64,000 nucleotides of DNA from Candidatus Magasanikbacteria bacterium RIFOXYC2_FULL_42_28 (lineage in GTDB: Bacteria; Patescibacteriota; Patescibacteriia; Magasanikbacterales; GWA2-37-8). The notes under the pieces were generated by a model. That model was given only the letters and a program-made list of their open reading frames with translations, did not search any database and was not told the DNA's origin. Location: the NCBI GenBank assembly GCA_001784435.1, contig MFQZ01000008.1:23347-87346 (forward strand), given 5' to 3'. A program made the position numbers and the translations under genes. Below, piece after piece: positions 1 to 64,000 of this stretch (position 1 is its first letter; every line of letters begins with the position of its first letter).

Positions 1-41
1 CCAAACCGGCTGCCAAAATAACCGCGCCCACATTGTTAAAA
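1..41 (-). CDS. 5' end (about 13 codons) of a minus-strand gene running out of the window; the N-terminus MSVDFNNVGAVILAAGL resembles sugar-nucleotidyltransferase N-termini
   Basis: ATG as the reverse complement of 39-41, immediately after the stop of the HAD gene; G-rich VILAAG motif; partial. Confidence 0.3.
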
Positions 42-773
42 TCAACTGACATATTTTTTAAATATTTTTAAAAGTTCAAGCAGGCCGTCGGCAATCACTA
101 TTCTGTCCTCATAATCAGCTCTTAAATTTGCCATAACTTTTTCACCGCTACTACGCTCGTCGCGAGTGTCGCGCCTTAAAAAAACCACTAAGTCATTAAA
201 CGCCAAAAGCAATTCGGCCGATTCATCCGCGCGGTCATTAAATAACACCGTATTTTTGCCGGTAAAATCTGCGCCAAACAGCGCGCGCAAGGCCTCGGCC
301 TTACCACCATTTTCTTTAACCGTAAACACCGTATTTTTATCACTAAAAATTTTATCAATTTTAACCCAACGCATTTTTTCCAACTGCCAATCACGCACGC
401 CCAAACTTAACAGATAATAATTTAATTTTTTTTGCTGACAAAATTCCAATAATTCGCGCGCCCCTGAAAGCAACAAACCCGCACCCTTTTTCTGAATTTC
501 ACCCACCACCGCGCCCGTCGCGATTTCGTCAATGTTTCTGCCTTCGACCTGACAACGACGACGAACCTCATCAACATAACGCGCTAAGGTAATAGCGATA
601 ATTCCATCCTGTTCATTACGCGCGGCCGAATAAAACGCGCGCGACTGTTCGTCCGAAAAACCATTCGCCTGGGCAATGGCGCGAAACAAAAATTTCAATT
701 GCATGGCGTCAAACAGCGTATTATCAAAATCAAACACCACTGTTGGTTTTTTACCAATTAAATTCTTTGCCAT
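42..773 (-). CDS. HAD-superfamily hydrolase
   Basis: N-terminal VVFDFDNTLFD (DxDxT HAD motif I); full ORF of 243 aa. Confidence 0.6.
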   Translation of the reverse strand: MAKNLIGKKPTVVFDFDNTLFDAMQLKFLFRAIAQANGFSDEQSRAFYSAARNEQDGIIAITLARYVDEVRRRCQVEGRNIDEIATGAVVGEIQKKGAGLLLSGARELLEFCQQKKLNYYLLSLGVRDWQLEKMRWVKIDKIFSDKNTVFTVKENGGKAEALRALFGADFTGKNTVLFNDRADESAELLLAFNDLVVFLRRDTRDERSSGEKVMANLRADYEDRIVIADGLLELLKIFKKYVS

Positions 774-1489
774 AAAGCATCAAATAATTTTTTTTGAGTT
801 TCAAACACGCCCGCGTTTTCAATTACCACGCCCCACGGATCGCCTTTGGCGTCCAAAGAAATATAAGCCACATGTCCGGGATAAATAATAATATAGGTGC
901 CGTGATCACCGCCCGCGAGCCACTTGCGTTCGTCCAAACCACGCAACTGTCCGCCCTCGCCCAAAGCAATTACTTTTACGGCCACGCTTTTGCCAATGCG
1001 CGCATCCGAAAATGTCGGCCAATTGTCGTACAAAAATTTCCGCACGCCTTCGGCGGAAAAAATCCGATAAGTTTTTTCAGCATCTTCCGCGCAAACATCC
1101 AGCACCTCTTCTAAAATTTTATTAATTTCATCTTTTTCAAAATACCGGGCAATTGGTCGCGCGCCCCCGCGGTTATATAGCGCCTCTAATTCCGTAGTCA
1201 TTTGCGCCAAACGTGTTTCTGTTTCTCGCCACGCGGACTGCTCTTCGCGCGCCAAACGAACCAAACGCTCCGGCGGTGTTGCCACAAACGACTGGCGCGT
1301 ATCTTTTTTATAAAATTCCACGAGCCCTTTTTGTTCCAGCCAATTTAAGGCCTCATAAACCGTACCCCGATTAAGCCCACAGGAATCAGCTAAATCACGC
1401 ACTGATGACGGGCCCAAACTTAATAATGCCAAATATACTTTGGAAAATTTGTCAGAAAAACCTAATTTTTTAAAAATCTCAATATCCAT
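758..1489 (-). CDS. TrmB-family (sugar-responsive) transcriptional regulator, wHTH plus C-terminal sensor domain
   Basis: N-terminal FSDKFSKVYLALLSLGPSSVRDLADSCGLNRGTVYEAL wHTH typical of TrmB; paralog at 46663-47397. Confidence 0.5.
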   Translation of the reverse strand: MDIEIFKKLGFSDKFSKVYLALLSLGPSSVRDLADSCGLNRGTVYEALNWLEQKGLVEFYKKDTRQSFVATPPERLVRLAREEQSAWRETETRLAQMTTELEALYNRGGARPIARYFEKDEINKILEEVLDVCAEDAEKTYRIFSAEGVRKFLYDNWPTFSDARIGKSVAVKVIALGEGGQLRGLDERKWLAGGDHGTYIIIYPGHVAYISLDAKGDPWGVVIENAGVFETQKKLFDALWQRI

Positions 1490-1578
1490 ATTTTGGCTAA
1501 TATTAGTATAATACTAAATAAAAAAACTGTCAACTTTTTGCTGACAGTTTCTGTGGATAACTACTAAATTTGGCTAAC

Positions 1579-2112
1579 TTACGCGATTTTAGCACGCGGA
1601 TCAATAACATTATTACGCAGTTCCTTCCAAGGATAGACCGGCCAGGCCTCAATTTCCCGACCGGAATAATCAGGGGTAAATTCTGACCAAGGTTGTTTGT
1701 AAAGCACGGCATAACGGACCTCTTGCGGTTGTTTCATATCCATATACGACTTCATCATTTTTAAAGTCGAACCCGACACGGCCATTTCATCCACCACCAA
1801 TATTTTTAACCCGCGCACATCTTTGGTTAATTCTTGGGTAATCACCGGTCGCTCCATTAAATCCTGTTCCTTACCATCTTGTTGAGTTTTGGAAAAATCA
1901 ATCTTAACAACATACAACTGTTTATTACCCAAAGTGTAAGCGATAAGCGCGGCGGGGATAAGACCAGAACGCGCGATTGACACTATCAAATCCGGCTCAA
2001 AATTATCGTGTTTCATGTCATCAATAATTTTTAACGTATCCTTTTCCACATCCTCCCAACTCAAACGTAATGTCCCAACATTCTTTTTATACAAATCAAT
2101 TGGTTTTGCCAT
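1579..2112 (-). CDS. phosphoribosyltransferase (purine/xanthine PRTase-like)
   Basis: PRPP-binding motif ILVVDEMAVSGSTL; start taken at MAKPIDLY, internal to the listed ORF. Confidence 0.6.
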   Translation of the reverse strand: MAKPIDLYKKNVGTLRLSWEDVEKDTLKIIDDMKHDNFEPDLIVSIARSGLIPAALIAYTLGNKQLYVVKIDFSKTQQDGKEQDLMERPVITQELTKDVRGLKILVVDEMAVSGSTLKMMKSYMDMKQPQEVRYAVLYKQPWSEFTPDYSGREIEAWPVYPWKELRNNVIDPRAKIA

Positions 2113-2169
2113 AGTAAATATGAAATACAAAGCTCGATTCCAAAACCGAGCTAATAAATAACAATTATA

Positions 2170-3009
2170 TTATAATCCCAACGCGATTTTCTTGATTTCC
2201 ACAAATCGTGGCTTCGCAATATTGTACAAAAAATTTTGCTTTTCGTCAATAGTTTTATAATCGCCAATCTCCTGCCAAATCGCCCGACCGGCCAAGAAAC
2301 CTTTACACCCAGCGGTCATTGCTTTTTTTAAATTATCTCTAAACACGTCGTATGAACCGCCGCCGGTCAAAAGTATCCACGGAATCGTCCCAAGCTTTTC
2401 GGTTATCCGCGCGCAAGCAGAATCATCACCTTCTGGATATTCTATCTTAAACACATCAGGTAAAATCCCGGCTTTTAAAAACATATCAACCGATCTTTCT
2501 ACCCACTCTCCCCGAGTCGCGCCAACCTCTTGGTAGCCATAAGTAACAATTTCAAAAAATAATGGCAATCCACTCGCGTGACTGTCGGCTAACGCTTCAC
2601 GCACAACATTCATTTGCTCTTTGACATTATCCGCTTCAGGATTAAAATATATTAATAATTTAGTTCCGCTCGCGCCCAGTTTTTTTAATTCTGCTGATTT
2701 ATATTCTAAAATAGTCAGCCGTCCTTGGTCAGTATTGGTATAACCGCTTTTTTCTAAACACAGCAAATACGGTTTGGTACGATTTTGATAGGCCGGCAAA
2801 CCCACTTCCGGATCCAATAACAGCCCGCTGCATTCGGAAGCGAAAACACCAATCACCAATTCCTTGGCGATAAGCGCTTCGTCGGCGCTGACTAATTCCG
2901 GATGCGCCGGGTTTAAAATTTTATTAAAACCTTGACGGTGGTCAAACGCCAGCATTAAATATTTATCGCTTTGGGTAAAAATTACTTTATTCATATTTTG
3001 CCATCCCAC
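2170..3009 (-). CDS. class I aldolase of the DeoC/LacD family (putative fructose-/tagatose-bisphosphate aldolase)
   Basis: LMLAFDHRQG motif and overall TIM-barrel aldolase-like profile; 279 aa. Confidence 0.5.
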   Translation of the reverse strand: MGWQNMNKVIFTQSDKYLMLAFDHRQGFNKILNPAHPELVSADEALIAKELVIGVFASECSGLLLDPEVGLPAYQNRTKPYLLCLEKSGYTNTDQGRLTILEYKSAELKKLGASGTKLLIYFNPEADNVKEQMNVVREALADSHASGLPLFFEIVTYGYQEVGATRGEWVERSVDMFLKAGILPDVFKIEYPEGDDSACARITEKLGTIPWILLTGGGSYDVFRDNLKKAMTAGCKGFLAGRAIWQEIGDYKTIDEKQNFLYNIAKPRFVEIKKIALGL

Positions 3010-3644
3010 TCGCGCAAGAATTGATCTAAATAAATTTTGGTAAATTGGACTTTTTCCTTGGCCATCTTTTTCGCGGTCTCGGTATTCATCATTTCAGATA
3101 ATTTCAAAATCTTTTCATAAAAAAAATTAATGCTGGTGCCTTCGATTTTTTTGTGCAAATAGACAACGCGGGGCAAACGTTTACGTGGTCGACGATCCGG
3201 ATCGTGAATAATGCGTTTCAAACGTCCGCCCGTCGCGAAAGTGCGAGCGATTCCAATCGCTCCCAAATTTTCCATCCAATCGGCGTCTTGAATTATTTTA
3301 CCTTCCAAAGTGGCCGGTGAAATGGTGTCGTCGCCGACAAACATGCTATCTTCCACGATCGTAATAATTTTTTTTTGAAAATCAGCGGGAATTTCTAAAA
3401 CATCCATCATCCCACGCAACACTAAAATGCCTTTTTGCTCATCAAACTCCAACTGCTTGTAATCACCTAAATCATGAAGTAACGCCGCTAATTCCACCAA
3501 TTCCAAATCGCCACCCTCAACCGCTTGAATTTTTTTGGCTGTTTCCCAAACACGTTTAACATGCCAATAATCATGGCCGGTGGGCTCATTGGCCAGTTGT
3601 TTTTTTACAAAAGCCAAAGTTTTTTTGACTAATTCTGTAGGCAT
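2991..3644 (-). CDS. HD-domain phosphohydrolase
   Basis: HDYWHVKRV ... LLHDLGD HD motif. Confidence 0.6.
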   Translation of the reverse strand: MPTELVKKTLAFVKKQLANEPTGHDYWHVKRVWETAKKIQAVEGGDLELVELAALLHDLGDYKQLEFDEQKGILVLRGMMDVLEIPADFQKKIITIVEDSMFVGDDTISPATLEGKIIQDADWMENLGAIGIARTFATGGRLKRIIHDPDRRPRKRLPRVVYLHKKIEGTSINFFYEKILKLSEMMNTETAKKMAKEKVQFTKIYLDQFLREWDGKI

Positions 3645-3723
3645 AGTTATTTAGTTTGCTCAATAATTATAACACGCCGCTGACATTCTGACAACTAATT
3701 TTTGCAATTAAAAAAGAGCCAAT

Positions 3724-3830
<107 letters not shown>

Positions 3831-3904
3831 AATATTGACTCTTTTTGGTTTAATTTGCGAATATTCTACGAATAAATAATTGGGTGCGGAACAATTCAAG
3901 CACA

Positions 3905-6890
<2,986 letters not shown>

Positions 6891-7140
6891 ACGAAAACAC
6901 TAAATAGTGCTTTCGCCTACAATTTAAAATTGCTTACCTACCCTATTATTTTATTCGTTGAATTTTTGAATTGTCAAAGTTCAGTCAGATCATTCGCAAG
7001 TATGTTACGAAATATTTTTCGCCTCATGCTTGCGCTTGCCTGAATTTTTTTCTTGTGGATTACACCGGCTCTGCCGGCGTTAAAAATTACCGCAAAATTT
7101 ATTTCGCCTTGGCTCGTAAATTTTGTTAATTTTTAAAAAA

Positions 7141-7165
7141 AGAACCGCTCTATTCAAGCGGTTCT
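7141..7165. terminator. hairpin AGAACCGCTCTATTCAAGCGGTTCT flanked by an A-run and a T/A-rich run; likely bidirectional terminator between tal and the rRNA promoter region
   Basis: perfect 9-bp stem seen directly. Confidence 0.4.
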
Positions 7166-7420
7166 TATAAAATACAGAAAAAGAATTCTGCTTTTAACCG
7201 CTTGGATATTTTGAGTAAGAATTAGAGATCAGTAACATGATGGTGTTAGATTCTTTTCCCGACTTAGTCGGGACTTACCCAGAGGTCCAAGCGAACGTTA
7301 GTTCAAGTCTTGTGGACGTGGTCCCGATTTATCGGGAAGTTAACGCACAGGCGATTATACAATAAATACAAAAAGCTGTCAAGGGAGGGTTGTGGATAAC
7401 CTGTATACAAATTGTATCCA

Positions 7421-8065
7421 CTACTTTTTGGCCTTTTCCCAGTCGGCCAAAAACTTGGTAATACCGGCATCGGTGAGCGGATGCTTAGTCATTTGTTCCA
7501 ATATTTTAAAGGGAATAGTAGCAATGTGCGCGCCTAAAATGGCCGCCTGTTTGGCATGCTCCAAACTACGCACTGAAGCCACAATTATCTGCGATTCATA
7601 ATTATAATTTTTTAATAAAACCACGGACTCGGCGATCATTTTCATACCGTCTTCACCGGCATCATCTAACCGTCCCACAAACGGACTAATAAAACTCGCG
7701 CCCGCTTTCGCGCACAGCAAAACCTGATTAACCGAAAACACCAAAGTAACATTTACTTTAATACCTTGGCCTTCTAAAATTTTTGTCGCTTTCAAACCGT
7801 CGGGCGTACAAGGAACTTTGACAATCACATTTTTGTGCCAAGCCGAAAATACATTCCCTTCTGCTACCATTTTGTCCGCCTCTAAACTAATCACCTCGGC
7901 CGAAACCGGCCCATCCACAATTTCACAAATCTCTAAAACTGTTTGTTTAAAATCCCGACCTTCTCGGGCGACGAGCGACGGATTGGTGGTAACGCCGTCT
8001 AAAATCCCCCAGCTGGCGGCGGTTTTAATTTCTGCTACATTGGCGGTGTCTAGAAAAATTTTCAT
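7421..8065 (-). CDS. tal: transaldolase / fructose-6-phosphate aldolase (short TalC/FsaA type)
   Basis: [10 protein letters not shown]...VTTNPSL...KVP motifs; 214 aa. Confidence 0.8.
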
Positions 8066-8155
8066 ATAATTTAAATTATTAACAACCTTAATTTAGCACA
8101 CTCTTTACATTTTAACAAGAAGGCGATAAAATATAGGCGTAAATTATTAAATTTT

Positions 8156-9256
8156 ATGTCCAAAACCAAATTTCAAAAACTATCTCCGGGCTTGCGCAAA
8201 TTTATTGTCCCCGAAACCAAACCGGCTTCGGCCGGCGGTTTAAACGCGCGCCTAAAAAATGTTAAGTCGCCGGTATCCGCTTTTGCCGAAACCACTTTGA
8301 ACCATTGCAACGGCGGCTCCACCATGCAGGCCGCTCTGTGGCTCAAAAATCACCTGGATAATGGGGGCAAACTAATGGTAACTTTGGCCGGTGCTTTGAG
8401 TTCGTTCCAAGTCGGCATTATGCTCGCCGAACTTATTCGCCAAGGCAAAGTCCATTTGGTTTCGGCCACCGGCGCTAATCACGAAGAATCATACTATCGC
8501 TATGTCGCCCATTCTCATTATGCCTATATCCCCCGCTATACCGAATTAACCCCGGAGCAAGAAGCGGAATTACGCGATACCGGTTTGCGCCGAATTACCG
8601 ACACTTTCTTACCGGAAGATGAAAGTGTGCGTATTATGGAACCACATTTGTTAAAGATGTGGAAAGAGGCGGAAAAAAACGGCAAAAGTTATTTACCGCA
8701 CGAATATTTCCGTAGATTATTTTCCGAAAAATTAATTTCACCTGACCCACAGGCCAACCCAGATGATTGCTGGGCGTATGCCGCGTATCAAAAAAATATC
8801 CCGATTGTGGTGCCGGGTTTTGAGGATTCTACGATGGGCAATATTTTCGCGAGTTATACTTATAACGGAGCGCACAAGAAAAAAGGCAACACCAGCGTGA
8901 GCCCAAACGTGATGAAATCCGGTTTGGATTATTTCCATCTGATGTATGATTGGTATATGAAAGAATCCCAAGACGCGCCGATTGCTTTCTTGCAATTAGG
9001 TGGTGGAATTTCGGCTGACTTTCCAATTTGCGTAGTGCCATCACTTAAACACGATCTGAAATTGAAAAAAGTCCGCGATTGGGCTGGATTTGTGGAAATT
9101 GGTTCGTCGCCGATGTCCTACGGCTCATATTCCGGCGCTGGCGGTAAAGAAAAAATCACCTGGGACAAATTATCAACCGAAAGTTATTATCAAATTATCC
9201 AAAGCGATGTGACAGTGGCTTTCCCTTGGATCGCGGCGGTGCTGTTGGGGTTGTAG
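8156..9256 (+). CDS. deoxyhypusine synthase-like protein
   Basis: 366 aa; LVSATGANHEES resembles the DHS-family TAGGxEED region; call from memory of the family, not verified. Confidence 0.45.
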   Translation: MSKTKFQKLSPGLRKFIVPETKPASAGGLNARLKNVKSPVSAFAETTLNHCNGGSTMQAALWLKNHLDNGGKLMVTLAGALSSFQVGIMLAELIRQGKVHLVSATGANHEESYYRYVAHSHYAYIPRYTELTPEQEAELRDTGLRRITDTFLPEDESVRIMEPHLLKMWKEAEKNGKSYLPHEYFRRLFSEKLISPDPQANPDDCWAYAAYQKNIPIVVPGFEDSTMGNIFASYTYNGAHKKKGNTSVSPNVMKSGLDYFHLMYDWYMKESQDAPIAFLQLGGGISADFPICVVPSLKHDLKLKKVRDWAGFVEIGSSPMSYGSYSGAGGKEKITWDKLSTESYYQIIQSDVTVAFPWIAAVLLGL

Positions 9257-9262
9257 AAATTG

Positions 9263-9345
9263 TGCCGACGGAGAGACTCGAACTCTCAATCCTTTTGAGA
9301 ACATGCTTCTAAGGCATGCGTGTATACCAATTCCACCACGTCGGC
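9263..9345 (-). tRNA. tRNA-Leu (anticodon TAG), long variable arm
   Basis: reverse complement GCCGACG..GTGGAATTGGTAT..ATGCCTTAGAAGCAT..variable arm..TTGAGAGTTCGAGTCTCTCCGTCGGCA folds as a class II tRNA. Confidence 0.75.
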
Positions 9346-9387
9346 TTAATTCACCGATATTTAACCATAAAAACATCCAAAAATCAA

Positions 9388-9418
9388 TAGACGGACCAAA
9401 TTGGCCCGTCTATTTTTT
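9388..9418. terminator. hairpin TAGACGGACCAAATTGGCCCGTCTA with flanking T-runs; terminator downstream of pnp
   Basis: seen directly; one mismatch in the stem. Confidence 0.4.
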
Positions 9419-9423
9419 ATCTC

Positions 9424-11637
9424 TTAGAATTTTCGTCCTCCGCCACCATGTCCACCACCGCCAAATCCACCACTACGTGGCGGACGGCGTTCAAATGGCG
9501 GTGGTTCTACAAAACCTTCTGGTTTTGGTATGAGCGCTTTCATGCTCAAATTAATCCGGCCTAAATTATCAACTTCTTTGACAACTACTTTTACTTTGTC
9601 GCCAATTTTCATCACATCGCGTGGGCTGTTGGTGCGACTCCAAGCAATATCAGAAACATGCACCATACCATCTTTACCCGGGACAATTTCCACAAACGCG
9701 CCAAAATCTTCAATGCGCACCACCGTGCCTTCAAATTGTTCGCCCGGCATCGGGTCGTGCGTTAAATCATGAATCCATTTCTTGGCTTTTAACATTCCTT
9801 CGGGTTCATGGGAAGTGATAAACACCGAACCATCTTGCTCAATGTCAATATCCACGCCGGTCTCGGCGATGATTTTGTTAATCATTTTTCCGCCCGGACC
9901 GATGACATCGCGGATCTTTTCCGGATCAATCATCATGATTTCAATACGTGGCGCGTATTTGGATAAATCCGCGCGCGGAGTGGAAATAATTTTTTCCATT
10001 GCGGTTAAAATTTCCAAACGTGCGGCTTTTGATTTGGTAAATGTCTCTTGCACAATTTCCCAACTCAAACCGGTGGTCTTGGTATCCATTTGGATAGCCG
10101 TAATACCATCGCGGGTGCCGGTAATTTTGAAATCCATACCGCCCGGTCCATCTTCTACATCTTGTAAATCCGTTAAAATTTTGTAACGGCCTTTTTCGTC
10201 GCTCGCTAATCCCATGGCAATTCCGCCCACCATTTTTTTAATTGGTACGCCAGCGTCCATTAAGGATAAAGTGGAGCCACAGGTAGAAGCCATGGAAGAC
10301 GAACCGTTTGAACCCAAAACCTCGGACACAACACGCATAGCATAAGGAAATGTCTTTTGATCAGGTAAAACCGGCTCTAACGCACGCTCTGCCAAGGCAC
10401 CGTGGCCAATGGAACGGTTGCCAGCGCCTCGAAGTGGCCCGGCCTCACCATAAGTGGCTGGGGTGTCATTGTAGTGGTGCATGTAGCGTTTGGTGCTGTC
10501 TTCGGACATCGTATCAATCGTTTGCACATCACCCGGCGCGCCCAAAGTAACAACCGACAACACTTGCGTATCGCCGCGTTGGAACAAACCGGAACCATGC
10601 GTGCGTGGCAATAATCCCACACCGATATTTAACGGACGAATCTGGTCTAATTTGCGATCGTCTAAACGCTGGCCCTTATCCAAAATTCGCGCGGTAATAA
10701 CTTTTTCTACATAAATTTTTACGCGTCCCAAAATTACTTTAGAAGTGTCGGCATCGGCCTCTTTGGTTTTTAACATTTCCGCGACGGCAGTGGAAAATCG
10801 GCTAATCATTTCCACACGCGCGCGACGATCCGGTTTAGGTGCGTCAAAAACCCAATCATTGGCATGTCCTTTCACAAACGCAATTACTTCGGTTTCAATA
10901 TCGCGTAATTTTTGTTCAGCTTCAGAAACATTTTTGGATAAATCCAATTTCTTTTCACCCACTTCGGCTTGAATTTTTTTAATAAAATTCACGACGGTCG
11001 CGAAATTTTCCGAACCAAATTTAATCGCTTCTAAAATTTCGTTATCGGCGACATCGTTCACGCCGGCTTCCACCATTACCACTTTGCCTTCGGAACCGGC
11101 CACCACCAAATCAAAATCAGATTTTGTACGCTGTTCAACGCTCGGATTCAAAATCAATTTACCATCAATGCGTCCCACGCGAGAAACCGAAATCGGACCA
11201 TCCCACGGCAAATTGGAAATTGATAACGCCACCGAAGCGGCAATCATCGCCGGCACTTGCGGGTCATTTTCACTATCATACGAAAGGGCGGTCAAAATAA
11301 CTTGCACATCGTTACGCAGTCGCTCATCAAACAACGGACGAATCGCACGGTCAACTAAACGACCGGACAAAATCGCGTCCTCGGTCGGACGGCCTTCGCG
11401 TTTGATAAATCGTGAGCCCTTGATTTTTCCGGCCGCGTAAAATTTTTCTTCAAAATTCACCATCAGCGGGAAAAAATCCAAACCCGGACGTAAATTCGGA
11501 CTCATGACAGCGGTTGCTAAAATTACCGTGTCGCCATAGCGCACAGTACAAGAGGCGTTTGTCTGTAAAGCCAAACGACCTGTTTCCACGGTAAGCGTTC
11601 TACCCGCCCACTCGGTGGACCAATTTTTAATATCCAT
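9424..11637 (-). CDS. pnp: polynucleotide phosphorylase with a Gly-rich C-terminal tail
   Basis: two RNase PH domains, KH and S1 domains; 737 aa; classic rpsO-pnp arrangement. Confidence 0.95.
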   Translation of the reverse strand: MDIKNWSTEWAGRTLTVETGRLALQTNASCTVRYGDTVILATAVMSPNLRPGLDFFPLMVNFEEKFYAAGKIKGSRFIKREGRPTEDAILSGRLVDRAIRPLFDERLRNDVQVILTALSYDSENDPQVPAMIAASVALSISNLPWDGPISVSRVGRIDGKLILNPSVEQRTKSDFDLVVAGSEGKVVMVEAGVNDVADNEILEAIKFGSENFATVVNFIKKIQAEVGEKKLDLSKNVSEAEQKLRDIETEVIAFVKGHANDWVFDAPKPDRRARVEMISRFSTAVAEMLKTKEADADTSKVILGRVKIYVEKVITARILDKGQRLDDRKLDQIRPLNIGVGLLPRTHGSGLFQRGDTQVLSVVTLGAPGDVQTIDTMSEDSTKRYMHHYNDTPATYGEAGPLRGAGNRSIGHGALAERALEPVLPDQKTFPYAMRVVSEVLGSNGSSSMASTCGSTLSLMDAGVPIKKMVGGIAMGLASDEKGRYKILTDLQDVEDGPGGMDFKITGTRDGITAIQMDTKTTGLSWEIVQETFTKSKAARLEILTAMEKIISTPRADLSKYAPRIEIMMIDPEKIRDVIGPGGKMINKIIAETGVDIDIEQDGSVFITSHEPEGMLKAKKWIHDLTHDPMPGEQFEGTVVRIEDFGAFVEIVPGKDGMVHVSDIAWSRTNSPRDVMKIGDKVKVVVKEVDNLGRINLSMKALIPKPEGFVEPPPFERRPPRSGGFGGGGHGGGGRKF

Positions 11638-11747
11638 AGGGATACCTTTCCAGAGCTGATTTGAGAGCTACAGACCAAAAAGGTCTATGTGTCCTCAAAC
11701 CAGCAATTAGTTAATAATTATTTTAAATTTATTTTTAGTTTTCTATT

Positions 11748-11824
11748 TGTCATCCCGATGAAAATCGGAATCTCTGTCCAATAGTGATTGCCGTGCGAAG
11801 ATCCCGATTTTCATCGGGATGACA
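11748..11824. repeat. perfect 21-bp inverted repeat TGTCATCCCGATGAAAATCGG / CCGATTTTCATCGGGATGACA around a 35-nt loop, followed by a degenerate GTGCGATGACA tandem; the left arm recurs at 43761-43792
   Basis: seen directly. Confidence 0.6.
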
Positions 11825-11867
11825 GTGACGAGTGCGATGACAATGGCGAGTGCAATGACAAATACAA

Positions 11868-12407
11868 CTATTTTCTAATAATATTTTTAATCAAAAACTT
11901 CCCCTTATCTTCACTCAAATCAATAAAATCGTCAGCCGCTTCTTTCAATTTACCTGACGCTGTTCCGCCAAAGGCCATCACTTCGGCTTGGCAGCCTTGA
12001 TTAAATTTCAAATATTCAACTAATGGTAAATAATCGCCGTCGCCGGAAACCAACACCACCGCGTCTAAACTGGAAGACAAACGAATCGCGTCCACCGTTA
12101 ACCCCACATCCCAATCCGCTTTTTTATCACCACCGTAAAAAATTTGCAACGGGCGTTCTTTGGTCTCAATTCCCAAATTATACAGCGCGTCAAAAAACGG
12201 CTGTTCGTCTTTACTTTCGGTAGAAACAACATAGGCAATCGCCCGAATCAATTTTCGCCCGGCCGTCGCTTCTTTGACAATATTGCCAAAATTAACTTTC
12301 GCGCCAAACAAATTTTTGGCGCTGTAATACATATTTTGGACATCAATAAACACCCCGACCCGTTGGTCGGGGTGTTTTAAAGGATGAGATGACTTATTCG
12401 GTAACAT
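11868..12407 (-). CDS. NYN-domain (LabA-like) protein
   Basis: VGVFIDVQNMYYS and LVSGDGDYLPL motifs. Confidence 0.65.
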   Translation of the reverse strand: MLPNKSSHPLKHPDQRVGVFIDVQNMYYSAKNLFGAKVNFGNIVKEATAGRKLIRAIAYVVSTESKDEQPFFDALYNLGIETKERPLQIFYGGDKKADWDVGLTVDAIRLSSSLDAVVLVSGDGDYLPLVEYLKFNQGCQAEVMAFGGTASGKLKEAADDFIDLSEDKGKFLIKNIIRK

Positions 12408-12753
12408 CTTCTTTAATATTTACGTCTTCTTCTTCGGCTTCCAAGTCAACCACTTCGCCTTTACTACCCGGTTTCAAAACAGCTTTCGGCTGTTTAATTT
12501 TGAGTTTTTTAGTCAATTGTTCGTAACTCTCGGCATTCTCTTTTTTTAAATGCTTCATCAAACGACGGCGCGCGCTTACTTTGCGCAGTAACCCCCGACG
12601 AGAAGAGTGATCTTTGGGGTGTAGTTTCAAATGCCCGATTAATTCATCAATTTCCGCAGTCAAAATGGCAATTTGTACCTCGCTACTGCCAGTATCCCCT
12701 TCGTGGGTCTGGTATTTCTTAATGACGGCCTGCTTTTTCTTGGTATTTAACAT
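12394..12753 (-). CDS. rpsO: 30S ribosomal protein S15 with an acidic C-terminal extension
   Basis: S15 core (HEGDTGSSEVQIAILTAEI...HLK.H.KDHSSRRGLL); 14-nt overlap with the downstream NYN gene. Confidence 0.9.
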   Translation of the reverse strand: MLNTKKKQAVIKKYQTHEGDTGSSEVQIAILTAEIDELIGHLKLHPKDHSSRRGLLRKVSARRRLMKHLKKENAESYEQLTKKLKIKQPKAVLKPGSKGEVVDLEAEEEDVNIKEDVTE

Positions 12754-12859
12754 ACATGCGTATTAGTTACCGCCGGTGTCGGAGCATGTTCCTAACCGTT
12801 CGGTCCCGACTAAGTCGGGATATTTAATGGGGTTATGATAGCAGAATATTAAAAATTTG

Positions 12860-13663
12860 TCAATCTGGTTGCCAGAAACAATACGGAGAATAATATCCAC
12901 ACATATCTTGCGTATCGGCTTCGGCACAAAGATCAGTTATGGAAAACCTCGTTTGCCCACCAGGTACTCCTTGACCATTTTCCATACTGCATGCTCCATC
13001 ACACACGCCAGCCACATCCTGATCCCTTTGTAAATTACAAAACGACGTACAAAATTGATCCGGCGAAATGTCGCCACCCATACATTTCCCTGGTACTTCG
13101 TCTAATATGTCTCCCCCTCCTTCTTTCCAATCACAATATGTGGTCTCTGCCAAGCATTGCTCTTCATCTTTATCGCCACACTGGGCTTGTTGAACCGCCA
13201 ACTGCTGTTCCGCAGTCATAACATCGGTATATTTTGGTGTGCATCCGACTTCGCCATGTCCTCCACTACCCCCCCCCGCCAACTTCCCAATCACCCAATT
13301 CCCCACGCCCAAAGAGACAAAAATTATCGCCATACCAATTAACGCCGCCTGAATTATATCTTGCGCTTTGGTGATATCTTCTTGGTTGCCGCGCGCGATT
13401 AACCACCGTCCACCACCATAAAGCATTAAGCCAAACAACGCCACCCCAATCATCGCCAAAACAATACCCAAGACCTGGCCAACCAAAGACAATAAATCCG
13501 CCCACTGGCCTACGTTAGGCTCCTTAGCATCAGCAATATACCCGGCTTTTGCTCCGCTATCAGACAATCCGTAATCTGCGGTCGTGGCCTTAGTCGCAAT
13601 AACAAAAAACGAAAACACGCCCAAAGCGACAACAAATAATAAAATAATAATTTTGAATTTCAT
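12860..13663 (-). CDS. T4SS-pilin-like (TrbC/VirB2-like two-TM) surface protein with a Cys-rich C-terminal domain; distant paralog of the 31.9-37.2 kb array
   Basis: signal peptide, core LYGGGRWLIARGNQEDITKAQDIIQAALIG, and a C-terminal domain with about 14 Cys; start taken at MKFKIIILLF (alternative MLNNT at 13687). Confidence 0.55.
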   Translation of the reverse strand: MKFKIIILLFVVALGVFSFFVIATKATTADYGLSDSGAKAGYIADAKEPNVGQWADLLSLVGQVLGIVLAMIGVALFGLMLYGGGRWLIARGNQEDITKAQDIIQAALIGMAIIFVSLGVGNWVIGKLAGGGSGGHGEVGCTPKYTDVMTAEQQLAVQQAQCGDKDEEQCLAETTYCDWKEGGGDILDEVPGKCMGGDISPDQFCTSFCNLQRDQDVAGVCDGACSMENGQGVPGGQTRFSITDLCAEADTQDMCGYYSPYCFWQPD

Positions 13664-13745
13664 AAATTTTATAGTGTTATTTAGCATTGTTATTATACCA
13701 CACCTTGATTTTTTCTTCAAAATCAGGTAAAATCGCTTTAGTTAT

Positions 13746-13818
13746 GACCCTGTAGTTCAATGGATAGAACAATAGCCTTCTAAGCTGTGGATCTTGGTTC
13801 GATTCCAAGCGGGGTCAC
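13746..13818 (+). tRNA. tRNA-Arg (anticodon TCT)
   Basis: cloverleaf: acceptor GACCCTG/CGGGGTC, anticodon loop CTTCTAA, T-loop TTCGATT. Confidence 0.8.
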
Positions 13819-13822
13819 ACGC

Positions 13823-13965
13823 CAAATTTCAAAATCCAAATTTCCAATGTCAAATCAATATCAAAGCCAAAATGTCAAACCAAACCAGGTAATACAGTTG
13901 GTATTGATTTTTTGTAAATAACCTGTTATAATCGTTTGGAAATTGGATATTGGAAATTTGAAATT
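13823..13965. repeat. AT-rich palindromic GGAAATT-family element (arms TTTCAAAATCCAAATTTCCAATGTCAAAT ... TTGGAAATTGGATATTGGAAATTTGAAAT) between two tRNAs
   Basis: seen directly; same family as 33945, 34588, 38643, 39681, 41887 and 62236. Confidence 0.6.
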
Positions 13966-13990
13966 CCCCCGACTAAGTCGGGGGCTACAC

Positions 13991-14063
13991 GGTGCCTATA
14001 GTGTAATGGTTAGCACGAGAGATTGTGGATCTCTCAGAATGGGTTCAAATCCCATTAGGCACC
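13991..14063 (+). tRNA. tRNA-His (anticodon GTG) with the extra 5' G(-1)
   Basis: G-1 pairs with C73; acceptor GTGCCTA/TAGGCAC; anticodon loop TTGTGGA; T-loop TTCAAAT. Confidence 0.8.
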
Positions 14064-15734
14064 CCAAACGGTATCTAATATAACCGAGTTCGGTTGATTG
14101 GATATCATTGCAGGAATCTCGGCAATTTGTCGGGATTTTTGCGTTTTAGGGGCAATCTTGGATTTTGATTTGCCAGCTATGAATGGTGTGAATTCTACGG
14201 CCAAGTCGGTTATTATTCTCGGACCGGTAATTTCTTTGTATTTCTTGGTAAAAACCATATCCTCAGCTTGCATCAGTCCTCTTATGATCGGTGATGGTAT
14301 TACGGTTTGGATTTTTTTGTCGGCTACCTCAAATCTTTCCCAGTAAAGCCCAAGGAATAATCGTTTCATTTCGTCCGGAGATTTAGTATAGGCTTCGTAA
14401 GCGTTGCGGACAAACAAGAGCATATCTTGCAGTTCATCGATCCTCATATTGAGTTTTTTATCTTGGACGTACAGTTCGTCTTGCAACAGCCCAAGCTGTT
14501 CTTTAATTTTCACTTTTATTCTGGTGAAGTCGTCATCGGTAATAAGTCCGGCAAATAGTTTTTCCTCGGCGGTGTCCCGTTTCTTTTCAAACATCATCTT
14601 TTGAGTATTCAAGCCTCGTTTGTCTTTATTGATCACTTCTTTGCGACCGCTGTAAATCTTTTCAATCTTGGTCACCAGTCTGTCGGTAAAATTGGGAGTA
14701 AATTCTATATACTTGAACAAGTTAGCAACTTGCTGTTCTATATCCCAGACTTCCACATATTTGTCTTGGCATTTAATCTGATCGCCAGACCGGTTGCAGT
14801 GATAATATGATTTATTTTTCTTAGGATGATGTTCGGCGGTGTATCTTTGTCCGCAGTTGGCACAAAAGGTTAGACCTCGCAGAATGAAATTGAATTTTTG
14901 CCGTCGGCAGGCATATCTATTGTGTTCGGCCATAACCAACTGGACTCGTTCCCACAAATCTTTATCTATAAGTGGTTTATGTTTTCCGGTGTTAACTAAT
15001 CCTCGCCACCTCATCTCACCATAATAAAAAGGATTTTTTAGTATCTCGATCATCTTACTGTGAGCCAATCGTTTATCGGCGTGTGTTCTAAAACCTTTTT
15101 TGTATAAAGCATCGCGAACTTCAAAGACTGAATAATCGCCAGTCACATACATTTTGAATGCTTCTTGAATAAGCGGTGCCCGTTCCTCATCTACAATAAT
15201 AATTCTTTTTTTCTCATCGTCCGGCTCGCCAGCATTTAAATAGCCGACAGCCACACCGGTCGGCCACCAACCCTCCCAGAATTTTAGCTCAAGACTTTTC
15301 AAAGTTTTTCTCGAAGTGATTTGGGATTGGAGTTGGTTCACACCGGCAATAACCAAGTCCATAAAGTTTCCCTCGGGGCTATCGGTAATGCCAGGTTGGG
15401 AGACAGAGAACAGTTCAACATCATGCTTTTTCATGATCGCTTTGATCTGCATGTGATCAAGAGCGTTTCTGGCTAGTCGGTCAGTGTCTTGAATAAAAAC
15501 CGCCCTGATTGTTTTGTCGTCTTGGATTTTAAGTAACATGTCTTGTAGACCGGGACGATTCATATTAGTGGCTGATCGTCCGGGGTCTTCAAAAACACCG
15601 TCATCTATCAGTTTGAATTTGTTACTTTCCTCGATCGCTCGTTTGCAGAGCTTGAGCTGAGTCGCAAGCGAGTGGTGGCCGTCCTCGGCCTGTTCCTCGG
15701 TTGAGACTCGGCAGTAAATTAATGCATGTTCCAT
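14055..15734 (-). CDS. large serine recombinase (integrase) of an integrated element; its 3' end overlaps the 3' end of tRNA-His
   Basis: N-terminal resolvase catalytic domain (ALIYCRVSTEEQ ... DRLARN), recombinase domain and Zn-ribbon-like C-terminus (CxxC...C) typical of large serine recombinases. Confidence 0.85.
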   Translation of the reverse strand: MEHALIYCRVSTEEQAEDGHHSLATQLKLCKRAIEESNKFKLIDDGVFEDPGRSATNMNRPGLQDMLLKIQDDKTIRAVFIQDTDRLARNALDHMQIKAIMKKHDVELFSVSQPGITDSPEGNFMDLVIAGVNQLQSQITSRKTLKSLELKFWEGWWPTGVAVGYLNAGEPDDEKKRIIIVDEERAPLIQEAFKMYVTGDYSVFEVRDALYKKGFRTHADKRLAHSKMIEILKNPFYYGEMRWRGLVNTGKHKPLIDKDLWERVQLVMAEHNRYACRRQKFNFILRGLTFCANCGQRYTAEHHPKKNKSYYHCNRSGDQIKCQDKYVEVWDIEQQVANLFKYIEFTPNFTDRLVTKIEKIYSGRKEVINKDKRGLNTQKMMFEKKRDTAEEKLFAGLITDDDFTRIKVKIKEQLGLLQDELYVQDKKLNMRIDELQDMLLFVRNAYEAYTKSPDEMKRLFLGLYWERFEVADKKIQTVIPSPIIRGLMQAEDMVFTKKYKEITGPRIITDLAVEFTPFIAGKSKSKIAPKTQKSRQIAEIPAMISNQPNSVILDTVWGA

Positions 15735-15818
15735 ATTATTTTCATTTTAATTTTGGCTAATAATTTTAGGCTTAGCTTTCAAACACAACATACGCTATTT
15801 TTGGCAACAAGCTAAGCG

Positions 15819-16253
15819 TTAGTTGCCCACAGGCTTTTTATTCTTGTATTTCTCTAAAATTTCCTCTATTTGACGACTACCTCTTTTGTATTCTTCGTCA
15901 TTACAATCATCATCTCTGCCTCCAGCCGGACCTCGGACAAAATCAAGAATGGTTTTGGCCGCTCGGAATTTCATGGCATCGCTTTTGGCGCCCATAAGAC
16001 TAACTAACATTTTGGATGCGGTCTCGGCGTGTTTCATTAGGACGGTATCGGTCTCTTTATCACGAACTTTATTTCTTTCTTTTTCGTATCGTTCGTACTC
16101 ATCCTTAAGTAAACCGTCTGACCGAAACCATCTCTTTACAGTAACGTGAGAGACTTTTAGCAGTTGGGCAATCTCTGAATAAGTAAAATCGCCGTATTTT
16201 AAGCGGATTGCATTCTGGTATTTTTCATTTTTTATGTCTACATTTTTTGCCAT
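15819..16253 (-). CDS. small HTH-domain protein (island cargo)
   Basis: YSEIAQLLKVSHVTVKRWF helix-turn-helix. Confidence 0.4.
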   Translation of the reverse strand: MAKNVDIKNEKYQNAIRLKYGDFTYSEIAQLLKVSHVTVKRWFRSDGLLKDEYERYEKERNKVRDKETDTVLMKHAETASKMLVSLMGAKSDAMKFRAAKTILDFVRGPAGGRDDDCNDEEYKRGSRQIEEILEKYKNKKPVGN

Positions 16254-16274
16254 TTGGGTATCATTTAGTATCTT

Positions 16275-17048
16275 TTAAAGGGTTAATAATTTATTGAAAT
16301 ATGCACCTCTATGCCGGATTTTGTCGCTTGGTTGATCCATTACAGACCGGTAGGCTTCCTCAATTCTTGCTAGTCCGTATTTCTTGAGAGATGATAAAAT
16401 AAAAGTCATATCTTTTTCTCCCAGCTCTTTGGCGATCTCCCAACATTTCTGTTCCTCATAAGACTTGGGAGTGAATTCTCTTACGGGTCGACCACGATTC
16501 GATCGGTTGTTTTTATTTTCTTTTTCGTTGTCGTTCTTGGAACTTCTGCCAAGCGAGCTTTCCGAACCGAAAGAAAACCTATCTACTAAAGCGTTTTTGT
16601 CACTTTCCAACTTCTGCCGAACGTCACTGACTTCTGTCGGTGCTTCTGCTGGTAATTGTGTATCAGTACCACCCTCACTTCTGCCATACTTCTGTTTGCT
16701 ACGGGTTTCAAGGTCTACAAAACCGCCATTTGATAAGGGGTAACGGGAGATATCAACATGGAACGAACTTCTGCGACCTTGCTGTATGGCAAACCATACC
16801 CACTTCTTACGCTTCAGGTTCAGCATCAGCCGATTGATGTGATTCTTGGAATACTTTTCTTTGAAGTCCTTGGAAAGTCCTGCGTAGCTGACATGAGCTT
16901 TTCCCATTCGTGGGTTGGCAGTGATCCATAACCAGACGAGGACCGAGTATTCCTCAAAACTCAAATAGCCGTCCACAAGGGCGGTCTTGATGCTTCGGGG
17001 AAGCTTTACGTAATCATTGTTATCTATTTCGAATGGCAAATTTTCCAT
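16275..17048 (-). CDS. hypothetical protein (island cargo; possible wHTH/replication-associated)
   Basis: ORF only; low-complexity basic middle region. Confidence 0.3.
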   Translation of the reverse strand: MENLPFEIDNNDYVKLPRSIKTALVDGYLSFEEYSVLVWLWITANPRMGKAHVSYAGLSKDFKEKYSKNHINRLMLNLKRKKWVWFAIQQGRRSSFHVDISRYPLSNGGFVDLETRSKQKYGRSEGGTDTQLPAEAPTEVSDVRQKLESDKNALVDRFSFGSESSLGRSSKNDNEKENKNNRSNRGRPVREFTPKSYEEQKCWEIAKELGEKDMTFILSSLKKYGLARIEEAYRSVMDQPSDKIRHRGAYFNKLLTL

Positions 17049-17067
17049 ATTTCATATTCAATTATTT

Positions 17068-17331
17068 TCAACTGATAGCGTCGTTATACATCAGTGATTT
17101 CAGCTCTTTGATCGCCAAGACAAATTCCTTGGCGTTCACGTCGGTATAACCTAAAAAATAACCCTCCACGAATTGGGGTCGTCCTGGTTGGTCAACAAAG
17201 ACAAAACGAAACCGGCGAGCATCGGTTTTATTTATACCAACAAGTTGGTATTTGTAGGCGAGCAAAAAAGCGGCCACATAGAAGTCGCTGGTAATAAAAT
17301 TATTGTCGGGTGTTTGGTTTTTCATATTCAT
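17068..17331 (-). CDS. DUF5659-like small protein, a type common in phage and mobile elements
   Basis: FYVAAFLLAYKYQLVGINKTDARRFRFVFVDQPG...FVLAIKELKSLMYN pattern recalled for DUF5659; not verified. Confidence 0.4.
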   Translation of the reverse strand: MNMKNQTPDNNFITSDFYVAAFLLAYKYQLVGINKTDARRFRFVFVDQPGRPQFVEGYFLGYTDVNAKEFVLAIKELKSLMYNDAIS

Positions 17332-17565
17332 TTTGATTATTAGATTGTTTTTCTTTCTCTTTTTGCTCGTAGCGATAATCCAAAAGTCGGACAATCAGAT
17401 CGGCTAATCTGTCCATGAAAATTTCCTCCATTTGAGCTGGGGTGAGGGGTGGTATTTTCTTTGTGATTATTGGCTTCGGCATATTGTTTGCCGGCCCGCA
17501 AATAAAAAAGCAGACCGTTTTCTTTCAGTCTGCTCTTTGCTGTCCGAATCAGGTCGGACTCCACC

Positions 17566-18162
17566 TTATCCAGCTTTGTAATCAATAAATATGCGCCTAA
17601 CTTTCCATTTCAAAAGCTTGTCTATCTCCAGCTTATGCTTCACTTTTTTATTTATCGCTCGCATAGCGTCATAGACACTGTCTTTGCTGTCTTTTGCCCA
17701 GTCCATTAAATCTAAAAAGTCTATTTCTTTGACCAGTGTGCCAAACGGGACTGCGAAAATAGTTTTGCATAGGAAGTATTGGTTGGTGTTAATCGGAATA
17801 GGGCAGGTTTTTCCTCCCATGTTTATTATTCCGGTTTTCTCATCAAACCTGATCTTAGTATCCACCGGCTTTTCCAGTTTTGGTTCAGGCTTGTCTTTCA
17901 GTTTGAAATAATAATCATTGAGCATGGACCGGCTCGGCTTAGAAACTACAAAGTCGCCGTCATCCAGTTTAAAGCTGGCAATAATCTTTTTCTTTTTCAG
18001 CTCGGTCATGACCGCCTTCTGTTCGGAAACATCCAGATCAGATATCGGGGAATTAAAATACACTTTTGCTGGTATTTTATGTGTGACGTCCGTGTAGGAT
18101 TCCACGCTCCCCAGCAGGGCATAAATAAAAACTAACTTTGCATTTTCATTTTTCATATTCAT
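17566..18162 (-). CDS. hypothetical protein (island cargo)
   Basis: ORF only. Confidence 0.3.
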   Translation of the reverse strand: MNMKNENAKLVFIYALLGSVESYTDVTHKIPAKVYFNSPISDLDVSEQKAVMTELKKKKIIASFKLDDGDFVVSKPSRSMLNDYYFKLKDKPEPKLEKPVDTKIRFDEKTGIINMGGKTCPIPINTNQYFLCKTIFAVPFGTLVKEIDFLDLMDWAKDSKDSVYDAMRAINKKVKHKLEIDKLLKWKVRRIFIDYKAG

Positions 18163-18512
18163 ATTCGTTAACGCCTCAACGAAAAGAGCTCGTGATCAAT
18201 TACCACAAAAAGTGATAACAATCACGAGCCCTTGAGCACGGAATACCATTCAGGTCGCCCCTTGAGGCGAAATTATTAAATTGTTGATTTTATTATAGCA
18301 CTGCTCAAAATTTCTCGGAAGTGTGTAAGGTGTTCGTTTTTCCGATATGAGACACTTTTGTCATATTGCTGAAACGGGGAGGATTGCTTGCTTTTATGGT
18401 CAAACTCGGTATATAATCTAGTGAATAGGAAGCAATATATGGTCTCCATTCACTAAATATTGACTTTTAAGTCGAAATCGCTTATACTAACCTTATAATT
18501 TTAACAAAACAT

Positions 18513-19415
18513 ATGGCTATAACAAAACCTATAAAAGACAGGCTTACAGCTCTAAAAAGCGAATATGACACCCTCCGCAAAGGCAAGGAGTCTCTTTTGG
18601 TGATGATTGACGAGGCCGAAGTGCCAGAAAGCGTCTATAACTCCAACGCTATTGAAAACTCCACCCTTACCCTCAAGGAAACTGAGAAGATCCTTTTGGA
18701 TATGGAGGTCTCCCGTGATGTTTCGTTGCGTGAAGTTTATGAGGCCAAAAACTTGGCTCGAGTTATCGGCTACATTCGCAACAAGAGTAAAGAAACGGAA
18801 ACTAACAAAGAGACAATCTTACTTTTGCATCAAATGCTTATCGGTGGCATCGACGACAAAATTGCCGGTCGTTTTAGAAAGCTCGGAGAATACGTCCGTG
18901 TTGGGACCCACGTTGCCCCAGCACCGGAACATGTTGAGAAAATGATTGAGGCAATCATCACTGAATACACCGGCGACCTCTCAAATTATTTCTTAGACAA
19001 GATCGCTAAATTCCATTTGGATTTTGAAACCGTTCACCCTTTCAACGATGGCAACGGCCGTATTGGTCGCGTGCTCATTTGTTTTCAGCTTCAGCGTCTT
19101 GGCTTTCCGATAATCATCATTCGTGATCGTGAAAAGAAAGAATACTATAAGTCATTTGCCGAATACCGTGATGAAAAAAACGCCAAAAATATGGAAAAGG
19201 TTATCGCCTTGGCTTTGATGGAATCATTGAGTAAGAGGATTACTTATCTCAAAGGTCAAAAGGTTATCACTTTGTCCGAGTATACAAAATTAAACAAACT
19301 ATCTGCCCCGGGCATGATTAACGCCGCTCGCCGTCAAAATATTCCGGCTTTCCGAGAGAAAGGTGTTTGGAAAATCGGCGAGGATTTTATTTATAACTCT
19401 CGCAAAGAAAAATAA
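18513..19415 (+). CDS. Fic-family protein (AMPylator/Doc-like)
   Basis: canonical Fic motif HPFNDGNGRIGR; TTGACT-18-TATACT promoter at 18460-18489. Confidence 0.8.
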   Translation: MAITKPIKDRLTALKSEYDTLRKGKESLLVMIDEAEVPESVYNSNAIENSTLTLKETEKILLDMEVSRDVSLREVYEAKNLARVIGYIRNKSKETETNKETILLLHQMLIGGIDDKIAGRFRKLGEYVRVGTHVAPAPEHVEKMIEAIITEYTGDLSNYFLDKIAKFHLDFETVHPFNDGNGRIGRVLICFQLQRLGFPIIIIRDREKKEYYKSFAEYRDEKNAKNMEKVIALALMESLSKRITYLKGQKVITLSEYTKLNKLSAPGMINAARRQNIPAFREKGVWKIGEDFIYNSRKEK

Positions 19416-19420
19416 AATAT

Positions 19421-21850
19421 ATGGCAATTAAAAAATCACAACTCTATAGCTCTATCTGGCAAGGATGCGACGAACTCCGTGGTGGTATGGATGCATCCCA
19501 GTATAAGGATTACGTCCTCGTGCTTTTGTTCGTTCGCTATGTCTCGGATAAATATGCCGGTAAGGCCAATCAGCTCGTAGACATTCCGGCTGGTGGCAGT
19601 TTTTCTGATTTGATAAAACTCAAAGGTAAACCGGATATCGGTGACGGGATCAATAAAGTTTTGAATAAGCTGGCCGAGGCCAATGGCTTGCAAGGTGTCA
19701 TCGATGCTGTTGATTTTAACGACGAAGACAAGCTTGGCAAAGGCAAGGACATGCAGGACCGCCTTTCCAATCTTATCGCTATCTTTGAAAATCCTGATTT
19801 AGATTTCAGCAAGAATCGTGCCGAAGGTGATGACCTCTTGGGCGATGCTTACGAATACTTGATGAAGCATTTCGCTGTTGAATCAGGAAAAAGCAAAGGA
19901 CAATTTTATACTCCGGCCGAAGTTTCTCGCATTATGGCCAAAGTGATTGAAGCTAACAAAGCCGACACCGGTATGCACACGGTTTACGATCCGACCTGCG
20001 GTTCCGGTTCACTTCTTTTGAAAGTCGCCGAGGAAGCTCAAAAAATTACAATCTACGGACAAGAGCTTGATAACGCTACTGCCGGACTCGCAACTCTTAA
20101 CATGTGGCTTCATGGCAAGCCCGAGGCTGAAATTAAGAAAGGTCAGAGCACGCTTTCTACTCCGCTTTTCACCGAACATAGTGCCCTCAAAACTTTTGAC
20201 TATGTCGTGGCCAATCCACCTTTTTCTTATAAGTCTTGGCGTAACGGCTTTGATCCTGATCACGATCAATACGGCCGTTTTGACGGCTTCGGTATTCCTC
20301 CCAAGAAAAATGGCGACTTCGCTTTTCTTTTGCATATTTTAAAGTCGCTCAAGAGTACTGGGACCGGTGCAGTCATTTTGCCTCATGGTGTTTTGTTCCG
20401 TGGCAATGCTGAAGCGGAAATTCGCAAAAATATTATTGAACGAGGATATATCAAAGGTATCATCGGCTTACCGGCCAACCTTTTCTACGGTACCGGCATT
20501 CCGGCGTGTATTATTGTTTTAGATAAAGCCGGAGCTAGTGATCGCAAAGGCATTTTTATGATTGATGCCTCCAAAGGTTTTGTTAAAGACGGTAATAAGA
20601 ATCGTTTGCGTGAGCAGGACATTCGCAAAATCGTGGACACTTGGAACGGCAAATTGGAAACCGCCAAGTTTTCTCGCTTTGTGGCCAATGAGGAGATAAA
20701 GAAAAACGAATATAACCTCAATCTCCCACGCTACATCGATACGCAAGAGCTGGAAGATATCCAAGACATCGAAGCACATCTCAAAGGTGGAATTCCTGAC
20801 GCTGACATTTCTGCTTTGTCCGCATATTGGGATATTTGCCCAACGCTTGAAAAATCTCTTTTCAAAGCCAATGGCCGAAAAGGATACAGCGAATTGCTTA
20901 TCGCTTCGGACGAAATAAAAAAGACTATTCTTACTCATCCGGAGTTTGAAGCTTTTAGAAAACAAACCCTGAATACTTTTGCCAAGTGGCAAAAAGCGTC
21001 AACTGATTTTCTCAAGAATATTGATACTGCCAATCATCCAAAAGCGGTCATTTATAAAATTGCCAGCGACCTGCTTTCAGCTTGTGCCAATCTCAAACTG
21101 GTTGATAAGTATGATATCTATCAGCACCTGATGGCTTATTGGGAAGAAGTGATGCAGGACGATACGCATATTATTACCATTGACGGCTGGAAAGCTGGCA
21201 AGGAAATAATCCGCTTACAAAAAGAAAATAAAGGCAAGAAAAAAGAGATTGAAGGACTTGTCGGTCTTGAAGGTCGCCTTATCCCGATCTCTTTGGCTAT
21301 CAAAACTTATTTTACCAAAGAGCAGAAAGCTCTTGATGATTTGAACGCTACCCTTGAACAGGTCGGCGTTGATATGGATTCGCTCAAAGACGAGCATGGC
21401 GGTGAGGAAGGCTTGCTCGAAGAAGTAATTGATAACGACAAAATCAGCAAGGCCAGTGTGCTTAAACGAATCAAAGAAATCAAAAACAGTGCGGACGATG
21501 TTGACGAGCTTGCTGTACTTGAAAAGTATTCAGCTTTGTTTGAAAAAGAAGCCGACACCAAGAAAGCGATCAAAGACGCCGAGAAAGACTTGGAGAAAAA
21601 AGTGCTGGTTAAATATCCGACTTTTACCGAAGCAGAAATCAAAACTTTGGTGGTTGAGAATAAATGGATGGACGAATTGTCTGCTCGAGTTTTAGGCGAA
21701 ATAGATCGTCTCTCCCAGACTCTCGCCGGCAGAGTTAAAGAATTAGCCGAGCGTTATGCCGAGCCAATGGCGGAAGTCACGAGCGAAGTGGAGACGCTTA
21801 CCAAAAAGGTTGAGGATCATCTCGCTAAGATGGGATTTAAGCTTAAATAA
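19421..21850 (+). CDS. hsdM: type I restriction-modification N6-adenine methyltransferase subunit with a roughly 300-aa coiled-coil C-terminal extension
   Basis: HsdM N-domain, AdoMet motif I (DPTCGSGSLL), motif IV NPPF; 809 aa. Confidence 0.9.
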   Translation: MAIKKSQLYSSIWQGCDELRGGMDASQYKDYVLVLLFVRYVSDKYAGKANQLVDIPAGGSFSDLIKLKGKPDIGDGINKVLNKLAEANGLQGVIDAVDFNDEDKLGKGKDMQDRLSNLIAIFENPDLDFSKNRAEGDDLLGDAYEYLMKHFAVESGKSKGQFYTPAEVSRIMAKVIEANKADTGMHTVYDPTCGSGSLLLKVAEEAQKITIYGQELDNATAGLATLNMWLHGKPEAEIKKGQSTLSTPLFTEHSALKTFDYVVANPPFSYKSWRNGFDPDHDQYGRFDGFGIPPKKNGDFAFLLHILKSLKSTGTGAVILPHGVLFRGNAEAEIRKNIIERGYIKGIIGLPANLFYGTGIPACIIVLDKAGASDRKGIFMIDASKGFVKDGNKNRLREQDIRKIVDTWNGKLETAKFSRFVANEEIKKNEYNLNLPRYIDTQELEDIQDIEAHLKGGIPDADISALSAYWDICPTLEKSLFKANGRKGYSELLIASDEIKKTILTHPEFEAFRKQTLNTFAKWQKASTDFLKNIDTANHPKAVIYKIASDLLSACANLKLVDKYDIYQHLMAYWEEVMQDDTHIITIDGWKAGKEIIRLQKENKGKKKEIEGLVGLEGRLIPISLAIKTYFTKEQKALDDLNATLEQVGVDMDSLKDEHGGEEGLLEEVIDNDKISKASVLKRIKEIKNSADDVDELAVLEKYSALFEKEADTKKAIKDAEKDLEKKVLVKYPTFTEAEIKTLVVENKWMDELSARVLGEIDRLSQTLAGRVKELAERYAEPMAEVTSEVETLTKKVEDHLAKMGFKLK

Positions 21851-21851
21851 T

Positions 21852-22604
21852 ATGGCAAATCTAACCACGAACGAAAAACAAATACTTGAGAAGCTATTCC
21901 AAATGAACGGTGGTTATGTTTTGAATTTCTCCGATAGGACTATGGGTGAATTTTTCAGGGATGATATTGGTATGGATATTTATAGTAAAAAGTATCTGTA
22001 CAGTAGTGGATCAAAGGCTAACCGTTTGAGAGGTTTGTGGTTGAATGGCGACGATAAAGTTGTCGGCAAGAGCGTTGTCAAGTTACTTGAATATGTTGAG
22101 AATCAAATCCTTATAGACAATCTTAAAAAGGAAGATTTTCCGGAGGACAGAATGAAAGCAGGCAAAAATGTTGCCGAGAGATTGTTGGGTAAAAAAACGG
22201 ATAAGAAAGAAAACAAGTCCGAAGCCACATTCAAAAACGGTAACATCAACATTCTTTTGCAGAAAGATATTTTTGACCACGTACAAAAACTTTTAAATGA
22301 CGGGCATTGTTTTAATGCTGTTGAGGAGGCTTACAAGGTTGTTAGAAAAAAATTGAAGGATGTTTCCGGCAAAGAAAAAGCGACTGACGCTTTTAGTGCC
22401 ACAAATTACGACAAGATTTTTGGTCACCAGCCTGTTGATGACGCAGAAAAAGACTTTTTCGAAGGTATTAAGTTTTTGCATATGGCCATCCAATTTTTGA
22501 GAAACGAGAAAGCCCACACACCAGCTCGTGATTTAGATAAGAATTTGGCTATCCATTACATCTCCCTAGCCAGCTTGGCCTACGATCTGATTAACAGGAA
22601 ATAA
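21852..22604 (+). CDS. RM-associated HEPN-like protein inserted between hsdM and hsdS
   Basis: C-terminal Rx4H motif (LRNEKAHT) in a predicted helical domain; ATG immediately after the hsdM stop. Confidence 0.45.
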   Translation: MANLTTNEKQILEKLFQMNGGYVLNFSDRTMGEFFRDDIGMDIYSKKYLYSSGSKANRLRGLWLNGDDKVVGKSVVKLLEYVENQILIDNLKKEDFPEDRMKAGKNVAERLLGKKTDKKENKSEATFKNGNINILLQKDIFDHVQKLLNDGHCFNAVEEAYKVVRKKLKDVSGKEKATDAFSATNYDKIFGHQPVDDAEKDFFEGIKFLHMAIQFLRNEKAHTPARDLDKNLAIHYISLASLAYDLINRK

Positions 22605-22605
22605 T

Positions 22606-23802
22606 ATGACAACAACTACACAAAAAATTCCATCAGGATATAAACAAACCGAGATCGGTGTGATTCCGGCCGATTGGGATGTCAAAAATTTAGGTAATGT
22701 TTGTGAAAAAATAACCACCGGAAAACTTAACGCCAATGCAATGGTTGAAGGTGGTGAGTATCGTTTTTATACGTGTGCCAAAGATTATTATCGAATAAAT
22801 CGTTATGCTTTTGATACTGAGGCACTGTTAGTTTCTGGTAATGGTGCAAATGTTGGATATGTACATTACTACAAAGGGAAATTTAATGCTTACCAAAGAA
22901 CGTATGTGCTATCTGATTTTTCAGCAGACATCCAATATATAAAATTATTTTTGGATAGAAATTTACAGGAAAGAATAAGAGTAGAAGTTAATGCAGGCAA
23001 TACCCCATATATCACAATGGGTACACTTACGGAAATGCAACTTGCAGTTCCTCCATTCAAAACTGAACAAACTGCAATTGCGACCACCATCTCCGATATA
23101 GGTATGTTGGTTGAAAAGTTTGAAAAATTAATTGGAAAGAAAAAGAATATCAAACAGGGTGTAATGCAGGAACTTCTTACTAAGAAGCGACGCCTTTCGG
23201 GATTTTCTAGTAAGTGGGAAACGAAAACCTTGGGTGATTTAGTTGATGTAAAAGACGGTACGCACCAAACACCAAGATATGTTGATGAGGGCGTACCTTT
23301 TTATAGTGTTGAAAGCGTTACCAGCAATGATTTTGAAAATACTAAATATATTAGTGAAACCGAACATAGACTATTAACCAAAAATTTCCGAATAGAAAAG
23401 GGTGATATTTTAATGACAAGAATCGGGTCTATTGGAGATTGCAAATTGATTACATGGGAACCGAATGCCAGTTTTTATGTGAGCTTGGCTTTGCTAAAAC
23501 CCAAAGATAAAAAGACCTCTCTTTATATCTACCATTTTTCTAAGACAGATTTCTTTAAAAAAGAATTAGAGGATAGATCCTTGCAATGGGCTGTGCCTAA
23601 AAAAATTAATCTCGGCGAGATTTCCAAAGTAAAAATTTATCTCCCAGTTGATCCTGAAGAACAAACCGCTATCGCCACTGTCTTGTCAGATATGGACACA
23701 GAAATTGAAAAACTGGAATCGCAACTTACCAAATACCAAAATATTAAACAAGGAATGATGCAAACACTTTTAACAGGCAAAATAAGATTACTTACAAAAT
23801 AA
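22606..23802 (+). CDS. hsdS: type I RM specificity subunit with two target-recognition domains
   Basis: central and C-terminal conserved repeats (QGVMQELLTKKRRL / QGMMQTLLTGKIRL). Confidence 0.85.
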   Translation: MTTTTQKIPSGYKQTEIGVIPADWDVKNLGNVCEKITTGKLNANAMVEGGEYRFYTCAKDYYRINRYAFDTEALLVSGNGANVGYVHYYKGKFNAYQRTYVLSDFSADIQYIKLFLDRNLQERIRVEVNAGNTPYITMGTLTEMQLAVPPFKTEQTAIATTISDIGMLVEKFEKLIGKKKNIKQGVMQELLTKKRRLSGFSSKWETKTLGDLVDVKDGTHQTPRYVDEGVPFYSVESVTSNDFENTKYISETEHRLLTKNFRIEKGDILMTRIGSIGDCKLITWEPNASFYVSLALLKPKDKKTSLYIYHFSKTDFFKKELEDRSLQWAVPKKINLGEISKVKIYLPVDPEEQTAIATVLSDMDTEIEKLESQLTKYQNIKQGMMQTLLTGKIRLLTK

Positions 23803-23806
23803 CAAT

Positions 23807-26800
23807 ATGGAAACACTAAACACAACTAAAGTCGGCCAGCTGGAACGCAAAACGCAAGATCGTATTGTGGCTTTGTTTCGTGATCGGCTTGGCTATGATT
23901 ATCTCGGCAACTTTGAAGAGCGAGAGGAAAACAACAATGTTGAAGAGGTCTATTTGCGCTCTTTTCTTTTGCGTTCCGGACACAGCGAAACTTTGATCAG
24001 CAAAGCCATTGAGAAGTTAAAGAAATGCACCAATCGTCCGCAGATGAGCTTGTATGATCTGAATAAAGAAACTTACAGCTTGCTTCGCTACAGTGCCAAA
24101 GAACGAGAGAAATTGGGAGAGCACAAGCAGGATGTTGAATTCATTGACTGGGAACATCCGGAGAATAATCATTTTGCGATTGCCGAGGAAGTGACGATCA
24201 AAGGCAACCGTACCAAACGGCCGGATATCGTGCTGTATGTAAACGGCATTGCTGTCGGTGTGATTGAACTCAAGCGAAGCATTGTTTCCGTGTCCGAAGG
24301 CATTCGCCAAAACATTGGCAATCAAAAAGAAGAATTTATCAAAACATTTTTCGGTACGATTCAGTTAGTTATGGCTGGTAATGACACTGAAGGTTTGCGT
24401 TATGGCACGACCGAAACTCCCGAACAACATTATTTGTCTTGGAAAGAGACAGGTCTCGGCAGTGAGTCCAGATTGGACCGAGCTATTTTGCAGATTTGCG
24501 ATAAGAAGCGTTTATTGGAAATTATCCACGACTTTATTGTTTTTGATAGCGGTATAAAAAAGACTTGCCGACATAATCAGTATTTTGGCGTTAAGGCCGC
24601 TCAGGATTATGTCAATCGTCACGAGGGTGGAATTGTTTGGCATACGCAAGGTAGTGGCAAGAGTTTGACGATGGTCTGGCTGGCTAAATGGATTCGCGAG
24701 AATATCAACGATGCTCGGGTGCTTTTACTTACCGACCGCACCGAACTTGATCAGCAAATCAAACAGGTTTTTGACGGCGTGAACGAAGAAATATATCGAG
24801 CACCAAGTGCCAGAGATTTATTGGACGAATTAAACAAAAAAGATAAGTGGTTGCTTTGTTCGCTCGTGCATAAATTTGGCCGAGTAAACGGGACCGGCGA
24901 GCTTGATGTTGATGACTATCTTTCAGAGATAAAGAAAAACTTGCCGAAGGACTTTTCTGCCAAAGGCAATTTGTTTGTGTTTGTGGATGAATGTCATCGC
25001 TCTCATACCGGCAAACTGCACGAAGCGATGAAGGAACTTTTGCCAACGGCAACATTCCTTGGCTTTACCGGCACTCCGCTTCTCAAGGTTGATAAATCAA
25101 ACAGCATCGGGGCGTTTGGACCGTATATCCATACTTATAAATATAACGAGGCCGTGGCCGACAAGGTGGTTTTGGATTTACGTTATGAAGCTCGCCGAGT
25201 TGATCAAAGTATCAGCTCCCAAGATAAGATCGACGAATGGTTTGAAGAACGCACCCAAGGGCTTACTGATGTCGCCAAAGCAGAACTCAAGCGACGTTGG
25301 GGTACGATGCAAAGTTTGCTCTCATCTCGATCACGACTGGAGAAAGTGGTTTTTGATATCTTAGATGACTTCTACAAAAAGGATCGCTTAGCCAGTGGTC
25401 GTGGCAATGCCATGCTCGTGGCCAGCAGTATCTATGAAGCTTGTCAGTATTATGAAATTTTCCAGACGATGGGCTTTACCAAGTGTGCCGTGGTGACTTC
25501 TTACGAACCCGGTGCTTTGTCTACCGATACTCGCGAATATGCGGTTTATCAGAAAATGTTAAACGGCAAGAGCACGGAAGATTTTGAGAAAGAAATCAAA
25601 AAGAAATTCATTGAAACTCCGGGTCAAATGCAACTGCTGATTGTGGTGGACAAACTTTTGACTGGTTTTGACGCACCGCCAGCTACTTATCTCTACATTG
25701 ATAAGAATATGCAGGATCACGGCTTGTTCCAAGCGATTTGTCGTGTGAACCGATTGGATGGCGAAGATAAAGAGTACGGCTATATTGTGGACTATCGGGA
25801 CCTATTCAAAAAACTAGAGAAAGCTGTCGGCGATTATACTGCCGGTGCTCTTGAGGGTTTTGATAAGGAAGACGTGCTCGGGCTTTTGAAGGATCGCATG
25901 GATGAAGGCAAAAAGGATTTGGATGAGGCAATGGAAATTGTGAAGGCACTTTGCGAGCCAGTCTCTCCGCCGAAAGATTCAGCCATGTATATCCGCTACT
26001 TCTGCGGTGATGTTGAAAACCCTTACTCCCTCAAAGAAAATGAAATCAAGCGAGTAAAACTTTATAAATCTGTCAGTCATTTGCTTCGAGCTTATGCCGA
26101 CTTGGCCAACGATATGGCTGATGCTGGTTATACCAAAGATCAGGCACAAGCGATTGAGCGAGAAGTTAGACACTACGAACAAGTACGAATGGAAGTTAAA
26201 CTTGCCAGCGGTGATTACATTGATCTGAAGAAATACGAACCGGCAATGCGAGTTTTGATTGACCGTTATATTTCGGCTACCGAAAGCGAGAAGTTGTCGG
26301 CTTTTGACGATATGACTTTGGTGGACTTAATTGTGAAGAAAGGTGAAGACGCTTTGAATGACTTGCCAGACGCTATTAAGCAAAGTCAGGAAGCGGTTGC
26401 CGAAACAATTGAGAACAACGTCCGCAAGCTGATCATTGATGAGATGCCGACTAACCCGAAGTATTATTTGCGAATGTCCGAACTCTTGGATGAGCTGGTC
26501 AAGAAACGCAAACAGGCTGACGTTGAGTATAAGGAATATTTAAAGCAGATTGTGGCTTTGTCCAAGAAAGTTAAAAACCCAATGGACGAGTCTGTTGGTG
26601 CGGAAATAAATACCTCTACTAAGCGAGCGATTTATGACAATCTTGGTCAGGATGTAAATAAGGCCGTGGCGGTGCATGAAGCCGTGATCGCTTCGAGGCA
26701 AGCCGACTGGCGTGGCAATCGTTTGAAAGAACGAGCAATCAAGATTGAAATCAAAAACGCTTTGCCCGAAATCACAGACGAGGAATTGAAAAACCTTTTT

Positions 26801-26830
26801 GAGATTATCAAGAATCAAAATGAGTACTAA
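23807..26830 (+). CDS. hsdR: type I restriction enzyme R subunit (SF2 helicase plus nuclease)
   Basis: Walker A QGSGKS, DECH box (FVDECHRSH), 1007 aa. Confidence 0.9.
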   Translation: METLNTTKVGQLERKTQDRIVALFRDRLGYDYLGNFEEREENNNVEEVYLRSFLLRSGHSETLISKAIEKLKKCTNRPQMSLYDLNKETYSLLRYSAKEREKLGEHKQDVEFIDWEHPENNHFAIAEEVTIKGNRTKRPDIVLYVNGIAVGVIELKRSIVSVSEGIRQNIGNQKEEFIKTFFGTIQLVMAGNDTEGLRYGTTETPEQHYLSWKETGLGSESRLDRAILQICDKKRLLEIIHDFIVFDSGIKKTCRHNQYFGVKAAQDYVNRHEGGIVWHTQGSGKSLTMVWLAKWIRENINDARVLLLTDRTELDQQIKQVFDGVNEEIYRAPSARDLLDELNKKDKWLLCSLVHKFGRVNGTGELDVDDYLSEIKKNLPKDFSAKGNLFVFVDECHRSHTGKLHEAMKELLPTATFLGFTGTPLLKVDKSNSIGAFGPYIHTYKYNEAVADKVVLDLRYEARRVDQSISSQDKIDEWFEERTQGLTDVAKAELKRRWGTMQSLLSSRSRLEKVVFDILDDFYKKDRLASGRGNAMLVASSIYEACQYYEIFQTMGFTKCAVVTSYEPGALSTDTREYAVYQKMLNGKSTEDFEKEIKKKFIETPGQMQLLIVVDKLLTGFDAPPATYLYIDKNMQDHGLFQAICRVNRLDGEDKEYGYIVDYRDLFKKLEKAVGDYTAGALEGFDKEDVLGLLKDRMDEGKKDLDEAMEIVKALCEPVSPPKDSAMYIRYFCGDVENPYSLKENEIKRVKLYKSVSHLLRAYADLANDMADAGYTKDQAQAIEREVRHYEQVRMEVKLASGDYIDLKKYEPAMRVLIDRYISATESEKLSAFDDMTLVDLIVKKGEDALNDLPDAIKQSQEAVAETIENNVRKLIIDEMPTNPKYYLRMSELLDELVKKRKQADVEYKEYLKQIVALSKKVKNPMDESVGAEINTSTKRAIYDNLGQDVNKAVAVHEAVIASRQADWRGNRLKERAIKIEIKNALPEITDEELKNLFEIIKNQNEY

Positions 26831-27545
26831 TTCTTATCTACAACTTGGCAGTGTTGAAGCATTGGTCGTCCGCAAGCCGATCAAGAATTTGCATCTTTCG
26901 GTTTTGCCTCCCAACGGTTGGGTGCGTGTCACTGCACCAGCAAATATGAAAGACGACGCTATCCGTACGCTCTTGGCTTTGAGATTGCCATGGATCAAGA
27001 AACAGCAAGCCAAATTTACTGGCCAAGAAAGGCAAACCAAGCGTGATTATTCCTCCGGTGAAAGCCATTACTTTTTTGGTAAACGCTATCGCCTTGAAGT
27101 GGTTTATAAAGACGAGGCACCTGTTGTTACCTTGAAAGGAAAAAATAAGATTATTTTACAGGTTCGACCGAAAAGTCCGGCGATCAAACGCCGAGAAGTG
27201 ATGATGGATTGGTATCGCAAGGAGTTGCACACGGTCGTTGATGAATTGATTGCCAAGTGGCAAAAGAAAATGGGCGTAGAGGTTAAATTTTGGGGTATTA
27301 AGCAGATGAAGACTCGTTGGGGTACCTGCAATCACAAGCGAGCTCGAGTCTTGATAAACCTAGAGCTAGCCAAAAAGCCGATCGCTTGCGTGGAGTATGT
27401 CGTAGTCCACGAGCTTTTGCATTTGATTGAGAAAAAACACAGCGACAAATTTGTCGCCCTAATGGCAAAATACATTCCGAAATGGAAAGGCATAAAAGAG
27501 GAACTGAACAGTTTTATTTTGTCGTACGAGGAGTGGAAGTATTAG
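26820..27545 (+). CDS. YgjP/DUF45-type (M48-like) zinc metallopeptidase, a type commonly linked to hsdR
   Basis: HExxH motif (VVVHELLHLIE); start overlaps the hsdR stop. Confidence 0.6.
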   Translation: MSTNSYLQLGSVEALVVRKPIKNLHLSVLPPNGWVRVTAPANMKDDAIRTLLALRLPWIKKQQAKFTGQERQTKRDYSSGESHYFFGKRYRLEVVYKDEAPVVTLKGKNKIILQVRPKSPAIKRREVMMDWYRKELHTVVDELIAKWQKKMGVEVKFWGIKQMKTRWGTCNHKRARVLINLELAKKPIACVEYVVVHELLHLIEKKHSDKFVALMAKYIPKWKGIKEELNSFILSYEEWKY

Positions 27546-27616
27546 TCTTGACTAGTAAAAATAGGCTGTAATTTGCTATCGAAAAATTTTCGATAAACTG
27601 ATATAATTATTGTAGT

Positions 27617-28687
27617 ATGAAATCACAATCCTCAAAAATTAAAGTCGTTGATTTATTTTGTGGCATTGGTGGACTGACTCACGGTCTTATCAAGGAGGGT
27701 TTAGATGTGGTGGCAGGAATTGATAACGATTCAAGTTGTAAATTTGGTTATGAATACAACAACAAGGCTCAATTTATTGATAGCGACATTCTTAAGGTAA
27801 CACCTGATCAAATAAATAAATTATTTGGTACAAAAAAGGGCACAATACGTGTTCTTGCTGGTTGTGCCCCTTGCCAGCCATTTTCAAGATTGAATCTAAA
27901 AAAAGTCACCGAAAAACAACTTGAGCCACTGGGTAAATTTGCTCAACTTATTGCGACTGTTCAGCCAGACATTGTCTCAATGGAAAATGTTAGTGGTTTA
28001 GCTGACACAAATAAATACCCCGTCTTTGCTAAATTTATAAAGACTCTGGAGGATAACGGATATAAATATAAATATGAAGTGGTAGATGTCTCAGAATTTG
28101 GCGTACCTCAAAAACGAAAACGATTAGTTTTATTGGCCTCAAAGTTTGGTGAAATTGAATTGATAAAAAGAACTCACAAAGACAAGCGAGTTACTGTTCG
28201 TGATGTTATAAAACACCTTGAACCAATCAAAGATGGTCAAACAAGTAAAAAAGACCCTCTTCATAAGGCAAGAAAACTTGATCCAATAAATCTTGATCGA
28301 ATCAAGGCGACTCCACATAATGGCGGGAATTCAGAAAGTTGGAGTGAAGATTTAATGCTTGATTGCCACAAAAAAGCTTCAGGAAAGACTTATCGAAGTA
28401 CCGTTTATGGCCGAATGAGATGGGACGAACCAGCACCGACTATGACAACTCAATGCATAGGTTTAGGGAATGGTCGTTTTGGTCACCCAACACAAAATCG
28501 TGCTATAAGTTTAAGGGAGGCCGCAATATTTCAAACATTCCCTGAAAATTATAAATTTACCGAGTCCGAAGACTCTATGGTGGTTACTAAAGTGGCAAAG
28601 TTTATTGGAAACGCAGTACCAGTAAGGCTGGGATCAGTCATTGGCAAGAGTATCAAGAATCACCTCAAATATTATGAAAAACAATAA
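27617..28687 (+). CDS. DNA (cytosine-5) methyltransferase
   Basis: motif I DLFCGIGG, motif IV GCAPCQPFS, motif VI ENV (SMENV). Confidence 0.85.
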   Translation: MKSQSSKIKVVDLFCGIGGLTHGLIKEGLDVVAGIDNDSSCKFGYEYNNKAQFIDSDILKVTPDQINKLFGTKKGTIRVLAGCAPCQPFSRLNLKKVTEKQLEPLGKFAQLIATVQPDIVSMENVSGLADTNKYPVFAKFIKTLEDNGYKYKYEVVDVSEFGVPQKRKRLVLLASKFGEIELIKRTHKDKRVTVRDVIKHLEPIKDGQTSKKDPLHKARKLDPINLDRIKATPHNGGNSESWSEDLMLDCHKKASGKTYRSTVYGRMRWDEPAPTMTTQCIGLGNGRFGHPTQNRAISLREAAIFQTFPENYKFTESEDSMVVTKVAKFIGNAVPVRLGSVIGKSIKNHLKYYEKQ

Positions 28688-30347
28688 TGATAATTTCTCT
28701 TTTGAGATTTCACTGAGCGTTTTGAATCACTTAGGAAGAAATCTGTACAGAAGTTTTGCTACAGTTCTCGGAGAAGCAATCTCTAATGCATGGGATGCTG
28801 ACGCAAAAAATGTCTCAATCTATATCAACAAGAAAGGCAACAGCTTTTTTATCAAAGATGACGGAGTTGGTATGACAAGTGATGATTTTCAAAATAAGTT
28901 TTTGAAAATTGGATACTCAAAGAGAAAAGATGGCGGTTCTGCTTCTCCCAAGGGCAGACCTTATATAGGCAGGAAAGGTATCGGTAAATTAGCTTTGCTG
29001 TCTTGTGCGGACAAAATAACCGTTATATCAAAAACTAAATCCAGCAAGTACATTGGTGGTGTCATTGATAACTCCGGTTTAGACAAAGCAATAACAGAAG
29101 ATCTTACTCCCAAGGAGTATTCTCTTGGATCATGGACAGAAAGCACTTTTGCCACCCATACAAAAGATCATAAACATGGCACAATAATTTATTTTGAAGG
29201 TATCAAGGACGGTATACAAAACAGCTTAGAGTTTTTGAAAAAGATTGTTGCTTTGTATTTTCGTTTTTCACTTTTAGATAAAACATTCAATATCTTTATT
29301 GATGGCGAAAAAATCACACATGAATCCCTTAATGATCTTGCTGAAAAAACAGAGTTTTTATGGAAAATAAATGAACACAAGGATCCTTACGTTCAAAGTC
29401 TTGAAAAGAGATTTACTCCAGAAAAAAACGAGCAAAGAGACATCGTCCTTAAAGGTACTAAAGTGAAGGGGTTTATTGCGTCAGTTGAACGACCAAGAGA
29501 TCTTAAAATAATGACGACAGAGGAAAGAATCGGAATCGACCTTTTTGTAAATGGAAGATTGCGAGAAAGAGATATCCTCAAACATATACCAACATCTCGA
29601 GTGGCCGAGAATTATTTGTATGGACAGATTCACTTCAATGAGCTTGATAGTGGCGATGATATATTTACTAGTAGCCGAGAGGGTGTGGTTGCTGATGATC
29701 CAAAATATAAAAAGTTTCTAGATACTCTGCGAAAAAGTGTGATATTAAAAATTGTTGAGGATTGGGACAAATGGAGAATAGCCCACAGGAAGGATGGCGA
29801 TTCAGAAAACGAGAGAATGACCCCTCGAGATAGAAAATCAATGGAGTTATTTAATACCGTTTCCAAAGAATATACAGTTACAGGAAAATCAAAACATAAA
29901 AAGAAAATTGACACATGGGTTAATGATCTTGCTGATGACGCTCAATACAATTTTGGCTCTTATGCGGAATGTTTTGTATCAGAAAATTTAATCAGAAATT
30001 ATATTGGCGAAAAGAAAATAACCTTGTCAAAGGAAGCAAAAACAGAAATTGCGAAATGGAAAAAAGTAGAAACGGAGTCTAAAAATAAAGGCAATGTTAG
30101 TATTGGTATCCGCAAAAATAATAGTGATTTGAGCTATCTATCTATGAATGATCTCGCATACCTTGTAGATAAAGCAAAAGATCCAACTAAAGAGGCTTGT
30201 CTTGCGAGAGATGCAAACGAGTATAAGCCAATTCGAGACTCGCTTGCTCACACAGCACTTCTAACTGATGCGGCGAAAAAGAAGTTAACCTCGGTTTATG
30301 AAAATATCAAAGGCAGACTCATTACATTACTGTCTGGGAAGGCCTAA
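28674..30347 (+). CDS. GHKL-superfamily (HATPase_c, MORC/MutL-like) ATPase with a large C-terminal domain of unknown function; 14-nt overlap with the upstream m5C methyltransferase gene
   Basis: N-box EAISNAWDA, G1 box DDGVGM, G2-like GRKGIGKLAL. Confidence 0.6.
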   Translation: MKNNNDNFSFEISLSVLNHLGRNLYRSFATVLGEAISNAWDADAKNVSIYINKKGNSFFIKDDGVGMTSDDFQNKFLKIGYSKRKDGGSASPKGRPYIGRKGIGKLALLSCADKITVISKTKSSKYIGGVIDNSGLDKAITEDLTPKEYSLGSWTESTFATHTKDHKHGTIIYFEGIKDGIQNSLEFLKKIVALYFRFSLLDKTFNIFIDGEKITHESLNDLAEKTEFLWKINEHKDPYVQSLEKRFTPEKNEQRDIVLKGTKVKGFIASVERPRDLKIMTTEERIGIDLFVNGRLRERDILKHIPTSRVAENYLYGQIHFNELDSGDDIFTSSREGVVADDPKYKKFLDTLRKSVILKIVEDWDKWRIAHRKDGDSENERMTPRDRKSMELFNTVSKEYTVTGKSKHKKKIDTWVNDLADDAQYNFGSYAECFVSENLIRNYIGEKKITLSKEAKTEIAKWKKVETESKNKGNVSIGIRKNNSDLSYLSMNDLAYLVDKAKDPTKEACLARDANEYKPIRDSLAHTALLTDAAKKKLTSVYENIKGRLITLLSGKA

Positions 30348-30366
30348 CTAAAGTAAATATGGGTTA

Positions 30367-30546
30367 TGGCCAACGATAACGATCCAATCAAAGACGACCC
30401 AGATGAAGAAGCTCCGGACGAGGAAGTCGCTGAGCTTATGGAAACCCACGATCTTGATAAAGACACGGCCGAGCGTGTGCAGGAGATCATGGAAGATTTG
30501 GGTGTGGACGAAGATGACGCCGTTGAGATCGAGGAGAGTCTTTAGT
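30367..30546 (+). CDS. 59-aa highly acidic small protein (MANDNDPIKDDPDEEAPDEE...)
   Basis: ORF below the 60-aa track cutoff, found by reading the sequence; ATG at 30367, TAG at 30544. Confidence 0.3.
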
Positions 30547-31114
30547 TAAGCAATTATGACTCGGTGCAATTTGCTTAACTTTTCCGAAGTTAAGCAAATA
30601 GTTCTAGGCTCGCAAATTTCGTCAAACCGGTGGGCTATGGTCGCAAGATGTGTCAAAGGTCTATCCGGGGTGCAAAGCTCGCCATAAGGGCAGACAAGGG
30701 GCAACAACGTTTTACTTTTTGGCTAACAGGAGATCGTAGTTGTAAAACTTGGCAACTTTCTTGATGTTATTCATTTTTTCGCGTAAAGTAACCATATACT
30801 CTTTATCCTCGAGCACTGTTATAAGACCCGACAGTGCCTGACCCCGAATTTTTTCTTATGTTGCCAAATGTTGCCAAAAACCGCTATGTTAACGCCTTAT
30901 TTTGGTTGATGTTTTTTTCGGCGGCCGTCCATATGGCGGTCTTATTTTTTCTGACGATAATCAACAATAATTGGCAAATTATAAATTATTTTAATATCTT
31001 GGATTTTGATTTAATCGCGCCTAATTTTCCTGGACTAAATAACTTAACTTTAGCCACATTTACCGGTTTAATAATTTATCTTTTAATATTTTTCTTCGGC
31101 ACAAAAAAAAATAA

Positions 31115-31843
31115 CTAACGCACATCGGACAGATAACCTTTTTGTTTACCGCTAAAATAATAACATAGAAATTGAAAAAAATATTCCCACAGCCCTTTAA
31201 ACACGCTCCCCTTAAACCGCCGACCGGAAAAAGCCACCGCCGGCGTCGGTAAAAAAACTATTTTACCCAATTTATTAAGACGAAAACCCAAGTCCAAATC
31301 TTCCATTGCCTGTAAATTCGGGTTAAACCCGCCCACGCACTCATAAGTTTCTTTATAAACGGCAAAACTAAACCCGGAGATAAAATAATTACCAAACAAG
31401 CGCCAATAAAACCAATTCCACTTTGGCCAAAACCAATTAAAAAACCGGCCGCGCCAATCTAACAAATCATTAATCATCACCGCTCCGGTTACCGCCGGGG
31501 CATTTGTTTTTTTAAGAGCACCAACCATTGCCTCCACCCAATTCGGTGGCGCGATCGTGTCGGCATCGGTTGATAAAATAATTTGGCCTTGGGCGCTGTT
31601 AAACCCAGCCGCCCGCGCCGCTCCTCGGCCTTGCTGATGTTCTGAAATAATACGCAAATTTAAACGCGACTGAAAGCGCGTGGCGACGGCGACAGTTTTG
31701 TCCGTAGAATTATTATCCACCACAATCACTTCAAAAATATAACCGGTTTTTTGCGCAACTAAAAATTCCAAACAGTCAGAAATTTTTTCTTCTTCATTAA
31801 AAGCGGGTATTACTACGGAAATTAAATTATTATCTGGATTCAT
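31115..31843 (-). CDS. family 2 glycosyltransferase
   Basis: VVIPAFNEE...VVDNNSTD...DAD motifs. Confidence 0.7.
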   Translation of the reverse strand: MNPDNNLISVVIPAFNEEEKISDCLEFLVAQKTGYIFEVIVVDNNSTDKTVAVATRFQSRLNLRIISEHQQGRGAARAAGFNSAQGQIILSTDADTIAPPNWVEAMVGALKKTNAPAVTGAVMINDLLDWRGRFFNWFWPKWNWFYWRLFGNYFISGFSFAVYKETYECVGGFNPNLQAMEDLDLGFRLNKLGKIVFLPTPAVAFSGRRFKGSVFKGLWEYFFQFLCYYFSGKQKGYLSDVR

Positions 31844-31922
31844 ACCATTTAAAAATCCTTCCCAAAAATATTTTCGGAAGGATTTTAAATTATCACAAAA
31901 CTACTGTTTGGGTAAATGACGA

Positions 31923-32423
31923 TTATCTCCTGAGCAAATTCACTTCACCAACCGGCACTCCGGAAGCATCGCTGTCATAAATCGGCGCTTTTTCCAAATC
32001 ATAGCGACGGATCTGACCATCCCAATAATCGGTATAATCACCTTTGGCCAATTTAATCGCGAATAGCGTGATGGAATAAGCGCTTAAAATTATCGCCAGT
32101 CCAATTACCGCTTGAGTTAAAAGCGATTTGGCTTTAGTTACCTGCTCATCGTTACCCCCGGCCGTCATCCACAAAAATCCGGCGTAAAGAGTAAACACAA
32201 AAAACAACATTCCCAAAAATTCCAAAGCCACGCGGATGATATTGGCGACAATTTGGCGGGGGTCTTTGACATCGGCCGGAGTATAGCCAGCGCCAGTGCC
32301 GGCCGCGCCCAATTGGCCCACGATATCCGGTCCGTCTAAAGCGCTCGCTTGGCGAGCGGAAAACAATCCTACACCCAACATAACAACCAACGCCGAGATA
32401 ATTAAAAATTTTGTAAATTTCAT
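31923..32423 (-). CDS. T4SS-pilin-like (TrbC/VirB2-like) two-TM protein, paralog 1
   Basis: signal peptide; core YAGFLWMTAGGNDEQVTKAKSLLTQAVIGLAIIL; variable N-domain. Confidence 0.6.
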   Translation of the reverse strand: MKFTKFLIISALVVMLGVGLFSARQASALDGPDIVGQLGAAGTGAGYTPADVKDPRQIVANIIRVALEFLGMLFFVFTLYAGFLWMTAGGNDEQVTKAKSLLTQAVIGLAIILSAYSITLFAIKLAKGDYTDYWDGQIRRYDLEKAPIYDSDASGVPVGEVNLLRR

Positions 32424-32429
32424 AAATTA

Positions 32430-33023
32430 TTAATCTACCGGCATGCAACAAGTGCCGGGTATTTCTTCTTGAGTTGCAGGATCAACTTGGCAACTGACAC
32501 CGCCAACCAAAGCATCAAACCAATCTACTATATCTCCAAAATCAGAATTGCTTTCCGGCTGATAGGCCTCTCCGCCTAATGCCGTGCAATTACTTTGGTG
32601 AGTTGTGCCACCGGCTGTTGTCCATCCCGCTGATGTGCCGGTAACACTCGTGAAACGCAAAGTGACAAAAAACGTAATACTGAAAGCCGCCAAGGCAATA
32701 ATCATACCAATAACCGATGCTTTTAAAATATTCACGGCTTTGGTAATCTGCTCATCGTTACCCCCGGCCGTCATCCACAAAAACCCGGCGTAAACAGCCA
32801 AAGCAAAAAATATCATGCCCACAAGCGACAATGTAACGCTAATAATATACCCAATCCCGCTGGATAGTTGATTGGCTTCGTTGCCGATTTCGTAACCGGA
32901 ACCTTTGGCCACCCCCTCCAATGTGTTTTGCCCAAAATCAACTGCGTTGGCATGATTCAATGCTGGCGCGCCTAAAAGCAAAATGCCGACAAAGATACTC
33001 ACCAAAATAAATTTAAGTCTCAT
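32430..33023 (-). CDS. T4SS-pilin-like protein, paralog 2, with a Cys-containing C-terminal tail
   Basis: core YAGFLWMTAGGNDEQITKAVNIL; shares a 47-nt near-identical DNA tract with paralog 1. Confidence 0.6.
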   Translation of the reverse strand: MRLKFILVSIFVGILLLGAPALNHANAVDFGQNTLEGVAKGSGYEIGNEANQLSSGIGYIISVTLSLVGMIFFALAVYAGFLWMTAGGNDEQITKAVNILKASVIGMIIALAAFSITFFVTLRFTSVTGTSAGWTTAGGTTHQSNCTALGGEAYQPESNSDFGDIVDWFDALVGGVSCQVDPATQEEIPGTCCMPVD

Positions 33024-33042
33024 AAATTTTATTATCTATTTG

Positions 33043-33540
33043 TTACTCTGGGCAACTTTCACCAGCACGCCAAACCCCATCGCCATTTGCACAATCAGCT
33101 TTGCTGATACCGCCCACAACTGTATCTATACATTCTTCCACACCATCGGCATCTGTTAACACGCACTTACCCCCCCCGCCACCCCCACCCACCAACCTAT
33201 TCGTCACAAACGCCGTAATCGCATATGCCAAAAATACAATTGTGATGCCGATTAAGGCCGCTTCCAAGGTGTCTTTGGCTTTAGTAACTTTTTCGTCATT
33301 GCCTTGAGCGGTCATCCAACGAATGCCGGCGTAAACCGTTAAGATGAAAAATACCGTGCCAATTAAAGCCAAAATCGTGTTGATTACTAAACCGGTGGTG
33401 CTTTCAAGATTAGGTGTCAAGCCGGTTTTTCCGCCGATTTGACTCAATTTTGTGCCAGCGTCATTAATTGTCAAAGCACTTACACTTAAAGGCACAAGTA
33501 AAACTGTGGCTAAAATGATAGTAAAAAAAATCTTACGCAT
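33043..33540 (-). CDS. T4SS-pilin-like protein, paralog 3, with poly-Gly linker and Cys-rich C-terminus
   Basis: core YAGIRWMTAQGNDEKVTKAKDTL. Confidence 0.6.
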   Translation of the reverse strand: MRKIFFTIILATVLLVPLSVSALTINDAGTKLSQIGGKTGLTPNLESTTGLVINTILALIGTVFFILTVYAGIRWMTAQGNDEKVTKAKDTLEAALIGITIVFLAYAITAFVTNRLVGGGGGGGKCVLTDADGVEECIDTVVGGISKADCANGDGVWRAGESCPE

Positions 33541-33552
33541 ATTTTAAAAAAA

Positions 33553-33933
33553 TTATTTCAAATTCAACGCGTTAAACACAAAGCGAGCAATGGCATAAGC
33601 GGCCAAAACTATTACCAAACCAATACTGGATGTTTCCAGCAATTCTTTCGCCTTGGTAACGCGCTCGCTATTGCCCAGGGCCGTCATCCACACGCCACCG
33701 GCGTATAAAGTCAAAACGAAAAATAACGCGCCGATAAGCGACAGGGCGATACCGACGATAGCGCCAATAAGGTCGATGACATTGGTGGCGTCGGCTACTT
33801 CTTGCGGTAATTTTGCTTCCTTGGCCGCTGTGCCTAAACCATATCCACCTGTGTAGGCCTCGGCCAAAACAAAAGTCGGGGCGAGCAGTAAAACACCGGC
33901 TAAAATTGTTAATGATATTTTTTTAAAAGACAT
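33553..33933 (-). CDS. T4SS-pilin-like protein, paralog 4 (minimal form)
   Basis: core YAGGVWMTALGNSERVTKAKELL. Confidence 0.6.
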   Translation of the reverse strand: MSFKKISLTILAGVLLLAPTFVLAEAYTGGYGLGTAAKEAKLPQEVADATNVIDLIGAIVGIALSLIGALFFVLTLYAGGVWMTALGNSERVTKAKELLETSSIGLVIVLAAYAIARFVFNALNLK

Positions 33934-33944
33934 AGTTTGATTAA

Positions 33945-34060
33945 TATCAAATTTCCAATGTCAAATGTCAAATCAATTTCAAAATCCAAATTTCAAAAAA
34001 CGATTTGACATTTAAATTTTGGATTTGATTGGAAATTGGAAATTTAGATTTTGACATTTC
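33945..34060. repeat. about 115-bp near-perfect AT-rich palindromic element of the GGAAATT family
   Basis: CAAATTTCCAATGTCAAATGTCAAATCAATTTCAAAATCCAAATTTC / GATTTGACATTTAAATTTTGGATTTGATTGGAAATTGGAAATTTAG; near-identical copy at 34588-34702. Confidence 0.7.
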
Positions 34061-34157
34061 ACTCAACCTATTTCCCGACAGGGGGTTGCGAGTTCGCCCA
34101 CAAACGCAACTGTTTAAAATTGCGAGCGAGCGCGCGAACCCCCTGCCGAAAAATATA

Positions 34158-34547
34158 CTACCCGGTAAACCCTGTTTTATCAACTAATTCTCCAACCACA
34201 AACTGCGCAATCGCGTAAGCGGACAAAATAATTGCGAGACCGATAATACCCGAGAATATCCATTTCTTGGCTTCGCCTACTTTTTCATCATTACCGCCGG
34301 CCGTCATCCAAGTAAAGCCGCCGATCAAAATAATGACGATGGCGACGATACCCAAAAAGCCGAGTACTACACTAATAATGTTACCAATAGTAGCGCGCAA
34401 ATCACCATCTCCCAAACCACTTGTTTTAGCAAAGCCCAGGCCCAAGTTCTCTTCTTGATCTGGCGTACTGCTTATAGCCAACACTGGCGTGGCAAACAAA
34501 GCCAAAGCCATCACGCCCAAAATTACTCCACTTAAAATCTTTTTCAT
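34158..34547 (-). CDS. T4SS-pilin-like protein, paralog 5
   Basis: core GGFTWMTAGGNDEKVGEAKKWI; strong SD (GGGGGTGAG) before the ATG. Confidence 0.6.
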   Translation of the reverse strand: MKKILSGVILGVMALALFATPVLAISSTPDQEENLGLGFAKTSGLGDGDLRATIGNIISVVLGFLGIVAIVIILIGGFTWMTAGGNDEKVGEAKKWIFSGIIGLAIILSAYAIAQFVVGELVDKTGFTG

Positions 34548-34587
34548 ATTCTCACCCCCTTTCGCAATTTTAATATCATATTATTAA

Positions 34588-34702
34588 TTTCAAATTTCCA
34601 ATGTCAAATGTCAAATCAATGTCAAAATCCAAATTTCAAAACGCGATTTGACATTTAAATTTTGGATTTGATTGGAAATTGGAAATTTGGATTTTGACAT
34701 TG
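34588..34702. repeat. palindromic GGAAATT-family element, copy nearly identical to 33945-34060
   Basis: seen directly. Confidence 0.7.
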
Positions 34703-34743
34703 CTAATATTATACCACATTTATTTTTTCGCCACAACTACAAA

Positions 34744-35556
34744 CTACTTTGGAAAATCACCCGTACCCAAATACGTCAAAACGCCATTTAAAAACAAATA
34801 ACTAAAAAACACGATGAACGCGCCCAAAGCCGCAAACGCCATCGTTTTCCCGCCGGCCTTAATTTTTTCCGGATTGCCGGCGGCCATGAGCCAGGCCTGC
34901 GCACCCCAAATAAACATCAAAAGCACGACCGCGCCGATTACGCCCAAAATGCCTTTAATTATTATACCGATAATAGTAGGGACGTCGGTAGTGCCACTGG
35001 CCAAGGGGTTGTCAAGACAAACCGAACCGGTTGGACAAGGTTCTTTTGTTTTTGAAGTATCAGGCGCTGACGCGGCGTCGGCGATTGGCGTTTCGGCAGG
35101 GGCGACAGTTGAACCAGGCACAACCGCTGTTTCCTCTAACTCTGCAGTGGCCAAATCAGGTGTCCAAATAGTAGTGACTGGGGCAGTTAAAGTTAGTTTG
35201 TCAGCCACAGTAACTTCACCCGAAATTGGCACTGTCACTACCGGCGGTATATTAAATTTCGCCATTAGTTCTTCCACTGTGCTAGATTCGTTTAATAACT
35301 CACAATCTGCTTGGAGATTTATTTCTTCCACATCAACATTGTTCCAAAAACAAGTTGCTTTTTCTGTAAGACCACCGGCATTATATGTTCCATGATATTG
35401 ACTACATGCAGATTCCAACGCGACACCTAATCCATAATCTATTTCCAATTCACCTGCAACTTCACAAACCCCCTCTGCCAATACCGGCGCCGCCGAAAAA
35501 AACAAAACAAAAAATGATAGTGGCACCAACAAAAAAGATAAGATAATTTTACGCAT
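34744..35556 (-). CDS. T4SS-pilin-like protein, paralog 6, with a long Cys-containing N-terminal ectodomain
   Basis: C-terminal core GAQAWLMAAGNPEKIKAGGKTM plus TM pair. Confidence 0.55.
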   Translation of the reverse strand: MRKIILSFLLVPLSFFVLFFSAAPVLAEGVCEVAGELEIDYGLGVALESACSQYHGTYNAGGLTEKATCFWNNVDVEEINLQADCELLNESSTVEELMAKFNIPPVVTVPISGEVTVADKLTLTAPVTTIWTPDLATAELEETAVVPGSTVAPAETPIADAASAPDTSKTKEPCPTGSVCLDNPLASGTTDVPTIIGIIIKGILGVIGAVVLLMFIWGAQAWLMAAGNPEKIKAGGKTMAFAALGAFIVFFSYLFLNGVLTYLGTGDFPK

Positions 35557-35560
35557 AAAT

Positions 35561-36529
35561 TTAAAACAAACTAAACAGCGAACGCACCAACCAATAAGCC
35601 GCCATTTGCACTATAATGGATAGCGTCGCCCAGAGCAAAATGTGTTTGGCTTTAGTTATTTGTTCGGCATTGCCTTGGGCGGTCATCCACAAAAAGCCGG
35701 CCCAGACATAAAACAAAAGTAAGAGCGAGCCAATTATGCCCATTAAAAAATAAATTACTTTACCGATAAATTCATTGACGCGACCGGTGGCCGTTGATTC
35801 TGTGAGCCATTTAAAAGGATTTAATTTTAATTTGGCGCTGGCTTGTAAACTTTTAAGATCGCCGGTTTTTAGGGTGGAGGTGATCGGATCGTGTTCGTAA
35901 GAAGCGCAGGTACCATCGGGACCCAAATCATTAACAATTGCGTCTTTTTCACAACCTATTACACAACTATTATCTTGTAATTTTTTAGGAGTTTCCACGC
36001 AACTGACTGATCCATCATCAACACTGCGCACACAACAACAATTGGGCTGTTCACCCTTAAAAAATTGGCATAGAATTCGGGGAGAAGCAAAATCATTAAT
36101 ATCTGTGGATGCCCCTCCCAATCTACCGACTCTATTAATTGGAGTAGTGATTTTAGTGCAAACGTCATTCAACATCGTCAAATTAAATTCCCAATCGGAT
36201 AAAAGACCATATAAACCGTTAACCTGTTTTAAATCTCCACTATATAATTTACTATTCTCGGTAAAAACTCCATAATAGATTGGCGCCACCCCAAACTTGT
36301 CCAAAATATTACCACCAAAACCACCGCCAGTAGAAAAATCAATAGAACAAACACAAGCACTTTTGTGTTGGCATTTATCGGAAAACAATTTGTCAAGTGC
36401 TGGCTCAGTTTTGGTAAAATTATTATGCAAAGTCCCGCCTGGCGTAATTTCGCCTGACGCAAAATCCGGCCCGATTGAAATTCCCAATAAAATGACAAAA
36501 ATAAAAACAGTAATTTTTTTCATAAACAT
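35561..36529 (-). CDS. T4SS-pilin-like protein, paralog 7, with a large Cys-rich N-terminal ectodomain (about 17 Cys)
   Basis: C-terminal core WAGFLWMTAQGNAEQITKAKHIL. Confidence 0.55.
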   Translation of the reverse strand: MFMKKITVFIFVILLGISIGPDFASGEITPGGTLHNNFTKTEPALDKLFSDKCQHKSACVCSIDFSTGGGFGGNILDKFGVAPIYYGVFTENSKLYSGDLKQVNGLYGLLSDWEFNLTMLNDVCTKITTPINRVGRLGGASTDINDFASPRILCQFFKGEQPNCCCVRSVDDGSVSCVETPKKLQDNSCVIGCEKDAIVNDLGPDGTCASYEHDPITSTLKTGDLKSLQASAKLKLNPFKWLTESTATGRVNEFIGKVIYFLMGIIGSLLLLFYVWAGFLWMTAQGNAEQITKAKHILLWATLSIIVQMAAYWLVRSLFSLF

Positions 36530-37213
36530 CTACTTTAACTTTAAACCAACACCCCCGAGCGACCCCACCCCTACCGCTTCGCTTAAAAATCCGACTAACA
36601 AATACGCGGAAAAAACCACGATTATGCCAATAATAGCCGCGAGCATGGCGTCGGTGCCTTTTTTAACGCGTTCGGGATTGCCTTCGGATATGATAAATAA
36701 AATTCCGCCGTAAATAAACATCAGGAGTGCGAGCGCGCCAATAATGCCAAATAGGTAATTGGCGATATTGATGCCGAGCAAAACAAAAATGCCAATATCG
36801 CGACAAGGCGAATCTTTGGGAAACTCATTGGCTAAAATACAAGCCGGTAAAAACGCGCTGGTATTGGCCTCAGTGCTGGAAACATCTTTGGTTAATTTGG
36901 TGCGGTGCGCGTCCCAGGTAATAAGAGCGTCTTTACAGCGTTGGTAGCCATCGTCAATACCACCGTCAAAAAATTTACAGCTGTCGAAGTCGTTAATATA
37001 CTCATAAGTTCCGGCCGTACTTTTACAGGCATCTTCATTGCTTGTAGTATTACATCCGCTATTTTTAGCATCTTTTAATTCTTCCGGAGTAACCCCGGTG
37101 TCTAAAGGTGAAGCGCAAAAACAATAACCACCCGCTTGGGCCGGAGTTGAAGTTAAAACCAAACCGGCGAAAGACAGGAGGGCGACTGATAAAATTATAA
37201 ATTTTTTGGACAT
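36530..37213 (-). CDS. T4SS-pilin-like protein, paralog 8, with a Cys-rich N-terminal ectodomain
   Basis: C-terminal core YGGILFIISEGNPERVKKGTDAM; start abuts the stop of paralog 7. Confidence 0.5.
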   Translation of the reverse strand: MSKKFIILSVALLSFAGLVLTSTPAQAGGYCFCASPLDTGVTPEELKDAKNSGCNTTSNEDACKSTAGTYEYINDFDSCKFFDGGIDDGYQRCKDALITWDAHRTKLTKDVSSTEANTSAFLPACILANEFPKDSPCRDIGIFVLLGINIANYLFGIIGALALLMFIYGGILFIISEGNPERVKKGTDAMLAAIIGIIVVFSAYLLVGFLSEAVGVGSLGGVGLKLK

Positions 37214-37224
37214 AAATTGTTATT

Positions 37225-38667
37225 TTATAACGTTTGGCCGACTTTGGCCACCGCGTTATTTAACACCCCTTGACGCGCTTCATCTTCTTTAGCAATCCCA
37301 GCCGGTATGGTGAGCCAATCATCTACCATATCACCCACGGCTTTGGCCGCGACCGAATAATTACTGCCCCGATACCAATTTTCGGCCATTAAAACCTGTT
37401 CTACAAACGGCGCCACTTTTAAGTCAGCCCGTTGCTCCTCGATATACGCGCGCAGTGCCGTCGGCCGACCGCTGGCATCTAAATAATCTTTGGTCGCTTT
37501 GGAATGAGCCAAATAATCTATCAAACCCCAGGCCTCATTTTGATGTTTGGATTTGGCGGTAACGGCCTGTAAATAATAATTAGCCACGTTCACCGGTTGA
37601 TCCGGATTTAATTGAAATAATGGTAATACGCCAATATTCAACTGGGGAGCGCGCGCTTTAATGGTCGGATAATCATAACTATATCCTACCATAAATCCAA
37701 CTTTTCCGCTAACAAACGCGTCCATGGCATTACCCATATTTTTATTCCAGCCATAAGTGTCACGCGTAGGATTGGCAAAATCAGTATAAAAATCTAACAC
37801 GCTAAACGAGGCGCTGTTGGCATCCGCGCGTCTGTCCCGCCCACTGCCAAATTGTAAACGACCAAAATTATCACTAAACGGCACGCCACTTTGGCGGAAT
37901 AAAACAAACAAAATATCATCAACCGCCGCGACATTTTTACCAGCGCCAAAAGCCACGCCCGATTGAGTGATTTTGTCGTTTACCCGATCATATTTATTAA
38001 TTTTTTTCACCGCGGCCTGAAATTCATCCCAATTTTTAGGCGCTTCCGGCACACCCGCGCGGTCCAATAAATCTTTGTTGTAATAAACAGCCAAAGTATC
38101 CAAAGACAGTGGCAAGCCATAAACCTTGTCGCCTATTACCGCGTCCTCTTTGACTACTTTTACATATTCGCGCTCCAATTGAGTCGGCGTTACGAGTGGT
38201 ATGGTGCCAACCTGAACGGTAGTTTCGTCGCCCCCCAGGGCGGTTTTGGTCGTAAGCAAACGCGCATCCGAGACACTGGCCGGCATCGGCGCGATTTTAC
38301 TCAAATACCCGCGCACCATCCGATTGGAAATAGAAATAATATCCGGACCTTTATCTTCGGCAAGAGCTTCAATCAATCGCTGATAAAATTCCGAAGCGCG
38401 CAATTGGCGAACATTAACAGTTAAGTAACTACGGCCATCCAATTTATATTTTTCAATATTAGTTTTAAGCGCGTCCACATCATCGGCCACAGTCCAATAT
38501 TCTAAAGTTAATGGTTTAACCAATTGTTGTTGATCGGCAGAGATGCCTTTACAGCCGAGACCAGAAGTAATTAGAAACGCAAAAATACCGCTTATAATAA
38601 GTAGGGGTAAAATTTTCTTATGCGACTTTGGCATAAATTTTAATGTCAAATTTCCAATCAAATCCAA
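37225..38667 (-). CDS. extracellular solute-binding protein (ABC sugar-type SBP family) with a lipoprotein-like N-terminus
   Basis: N-terminal TM/lipobox (SGLGC), 480 aa, SBP-family-1-like profile; call not verified. Confidence 0.45.
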   Translation of the reverse strand: MDLIGNLTLKFMPKSHKKILPLLIISGIFAFLITSGLGCKGISADQQQLVKPLTLEYWTVADDVDALKTNIEKYKLDGRSYLTVNVRQLRASEFYQRLIEALAEDKGPDIISISNRMVRGYLSKIAPMPASVSDARLLTTKTALGGDETTVQVGTIPLVTPTQLEREYVKVVKEDAVIGDKVYGLPLSLDTLAVYYNKDLLDRAGVPEAPKNWDEFQAAVKKINKYDRVNDKITQSGVAFGAGKNVAAVDDILFVLFRQSGVPFSDNFGRLQFGSGRDRRADANSASFSVLDFYTDFANPTRDTYGWNKNMGNAMDAFVSGKVGFMVGYSYDYPTIKARAPQLNIGVLPLFQLNPDQPVNVANYYLQAVTAKSKHQNEAWGLIDYLAHSKATKDYLDASGRPTALRAYIEEQRADLKVAPFVEQVLMAENWYRGSNYSVAAKAVGDMVDDWLTIPAGIAKEDEARQGVLNNAVAKVGQTL

Positions 38668-38745
38668 ATGTCAAATATCAAATTTTGACATTGTCCACCA
38701 CAGGCCGATCCGCCTTTGGCGGAGAAATTTGGATTTTGAAATTAC
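38643..38745. repeat. GGAAATT-family palindromic element with an inner CCGCCTTTGGCGG hairpin
   Basis: seen directly. Confidence 0.6.
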
Positions 38746-38750
38746 CAATA

Positions 38751-39611
38751 TTATACCACACTTTTCAAATATTTCCTAAAATCTTTTCCCAAAATCGGGC
38801 TACGGAGCGCAAAATCAACATTGGCCTGAATATAACCGAGCTTGGAACCGGTGTCATAATATTTACCATCTACTTCACAGGCGTAATAGGGGCGTTTTTT
38901 TAACACTTTGGCGTTAGCGTCAGCCAACCACAACTCCCCGCCTTTGCCCAATTTGGTAGTTTCTAAAGCAGTAAAAACATCCGGCGTTAAGATAAAGGCG
39001 CCAAACATACCAAGGCGTGAAGGTGATTTTTCTGGCCCGGGCTTTTCCACAATTTTTTTAACTTGATACACCCCTTTTTCCACTTCCACCCCATCAATCA
39101 TCCCATATTTTTTTGTGCCTTCATCATCGGTTTTTTGCGCGGTAATTACTGGATCGCCATATTTTTCATAAACATCCATTAATTGTTTTAGATGCGGTTT
39201 TTTAGGACAATAAAAAAATTCATCGCCCCACATAACCGCGAACGGCTCATCACCAATTATATCTTTGGCGCAGAGTACCGGTGTGCCGTTGCCATACGGC
39301 CCTTTTTGACGAATAAAAATAAAATTAGCGAGGTCGGCAATTTTTTTCAACTGTTCGGCCACCTCTTCTTTACCTTGTTTTTTTAATAAATTTACCAATT
39401 CATAATTTGGACTAAAATGATCTTCCACCGCGCGCTTACTGGGACCGGTTACCATAATAATGTCAGTGATTCCCGACCGCACCGCGTCTTCAACCACATA
39501 TTGAATAATCGGCTTGTCCACGATAGGGAGCATTTCTTTGGGTTGGGCCTTTGTTGCTGGCAAAAATCTTGTTCCTAAGCCAGCTACTGGAATGACAAGT
39601 TTTCTGATCAT
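38751..39611 (-). CDS. galU: UTP-glucose-1-phosphate uridylyltransferase
   Basis: VIPVAGLGTRFLPATKAQPKEMLPIVDKP signature. Confidence 0.85.
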   Translation of the reverse strand: MIRKLVIPVAGLGTRFLPATKAQPKEMLPIVDKPIIQYVVEDAVRSGITDIIMVTGPSKRAVEDHFSPNYELVNLLKKQGKEEVAEQLKKIADLANFIFIRQKGPYGNGTPVLCAKDIIGDEPFAVMWGDEFFYCPKKPHLKQLMDVYEKYGDPVITAQKTDDEGTKKYGMIDGVEVEKGVYQVKKIVEKPGPEKSPSRLGMFGAFILTPDVFTALETTKLGKGGELWLADANAKVLKKRPYYACEVDGKYYDTGSKLGYIQANVDFALRSPILGKDFRKYLKSVV

Positions 39612-39680
39612 AATTTTAAGTGATTATTTCATTGAAAATATTATAGCTTTTTTAACTTTATTTTACAAGAGAGAACTTTA

Positions 39681-39790
39681 ATTTCAAAATCCAAATTTCC
39701 AATTTCCAATCAAATCCAAAATCCTAATATCAAATTTGACATTTTGGCTTTGACATTGATTTGACATTGGAAATTGGAAATTTGACATTT
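39681..39790. repeat. GGAAATT-family palindromic element immediately upstream of the PilX-like gene
   Basis: seen directly. Confidence 0.6.
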
Positions 39791-41167
39791 TCACTCTATC
39801 TCTTCCCAACTCACCAAAAAATATTCCGACCCAACCGGAAAACCGGGGGGTGGATTTAGAGTTAAATTGGCATCGTAAGTGGCATAGGTATTTTTGTAAC
39901 CCGACACCACCGACCCGCCACCGGACACATAACTCCAAGTCCACAAATCATTGGAAATTATCGAACCATAAATAGTTAAACTTTCCCGTTTATTGCCCAT
40001 ATAAAAATATCGCTTGGCCGCGCCGGTTTGGGCGAGCATGGCCGCGTCCACTTCCAAGTAATTAGGCGCGATGTAGGGCAACAAAATATTTTTCTCAGCA
40101 ATCAATCCCAAAACATTAGTGCCGTCTTTCGCTAAATAAGTTAAATTATTGTTAATAACAATTGATTTGTCATCCGCCGTGCCGACCGTCGCCCGACCGT
40201 TGACAATCCCGTCCACCCATACCATATCTTCTACATATATATAGCCATTGGTCGGCATATCATATACCACTGCCGTGCCAAAAGTGGCGGCGTCAATGCA
40301 AAACCAGCCAAAGCGCGCGTGGCCATTGCCCCAATAATCTTGGCCGTAATAACAATCCGTGGTATTAACTTTGTAAATATTAATTTTGCCATCAGCGCGA
40401 AATTCCAGCCGATATCCTTGCTTACCGGACGATGTTAAATAAATACCATTAATTTCCGCCTCGCGTTTAATTTCGGCCAGTTTGGCGGTAACGCGCGAAA
40501 AATCTTGCGCCGGCACCGGAAATTCCCACAAACTCTCGTCGCCGTCGCCCCACACTCCGGGTTTTTCTTGATTACCGCAACCGTGATGTTGTTTACATAT
40601 ATAAGTAGGCACCGCCGAGGTAATGGGTGCGTTGCCAATGCCGTCAAAGCGCGCCCCGCCGTTAGCATGCAGTTTGCCGTTGGCGGTTTCGCTGTCGCCA
40701 ATCCAAATATCCACATTGGTAAGATACGCAAAATCCGTTAAAGCCGGAAACCCGACGCGCGCTTTTAAAGTGCGTTTGCTATCGGGCTGTAAATCCAACC
40801 AGCCGGTGGATTCAATCGTAACGACCGTGGAACCGCTTTGGGGTGGAATAATATTTAAAGAATAATGGCCGATGACATTGCCATCTTTATCTTCGTATTC
40901 GTGGATGTATGGCCCAACCGCGCCCGTGCCGTCTTGATAATCAGTTTTATCATGCGCCAAATGCCAGCGATAATAATTCACGCCCGCCTCGGCAATTTGA
41001 AAAGCCATTTCGCGATTATGTTTATGAACCGAAGCCCGATTTTCCAAAACCGCGTAACCGGTAACACCGACGACAATTAAACTAAAACTAATGGCGCCGA
41101 AGATGAGGGCAAAGAGTAATGCTGTTCCCCTTTTGTCAAATTTTAATTTTTTATAAATATTCAGCAT
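39791..41167 (-). CDS. PilX-like type IV pilus minor-pilin/assembly protein (large secreted protein)
   Basis: N-terminus KRGTALLFALIFGAISFSLIVVG resembles the PilX_N domain; 458 aa. Confidence 0.4.
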   Translation of the reverse strand: MLNIYKKLKFDKRGTALLFALIFGAISFSLIVVGVTGYAVLENRASVHKHNREMAFQIAEAGVNYYRWHLAHDKTDYQDGTGAVGPYIHEYEDKDGNVIGHYSLNIIPPQSGSTVVTIESTGWLDLQPDSKRTLKARVGFPALTDFAYLTNVDIWIGDSETANGKLHANGGARFDGIGNAPITSAVPTYICKQHHGCGNQEKPGVWGDGDESLWEFPVPAQDFSRVTAKLAEIKREAEINGIYLTSSGKQGYRLEFRADGKINIYKVNTTDCYYGQDYWGNGHARFGWFCIDAATFGTAVVYDMPTNGYIYVEDMVWVDGIVNGRATVGTADDKSIVINNNLTYLAKDGTNVLGLIAEKNILLPYIAPNYLEVDAAMLAQTGAAKRYFYMGNKRESLTIYGSIISNDLWTWSYVSGGGSVVSGYKNTYATYDANLTLNPPPGFPVGSEYFLVSWEEIE

Positions 41168-41289
41168 GCTAATAACTATTAATAATTCACTAAGTCCTAA
41201 TTCGCTAATTAACTAATCAAATACCAAAGTATTCAAGAATTGAAAATTTTATTAGCGAATTAGTTAATTAGTGAATTAGTTAATTTTCG

Positions 41290-41922
41290 TCAATTTGTCT
41301 TAAGATTTCTAATCGCCGCCTTGGTCTCAATCGCAAACGGCACCGGCGCCACATTAGGTTTTTCTTCTAATAATAAATTTATGCCAATCACCCGCACCAG
41401 CGCCGGATCAATCGGTGCTGACATCGGCGTGCCGGTCGCGCCGGTATAATCCTCATCATAATAATAAAACAGCGACGAGGTGGTATTGGCGACATCATGA
41501 ACAATATCAGTAACAGTTTCGCTCCCTAAATTATACGCGAGCGGTGTGCCGGTCGCTTTCACTATCCCCACTTTCAACGTCGTGCTCACCAAAAAATATC
41601 TAATCCTCTCCCGAAAAGAATCCGCGTCTAAATTGGAATAAAAAACCACCTCTTGGGCACCAGCCGACTCCAAACCATAACCGCCCGTGGCCGACTGCCC
41701 GGCGCGACGCAATTGATTAACAAAATCCTGCACCACCTTACGCCCTTCGTTTTGGGTGGACAACTGCTCCCACACCACATCGCGCCCCCGAAATCCCCAT
41801 ATAAAAATTTCCATCGTGCCCGCTGACACAATCAAAAAGATTCCAATCGCCACAAGGATTTCAATAATGGACATGCCGCGGGTATCAGTTTTGAATTTGG
41901 GATTTTGGATTTGATTTGACAT
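41290..41922 (-). CDS. prepilin-type N-terminal cleavage/methylation domain protein (pseudopilin)
   Basis: class III signal RG-MSIIEILVAIGIFLIV. Confidence 0.6.
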   Translation of the reverse strand: MSNQIQNPKFKTDTRGMSIIEILVAIGIFLIVSAGTMEIFIWGFRGRDVVWEQLSTQNEGRKVVQDFVNQLRRAGQSATGGYGLESAGAQEVVFYSNLDADSFRERIRYFLVSTTLKVGIVKATGTPLAYNLGSETVTDIVHDVANTTSSLFYYYDEDYTGATGTPMSAPIDPALVRVIGINLLLEEKPNVAPVPFAIETKAAIRNLKTN

Positions 41923-41945
41923 TGGAAATTTGGATTTTGAAATTA
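41887..41945. repeat. half-copy of a GGAAATT-family element, overlapping the 5' end of 41290-41922 and reaching the stop of 41943-43745
   Basis: GATTTGACATTGGAAATTTGGATTTTGAAATT. Confidence 0.5.
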
Positions 41946-43745
41946 CAACGTGGACATATTAACAAACGTATCCGCGTTCCCGACAACATCCACCTGACCG
42001 GCATTATTCGCATACCCCGAACGCGTTACCGTCACGGTATAAGAACTGGCGGATAAACCGCTAAAAAACGCCTGCCCGGGCGGGGTGCAACTATTAGTAT
42101 AGGTAATGGACAATTCGGATAAAATGGGGGTGTAGTTGTTGTTAGTAGTGCTTAAATACGCCTTATAGCGCAAATAACGCTTATCACTCAAAGAAGCCGG
42201 AATAGTGGGATTAGCAACCGTAAAATAGGTGCCGGCGGTGCCGTCCGGACCGACAAAACTCCAACTGGCCGGCGTGGAAGAATTGGAAGTGGCTAATTGA
42301 AATTTCAAAGAATTAGCGCCGGTTTGCGACGGCTGGGTCAAGGGGTTAATTACCAAATTGCGCAAAGTTATAGGCGCGCCAAAATCAAAAGTAGATGATT
42401 CTAAATTACCGCTAAGATAATATTTAGAACCATTCTTTTTTAATTTGACATTGCCGGCCGTGGCGCCGGACACATTAATCGTGCCACTATCGCTAAAATA
42501 TTTATTTTCAATTACATAAGCCACCTGTCCGGTTCCGCCCGACCAATCGGTCTGACGCAAGTAACCGACGCCCGTGGATAAGGTCTGATCATAACCGCCT
42601 CCGCCGGTCAAACGCACAGACGCGTCCGACAAGGGCAAACCGGTGCCGGAATCAAACACTTTTACCAATAAAGAATTAGCGCTATGCGGTTGTAAAATCG
42701 CGGTAACATCTTGCGTAGCGCCCGCGTGTAAAACAATCGGCAAGGGTGGAATCGTGCCAGCAATATCATAAACACCACTCGTGGCACTGATATGATAATC
42801 ATTAAATTCCAAATTATTCAAAGCAATACTGCCGGCGCCACCCGTTAAAAAATTTTGATTATATTTATAAACATCCGGATCAATACTCAACATTTTTTCA
42901 CTGCCGTACATATTAAAATTCGCGTTGCCGACCGCGACGCAGGTGGCGTTAACGGAATTAAAATTAATACTCCCCAATAAATCAATGGAAAAACTGATAT
43001 CAGTCACGGTTTGCTCATTAACATTAGACGGTGGTTTAACCGGAGCCGGTACCGCTGGCGAAGTCGCTACCGTATAATCAGAAGAATACCCGTCTTTGGA
43101 CACCGTAATATGATAAGCCAAAGTGCCGGTGGGAGTATCAATAATCCGCAAATAACCATTGGCATCAGTGGTGTCATCAATAATTAAATCCGGATTTAAA
43201 TCAGTATTAGCCACATGAACATCAGCCCCGGCCACGGGTAAACCATCTTCGCCAAACACCTCAATAAAAAGCGCGCCATTACTGCTCGCCCCTTCTAGTT
43301 GTCGCGGCGACACCATCGTACTTAATTTAATCGGCATGGCCTGACCGCAACCAAAACAAATTGCCGACATTTCCACTAATTTATAATCGGCCGGTGAAGT
43401 GTCATTCGGGCTACCGCCGATGGTACCGTCAAAAGCATCATCAATATTGCGCACCGTGGCCGTTATCAAAAAATCCAAATTATTACGTGTGACGGTTTTC
43501 GTGCGCGCCAGTGCCCCCACCGGCACACCGTTTAAAATACCAACACTTTCATATGGCAAATTGCGCGCCACTTCCAATTCTTCTGACAGTAAAGCCGTTT
43601 CCAAAATTTTAATGCGCGATTGATAAACAATTTTAAAAACCAGCGATAATCCGCTATAAATCCCAATCGCGAATAACAAAAATATGGCCGAGGCGACCAC
43701 GGCTTCCACGAGAGTGAATCCTTGGTGGGATTTTATTTTTGGCAT
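41943..43745 (-). CDS. large (600 aa) prepilin-type minor pilin / pilus-associated adhesin-like protein
   Basis: class III signal QG-FTLVEAVVASAIFLL, then a long beta-rich Thr/Ser/Gly-rich domain. Confidence 0.55.
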   Translation of the reverse strand: MPKIKSHQGFTLVEAVVASAIFLLFAIGIYSGLSLVFKIVYQSRIKILETALLSEELEVARNLPYESVGILNGVPVGALARTKTVTRNNLDFLITATVRNIDDAFDGTIGGSPNDTSPADYKLVEMSAICFGCGQAMPIKLSTMVSPRQLEGASSNGALFIEVFGEDGLPVAGADVHVANTDLNPDLIIDDTTDANGYLRIIDTPTGTLAYHITVSKDGYSSDYTVATSPAVPAPVKPPSNVNEQTVTDISFSIDLLGSINFNSVNATCVAVGNANFNMYGSEKMLSIDPDVYKYNQNFLTGGAGSIALNNLEFNDYHISATSGVYDIAGTIPPLPIVLHAGATQDVTAILQPHSANSLLVKVFDSGTGLPLSDASVRLTGGGGYDQTLSTGVGYLRQTDWSGGTGQVAYVIENKYFSDSGTINVSGATAGNVKLKKNGSKYYLSGNLESSTFDFGAPITLRNLVINPLTQPSQTGANSLKFQLATSNSSTPASWSFVGPDGTAGTYFTVANPTIPASLSDKRYLRYKAYLSTTNNNYTPILSELSITYTNSCTPPGQAFFSGLSASSYTVTVTRSGYANNAGQVDVVGNADTFVNMSTL

Positions 43746-43933
43746 AAATATTTAAACACTTGTCATCCCGATGAAAATCGGGATCTCTGTCCCACTTTGT
43801 ATATTATACCAGAAAAATCACCCGCTGTCATTCCGAACAAATGTGCAATAAAAAAACGTCTCGCGAATAATGCGAAACGTTTGAAATTTTCAATAAACCA
43901 ATTTACAATTTTCAATCAATTTTCATTTTTCAA

Positions 43934-44242
43934 TTAAACAATCCTAATGCCGGTCTTTTTAATCTCATTAACCATCGGATTGTTTTTATCGTTAAAATCA
44001 GCGACGGTGAAACCGTGGGGTTCAATTCGCCCATCCACATTACTACCGGCCATCCACAGGGCGGAACTATTTTCAAACCGACGTAACTTATCAGAAAATA
44101 TCGCCACATCAATATCACTAAATTTATTAGCCAAACCTTTGGCGGTGGAACCAAACCAAAAAATACTGGCAAACGGAAAATTGCTTTTTTTTAATTCGGC
44201 CGCGTAAGAACAAACAATTTTTTTTACTTTATCTTTTGACAT
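43934..44242 (-). CDS. nucleotidyltransferase (MNT) component of a HEPN/MNT toxin-antitoxin pair
   Basis: GSTAKGLANKFSDIDVAIF (GS...SDxD polymerase-beta-type NTase motif). Confidence 0.65.
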   Translation of the reverse strand: MSKDKVKKIVCSYAAELKKSNFPFASIFWFGSTAKGLANKFSDIDVAIFSDKLRRFENSSALWMAGSNVDGRIEPHGFTVADFNDKNNPMVNEIKKTGIRIV

Positions 44243-44613
44243 AACTGGTTGTATAATTTTTTGATTTTACCGTGGTATTTTTTGGTAAATTCCCCGGTGC
44301 ATTTTTTGTAAAAATCCAATTTGTATTCCGGGTATCTGGTACGGATATTAAACTCGTTTACCTGCCCTAAAAAAATCATCAAATCGTCATCACTTTCTAA
44401 TTTAGCCAATTCATAAAGCCGAATTAAATTGTGAATATAAGGCGCGTCTTTTTTGGTTTCTTGCACCACGAGCGCCTTTAAAATTTTCTCCAAAACAATG
44501 TGGCCAAAAAACAAACAAGCCGAATAACGTTTACTTCGATATAACGCCAGCATCGTATCATAATCATGCTCGGCAGTTTTAACCCAATATTTTACTAGTC
44601 CTTTTTTGTCCAT
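44224..44613 (-). CDS. HEPN-domain protein, partner of the MNT gene (19-nt overlap)
   Basis: classical HEPN helix pattern (YRSKRYSACLFFGHIVLEKILKALVV). Confidence 0.6.
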   Translation of the reverse strand: MDKKGLVKYWVKTAEHDYDTMLALYRSKRYSACLFFGHIVLEKILKALVVQETKKDAPYIHNLIRLYELAKLESDDDLMIFLGQVNEFNIRTRYPEYKLDFYKKCTGEFTKKYHGKIKKLYNQLCQKIK

Positions 44614-44638
44614 AGTTGTCCAAATTATTTTTTCACCA

Positions 44639-44890
44639 TTATAATAACTCCATAAATTTCCCCATCAACTTATCTCCGCCAACCGTTTTCAATTCTTTAA
44701 TAATTTGATGCTGTACTTTTAATTCATTGTGCCTCGGAATCATTATAAACGGCCGATGTCCGGCTGGAATTAAATAATTTTTTGGAAAAGCATATTTATC
44801 ATGACTACCGGTGCGATCATTGTTTAAATAAAAACCTAATTTTTTAAGCGCAAATACGCACTGCCGTTTGTTGAAATTATAGTCCCCCAT
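44639..44890 (-). CDS. hicA: HicA-family mRNA interferase toxin
   Basis: ALKKLGFYLNNDRTGSHDKYAF (HicA/YcfA signature). Confidence 0.55.
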   Translation of the reverse strand: MGDYNFNKRQCVFALKKLGFYLNNDRTGSHDKYAFPKNYLIPAGHRPFIMIPRHNELKVQHQIIKELKTVGGDKLMGKFMELL

Positions 44891-44902
44891 ATCTATAATT
44901 TT

Positions 44903-45244
44903 TTAAGTGGGCTGGGTTTGCAATTGTGCTTCGTAACGAATTACTTCGTTATTGGCCATTCTAAATTCATTGAAAATAAAATCCGACTCTCTTTTCGGCA
45001 CCCCAAAATAAGTAAGTACGGCATCGTTTACCATATCCAACAATTCTTTCTTTGACTGGGCTTGAGTGAAAATACCCGACAAATCTTTGCATTCGGCTAC
45101 AAACCAACCGTCCGGAGTAATCTCCACAGTCCAATCTAATCGATCGGGAATACCATATTTTTGTTTGATAAAGACCGGATCTTTTTGAACGACAAAATAC
45201 CGATAAGCCCGATTAAACGTTTGTTGTATTTTTGCGGTAAGCAT
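44903..45244 (-). CDS. hicB: HicB-family antitoxin
   Basis: DGWFVAECKDLSGIFTQAQSKKELLDMVNDAVLTYF matches the HicB N-terminal domain. Confidence 0.55.
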   Translation of the reverse strand: MLTAKIQQTFNRAYRYFVVQKDPVFIKQKYGIPDRLDWTVEITPDGWFVAECKDLSGIFTQAQSKKELLDMVNDAVLTYFGVPKRESDFIFNEFRMANNEVIRYEAQLQTQPT

Positions 45245-45461
45245 ACTATTTGTGGATATTTTTTTACATTGATATTATACTATAAATTATGGTAAATGTC
45301 AAAATTACAAACACAAAACCACGCGATTAAACGTGGTTTTATATTACTCTTTGACAACTAATTTAATTACCAAAGAATGATGCCACTTTTGAACGTGTGT
45401 GGCGCACGGGTGATTTTGAAAGGTTAATCACGAACCATTGAGGAAGGCGATGCTGGAACAC

Positions 45462-46310
45462 CTACGTACGACGATGCAAAACCAGAATCAGGTCATCTTT
45501 GGCAAAATATTTTCTGGTAAAACCCATGACCCACCCAATGACCCAATTCTGTGTCGTTTTGTCATACACGAGACATTCGCACAAATACCCTTGATAGGGG
45601 TGCCAATGGCCAGTCAGCAAATAGTAATTTTGCAGGTTGGTCGGAATTTCCGACTGACCTTCCAACACGAACATAATATCCTTCCCCGAGGGTAAGTCAG
45701 TCACTTCAGCCAGCATCTCTTTCGGAGTCATGGGCATCTTGTCAAACGAACCACCAACGACTTCATACCGCCTTCCCTCAACCGAGAATTCAACCCGAAC
45801 AGGTTCTACAGCCACCTCTTTCAGTGGCAACGGAATTGGCACCTTATTGAGTCGATGCACTACAAGAACGCTCCCCCACTGCCGCATGATCTCGCCGTTC
45901 GCGAAAAACTGCACAGCGTCTCGACCGCTTTGTGGAAAATAGCCACGAGGAATTCGTTCTATCCTACGATTCCACCTTGACCCCTCCCAAGTAAAGTACA
46001 CACTGTACCCGGGGTCTTCTTCATCCCTTGAGTTGGTCAACAGTTTGGAACAGTAGCGCAAAACAGATGGCAGCTGATCCAAACGATCAGCCAAAAACTT
46101 GCAATCCTCGTCTCCGATCCCCACGGAGTTCAAAGTAGACACCAAGACAGAAAGATCAATGTAGGTCGGTCCTTCTACCAACCCGCCCATGGCCTCATAC
46201 CATCGTCCTTCAACCTCAAACTGGATCGTTTTGGTATTGCCTTTTCTAACTGCTTTAGCACCTTTAGTCGTTGTTTTTGCCTTCATTACAGCATCTCCTC
46301 CCGTTTTCAA
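45462..46310 (-). CDS. hypothetical protein with an internal duplication and locally elevated GC
   Basis: two similar modules (IQFEVEGRWYEAMGGLVEGP / VRVEFSVEGRRYEVVGGSFD); no recognisable family. Confidence 0.3.
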   Translation of the reverse strand: MKTGGDAVMKAKTTTKGAKAVRKGNTKTIQFEVEGRWYEAMGGLVEGPTYIDLSVLVSTLNSVGIGDEDCKFLADRLDQLPSVLRYCSKLLTNSRDEEDPGYSVYFTWEGSRWNRRIERIPRGYFPQSGRDAVQFFANGEIMRQWGSVLVVHRLNKVPIPLPLKEVAVEPVRVEFSVEGRRYEVVGGSFDKMPMTPKEMLAEVTDLPSGKDIMFVLEGQSEIPTNLQNYYLLTGHWHPYQGYLCECLVYDKTTQNWVIGWVMGFTRKYFAKDDLILVLHRRT

Positions 46311-46489
46311 AGAACTTGTTTACCACACGCGACCCCATGTCACGTTTGGCAGAACATCATAGCATATACCGTTTTGTTCGCATTGTCAAGATAATTGACC
46401 CGATATATTACTTTTGATTAAATTGTCATAATTTATTTAAAATTAGCCAAAATATAGTCATTTTTAATTACTATTCTGTGTCAAAAAAC

Positions 46490-46518
46490 TTGACAGATGT
46501 TAAAATATGTGTTATAAT
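46490..46518 (+). promoter_or_regulatory. perfect consensus sigma70 promoter TTGACA-17-TATAAT upstream of the TrmB-like gene, with a roughly 145-nt CA-rich leader
   Basis: TTGACA at 46490-46495 and TATAAT at 46513-46518, counted directly. Confidence 0.5.
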
Positions 46519-46662
46519 AGCCAAAGTTATACTGTTATATTGTCCACAAGAAATCCTGCAATAACCAACTTTAAGGGATTCCTCCACTCGCTACAGCTCG
46601 GTCGGAATGACAATAACCACTCGCACCAATAAACCACTAAACTAATAAACCAATCAACCGCC

Positions 46663-47397
46663 ATGTCCGACACTACTCTTAATTTAGCTCTACAAAACCT
46701 CGGTCTAGATGACAAAGAAGCCAAAATCTATTTGGCGCTTTTGGAATTAGGCAAAGGCACTGTCGCCGATGTTGCTAAACAGTCCGGCGTCAAACGCACG
46801 AACATTTACAATTTTATCGGTCCGATGAAAGACAAACATATCATCGGTGAAATAATACAGGACAAACAAATTATTCTTATCCCCGAAAATCCCCAAGCCC
46901 TAATCAAACGCGCCGAACAAAATTTTGTTGACATCAAAAATCTTTTACCAAATTTATTATCCATTTTTAACACCCCCGAATCAAAACCAAAAGTAAAATT
47001 TTTTGACGGGGCGCAAGGAATTAAAAACGCTTGGGATGATATGACCACGAGTGGTGAAAATATTTACGGTTTTTCTGACTATGAAAAAATGTTTGGCGTT
47101 TTTCCAGATGATTGGCTCGGGCAAATACCTAAAACCCGCGCGCAGAACAAACAATTTTATTATTGTATTGCCAAAGACGGTCCCTGGGGCAAAAAAATTA
47201 AATCCAGAGACAAAAAACAATTGCGCCAAACCAAATTAGTCAAAAATTTAAATTTAGACACCGAAATAAACATTTACGGCGGAAAAGTTTTGCTAATAAG
47301 TTTCCGCAAACCGTATTCCGCGATTATAATAGAAGAAAGAGCCATTGCCATGTCGTTAAAATCAATTTGGCAATTGATTTGGGATGGGTTGAAGTAG
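46663..47397 (+). CDS. TrmB-family transcriptional regulator (second copy)
   Basis: DDKEAKIYLALLELGKGTVADVAKQSGVKRTNIYNFI wHTH. Confidence 0.5.
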   Translation: MSDTTLNLALQNLGLDDKEAKIYLALLELGKGTVADVAKQSGVKRTNIYNFIGPMKDKHIIGEIIQDKQIILIPENPQALIKRAEQNFVDIKNLLPNLLSIFNTPESKPKVKFFDGAQGIKNAWDDMTTSGENIYGFSDYEKMFGVFPDDWLGQIPKTRAQNKQFYYCIAKDGPWGKKIKSRDKKQLRQTKLVKNLNLDTEINIYGGKVLLISFRKPYSAIIIEERAIAMSLKSIWQLIWDGLK

Positions 47398-47569
47398 TTA
47401 TGCACAGCGCCAGTTTTACGAAAATGTGGTATAATATGTGTGAAATACTAAACCCTAAATCCTAAACTCTAAAGAAGTCCAAATATTTAAATTCAAAAAA
47501 AACAAAAATTTTGACATTTTTATTTGGAATTTGTTTAGAACTTAGTGTTTAGAATTTAGAATTTTTATT

Positions 47570-49915
47570 GTGTCTCGTCCTCGTCGCATGATCCACTACC
47601 AAAAACGCCCGGCCGCGCCGCGTTTTAATCTTAATCCCGAATTAAACAACGGCATTATTGCGGTTTTGCTTTTTATTTTGGCTGGCATTGCCACTTTGAG
47701 TTTTTTCCAAATGGCCGGCGTGCTCGGACAATTTGTGGATTCATTTTTGGCATTGCTGTTTGGCCAAGTACGCTACTGCGTCCCCTTGGTTTTAATCACC
47801 GCTTCCATCTTACTCGTCAAAGACATTGAATATAACTATCGCCACACCCACTCGGTCGGCGCGATTTTATTTTTCTTAAGTTTCAACGGCCTCGTGCATT
47901 TACAATATCCGCTTGCCGATATGGCCTCAACGGCGCAACAAGGTTACGGTGGCGGTATGATTGGCTTTGCCCTCGCCTGGGTAATGGCCTCGTATGTTGG
48001 CTATTGGGGCGGGATGTTAATTTTAATCGGACTTTTGATTGTCTCACTCATATTTTTGTTCAACACCACGCTCGCGCAAATGGTGGAAATTCACAAAAAA
48101 TTATTTTTAACTTTGGGCTGGCTCGGACGCGAGATTGTTGCGTTTTTTGGCAGTTTTAAAAACCCGTCTTCGCCTTGGGCTACGCCGGGTAAACCCGTAA
48201 AATTTGCTATCAAGGGTGATTATGAAAATCAAACTCAACCCGAAGATAATATTAACGAAACCGATGGCGAAGAAGAGCGCGTCTTTAAACAAAAATCGAT
48301 TGCTCAAACTGACGACACCGACGAAACAGAAGAAGAACCAGCCGAAGCCGAACCGGAAGAGGAAAAAGTGGTGGGCGTGCCTCAAGCCGTTATTCGCGAT
48401 TTACCAAATTTAGATTTATTATTCACCTCCAAATCCAAACCATCGGCCGGTGATATCAAAGGCAATGCCGAGACCATTAAAAGCACTTTGAAAAATTTTG
48501 GCATTGAAGTAGAAATGGGTGAGGTGCGCGTTGGTCCGACGGTAACGCAATATTCTTTCAAACCAGCGGCCGGCATTAAATTAACCCGCATCACTACTTT
48601 ATCAAATGATTTAGCGCTCGCTTTGGCCGCCCACCCAATTCGTATTGAAGCGCCAATTCCAGGCCAAAGTTTAGTCGGCGTGGAAGTTCCCAACCAAAAA
48701 GTGGCGATGGTAACACTGCGCGAATTATTAGAATCTGAAGAATTTACCAAACGCCCGCACAACATGATGATCGCGTTAGGCAAAGATGTCGCCGGTAAAG
48801 TTTGGTGGACGGACTTATTAAAAATGCCCCACCTACTCGTCGCCGGCGCCACTGGTTCAGGCAAAACCGTTTGTATCAATGCGATTATCACCAGTCTACT
48901 TTATCAAAATACCGCCGAAACTTTGCGCTTTATAATGGTAGACCCTAAACGGGTGGAGTTGACGCTCTACGACGGCATCCCCCATTTATTAACGCCGGCA
49001 ATAACCACTCCGGCCAAATGTGTGAACGCGCTAAAATGGACTATCAACGAAATGGAACGCCGTTTTGATGTTTTAGCCAAAGCCGGCAAACGCGATATTG
49101 CTTCTTTTAATAAATCCTCGTCCGAACCACTTCCATATATAGTATTTGTCATTGACGAATTAGCGGACTTAATGTCCCAAGCCAGCGCCGAAGTGGAAGC
49201 CGGAATAATTCGCATTGCCCAAATGGCGCGCGCGGTCGGTATTCATTTAATTGTCGCCACCCAACGCCCGAGTGTGGAAGTGATTACCGGTTTAATGAAA
49301 GCCAATATCCCCGGGCGCATCGCCTTTTCGGTGGCTTCAATTATTGATTCGCGCACAATTTTAGATTGCCCGGGCGCGGAAAAATTATTAGGCCGCGGCG
49401 ATATGTTGCTCCTGACCGCTGACATGTCTAAACCAAAACGCGTACAAGGCGCGTTTATTTCCGAAGAAGAAATTGATCATGTAGTGGAACATTTGAAAGG
49501 CGACGAACCACCCACTTACGACGACGCGATTGTGGCCAAAGGCGATAACAGTGGCGGCACCTTAAATATGTTTACCGGTGGCACCGATGACCAAGACGCG
49601 TTATTTGATGATGCCAAAAGATGTGTAATTGAAAGTGGCAAAGCATCCGCTTCATTATTACAACGTCGCTTAAAAGTGGGCTACGCCCGCGCCGCGAGAT
49701 TATTAGATGAATTAGAAAATGCCGGCATCGTCGGGCCCGCTGACGGCGCCAAACCGCGCGAGGTGTTTACCGAACATATTGGCAATGGACACCATATGCC
49801 CGCGCCCGAAGCCGAAATTCCGGCGGACGAGCAGACGATGGATTTGGGTGGGGTGGTGTTGGATGATAATAAACCGAAAGAATCAGAAGCCGAAGAAGAA
49901 CCACCAACACAATAA
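47570..49915 (+). CDS. ftsK: DNA translocase FtsK/SpoIIIE
   Basis: N-terminal TM segments, linker, Walker A VAGATGSGKT, Walker B, C-terminal gamma wHTH. Confidence 0.9.
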   Translation: MSRPRRMIHYQKRPAAPRFNLNPELNNGIIAVLLFILAGIATLSFFQMAGVLGQFVDSFLALLFGQVRYCVPLVLITASILLVKDIEYNYRHTHSVGAILFFLSFNGLVHLQYPLADMASTAQQGYGGGMIGFALAWVMASYVGYWGGMLILIGLLIVSLIFLFNTTLAQMVEIHKKLFLTLGWLGREIVAFFGSFKNPSSPWATPGKPVKFAIKGDYENQTQPEDNINETDGEEERVFKQKSIAQTDDTDETEEEPAEAEPEEEKVVGVPQAVIRDLPNLDLLFTSKSKPSAGDIKGNAETIKSTLKNFGIEVEMGEVRVGPTVTQYSFKPAAGIKLTRITTLSNDLALALAAHPIRIEAPIPGQSLVGVEVPNQKVAMVTLRELLESEEFTKRPHNMMIALGKDVAGKVWWTDLLKMPHLLVAGATGSGKTVCINAIITSLLYQNTAETLRFIMVDPKRVELTLYDGIPHLLTPAITTPAKCVNALKWTINEMERRFDVLAKAGKRDIASFNKSSSEPLPYIVFVIDELADLMSQASAEVEAGIIRIAQMARAVGIHLIVATQRPSVEVITGLMKANIPGRIAFSVASIIDSRTILDCPGAEKLLGRGDMLLLTADMSKPKRVQGAFISEEEIDHVVEHLKGDEPPTYDDAIVAKGDNSGGTLNMFTGGTDDQDALFDDAKRCVIESGKASASLLQRRLKVGYARAARLLDELENAGIVGPADGAKPREVFTEHIGNGHHMPAPEAEIPADEQTMDLGGVVLDDNKPKESEAEEEPPTQ

Positions 49916-50350
49916 ACTGTCTCGCTGTCTTTCCCCTCCTTTTCAAGGAGGGGACCAAGGGGCGGTTCACTCACCAACAAAAAAATATCCGCCTCACAGC
50001 GAATATTTTTATTATAGAAGCAAAACCACCCTCGCCAAAATTAAACTATTTTAATTCTAACGAGGTAGGGGTGGTCTTGCGATGTTCTGTAAGTCCGCCC
50101 ATACCTTTTCTTCGTCATTTTTTGTCCTCACCCTCTTGATCGTTGGCGCCCTCACTTCTCAACGACTCTGCGTAGTCGTTGTCGGACTGTAGCTTTTCCA
50201 ACTGTTCTTTTTCATCTTCTTCTTTTGTTTTTTTTGACTTCTTTTTGAAATCGGACGACATTCGCCCTCCTTTTGCCAGAGAGTGATTTCTCGGTCTCGG
50301 AAACTCTAACAAATAACTCTCTCTCTCTGTCAAATATCCCCCCCCCCCCA

Positions 50351-50393
50351 CGCTTAGCGTGGGTTATGGGACGCTTAGCGACAACGCTTAGCG
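50351..50393. promoter_or_regulatory. three copies of the 9-bp palindrome CGCTTAGCG (50351-50359, 50372-50380, 50385-50393), candidate operator sites, directly after a C12 tract (50338-50349)
   Basis: seen directly. Confidence 0.45.
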
Positions 50394-50398
50394 TCCCC

Positions 50399-50427
50399 TT
50401 GACAAAACCACCAAGATAGTATATAAT
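50399..50427 (+). promoter_or_regulatory. perfect consensus sigma70 promoter TTGACA-17-TATAAT, with its -10 only about 12 nt before the ATG of 50440 (near-leaderless transcript)
   Basis: TTGACA at 50399-50404 and TATAAT at 50422-50427. Confidence 0.5.
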
Positions 50428-50439
50428 ATACTATATACT

Positions 50440-51210
50440 ATGTATTCCGACACCAAACAACAAATCCTTAATATCATTAAGGAAAACAACGGCACCAGCC
50501 CCCACTCTCTTATTACCACCCTAAACAAAAACGCCTCGGGAATTTTTCGCCATCTAAAAAAATTAATTGAAACCAGCCAAATCACCAAGGTTGGCAAACC
50601 GCCAAAAGTGGTGTATTATTACTCTGCTAATAAAAATAATATGAACGAAAATCAAACTGCCGGTGACAAAATTTTAAACTGGGCGACTACCGGCAACACT
50701 ACCACAGTCCAACCGAATTGGACTTGTCAAACGCGCGATGTTTTTCAAGCCCGGCACGATCGTTTGTTAAATGAATTAAAAAAGAAATTCAGCGAAAATG
50801 TTGCTTTCACCGTTGCCGCGATTACCGGCGAAATCGGCAATAATTCCTTTGACCATAATTTGGGAAATTGGCGTGATGTAATGGGAGTAGTATTTGAAAT
50901 TAATTTGGAAAAACGTGAAATTATTTTAGCTGACCGTGGCCAAGGGATACTGGCGTCAATTAGACGTGTGCGCCCCCAAACGACCGATGACGCCGATGCG
51001 CTCCAAGTCGCGTTTACCGAAGTAATTTCCGGACGATTCCCCGAACAGCGCGGCAATGGCCTAAAATATGTCGCCAAAAATATCAAAGCCAATAATTTTT
51101 CCCTAAAATTTTATTCTGGCAATTCCAGCTGTGAAATTATCGATAATCAAATGACAATTAAAAAAACTAATCAACTAACTCCGGGAACATTGGCAATCAT
51201 TAACTTCTAA
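50440..51210 (+). CDS. wHTH plus GHKL-type ATPase (RsbW/SpoIIAB-like serine-kinase/anti-sigma-factor fold) protein
   Basis: N-terminal wHTH; N-box ITGEIGNNSFDH, G1 DRGQGI, G2 GNGLKYV. Confidence 0.5.
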   Translation: MYSDTKQQILNIIKENNGTSPHSLITTLNKNASGIFRHLKKLIETSQITKVGKPPKVVYYYSANKNNMNENQTAGDKILNWATTGNTTTVQPNWTCQTRDVFQARHDRLLNELKKKFSENVAFTVAAITGEIGNNSFDHNLGNWRDVMGVVFEINLEKREIILADRGQGILASIRRVRPQTTDDADALQVAFTEVISGRFPEQRGNGLKYVAKNIKANNFSLKFYSGNSSCEIIDNQMTIKKTNQLTPGTLAIINF

Positions 51211-51213
51211 AAT

Positions 51214-51483
51214 ATGCGTATTGAATTAAAAAAATTTGGCAACAATCTATCCTCCCGCCCAGCTGGCAAAGAGGCCTATTTGAGCGCGCGCGCCTATATC
51301 TTGCCCAAGGATAAAAACGAAAAAGTAGAAATTGATTTTACCGGCGTAGATGTTTTGACCCCATCTTGGGCCGACGAATTTTTAACACCAATTAAAAAAG
51401 AATTCGGTGATAATTTGGTTTTGTTACCATCGAATAATGTGACAATTAAATCAACTTTGGAATTTTTGGAGGAGATTAAATAA
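51214..51483 (+). CDS. small STAS-like (anti-sigma-antagonist-like, DUF4325-type) protein, probable partner of the upstream ATPase
   Basis: IDFTGVDVLTPSWADEFL resembles the STAS core; 89 aa; 3-nt intergenic gap. Confidence 0.4.
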   Translation: MRIELKKFGNNLSSRPAGKEAYLSARAYILPKDKNEKVEIDFTGVDVLTPSWADEFLTPIKKEFGDNLVLLPSNNVTIKSTLEFLEEIK

Positions 51484-51500
51484 TACCACCCAAAAATTTC

Positions 51501-52172
51501 ATGTCCATCTTCTGCATAAAAAAATTAGAACCGCCGGAATCAGTGGGAGCGCGCTTAAAACGCAAACGCGCGGAATTAGGCGAACACCTTACGGCCATAT
51601 CCGCGCGCATTGGCGTAGCGGAAAATCATTTGACCGCGCTGGAAACCGGCCACCACCGCGAACTCCCCTTAACTATCGCCCATCGCTCGGCTTATTTAAA
51701 AAAATACGCGACCGCGCTCGGATTAAACCCGGACATGCTCTGGAAACAATTTGTCCAAGAGGGCGGAACCGCTGATATCAAAACCGGCCATCCGGCCCAA
51801 GCGTTAAAAAATATTCGCTTTGATTCTTTGGCCTCGCTTATTCGCAACCTCGGCATCGCTACGCTCGTAATTATTTTCGCCGGCTATTTAATTTGGCAAA
51901 TTCGCGGAATTTTAACTCCGCCACTCCTCGTTGTATACACGCCGATGGAAGGCACCGTTACCAGCCACACGAGCATCGTCGTGCAAGGCATAACCGACAA
52001 AGAAGCGCACCTATCCATCAACGGCAAAGATATTATGATCGACGAAGACGGAAAATTTTCCGTAGAAATTTCCTTAGCCCCCGGCGTTAATTCCATTACG
52101 ATAACCACCATAAAAAAACACGGCAAAACGACCACAGTCGCGCGCCATGTGGTGGTAAAAGAGAAAAAATAG
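51501..52172 (+). CDS. RodZ-like HTH (XRE) plus single-TM membrane protein
   Basis: N-terminal XRE-type HTH, central TM (IATLVIIFAGYLIW), C-terminal beta domain. Confidence 0.45.
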   Translation: MSIFCIKKLEPPESVGARLKRKRAELGEHLTAISARIGVAENHLTALETGHHRELPLTIAHRSAYLKKYATALGLNPDMLWKQFVQEGGTADIKTGHPAQALKNIRFDSLASLIRNLGIATLVIIFAGYLIWQIRGILTPPLLVVYTPMEGTVTSHTSIVVQGITDKEAHLSINGKDIMIDEDGKFSVEISLAPGVNSITITTIKKHGKTTTVARHVVVKEKK

Positions 52173-52284
52173 CCCCCAGTTTTATCCACTTGCGTAATAT
52201 TGCCCGTTTGATTATAATACCCGAACTAATATCCGCCAGAGGCGGACCAGCCTGTGGCTGGAACTAATCCATAATATAAACTCT

Positions 52285-53346
52285 ATGCCCAAAGTAAGCG
52301 AAGAAGTAAAAAACAAATTAAAAGCCGCCGAAGCCGCCATTGAACAAATTAAGGCCAAATTTGGCGAAGGTGCCATTATGACCTTTGGCGATAGTAAAGC
52401 GATGGATATAGACACGGTTTCTACCGGTTGTTTATCAGTTGACCTAGCACTTGGCGTTGGCGGTGCGCCCCGTGGTCGTATTATGGAGGTTTATGGACCA
52501 GAAAGTTCTGGTAAAACAACATTAGCGCTCCATACTATCTCCGAAGTCCAAAAATTAGGTGGGATTGCGGCGTTTGTGGACGCTGAACACGCTTTTGATC
52601 CGGACTATGCTCGCAAAATCGGTTTAAAAGTGGAAGAACTTTTAATGTCCCAACCCGACACTGGCGAACAGGCCTTGGATATCGTGGAAACACTGGTGCG
52701 CTCTAACGCCGTGGATATTATTGTCGTGGACTCGGTGGCCGCGCTCGTGCCCAGAGCTGAAATCGAAGGCGACATGGGCGACAGTCATATGGGTTTGCAA
52801 GCACGTTTAATGAGCCAAGCCCTACGCAAATTAACCGGCATTATTTCCAAATCAAAAACCATTTTGGTTTTCATTAACCAAACCCGCATGAAAATCGGCA
52901 TTGTCTATGGCAACCCCGAAACCACTACCGGTGGCACGGCTTTGAAATTTTATTCAAGTATCAGAATCGAAGTTCGTCGCGCCGCCCAAATTAAACAAGG
53001 TGACAAAGTTATTGGCAATCGCGTCAAAGTCAAAGTTGTCAAAAACAAAGTCGCCGCCCCGTTCCGCACCACGGAATTTGATATTATGTATAACGAAGGC
53101 ATTTCCATTTCCGGCGATGTACTAGACACCGGCGCAATCTATCAAGTAATTTCCAAACGTGGCAACACCTATGCCTATGGCGAAGAAAAATTAGGCGTCG
53201 GAAGAGAAGCAGCCAAAAAATTCTTAAAAGATAACCCCAAATTATTAAAAGAAATTTCAACCAAAGTAAAAGAGGTAGTCGCGCGTGGCGAAGCGCCGGA
53301 AGAAGAAGCCCCGATTGAGGAAGCGCCGTTGCCGGAGGAGGAATAG
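52285..53346 (+). CDS. recA: recombinase RecA
   Basis: full RecA core ([19 protein letters not shown], ...) with an acidic C-terminal tail. Confidence 0.95.
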
Positions 53347-53476
53347 CGCTTCGCCTGCGGCTACGCACTATAAATTAGCGCTTAATACAGTATTGCCAGT
53401 TTACAGGGCGTAGTCCGCCCAAGGCGGACGAAGCCCTGAGGAATCCCTTTACGAAAATTCACATCCATAACCAACA

Positions 53477-53507
53477 CAAAAAACCGTCACAATCGTGGCG
53501 GTTTTTT
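53477..53507. terminator. A-run/hairpin/T-run element AAAAAACCGTCACAATCGTGGCGGTTTTTTT; copy 1 of a 4-copy terminator repeat (others at 54685-54713, 57212-57246 and 58945-58975)
   Basis: seen directly. Confidence 0.55.
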
Positions 53508-53530
53508 TGTATAAAAATTGCGCGCCACAA

Positions 53531-54586
53531 CTAACCAACCACATAAGAAGTCGACTTGCCCTTGCCGGTCGCCTTAATCATTTTAAGTTTTTTTAATTTT
53601 TGCAATTGCAACTGCGCTGATCGACGCGGACAAGATAAAATATCTTCCGCATCGGCAACGGTAATCCGGCCGACCTGATCCAAGAAATCAATAATTTTTA
53701 ACTGTTCCGGCGAAAGATAAATTTGTGATTTTATTTTACCAGCAACATTACGAGCGGACAATGGCAACACCTTACTCTTCACCTCATCAATTTCCGCTTT
53801 AAATCCTTTTACAAAATATTCCAACCAAGAAGTGAGGTCAGTACGCCTGGCTTCATAAGTTTTACCTAAATTAATCGCTTTATAATATGACGATCGGTCG
53901 GTATTATAATAATCCTCCAAGGCAAACAATCGCCGAAAGTCATACCCGCGCTGATAAAGTATTAAGGTCGCCAAAGCGCGCGCGGTACGCCCATTACCAT
54001 CGTTAAATGGATGAATAGCGGCAAGCTCCATATGAGCAACGGCCGCCACAATCACCGGGCTTATTTCCTTCTCCTCACTGTCTTTAATCCAAGTAACAAA
54101 TTCTGCCATAAGTTGCGGTACTCGCTTTGCCTCCGGCCCGGTATATAAAATTTCTTGTGGCATGCCCAAACGCCGACGCACCACATAAATCGGGCCGGGA
54201 CGATAATGGCCGGAAAACTGTGAATTTAATGTTTTATCAGTCACTAATTTATGCATTTTTAAAATCACTTTTTCCGTTATTAGCTGTTTTTCGGCCACTA
54301 TTTTTTCAATAAATTTCAAAACATTTAAATAATTTTTTACTTCATAAATATCTCGATCCGGCGCGTCAATTTTCTTGTTAGCATAAAGCGCCTCCACCTG
54401 CACCATATTCAGTTGGTTCCCTTCAATTTCAGTGGAATGATGGGTCATACGGATAATCGCTTGCCGGCGTAATTTTATTTCTTGTTGCGGTAAAATTTTA
54501 GCACGATCAATAATGCCTTTGGCTTCGGCGATAGCAGTAAGGTCGCTCAAAATCTTGTCGGTATATTTAAATATTGGAGTAAACAT
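53531..54586 (-). CDS. Fic-family protein with a C-terminal wHTH
   Basis: Fic motif HPFNDGNGRTAR. Confidence 0.75.
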   Translation of the reverse strand: MFTPIFKYTDKILSDLTAIAEAKGIIDRAKILPQQEIKLRRQAIIRMTHHSTEIEGNQLNMVQVEALYANKKIDAPDRDIYEVKNYLNVLKFIEKIVAEKQLITEKVILKMHKLVTDKTLNSQFSGHYRPGPIYVVRRRLGMPQEILYTGPEAKRVPQLMAEFVTWIKDSEEKEISPVIVAAVAHMELAAIHPFNDGNGRTARALATLILYQRGYDFRRLFALEDYYNTDRSSYYKAINLGKTYEARRTDLTSWLEYFVKGFKAEIDEVKSKVLPLSARNVAGKIKSQIYLSPEQLKIIDFLDQVGRITVADAEDILSCPRRSAQLQLQKLKKLKMIKATGKGKSTSYVVG

Positions 54587-54684
54587 ATGATTTGTATTAT
54601 TTTATAACTACACCAGTATTATAGCATAAAATTACGATTCGCGCAAGATTCGCGCAACAATCGCGCAAAACTTTATGAAGTTTT

Positions 54685-54713
54685 AAAAAACCGTCACAAT
54701 CGTGACGGTTTTT
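54685..54713. terminator. terminator repeat copy 2 (AAAAAACCGTCACAATCGTGACGGTTTTT)
   Basis: seen directly. Confidence 0.5.
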
Positions 54714-54743
54714 AATAACAAACCAATAATCTCTATACTGAAT

Positions 54744-55037
54744 TTATCGCCAAAGATAATTGGCGATACCATTTTCTTCATCCTCTCTCTTCTTGTTATA
54801 TTCAGCAAAATGAATATTTTTCTTTAACTCATCTTGCCAATCCTCTGGTAATTGATCCCAATTATCAAGAAGGTGGCCGGCGGCGTCCCATTCTACGATA
54901 GTGTTATTTCCGCCTTCCACAAAAAATAATCCAGCCACTTGGCCAGCCCAGTCCTTCAATGCTCCACTTAATGGTGGATAATTTTTTTCTTTCTCCACCG
55001 ACGGTTGTGCTACCCCTGGTTGCGGTCGTTTATCCAT
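54744..55037 (-). CDS. hypothetical small protein (Trp/Asp-rich)
   Basis: ORF only. Confidence 0.3.
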   Translation of the reverse strand: MDKRPQPGVAQPSVEKEKNYPPLSGALKDWAGQVAGLFFVEGGNNTIVEWDAAGHLLDNWDQLPEDWQDELKKNIHFAEYNKKREDEENGIANYLWR

Positions 55038-55085
55038 ATTTTTTATATTAAAAATAAAATTGCTTTTGATTAATACTATTATTCT

Positions 55086-55652
55086 TTATTTAGGCTCAGT
55101 AGCCAACAGCAGATTTTCCATATAGAACCCGCCTGGCCAATGAGTACTTTCACCATCATCGTCAACGGGAATTATTTTTGTCTCTTCAATCTGATTTTTT
55201 AATCTATTGTGAGGCAATGCTGATGTTGAAACAACGAATACTATATCTTCTGCCTTATTTTTACCTCTTCTCACCCGACCGTACGCATCGCGGGCCATTG
55301 GCTCTGATCTAGTTACGACAACACATGGTGTCTCACCCTCCATGAGCTCGCTATTTAAAAATGCTTGACCAACGGGAGAAAGGGAAACTTCTGGGTAAAC
55401 CATTATTTTTGTTCCCTGCCCCCTCCATTCGGCAATTTGCTTGGCTAATGCCAACCGGCCTGACCCATCGCCGTGTATCTGGAGCACCTTCCAACCACTG
55501 GGAAGTTCGTCAAAATTCAATTCTGGAGCTTGTTCTTGTCCCTCTTTTAATAAATAAGCCTGAAAATTTTCAGCTGTATTATCTATTAAAGTATCCAAAC
55601 TCAGAATTTCCGGCTGTGGTTCGCCACGTATTTTCCCTTCGCTTATTGTCAT
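55086..55652 (-). CDS. hypothetical protein expressed from a poly-C-containing repeat promoter
   Basis: ORF; no recognisable family. Confidence 0.35.
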   Translation of the reverse strand: MTISEGKIRGEPQPEILSLDTLIDNTAENFQAYLLKEGQEQAPELNFDELPSGWKVLQIHGDGSGRLALAKQIAEWRGQGTKIMVYPEVSLSPVGQAFLNSELMEGETPCVVVTRSEPMARDAYGRVRRGKNKAEDIVFVVSTSALPHNRLKNQIEETKIIPVDDDGESTHWPGGFYMENLLLATEPK

Positions 55653-55734
55653 ATATTTTTTAAATTAAAAATAAATTTTTCCCTATTAAGTATACCCCCC
55701 CCCCAACCGCTTTTGGCAAATTAGTTATCCACAG
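55653..55734 (-). promoter_or_regulatory. 82-bp repeat copy 1, read in minus orientation: DnaA box TGTGGATAA, -35 TTGCCA, G10 tract in the spacer, -10 TATACT, AT-rich leader, ATG
   Basis: near-identical to 57723-57804; C-run at 55695-55704. Confidence 0.5.
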
Positions 55735-55809
55735 ATCGCCACCCTTTGGGCTATGACCTTTTTGCAAGGCAGGGCAACCAAAGAGTGAAAAAAATATAAA
55801 AACAGCCGT

Positions 55810-56523
55810 TTAATTTAACACCGATAGATAATTTTTTAACAAAAACACGACCTCCGCGCGCAAATGATTTTTAACCCACGCTTTTTCTTTTTCACTTGGT
55901 AAAAGCTCGGCCAATCCGTGTAAAATTTCATTGTCTTTGACGGCCGCAATTACCGCGATACAATCAGCCAAATGTTCTTTGACGGTTTTGTCGGTTCTGG
56001 CTCGAAGCACATCGGTATTAATATCCCAATTATTTTTAGCAAAAAACCAAATATCGTAAATATCGCGCACTGCCAATGTTTTTCTATCAGTCAAAGCCGC
56101 CAGTTTACTCGCAAATAGATAATCTTGCTTGCCAACCAGCATCGAAATTCCCAAATAATCTTTCAATTCGTAATGTTCTTTAATATTAGGCATTAAAATT
56201 CTAACATTCACTTCAATTTTGACATTGTGGTCAGTGTCGCCATAAGAAAGTAGAAAAAAAACAGTATTTCGTTTGATATAACTATCCTTGACCTCCCCAT
56301 ATTTTCTAAGCATACCGCCAATTTTTTCCGATACCAATTTTTGCGTGGGCTCATCAGTAATAAATAAATCAAAATCCAAATCCACCGAAAATCTGCCCAG
56401 GGCATAAAAAAAATATATACAGGTTCCACCTTTAAATCCGATGAGCGATGAAATGGAAGTGTCGGAATAAATATCACGCAGAATCTGTCCCATGATAAGT
56501 TGATGTTTTTCTTTATTGAGCAT
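55810..56523 (-). CDS. AbiEii-family (DUF1814) nucleotidyltransferase toxin
   Basis: FKGGTCIYFFYALGRFSVDLDFD matches the AbiEii N-terminal signature. Confidence 0.6.
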   Translation of the reverse strand: MLNKEKHQLIMGQILRDIYSDTSISSLIGFKGGTCIYFFYALGRFSVDLDFDLFITDEPTQKLVSEKIGGMLRKYGEVKDSYIKRNTVFFLLSYGDTDHNVKIEVNVRILMPNIKEHYELKDYLGISMLVGKQDYLFASKLAALTDRKTLAVRDIYDIWFFAKNNWDINTDVLRARTDKTVKEHLADCIAVIAAVKDNEILHGLAELLPSEKEKAWVKNHLRAEVVFLLKNYLSVLN

Positions 56524-57088
56524 ATTTTTGGTAGGTATTTAATCGCTTTATTAATTGCTTATTATCATAAATTTTTACCAATTCAAAACACTGCTCCCAA
56601 TTAATGGATCGTAAATTATCAAAATAAAATTTGGGTGATAAATAAATCGTATCAAGAAACGCTCGTTCTGGCGTGGCGATACAACAATTTTTTTCGTTTC
56701 TAACACCAAGCGCGTTATAAAGCACGCTATTTTTTAATTTTCTATATACAATTTTATTATCATCAATTTCTTTTTTCATTGGATAAGGCCCAGCGACAAA
56801 AATTGAATCATATTGCTGAAAAATAATCCCGGCCTCGCGCAAAACTGTTTCAAAACTTACATAGGACGGGGTATAAATACTGGTCGCTAATTCTTTAACA
56901 TCATATTCCTTGTTCTTGGCAAAAACTCCACGAGTTAAACGAATTAACGACCCCTGATTGGTATAATATTTAAGCTTGGAAAATAAATTCACATTATTGG
57001 TTTCCTCCCAAATCAAAGCAACATCCTTGACGGTAAGGATTGTTTTGGGGGATTCATATAATTTGGCGATTAGGTTGTCGGTGGCCAT
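56513..57088 (-). CDS. AbiEi-type antitoxin/transcriptional regulator, partner of AbiEii (11-nt overlap)
   Basis: position and size; 191 aa. Confidence 0.5.
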   Translation of the reverse strand: MATDNLIAKLYESPKTILTVKDVALIWEETNNVNLFSKLKYYTNQGSLIRLTRGVFAKNKEYDVKELATSIYTPSYVSFETVLREAGIIFQQYDSIFVAGPYPMKKEIDDNKIVYRKLKNSVLYNALGVRNEKNCCIATPERAFLDTIYLSPKFYFDNLRSINWEQCFELVKIYDNKQLIKRLNTYQKYAQ

Positions 57089-57211
57089 ATTACAATATAT
57101 TTAATGGAAAGGTGATATTCTCACCTTTCCATTGTATATTATTTAGACAACTCTGCCAAGTGGACTGGTGGGGATAAGTTAAGTATGTTAACAATTAGTG
57201 CTAAATTAAGC

Positions 57212-57246
57212 AAAAAACCGTCACAATCGTGGCGGTTTTTAAAAAA
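57212..57246. terminator. terminator repeat copy 3
   Basis: AAAAAACCGTCACAATCGTGGCGGTTTTTAAAAAA. Confidence 0.5.
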
Positions 57247-57269
57247 TTACACTATAATTAATATGTTAG

Positions 57270-57722
57270 TCAATTTACAATTCTGTAACCTTGTTCAATA
57301 AGTATCTCATTAACAGCGCGAAGTAGTGTGCCCGCTGATGCCTGCTCTTCGTGAATCAGAGTTGTTTTAACTTCAAGAGTGCCAGATTCTTCGGTATCAT
57401 CCTTAGCAACTTCAATTTCTACTGATTGTCCGTGATACAAACCAAGCCCATTAAAATCAATTTGGAATTTTTTTGAATTTACAACAGTGTAAGAAAATCC
57501 TTGACTTCTGCCTTCACTGTCTACCGATTTTCCTTCTTCATACGGCCGATCTGGAGCAAGCGCTTCATTTTCGTATTTATGAACCAATTGTAGTAAATCT
57601 GCTTTATGTTGTGAAAGCGTATCAACTATTTCGCGTGTTTGATGGTCTAACTCCGGAAGTTTTTTGTCTTTTGAGACAGAGGAATGCCCAAAGTCTACTT
57701 CCCGATTATGCTGTATGTCCAT
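57270..57722 (-). CDS. hypothetical acidic protein expressed from the second poly-C repeat promoter
   Basis: ORF only. Confidence 0.35.
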   Translation of the reverse strand: MDIQHNREVDFGHSSVSKDKKLPELDHQTREIVDTLSQHKADLLQLVHKYENEALAPDRPYEEGKSVDSEGRSQGFSYTVVNSKKFQIDFNGLGLYHGQSVEIEVAKDDTEESGTLEVKTTLIHEEQASAGTLLRAVNEILIEQGYRIVN

Positions 57723-57804
57723 AATATTTTTAAATTAAAAATAAATTTTTCCCTATTAAGTATACCCCCCCCCCCAGCCACTTTTGGCAAATTAGTTATC
57801 CACA
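57723..57804 (-). promoter_or_regulatory. 82-bp repeat copy 2 (G11 tract in the spacer; DnaA box TTATCCACA at 57796-57804)
   Basis: seen directly. Confidence 0.5.
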
Positions 57805-57979
57805 GGGCTACACCCCGTAAACTACAAAAGCAGTAAAATTCTGGGACAAGAAAATATTTAAAAATAGTCCCAATTTAGTCGGGACTATTTTTTTGTTTAT
57901 TTTTCTCACTATCGTTTTTTATAAATATTATGCGAGCCGGTATCAAGCAGATTCACAACATCGGGAGCGGAGAACTCAA

Positions 57980-58222
57980 TTATGCCCGCAAGGCAGATAT
58001 CAAACTGCGTGCGGTTTTGTGAGAAGTGTAATCGCCCAGCGCGTAGTCAAGCCGCGCTGACCCGATAATTTCGTCTAGTGTTTTGGCATCATTCACCCGC
58101 ACAATATCATCCGTGGCGATTTCCACCACGATTTTTTTCTCACGTGGATAACGAGAAAGATAGCGCAAAGCCGACAAAGGTAATTTGACCATTGCCTCTT
58201 TGGTTTTTTGAATAGTGGCCAT
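57980..58222 (-). CDS. hypothetical small protein (possible antitoxin-like)
   Basis: start taken at MATIQKTK; weak resemblance only. Confidence 0.25.
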   Translation of the reverse strand: MATIQKTKEAMVKLPLSALRYLSRYPREKKIVVEIATDDIVRVNDAKTLDEIIGSARLDYALGDYTSHKTARSLISALRA

Positions 58223-58366
58223 ATAATTTGGATTAAGTAATTTATGATTAAAGATTATCATATTATTACAAAAAAACAAGGGAACGCACCACCATTTTAC
58301 ATCGTCATCTTTCTATTGTATAATTCATATGCTTCATCGTGGCTAAACTAATTTACACAAAACAAT

Positions 58367-58594
58367 ATGATGAACTTTGGATTTTGGCCTTTTGCCTCTT
58401 TCGGCTGGATTTTTATGATGCTCTGGTGGGTTTTGATTATCGCGGGAGTAATAGCTTTAATAAGATGGTTTGCTAACCAATCCGGCAACTCTCGTCCTAA
58501 CGAAAAATCAGCGTTAGAAATTTTACGCGAACGCTATGCCAAAGGCGAAATTGAAAAAAAAGAATTTGAAGAAAAAAAGAAAGATTTAATTTAA
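58367..58594 (+). CDS. SHOCT-domain small membrane protein
   Basis: N-terminal TM plus C-terminal ILRERYAKGEIEKKEFEEKKKDL. Confidence 0.5.
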   Translation: MMNFGFWPFASFGWIFMMLWWVLIIAGVIALIRWFANQSGNSRPNEKSALEILRERYAKGEIEKKEFEEKKKDLI

Positions 58595-58597
58595 AAT

Positions 58598-58924
58598 ATG
58601 AAACTTGGAATAATTTTACAATCCAATAAACCAGAACATGTTTGGAATACTTTCCGTTTAGGCATTGCCTCGCTTAAAGAAGGCCACGTCGTCCAGATCA
58701 ATCTTATGAGCGAAGGGGTGGAAGCGGAAGACCTGCCCGATACCGAACATTTTGATATTTCTCAAAAAATTCAGGAATTCAAAATCCTAAAAGGCGAACT
58801 ACTGGCCTGTGGCACTTGCTTGAAAATTCGATCCAAATCAGAAAGCAAAGTTTGTCCGACTTCCACGATGCAAAATTTGGCAAAGATGGTGGCGGAATAT
58901 GATAAAGTGTTGGTGTTCGGGTAA
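58598..58924 (+). CDS. DsrE/DsrF-like family protein
   Basis: size and MKLGIILQSN ... CGTC pattern; not verified. Confidence 0.4.
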   Translation: MKLGIILQSNKPEHVWNTFRLGIASLKEGHVVQINLMSEGVEAEDLPDTEHFDISQKIQEFKILKGELLACGTCLKIRSKSESKVCPTSTMQNLAKMVAEYDKVLVFG

Positions 58925-58944
58925 AATAACTAAAAATGATCGTC

Positions 58945-58975
58945 AAAAAACCGTCACAAAATCGCGACGGTTTTT
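58945..58975. terminator. terminator repeat copy 4 (variant loop)
   Basis: AAAAAACCGTCACAAAATCGCGACGGTTTTT. Confidence 0.45.
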
Positions 58976-58993
58976 ATTTTACACAAACTATCC

Positions 58994-59251
58994 CTATTTC
59001 TTAATACTCACATTATGCATCCAAGCAACATACGCCCCGGCCACACCCGACCAAACAGCGACAGTCAACGCCCCAAAAAACCAACTGCCAAAATTTACGC
59101 CGGTGAACCCCGGGAACAACGCAAACAAAGAGGCATGCAATTCGGCTGCCGCGCCACTTAAAAATTTTCCATATACCATACAAACGGTATAGGCGATTTC
59201 GCCACCAAACAAACACAGCGACGCATATTTTTTGATAGAAAGTTCGTGCAT
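58994..59251 (-). CDS. small hydrophobic membrane protein
   Basis: ORF; two predicted TM segments. Confidence 0.3.
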   Translation of the reverse strand: MHELSIKKYASLCLFGGEIAYTVCMVYGKFLSGAAAELHASLFALFPGFTGVNFGSWFFGALTVAVWSGVAGAYVAWMHNVSIKK

Positions 59252-59372
59252 ATTTCCACCCCCCTTCTAATTAAAATTTATCTTATATTTTTTACCTTGT
59301 AATAATAACGTGTTCAATGCTACACCAATTATTCACCTACTACCGGTAGTATACCCCCATATTTAATCAATG

Positions 59373-59954
59373 TTAAGTACTGGTTTTATGATTGTTGGGC
59401 TGGACAATTTCGCAAACCGCGCCCGAGTTAATTTTTTGCGCGACAATGTAAATGGAAAAAAATAAACTAATAACCGCGAATAAACCAAACTCGCTCCCCC
59501 GCAACGGCAACGCGCCTAACATATTCGTGGCAATGGAGAATCCAAAGACGGAAGACAATATCACTGAACCACAAGAAGCGCAACCGACACCGAGTAGCCC
59601 TGCCAACATCCCGGCCACGCTCACACCCGCCGCTTTTTGCCACACCGCGCGTTGTTTAAAATAATAAATCAAAAGCGCGCCGTTCAAACCCACAAGCAAC
59701 GCCGTCAAAAATGTCAGTATCAAGGTGGCGGGCCCGAAAGTGGTCAGAAATAGAGTGGTGGCACTACCTAAAATAGAAACACGGTCGCGCCACGAGAACG
59801 CGTCCGAGTGATAAACAAATAAAATCAACGAATAACTGGCCAACCACATTTCCAACAAGGCAAAAATAAGCGCGCTACCAAAAACCGCCCAACGATATTT
59901 GGCCGATGATAGGACAACGCGACAAACACCAATAACATTGGATATTTTCCCCAT
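59373..59954 (-). CDS. polytopic membrane protein with an intramembrane CxxC (GCASCG); possible thiol-disulfide partner of the adjacent DsbA-like gene
   Basis: start taken at MGKISNV; multiple hydrophobic segments. Confidence 0.3.
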   Translation of the reverse strand: MGKISNVIGVCRVVLSSAKYRWAVFGSALIFALLEMWLASYSLILFVYHSDAFSWRDRVSILGSATTLFLTTFGPATLILTFLTALLVGLNGALLIYYFKQRAVWQKAAGVSVAGMLAGLLGVGCASCGSVILSSVFGFSIATNMLGALPLRGSEFGLFAVISLFFSIYIVAQKINSGAVCEIVQPNNHKTST

Positions 59955-60032
59955 AATCAAATTATTTTTCCGGCCATTAAACAAACCCGGGTGGCACTGC
60001 GTTACGCGATGCCACCCGCGCCACACCATATT

Positions 60033-60797
60033 TTAACGAAGCGCCGCGTCAATCGCCGTTTTAATCTGTTCAAACGGCAACGCACCGGGAATAAGCTGTG
60101 CTTGACCGTCTTTACCAATAATGAATGTCCCCGGGGTGCCACTCACGCCCGCGGCCGAACCGGAATTTGTTTCATCTTGAATATGTTGTGCGTATTTACC
60201 GCTATCAAGACAAGTTTTAAACTTACTTTCATTAAGGCCGAGCTCTTTGGCCAAAGAAACGAGCGCGTCAAGCGCGAATCCGGTACCGTTAGAAGTGGTG
60301 CGTTCAAACAACGCATCCAGATATTTCCAAAAAGCGTCATTACCGCCTAACTCATTGGCACATTCCGTGGCTTCGGCTTCTTTTTGAGCGTTAGCATGAA
60401 ATGATAATGGGTAATGGCGATAGACCCACTTTACTTTTCCTTTAAATTCATTCATTACCTGTAACATGGTCGGGTGGAAACGTTTGCAATATGGACATTC
60501 AATATCCGAATATTCAACCAATGTTACCGACCCACTACCGCGCACATGATCGGCTTTCGTGAGTGGCGGAACCGAACCGCTCGGCACGGGCGCGGCCGGT
60601 TGGTTGGGCGCGCTCGGTGCTTGCGCCCCGGCGACAGGAATAGAGTTGCCAACTCCAACAATATTTTTGCTGTTGCCATTTCGCCAATACAGACCAAGCA
60701 AAACTACAAAACCAATAGTGCACAATACCATCACCCCACCAATCAACCCGACAATCAAGGCGCTTTTGGGAGAAAGTTTGTTGAAAAAATCATTCAT
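60033..60797 (-). CDS. DsbA-like thioredoxin-fold thiol:disulfide oxidoreductase with an N-terminal membrane anchor
   Basis: CPYC active site (ECPYCKRFHP); start taken at MNDFFNKL. Confidence 0.7.
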   Translation of the reverse strand: MNDFFNKLSPKSALIVGLIGGVMVLCTIGFVVLLGLYWRNGNSKNIVGVGNSIPVAGAQAPSAPNQPAAPVPSGSVPPLTKADHVRGSGSVTLVEYSDIECPYCKRFHPTMLQVMNEFKGKVKWVYRHYPLSFHANAQKEAEATECANELGGNDAFWKYLDALFERTTSNGTGFALDALVSLAKELGLNESKFKTCLDSGKYAQHIQDETNSGSAAGVSGTPGTFIIGKDGQAQLIPGALPFEQIKTAIDAALR

Positions 60798-60875
60798 ACT
60801 ATAATAATTTTTAATTATTAATATCAAACACGGTGTTTTTAAAAAATCAAAACACCAACACAACCGGTTAACCGC

Positions 60876-61259
60876 CTAAAAAACTTTACCGTGAAGCACG
60901 CCGCCGCTAAATAAAAGAATAAAATAATTCCATATTTCCGCGTTTCCATAACATCGCCGCAACCATAACCAACACCATTTGGGCACGACAATTATCACAG
61001 ACATTGCCGCCAGCGCCATTGCCAAAGAAATCGGTGCGGTCAAATCAAAAATTGCGGAACGAATAAAAGCAACAACCGTGGCGCTGTGAGAGGCGGGATG
61101 AATTTGTTTATCCAAGATATCACAACAAGTAACACCGGGTATGCTAATAATTTGATCCGACACCACAGCCGCAGACGCGCTATGGCAAGAAAATAACGCC
61201 GCACTAATAATTAGCGCTACGAAAAATTTAATTATTGTCGGATTTTTGGACATTGCCAT
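60876..61259 (-). CDS. hypothetical secreted/membrane protein
   Basis: signal-like N-terminus; Cys/Trp-rich. Confidence 0.3.
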   Translation of the reverse strand: MAMSKNPTIIKFFVALIISAALFSCHSASAAVVSDQIISIPGVTCCDILDKQIHPASHSATVVAFIRSAIFDLTAPISLAMALAAMSVIIVVPKWCWLWLRRCYGNAEIWNYFILLFSGGVLHGKVF

Positions 61260-61268
61260 AAATTAAAT

Positions 61269-63644
61269 TTACCCCATCCGACTCAACCTTGCGAAAACAA
61301 AAAATATCACACTAAACCCAACCCCCATCACAACCGGCGCGAAGAGCGACAACCAATTGGTTTTCCCCGGCCGAAACCGACGCAAAAATAATGAATTAAT
61401 AACAACCGATACCGAAGACAACGCCATGGCCAATCCGGCCAATTCCGGTTTTAACACCAAACCAATGCCGGCAAAAACTCGCGCGGCAATTGGAATGCCG
61501 ATGACATTATAGAACAACGCAAAAAACATATTTTGTTTTATTTTGCCCATGGTCTCGCGGCTTAATTGAATCGCGGTCAGCACATCGCGCAAATCGTTTT
61601 TGATAATTACGATGCCACCAGTTTCCATCGCCACGTCTGTGCCACTACCCATTGCAATTCCCAGATCCGCCTGCGCCAACGCCGGCGCGTCGTTTATGCC
61701 GTCCCCCACCATGGCGACTTTCACACCCGCGCTTTGTAATTTTTTCACCTCGTTCGCTTTTTCTTCCGGCAACACCTCGGCCAATACATTTTTAATTCCC
61801 GCTTGACGCGCGATTGCTTCGGCCGTCCGACGATTATCACCGGTAATCATATATACTTCTAGCCCACGCTTCTGCAACATTTTTACCGCTTCCACTGTTG
61901 TCTCTTTAATTGTGTCCGCGACGGCAATCAACCCAACCAAATCATTTTCAATAACCAAAAACATTACGGTCTTCCCCTCTTTTTCCAACTGCTCTACGAC
62001 ATAATTATTAGCGGGCGCAATCACCAAATTATTATCAGCCAATAATTTCCGATTTCCCAATAAAATTTTCTGCTCATTAATTTTACCAACTACACCATGC
62101 CCGGGAACTGCGCTAAATTCCTGTACCTCCAAAAGCACTAAATTTTTCTCCTTGGCCTTATTCACAATCGCATCAGCCAAAGGATGTTCTGACTTGGATT
62201 CTATGGAAGCGGCAATTTGAAGAATTTGATCATTGGGATTTGAAAATTGATTGGAAATTGGAAATTGGAAATTGGAAATTGCGATGATATCCGTCAATTC
62301 CGGCTCTCCCTTAGTCAAAGTCCCGGTTTTATCAAAAACAATCACTTTAATTTTACATGCCGCTTCCAATGGCTCACCCCCTTTGATAAGTACGCCGTGT
62401 TCTGCACCTTTACCCGTGCCAACCATAATCGCGGTCGGCGTGGCGAGGCCCAAAGCGCACGGACAAGCAATAACGATAACGGAGGTAAACGCCATTAACG
62501 CGAACGCGAGCGACGCGCCCAAGAAAAAATACCATACCAAACCGGTCAAAATCGCAATGCCAATTACCGCCGGCACAAAGTAAGCGGAAATTTTATCCGC
62601 GAACGCCGCAATGGGCGCTTTGCTCCCCTGCGCGTCTTCCACCACGCGAATAATTTGCGCGAGCATAGTTTCGCCTCCGACTTTCGTCGCGACAAATTCA
62701 AAACTGCCGTGCTTATTTATGGTGGAACCGATTACCACATCGCCCACATTTTTTTCCACCGGAATACTTTCACCCGTAATCATACTTTCGTCCACAGCTG
62801 ACTGGCCTTTGGCAATTTTTCCATCCACCGGAATTTTTTCACCCGGACGCACGACAATGACATCGCCCGCGACCACCTGTTCAATCGGTACATCCGCCGT
62901 TACACCATTTTTAATTACGCGCGCAGTTTTGGCTTGCAAACCCATTAATTTTTTAATCGCGTCCGAGGTCTGGCCTTTGGTTTTTGCTTCCAACCATTTA
63001 CCTAACACCACGAAAGTAATTAGAAACGCCGCGGTCTCAAAATATAATTCCGGAATTTTCGCGCCGTTTAAGCCGATAAAACTATTGGTGATCCGAACAT
63101 AATTAAGATATTGTACTAAACTGTAAAAGAACGCGGTGCTCGTGCCAATCGCAATCAAACTATCCATGTTGAAAGTTTTCATTTTCAAACTACTCCACAT
63201 TCCTTTGTAAAATCCGGTGCCAATAATAAACTGCACCGGAATGGTCAAAATCAAAGAAATTATTCCGACATAAGGCAATAGTGCCGCTCGGAGTGGAATA
63301 AATGAAAAGAAATCAAACAACATGAAATACAACATCGGCAAAGACAACCCAAAACTCCACCAGAATTTTTTGCCATATCCGGTTAACACAGTCGCGCGCT
63401 CGCGTCTATCCGCCTCCGGATCAGAGTTATCATTCAAACGCGCTTTGTAACCGGCCTTTTCCACCGCCGAAATTAATTGCGCGACGGTCGTGAGCGAAGT
63501 ATCAAACACCACCCGCGCTTTTTCCGCGGCAAAATTTACATTGGCGGTTTGAACGCCCGTCACCTCTTTTAATCCCCGCTCAATCAAAGTGGCGCAAGAC
63601 GCGCAGTGCATGCCTGACAAATTTAATTGTTTATTATCGATCAT
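61269..63644 (-). CDS. copA: copper-translocating P1B-type ATPase with an in-frame repeat-derived insertion in the N-domain
   Basis: HMA domain [11 protein letters not shown] motif, [17 protein letters not shown]; start taken at MIDNKQ. Confidence 0.9.
62236..62282. repeat. GGAAATT-family repeat segment ((TTGGAAA)x4) embedded in-frame in copA, encoding [14 protein letters not shown]
   Basis: seen directly. Confidence 0.6.
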
Positions 63645-63654
63645 ATTTTTATAA

Positions 63655-63999
63655 TTATTGAGAAATACCACTACCACAACCATCAAGCGAACAGGAAATA
63701 TTATCAGCATTTTCTGTTGTGTTAGTATTGGCATTAACCGCTGTATTTTTATCTTCTACCACAATAAATTTCCCACGATACATCCCCATGGAACAAGAAA
63801 ATGGAATCGTGCCCACTTCGGTCGGTGTAAAATTAATAATATTTTCACCGGCGTTAAGCCCTTGATTAATTCCAAATTTGCGCATCACAATCGACGCGGC
63901 GCAAGAATATTGCGAAGTGGAATTGATTATCCATTTAACCGGCCGGCCTTTCACCACGGTAAAAGTATCAGGCGTGTAACCATTATTATTTTGCGTCAT
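63655..63999 (-). CDS. cupredoxin-like copper-binding domain protein, probably N-terminally truncated at the window edge
   Basis: [12 protein letters not shown] resembles a type-1 Cu site region; adjacent to copA. Confidence 0.35.
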
Positions 64000-64000
64000 G

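Follow-up and report, generated by a model that had tools for sequence, protein, structure and literature searches.

A repeat family that lies between genes in the window (the whole 64-kb stretch of DNA analyzed here) appears once more inside copA, which raises the question of what this in-gene segment is and how it could have come to be read as protein. A preliminary description had taken it for a palindromic repeat segment inserted in-frame in the CopA N-domain. We consider it likely that it is a complete single arm from a dispersed palindromic family with heptamer periodicity, a selfish repeat resembling the Rickettsia palindromic elements (RPEs) that occupies a permissive loop.

The copA gene and its lengthened loop

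The features of the gene are as follows.

61269..63644, minus strand: copA, encoding a P1B-type Cu+ ATPase (ORF call, motifs, Pfam domains of homologues, match to A. fulgidus CopA)
63644, minus strand: likely copA start, MIDNKQ; the open frame runs on to 63734
62313-62333, minus strand: DKTGTLT phosphorylation motif, upstream of the insert
62223..62280, minus strand: 58-nt repeat-element arm, in-frame (10-arm alignment, nhmmer profile, match to a LeuRS gene in L083)
62253..62280, minus strand: perfect tandem tract (AATTTCC)x4, or GGAAATT x4 on the plus strand (TRF, pattern search)
62223..62252, minus strand: arm tail AATCAATTTTCAAATCCCAATGATCAAATT, encoding 10 residues (28/30 match to L083, E = 1e-6)
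62181-62192, minus strand: SEHP nucleotide-binding motif, downstream of the insert

The ORF at 61269..63734 (821 codons) holds CASC, TGES, CPC, DKTGTLT, SEHP, TGD and GDGIND in a single frame, and its product has the hallmarks of a P1B copper ATPase: an N-terminal CxxC metal-binding domain, TGES, CPC in a TM helix, DKTGT, SEHP and GDGxND. Pfam domains HMA, E1-E2_ATPase and Hydrolase were found in its homologues, including an identical protein (P0001), and A. fulgidus CopA (2B8E) matched it with E = 7e-69. The pump is almost certainly intact, with the loop as a decoration. It had been called an essential transporter; as a resistance pump, CopA is ordinarily not essential.

The loop between DKTGTLT and SEHP measures 40 aa, whereas 112 of 120 clusters of homologues have 30 aa there and one has 29, which bears out the earlier statement that it is about 10 residues longer than typical; aligned to 2B8E, the insert point corresponds to an 11-residue gap. 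The four repeat units reported between the two motifs are indeed there as perfect copies of AATTTCC, and TRF delimits on the plus strand a perfect head-to-tail array typical of heptanucleotide SSRs (62250-62281, (ATTGGAA)x4.6, period 7, 100% matches). The segment is repeat-derived, as had been said, but its extent was underestimated: it comprises the whole 58-nt arm (62223-62280) and not about 33 nt or four units. Together with a flanking GC, the arm encodes a 20-residue stretch at 62223-62282. Relative to its relatives, copA has about 60 nt standing for about 30 native nt, a net gain of 30 nt that keeps the reading frame; the segment is a replacement rather than a clean insertion.

Structure modeling of the loop, which had been proposed as a check, placed it as a coil between a strand and a helix. 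The AF2 model has a strand at 462-468, a coil at 469-482 and a helix at 483-495, with pLDDT of about 65 in the coil and about 90 in its flanks, so the insert is modeled as a low-confidence, disordered strand-helix connection. Loop length spans 25-83 aa across 131 diverse CopA N-domains recovered in a search against cluster representatives. Three further contigs, taken from two assembly projects (JGI 3300002209; ENA ERZ27254852), carry the copA region at 100% identity over 3.5-5.7 kb. The unit number of the tract is the same in all four contigs, and no unit-number variant that would frameshift copA was seen among them.

An intergenic repeat family in the window

We located the following intergenic members of the family.

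13825..13965, strand not applicable: palindromic member between tRNA-Arg and tRNA-His (inverted repeat, arm alignment, nhmmer)
33943..34058, strand not applicable: palindromic member (inverted repeat, arm alignment, nhmmer)
34586..34702, strand not applicable: palindromic member (inverted repeat, arm alignment, nhmmer)
38636..38745, no strand given: member with a degenerate right arm (nhmmer)
39680..39789, strand not applicable: palindromic member with two 55-nt arms (inverted repeat, RNA fold, nhmmer on both arms)
41885..41944, minus strand: solitary arm (arm alignment, nhmmer)

The copA module is collinear with the full arm of the six intergenic heptamer-periodic palindromes in the window. 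Arms share a layout of four AATNTCN units, an AATCAA landmark and two to three further units ending in ...TCAAAT, and the copA copy fits it over its full length; aligned with 10 intergenic arms, it gives 70% mean column identity, with landmarks kept along the whole arm. An nhmmer profile built from the 10 intergenic arms alone, with coding copies left out, recovered copA 62224-62280 at hmm positions 1-56 (E = 1.8e-7). This score and the column-for-column alignment uphold the central claim of the preliminary description, that the intergenic family is read in-frame within the N-domain loop of CopA. The two-unit pattern GGAAATTGGAAATT occurs 13 times in the window with at most one mismatch, while 0.23 occurrences are expected and 0 of 100 shuffles matched the observed count; a chance origin of this number is excluded. 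The profile search gave a density of about 13 arms in 64 kb.

Non-coding copies are hairpin pairs of 110-140 nt; that at 39680..39789 folds as RNA with -41.3 kcal/mol (z = -5.8). A spurious reading over this copy, also noted previously, was recovered on the minus strand at 39670-39800 in frame 0 (...MSNFQFPMSNQ...). The copA segment is a single arm and is therefore not itself palindromic, contrary to what had been described. No second inverted arm was found near it, the sole candidate being a 27-nt, 74% match 183 nt away; this was rejected as a hairpin partner because it encodes the conserved LLGNRKLL motif, and we considered it a chance match. None of the six frames of (AATTTCC)n contains a stop codon, and in the frame that copA uses the arm is open from end to end.

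Copies in other genes and genomes

The 58-nt module of copA matches an insert found in LeuRS of another genome (L083) at 56 of 58 positions. Near-identical modules, with (AATTTCC)n followed by the same tail, occur in genes for FemAB-family (L146, with one tail mismatch), HypF-like (L148-150, L107), MetRS (L145/147/151) and UvrC (L152) proteins, and orthologous HypF-like inserts differ in having 2 to 4 heptamer units. No genes were shared between the module-bearing loci and the window by blastn or tblastx.

Exact (AATTTCC)3 was found at no fewer than 120 sites in GTDB species genomes, where about one would be expected. The tract is strongly over-represented and spread over many phyla; most carriers are Patescibacteria. 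Eleven exact matches were also seen in viral contigs. Within the species genomes, 73 of the 120 sites lie inside ORFs that stay open for 50 codons or more to either side. As this proportion (61%) is below the coding density of bacterial genomes, about 85-90%, the element is tolerated in genes and not enriched there. All 10 of the tract-containing ORFs that were checked encode housekeeping enzymes with Pfam domains flanking the tract on both sides; essential enzymes bearing the element include LeuRS, MetRS, IleRS, Pol I, LigA, UvrC, MnmA and Fmt, and two elements lie inside 23S rRNA genes. Among 115 tracts, 50 have three units, 61 have four, three have five and one has six. Solitary arms were in sense orientation in 27 cases, antisense in 2 and non-coding in 15, and eight of nine paired arms were non-coding. 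Perfect period-7 arrays numbered 41 in the sampled loci, against 1 at period 5, 4 at period 6 and 7 at period 8. Since the loci were chosen for carrying the tract, frequencies among them are not genome-wide rates.

At the protein level, a search with (ISNFQFP)6 against a database of 5.8 billion proteins yielded no more than 18 ORFs, all short and probably spurious and some of them cyanobacterial, by a method that is blind to inserts of 10-20 aa. In the literature covered, on heptanucleotide, palindromic, in-frame, MITE, SSR or tandem repeats of CPR/Patescibacteria, we found no description of this element; the TIGR-Tas arrays that came up there differ in architecture. The in-frame position in copA had been regarded as unusual, which is true only in a relative sense, as the element is often in-frame in housekeeping genes of Patescibacteria and Rickettsia, too, has palindromic elements that are read in-frame (PMC10969869).

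Recurrence at the CopA loop and mosaic structure of copA

Alignment with orthologs had been suggested as a way of learning whether the expansion is lineage-specific or strain-specific. In P0003/4/5, the nearest relatives over the full length (84-87% overall identity), the loop has the ordinary 30 aa, from which we conclude that the expansion is lineage-specific. DNA-level heptamer tracts are present at the same loop in P0024, P0013, P0070, P0064 and P0110, that of P0110 being in the opposite orientation and reading GNWKMEIG. Long-loop relatives therefore carry heptamer repeats at the DNA level and not the same loop in unrelated codons, the outcome that would have spoken for a coincidental low-complexity stretch. 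The nearest N-domain relatives of P0024, P0110, P0070 and P0064 are without an insert. CopA homologues have gained heptamer tracts at this loop at least four to five times, once in the opposite orientation; the window copA and P0013 may share one event, since their insert-bearing N-domains are mutual nearest relatives.

The gene itself is a mosaic, in which the following segment stands out.

61874..62285, minus strand: divergent (recombinant) copA N-domain segment (amino acid identity to P0003/4/5, nucleotide profile against L004)

Compared with P0003/4/5, amino acid identity drops from 95-100% in the rest of the protein to about 36-57% within this segment, and a nucleotide profile and alignment against L004 gave the same mosaic pattern as the protein. 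The upstream edge of the segment adjoins the heptamer tract. No donor of the N-domain was identified: a word-indexed search with the N-domain fragment returned only short fragments of at most 54% identity, and the best match in an exhaustive search against cluster representatives was 56%. The exact boundaries of the insertion in copA are uncertain because the empty-site version of this N-domain has no representative, its best N-domain relative in the word-indexed database being 66-69% identical.

Junctions of the inserts

Comparison of L003 with its insert-free relative L131 revealed that 24 native nt were replaced by 30 nt, with ATT and ATTGG microhomology at the edges. By eye, no target-site duplication was visible at the copA, L083, L146, L148 or L150 junctions, while the L003/L131 pair shows replacement with microhomology and no duplication. 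As neither a transposase nor a target-site duplication nor any other direct sign of mobility was found, the element is called mobile only on account of its distribution.

Comparison with known repeats

RPEs are dispersed, hairpin-forming repeats that occur in-frame within unrelated housekeeping genes (PMC10969869). Like them, the element described here encodes no transposase, is found in intergenic DNA, RNA genes and in-frame in housekeeping genes, and adds its peptide where the fold can accommodate it (PMC10969869 for RPEs), in this case the modeled permissive loop of CopA. It has the placement typical of RPEs, being multi-copy, in-frame and stop-free in unrelated housekeeping genes at structurally permissive sites. 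The likeness is one of behavior. The hosts are Patescibacteria and some other phyla rather than Rickettsia, and the source labels of the closest CopA homologues place the organism of the window in Patescibacteria. Furthermore, the arms are built of 7-nt units with a perfect (AATTTCC)3-4 head, and coding copies are usually a single 58-nt arm, whereas RPEs are present as the whole palindrome of about 100-150 bp.

Heptanucleotide SSRs (cyanobacterial STRR; TAACTGA of Beggiatoaceae, Cyanobacteria and Bacteroidetes; GGGNATC of Xanthomonas and Nostoc) have in common with the arm a period-7 head, a genome-wide excess and a punctate cross-phylum distribution, with a mechanism of spreading that is not known (PMC4679880, PMC4692102). 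However, they are mainly intergenic, being under-represented in ORFs or peripheral to them (PMC4692102; PMC4679880), while our tract is part of a longer defined arm that forms palindromes and is often inside conserved domains of essential enzymes. MITEs and repeats of the REP/ERIC/BOX/Correia type are likewise short, non-autonomous, multi-copy and hairpin-forming, and MITEs sometimes fuse in-frame with host ORFs (PMC10969869). They differ from the element in that the junctions examined here have no target-site duplication and native sequence is replaced, not simply interrupted. PARCELs are also coding repeats with dyad symmetry in their DNA and an apparently horizontal spread among unrelated microbes (PMC2996958). 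Their 25-residue units form long tandem arrays in ORFs of unknown function, often membrane proteins, whereas the present element is a single short arm in the loop of a conserved enzyme.

Alternative explanations and probable mode of spread

A local microsatellite could have grown in copA by slippage from the native loop, in which case the likeness to the intergenic repeats would be a coincidence of AT-rich heptamers. Such an origin would fit the four perfect head units, the excess of heptamer SSRs in many bacteria (PMC4692102), the number of period-7 arrays relative to neighboring periods in the sampled loci, and the presence of possible seeds such as GAAGAAATT and ATTGGAT in the native loop DNA of relatives. 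It would not explain the 30-nt tail, which is not tandem and yet is also common to the intergenic arms, recurs at 28 of 30 positions in an unrelated gene of another genome, with an E-value (1e-6) that speaks against mere random similarity of heptamer-rich sequence, and is found again in four more gene families; copy number, moreover, peaks at 4 and collapses at 5 without a smooth decay, and the native sense strand has no seed for AATTTCC in the sense orientation. On these comparisons the shared tail appears largely to refute a microsatellite, and we regard this origin as very unlikely. An artefact or chimera of assembly at a low-complexity repeat deserves mention because all sources are metagenome assemblies and copA is a mosaic with its boundary at the tract, but it is exceedingly improbable given that contigs from two projects are identical across the region, that the frame and all CopA motifs are kept through the junction, and that the frame is preserved in dozens of independent genomes.

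The loop could also be an adaptive or regulatory feature of copA that tunes the regulation of the ATPase, or the 7-nt tract could act as a phase-variation switch. A change of one unit would indeed frameshift copA, since the 7-nt unit is not made up of whole codons and the tract is in mid-ORF; in addition, the loop sits at the junction of the P and N domains and gains at it are repeated. Yet the tract does not differ among the four contigs, with its 4.6 units it is short for a contingency locus, and the same module is present in LeuRS, MetRS, UvrC, Pol I and others, where on/off switching would be lethal. As both orientations and different heptamer flavors at the CopA loop give unrelated peptides, and the loop is modeled as disordered, we find an adaptive role highly improbable. 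A further possibility is that selection acts on the arm as DNA, for example as an uptake or recombination sequence of naturally competent Patescibacteria. The coding copies would then be a by-product, as for the DUS of Neisseria and the USS of Haemophilus, over-represented motifs that occur in inverted pairs between genes and singly, in-frame, within them. The arm shares this arrangement, is strongly over-represented across many phyla, and adjoins the upstream edge of the recombinant segment of copA. In contrast, DUS and USS occur roughly once per kb, well above the density of arms in the window, and the arm is a much longer, periodic unit with tandem heptamers instead of one short core, spread across phyla; the breakpoint also falls on the strongly conserved stretch that codes for DKTGT and that would on its own favor a crossover there. 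We therefore consider a selected signal of this kind distinctly unlikely in general. The extended form, in which the arm is an uptake or recombination signal shared across the radiation and the in-gene copies are portable homology that seeds mosaics such as the N-domain swap of copA, is a speculative and still improbable possibility, to which we give slightly more room.

The analyses establish that the copA segment belongs to the family and is in-frame, that the module is dispersed among unrelated genes and genomes, and that such tracts recur at this loop; they also establish where the loop is located. For the reading of the segment as an RPE-like selfish arm, we propose that an arm of 58 nt, (AATTTCC)4 followed by AATCAATTTTCAAATCCCAATGATCAAATT, would have overwritten about 30 native nt in the loop that joins strand and helix where the nucleotide-binding domain begins, to be read, according to the predicted translation, as an unstructured surface loop of 19-20 residues. 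It could persist because it is stop-free, changed the length by a multiple of three and lies in a loop that tolerates changes of length across CopA. Its most probable status in this gene is that of neutral, "selfish" DNA, comparable in function to the Rickettsia elements. The arms may spread by transposase-independent, microhomology-primed copying from other copies (template switching or gene conversion), the mode that we favor, and slippage would keep the four head units identical. The copA copy probably entered the lineage when recombination replaced the N-domain, or shortly afterwards. Slippage by itself could lengthen the perfect tandem repeat at the head of the arm.

Significance

For copA, the result has modest practical consequences. 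Palindromic repeats of the in-frame, "selfish" kind have so far been almost confined to Rickettsia, and their presence, with a different architecture, in Patescibacteria is surprising, given that few known genomes are smaller or more streamlined. The family is distinguished by heptamer-built arms, by single arms in genes and by whole hairpins in intergenic DNA and 23S rRNA. If our interpretation is correct, the element would account for a class of unexpected low-complexity insertions in proteins and rRNAs of CPR bacteria, which can mislead annotation, alignment and structure prediction, and would provide a ready marker for recent insertions and for gene flow among CPR lineages. It would also pose a mechanistic question, namely how a 58-nt module with neither a transposase nor target duplication gets written into genes across phyla.

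An arm of an intergenic repeat family within copA

The window's last gene encodes a copper ATPase in which the P1B signatures CASC, TGES, CPC, DKTGTLT, SEHP, TGD and GDGIND all share one frame, and its product matches the A. fulgidus CopA structures with E = 7e-69. Tandem Repeats Finder reported (ATTGGAA)x4.6 with 100% matches at 62250-62281, which reads (AATTTCC)x4 on the coding strand. Together with the following 30 nt, this tract translates to a 20-residue peptide with DKTGTLT (62313-62333) on one side and SEHP (62181-62192) on the other, and the same-frame motifs on either side bear out the in-frame position given in the preliminary description. Two assembly projects contribute three other contigs that match the site and its surroundings at 100% over 3.5-5.7 kb, which makes a simple assembly error unlikely.

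Features of copA and of the heptamer repeat family in the window
61269-63734, minus strand: copA open reading frame, last gene of the window; probable start (MIDNKQ) at 63644
61874-62285, minus strand: divergent copA N-domain segment
13825-13965: intergenic element
33943-34058: intergenic element
34586-34702: intergenic element
38636-38745: intergenic element
39680-39789: intergenic element
41885-41944: solitary intergenic arm

Six intergenic elements of the same heptamer family lie within the window, where a two-unit pattern with at most one mismatch occurs 13 times versus 0.23 expected. Their arms are made up of about eight heptamers (types AATTTCC, AATTTCA, AAATCCA and AATGTCA) with a conserved AATCAA landmark, and two arms form a long hairpin, one element folding at -41.3 kcal/mol (z = -5.8). 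The copA segment is collinear with ten intergenic arms across the full 58 nt, and a profile built from intergenic arms alone recovered copA 62224-62280 at profile positions 1-56 (E = 1.8e-7). On this alignment evidence, the segment is shown to be a full arm of the intergenic family. Its earlier assignment to that family thus holds, but not its earlier extent of only four units. We found no inverted partner near the copA arm, which makes it a single-arm copy. The spurious ORF reported over 39681-39790 was also recovered, its minus strand reading MSNFQFPMSNQ. Overall, the original observation is real and its interpretation was essentially right.

Other features of these sequences were noted in passing. 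At 62044-62070, 183 nt downstream in the copA mRNA, a stretch encoding the conserved LLGNRKLL motif is 74% complementary to the tract, its GGA and CGG codons raising complementarity relative to the copA locus L004 (GGC, CGT); this is probably chance. The element at 13825-13965 occupies the tRNA-Arg(TCT)/tRNA-His(GTG) spacer (region 13746-14066), starting 7 nt past the tRNA-Arg 3' end. The outermost palindrome heptamers, TTGACAT/TTGAAAT, yield -35-like hexamers (33943-33971, 34580-34607 and 39660-39687, minus strand), each 16-17 nt from a -10-like box that lies at or just outside the element's outer edge and is aimed at downstream minus-strand genes. The best such case is TTGACA-16-AATAAT (11/12), and intergenic elements may donate promoter halves. 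The window also holds a period-8 CTAATTAA/AATTAGTT palindrome (41169-41285), a palindrome built from CTAAACC/TTTAGAA heptamers (47443-47564; upstream of the gene at 47570), a 26-nt inverted repeat of 96% (11748-11824) and CAATTTT heptamers (43899-43935).

Loop length and recurrent gains in CopA

The closest CopA homologues belong to Patescibacteria (Magasanikbacteria, Kuenenbacteria and similar). The DKTGTLT-to-SEHP spacer measures 30 residues in 112 of 120 homologue clusters and 29 in one; seven clusters have a longer spacer, among them two that are the window protein itself. Relative to the solved A. fulgidus domain, the window CopA has 11 extra residues separating the first N-domain strand from the first helix, in agreement with the earlier claim of a longer loop than in typical CopA proteins. 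Structure modelling of the loop, which had been proposed as a check, was done with AlphaFold2 (62 sequences in the alignment, mean pLDDT 76.5). In P0001, the protein identical to the window CopA, the extra residues 469-482 were modelled as coil (pLDDT about 65), preceded by a strand (462-468) and followed by a helix (483-495), both at about 90. The model thus shows the insert-bearing loop as a surface coil. The same spacer spans 25 to 83 residues across a wider sample of 131 CopA N-domains, indicating that this loop tolerates length change in general, and we infer that it is neutral for CopA. Distant long-loop CopAs (P0183, P0175 and P0189) have repeat-like peptides at the same site, such as ...FSNDQIL..., which matches the module tail, and ...SEIRNPS...FQIPNSK....

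Other long-loop CopAs likewise have heptamer repeats in their loop DNA.

Heptamer units in the loop DNA of other CopAs (locus, protein)
L001, P0024: AAATCCC and AATTTCC units, with the same ...AATGATCAAATT tail
L005, P0013: AAATCCC, AATGACC and AATGTCC units
L006, P0070: AAAATCC x3
L007, P0064: GTGAAAA and GTTAAAA units
L003, P0110: ATTGGAA units in the opposite orientation, peptide GNWKMEIG

Because the nearest N-domain relatives of P0024, P0110, P0070 and P0064 have a plain 30-residue loop, these sequences imply that gains have recurred at the CopA loop, at least four to five times independently. In the cleanest filled/empty pair, L003 versus L131, 30 nt stand in place of 24 native nt, with ATT and ATTGG microhomology at the junction edges and no target duplication. 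In the window copA, about 60 nt appear to have taken the place of about 30 native nt. P0024 carries another in-frame heptamer tract in its A-domain (L001:10727-10761, GTGAAATTTCCAATTTCCAATTCCCAATTTCCAGG, read as VKFPISNSQFPG), some 200 residues before the loop insert.

Dispersal of the module in other genes and genomes

Near-identical modules stand in unrelated genes of different genomes. The copA module and the one inserted in the leucyl-tRNA synthetase (LeuRS) gene of another genome (L083) agree at 56/58 positions, including 28/30 in the tail; each is read as a 21-residue peptide. Scanning metagenome contigs with a degenerate pattern for the module revealed it in frame in four more gene families.

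In-frame modules found in metagenome contigs
FemAB-family gene: L146, one mismatch in the tail
HypF-like carbamoyltransferases: L148-150, also L107
MetRS: L145, L147, L151
UvrC: L152

With one genome per GTDB species, exact (AATTTCC)3 was found at no fewer than 120 sites, versus about one by chance on a base-composition estimate. Among the matches listed, 45 of 80 with titles are labelled as Patescibacteria lineages of many classes, the remainder being spread across other phyla, and two sites fall within 23S rRNA genes. All ten ORFs checked are real enzymes with Pfam domains flanking the tract on both sides (MnmA, LeuRS at two different sites, Fmt, Pol I, a GT1 glycosyltransferase, LigA, IleRS, CarA and MetRS). 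In these loci, sampled for carrying the tract, 73 of the 120 listed sites (61%) lie inside ORFs open for at least 50 codons either side, a share below the usual coding density; genes tolerate the element and do not attract it. Most solitary arms are coding and in sense orientation (27 sense, 2 antisense, 15 non-coding), and paired arms are non-coding in 8/9 cases. Unit number peaks at four among 115 tallied tracts (three units, 50; four, 61; five, 3; six, 1), which disfavours free slippage. On these sequence comparisons, the element is best described as a dispersed module, not a local microsatellite.

In two other Patescibacteria, the 23S rRNA genes (L106:503-3828 and L116:3639-7496) exceed the Rfam model by about 400 and 930 nt and hold (AATTTCC)n-headed palindromic elements that look like repeat-derived expansion segments. 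In several enzymes, different genomes carry the tract at one shared position, for example after ...YLAYIMRG in LeuRS.

Tracts at shared positions
LeuRS: L023, L060, L109, L115
LeuRS, second site: L077, L090, L108
MnmA: L008, L070
Pol I: L011, L072
Fmt: L033, L040

Either inheritance of insertions that have stayed perfect or repeated insertion at permissive sites could explain these shared positions. AT-rich (AATTTCC)n hairpins were also seen in non-CPR MAGs (L039, L117, L014, L101 and others), whose labels include Gemmatimonadota and Caulobacteraceae, in L117 at a locus of 62% G+C; some low-GC tract-bearing MAGs labelled 'Gammaproteobacteria' or 'Bdellovibrionales' may be mislabelled. The loci examined and the window together (about 1.0 Mb) show a strong bias to period 7 among perfect tandem repeats with three or more copies, also at distances above 150 nt from any AATTTCC tract: 41 arrays of many different units have this period, versus 1, 4, 7 and 1 at periods 5, 6, 8 and 9.

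A recombined N-domain

The window CopA is 95-100% identical to its homologues P0003, P0004 and P0005 outside residues ~445-585, but only 36-57% inside the N-domain; the nearest N-domains are those of P0013 (66-69%) and P0024 (55-61%). Nucleotide identity to L004 is perfect over a 41-nt run that takes in part of the DKTGT-coding motif and extends to the tract edge, past which it drops to 0.4-0.7 for about 140 codons before returning to 0.93-0.97. This fall and recovery show that the N-domain was exchanged by recombination. The tract is located at the upstream junction of the exchanged segment; however, this is also the most conserved stretch of copA, which alone would favour crossover, and we therefore do not count the coincidence as evidence of the tract causing the exchange. 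Which end is identical varies among P0003, P0004 and P0005 themselves, a pattern that points to frequent exchange in this copA clade. Copies of the module in other genomes match it at about 97%, and no relative of the surrounding N-domain exceeds 69%; on this comparison, the module is likely to be either much younger than the sequence that hosts it or subject to homogenisation.

Possible mode of spread and relation to known elements

The module may be spread by microhomology-primed copying of existing copies rather than by transposition, while slippage would keep the head units uniform. Selection would then remove insertions unless they are stop-free, have a net length that is a multiple of three and fall in a permissive loop. 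All six frames of (AATTTCC)n are free of stops, and the whole arm is likewise stop-free in two sense frames and one antisense frame, out of three each.

Rickettsia palindromic elements (RPEs) behave alike (PMC10969869), but the host, heptamer construction and single-arm coding copies all differ, and we therefore do not file the copA family as an RPE. Heptamer simple sequence repeats are over-represented in bacteria, some of them across phyla with a spreading mechanism that is not known (PMC4692102, PMC4679880), but those are chiefly intergenic or ORF-peripheral. PARCELs (PMC2996958) and uptake sequences have only single features in common with the family, and MITE membership was rejected because the junctions inspected show no target-site duplication. 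The full-text literature, incompletely covered, yielded no description of the element or its peptide, and one may exist elsewhere. The copA copy is one instance of a widespread, apparently undescribed RPE-like element family of Patescibacteria.
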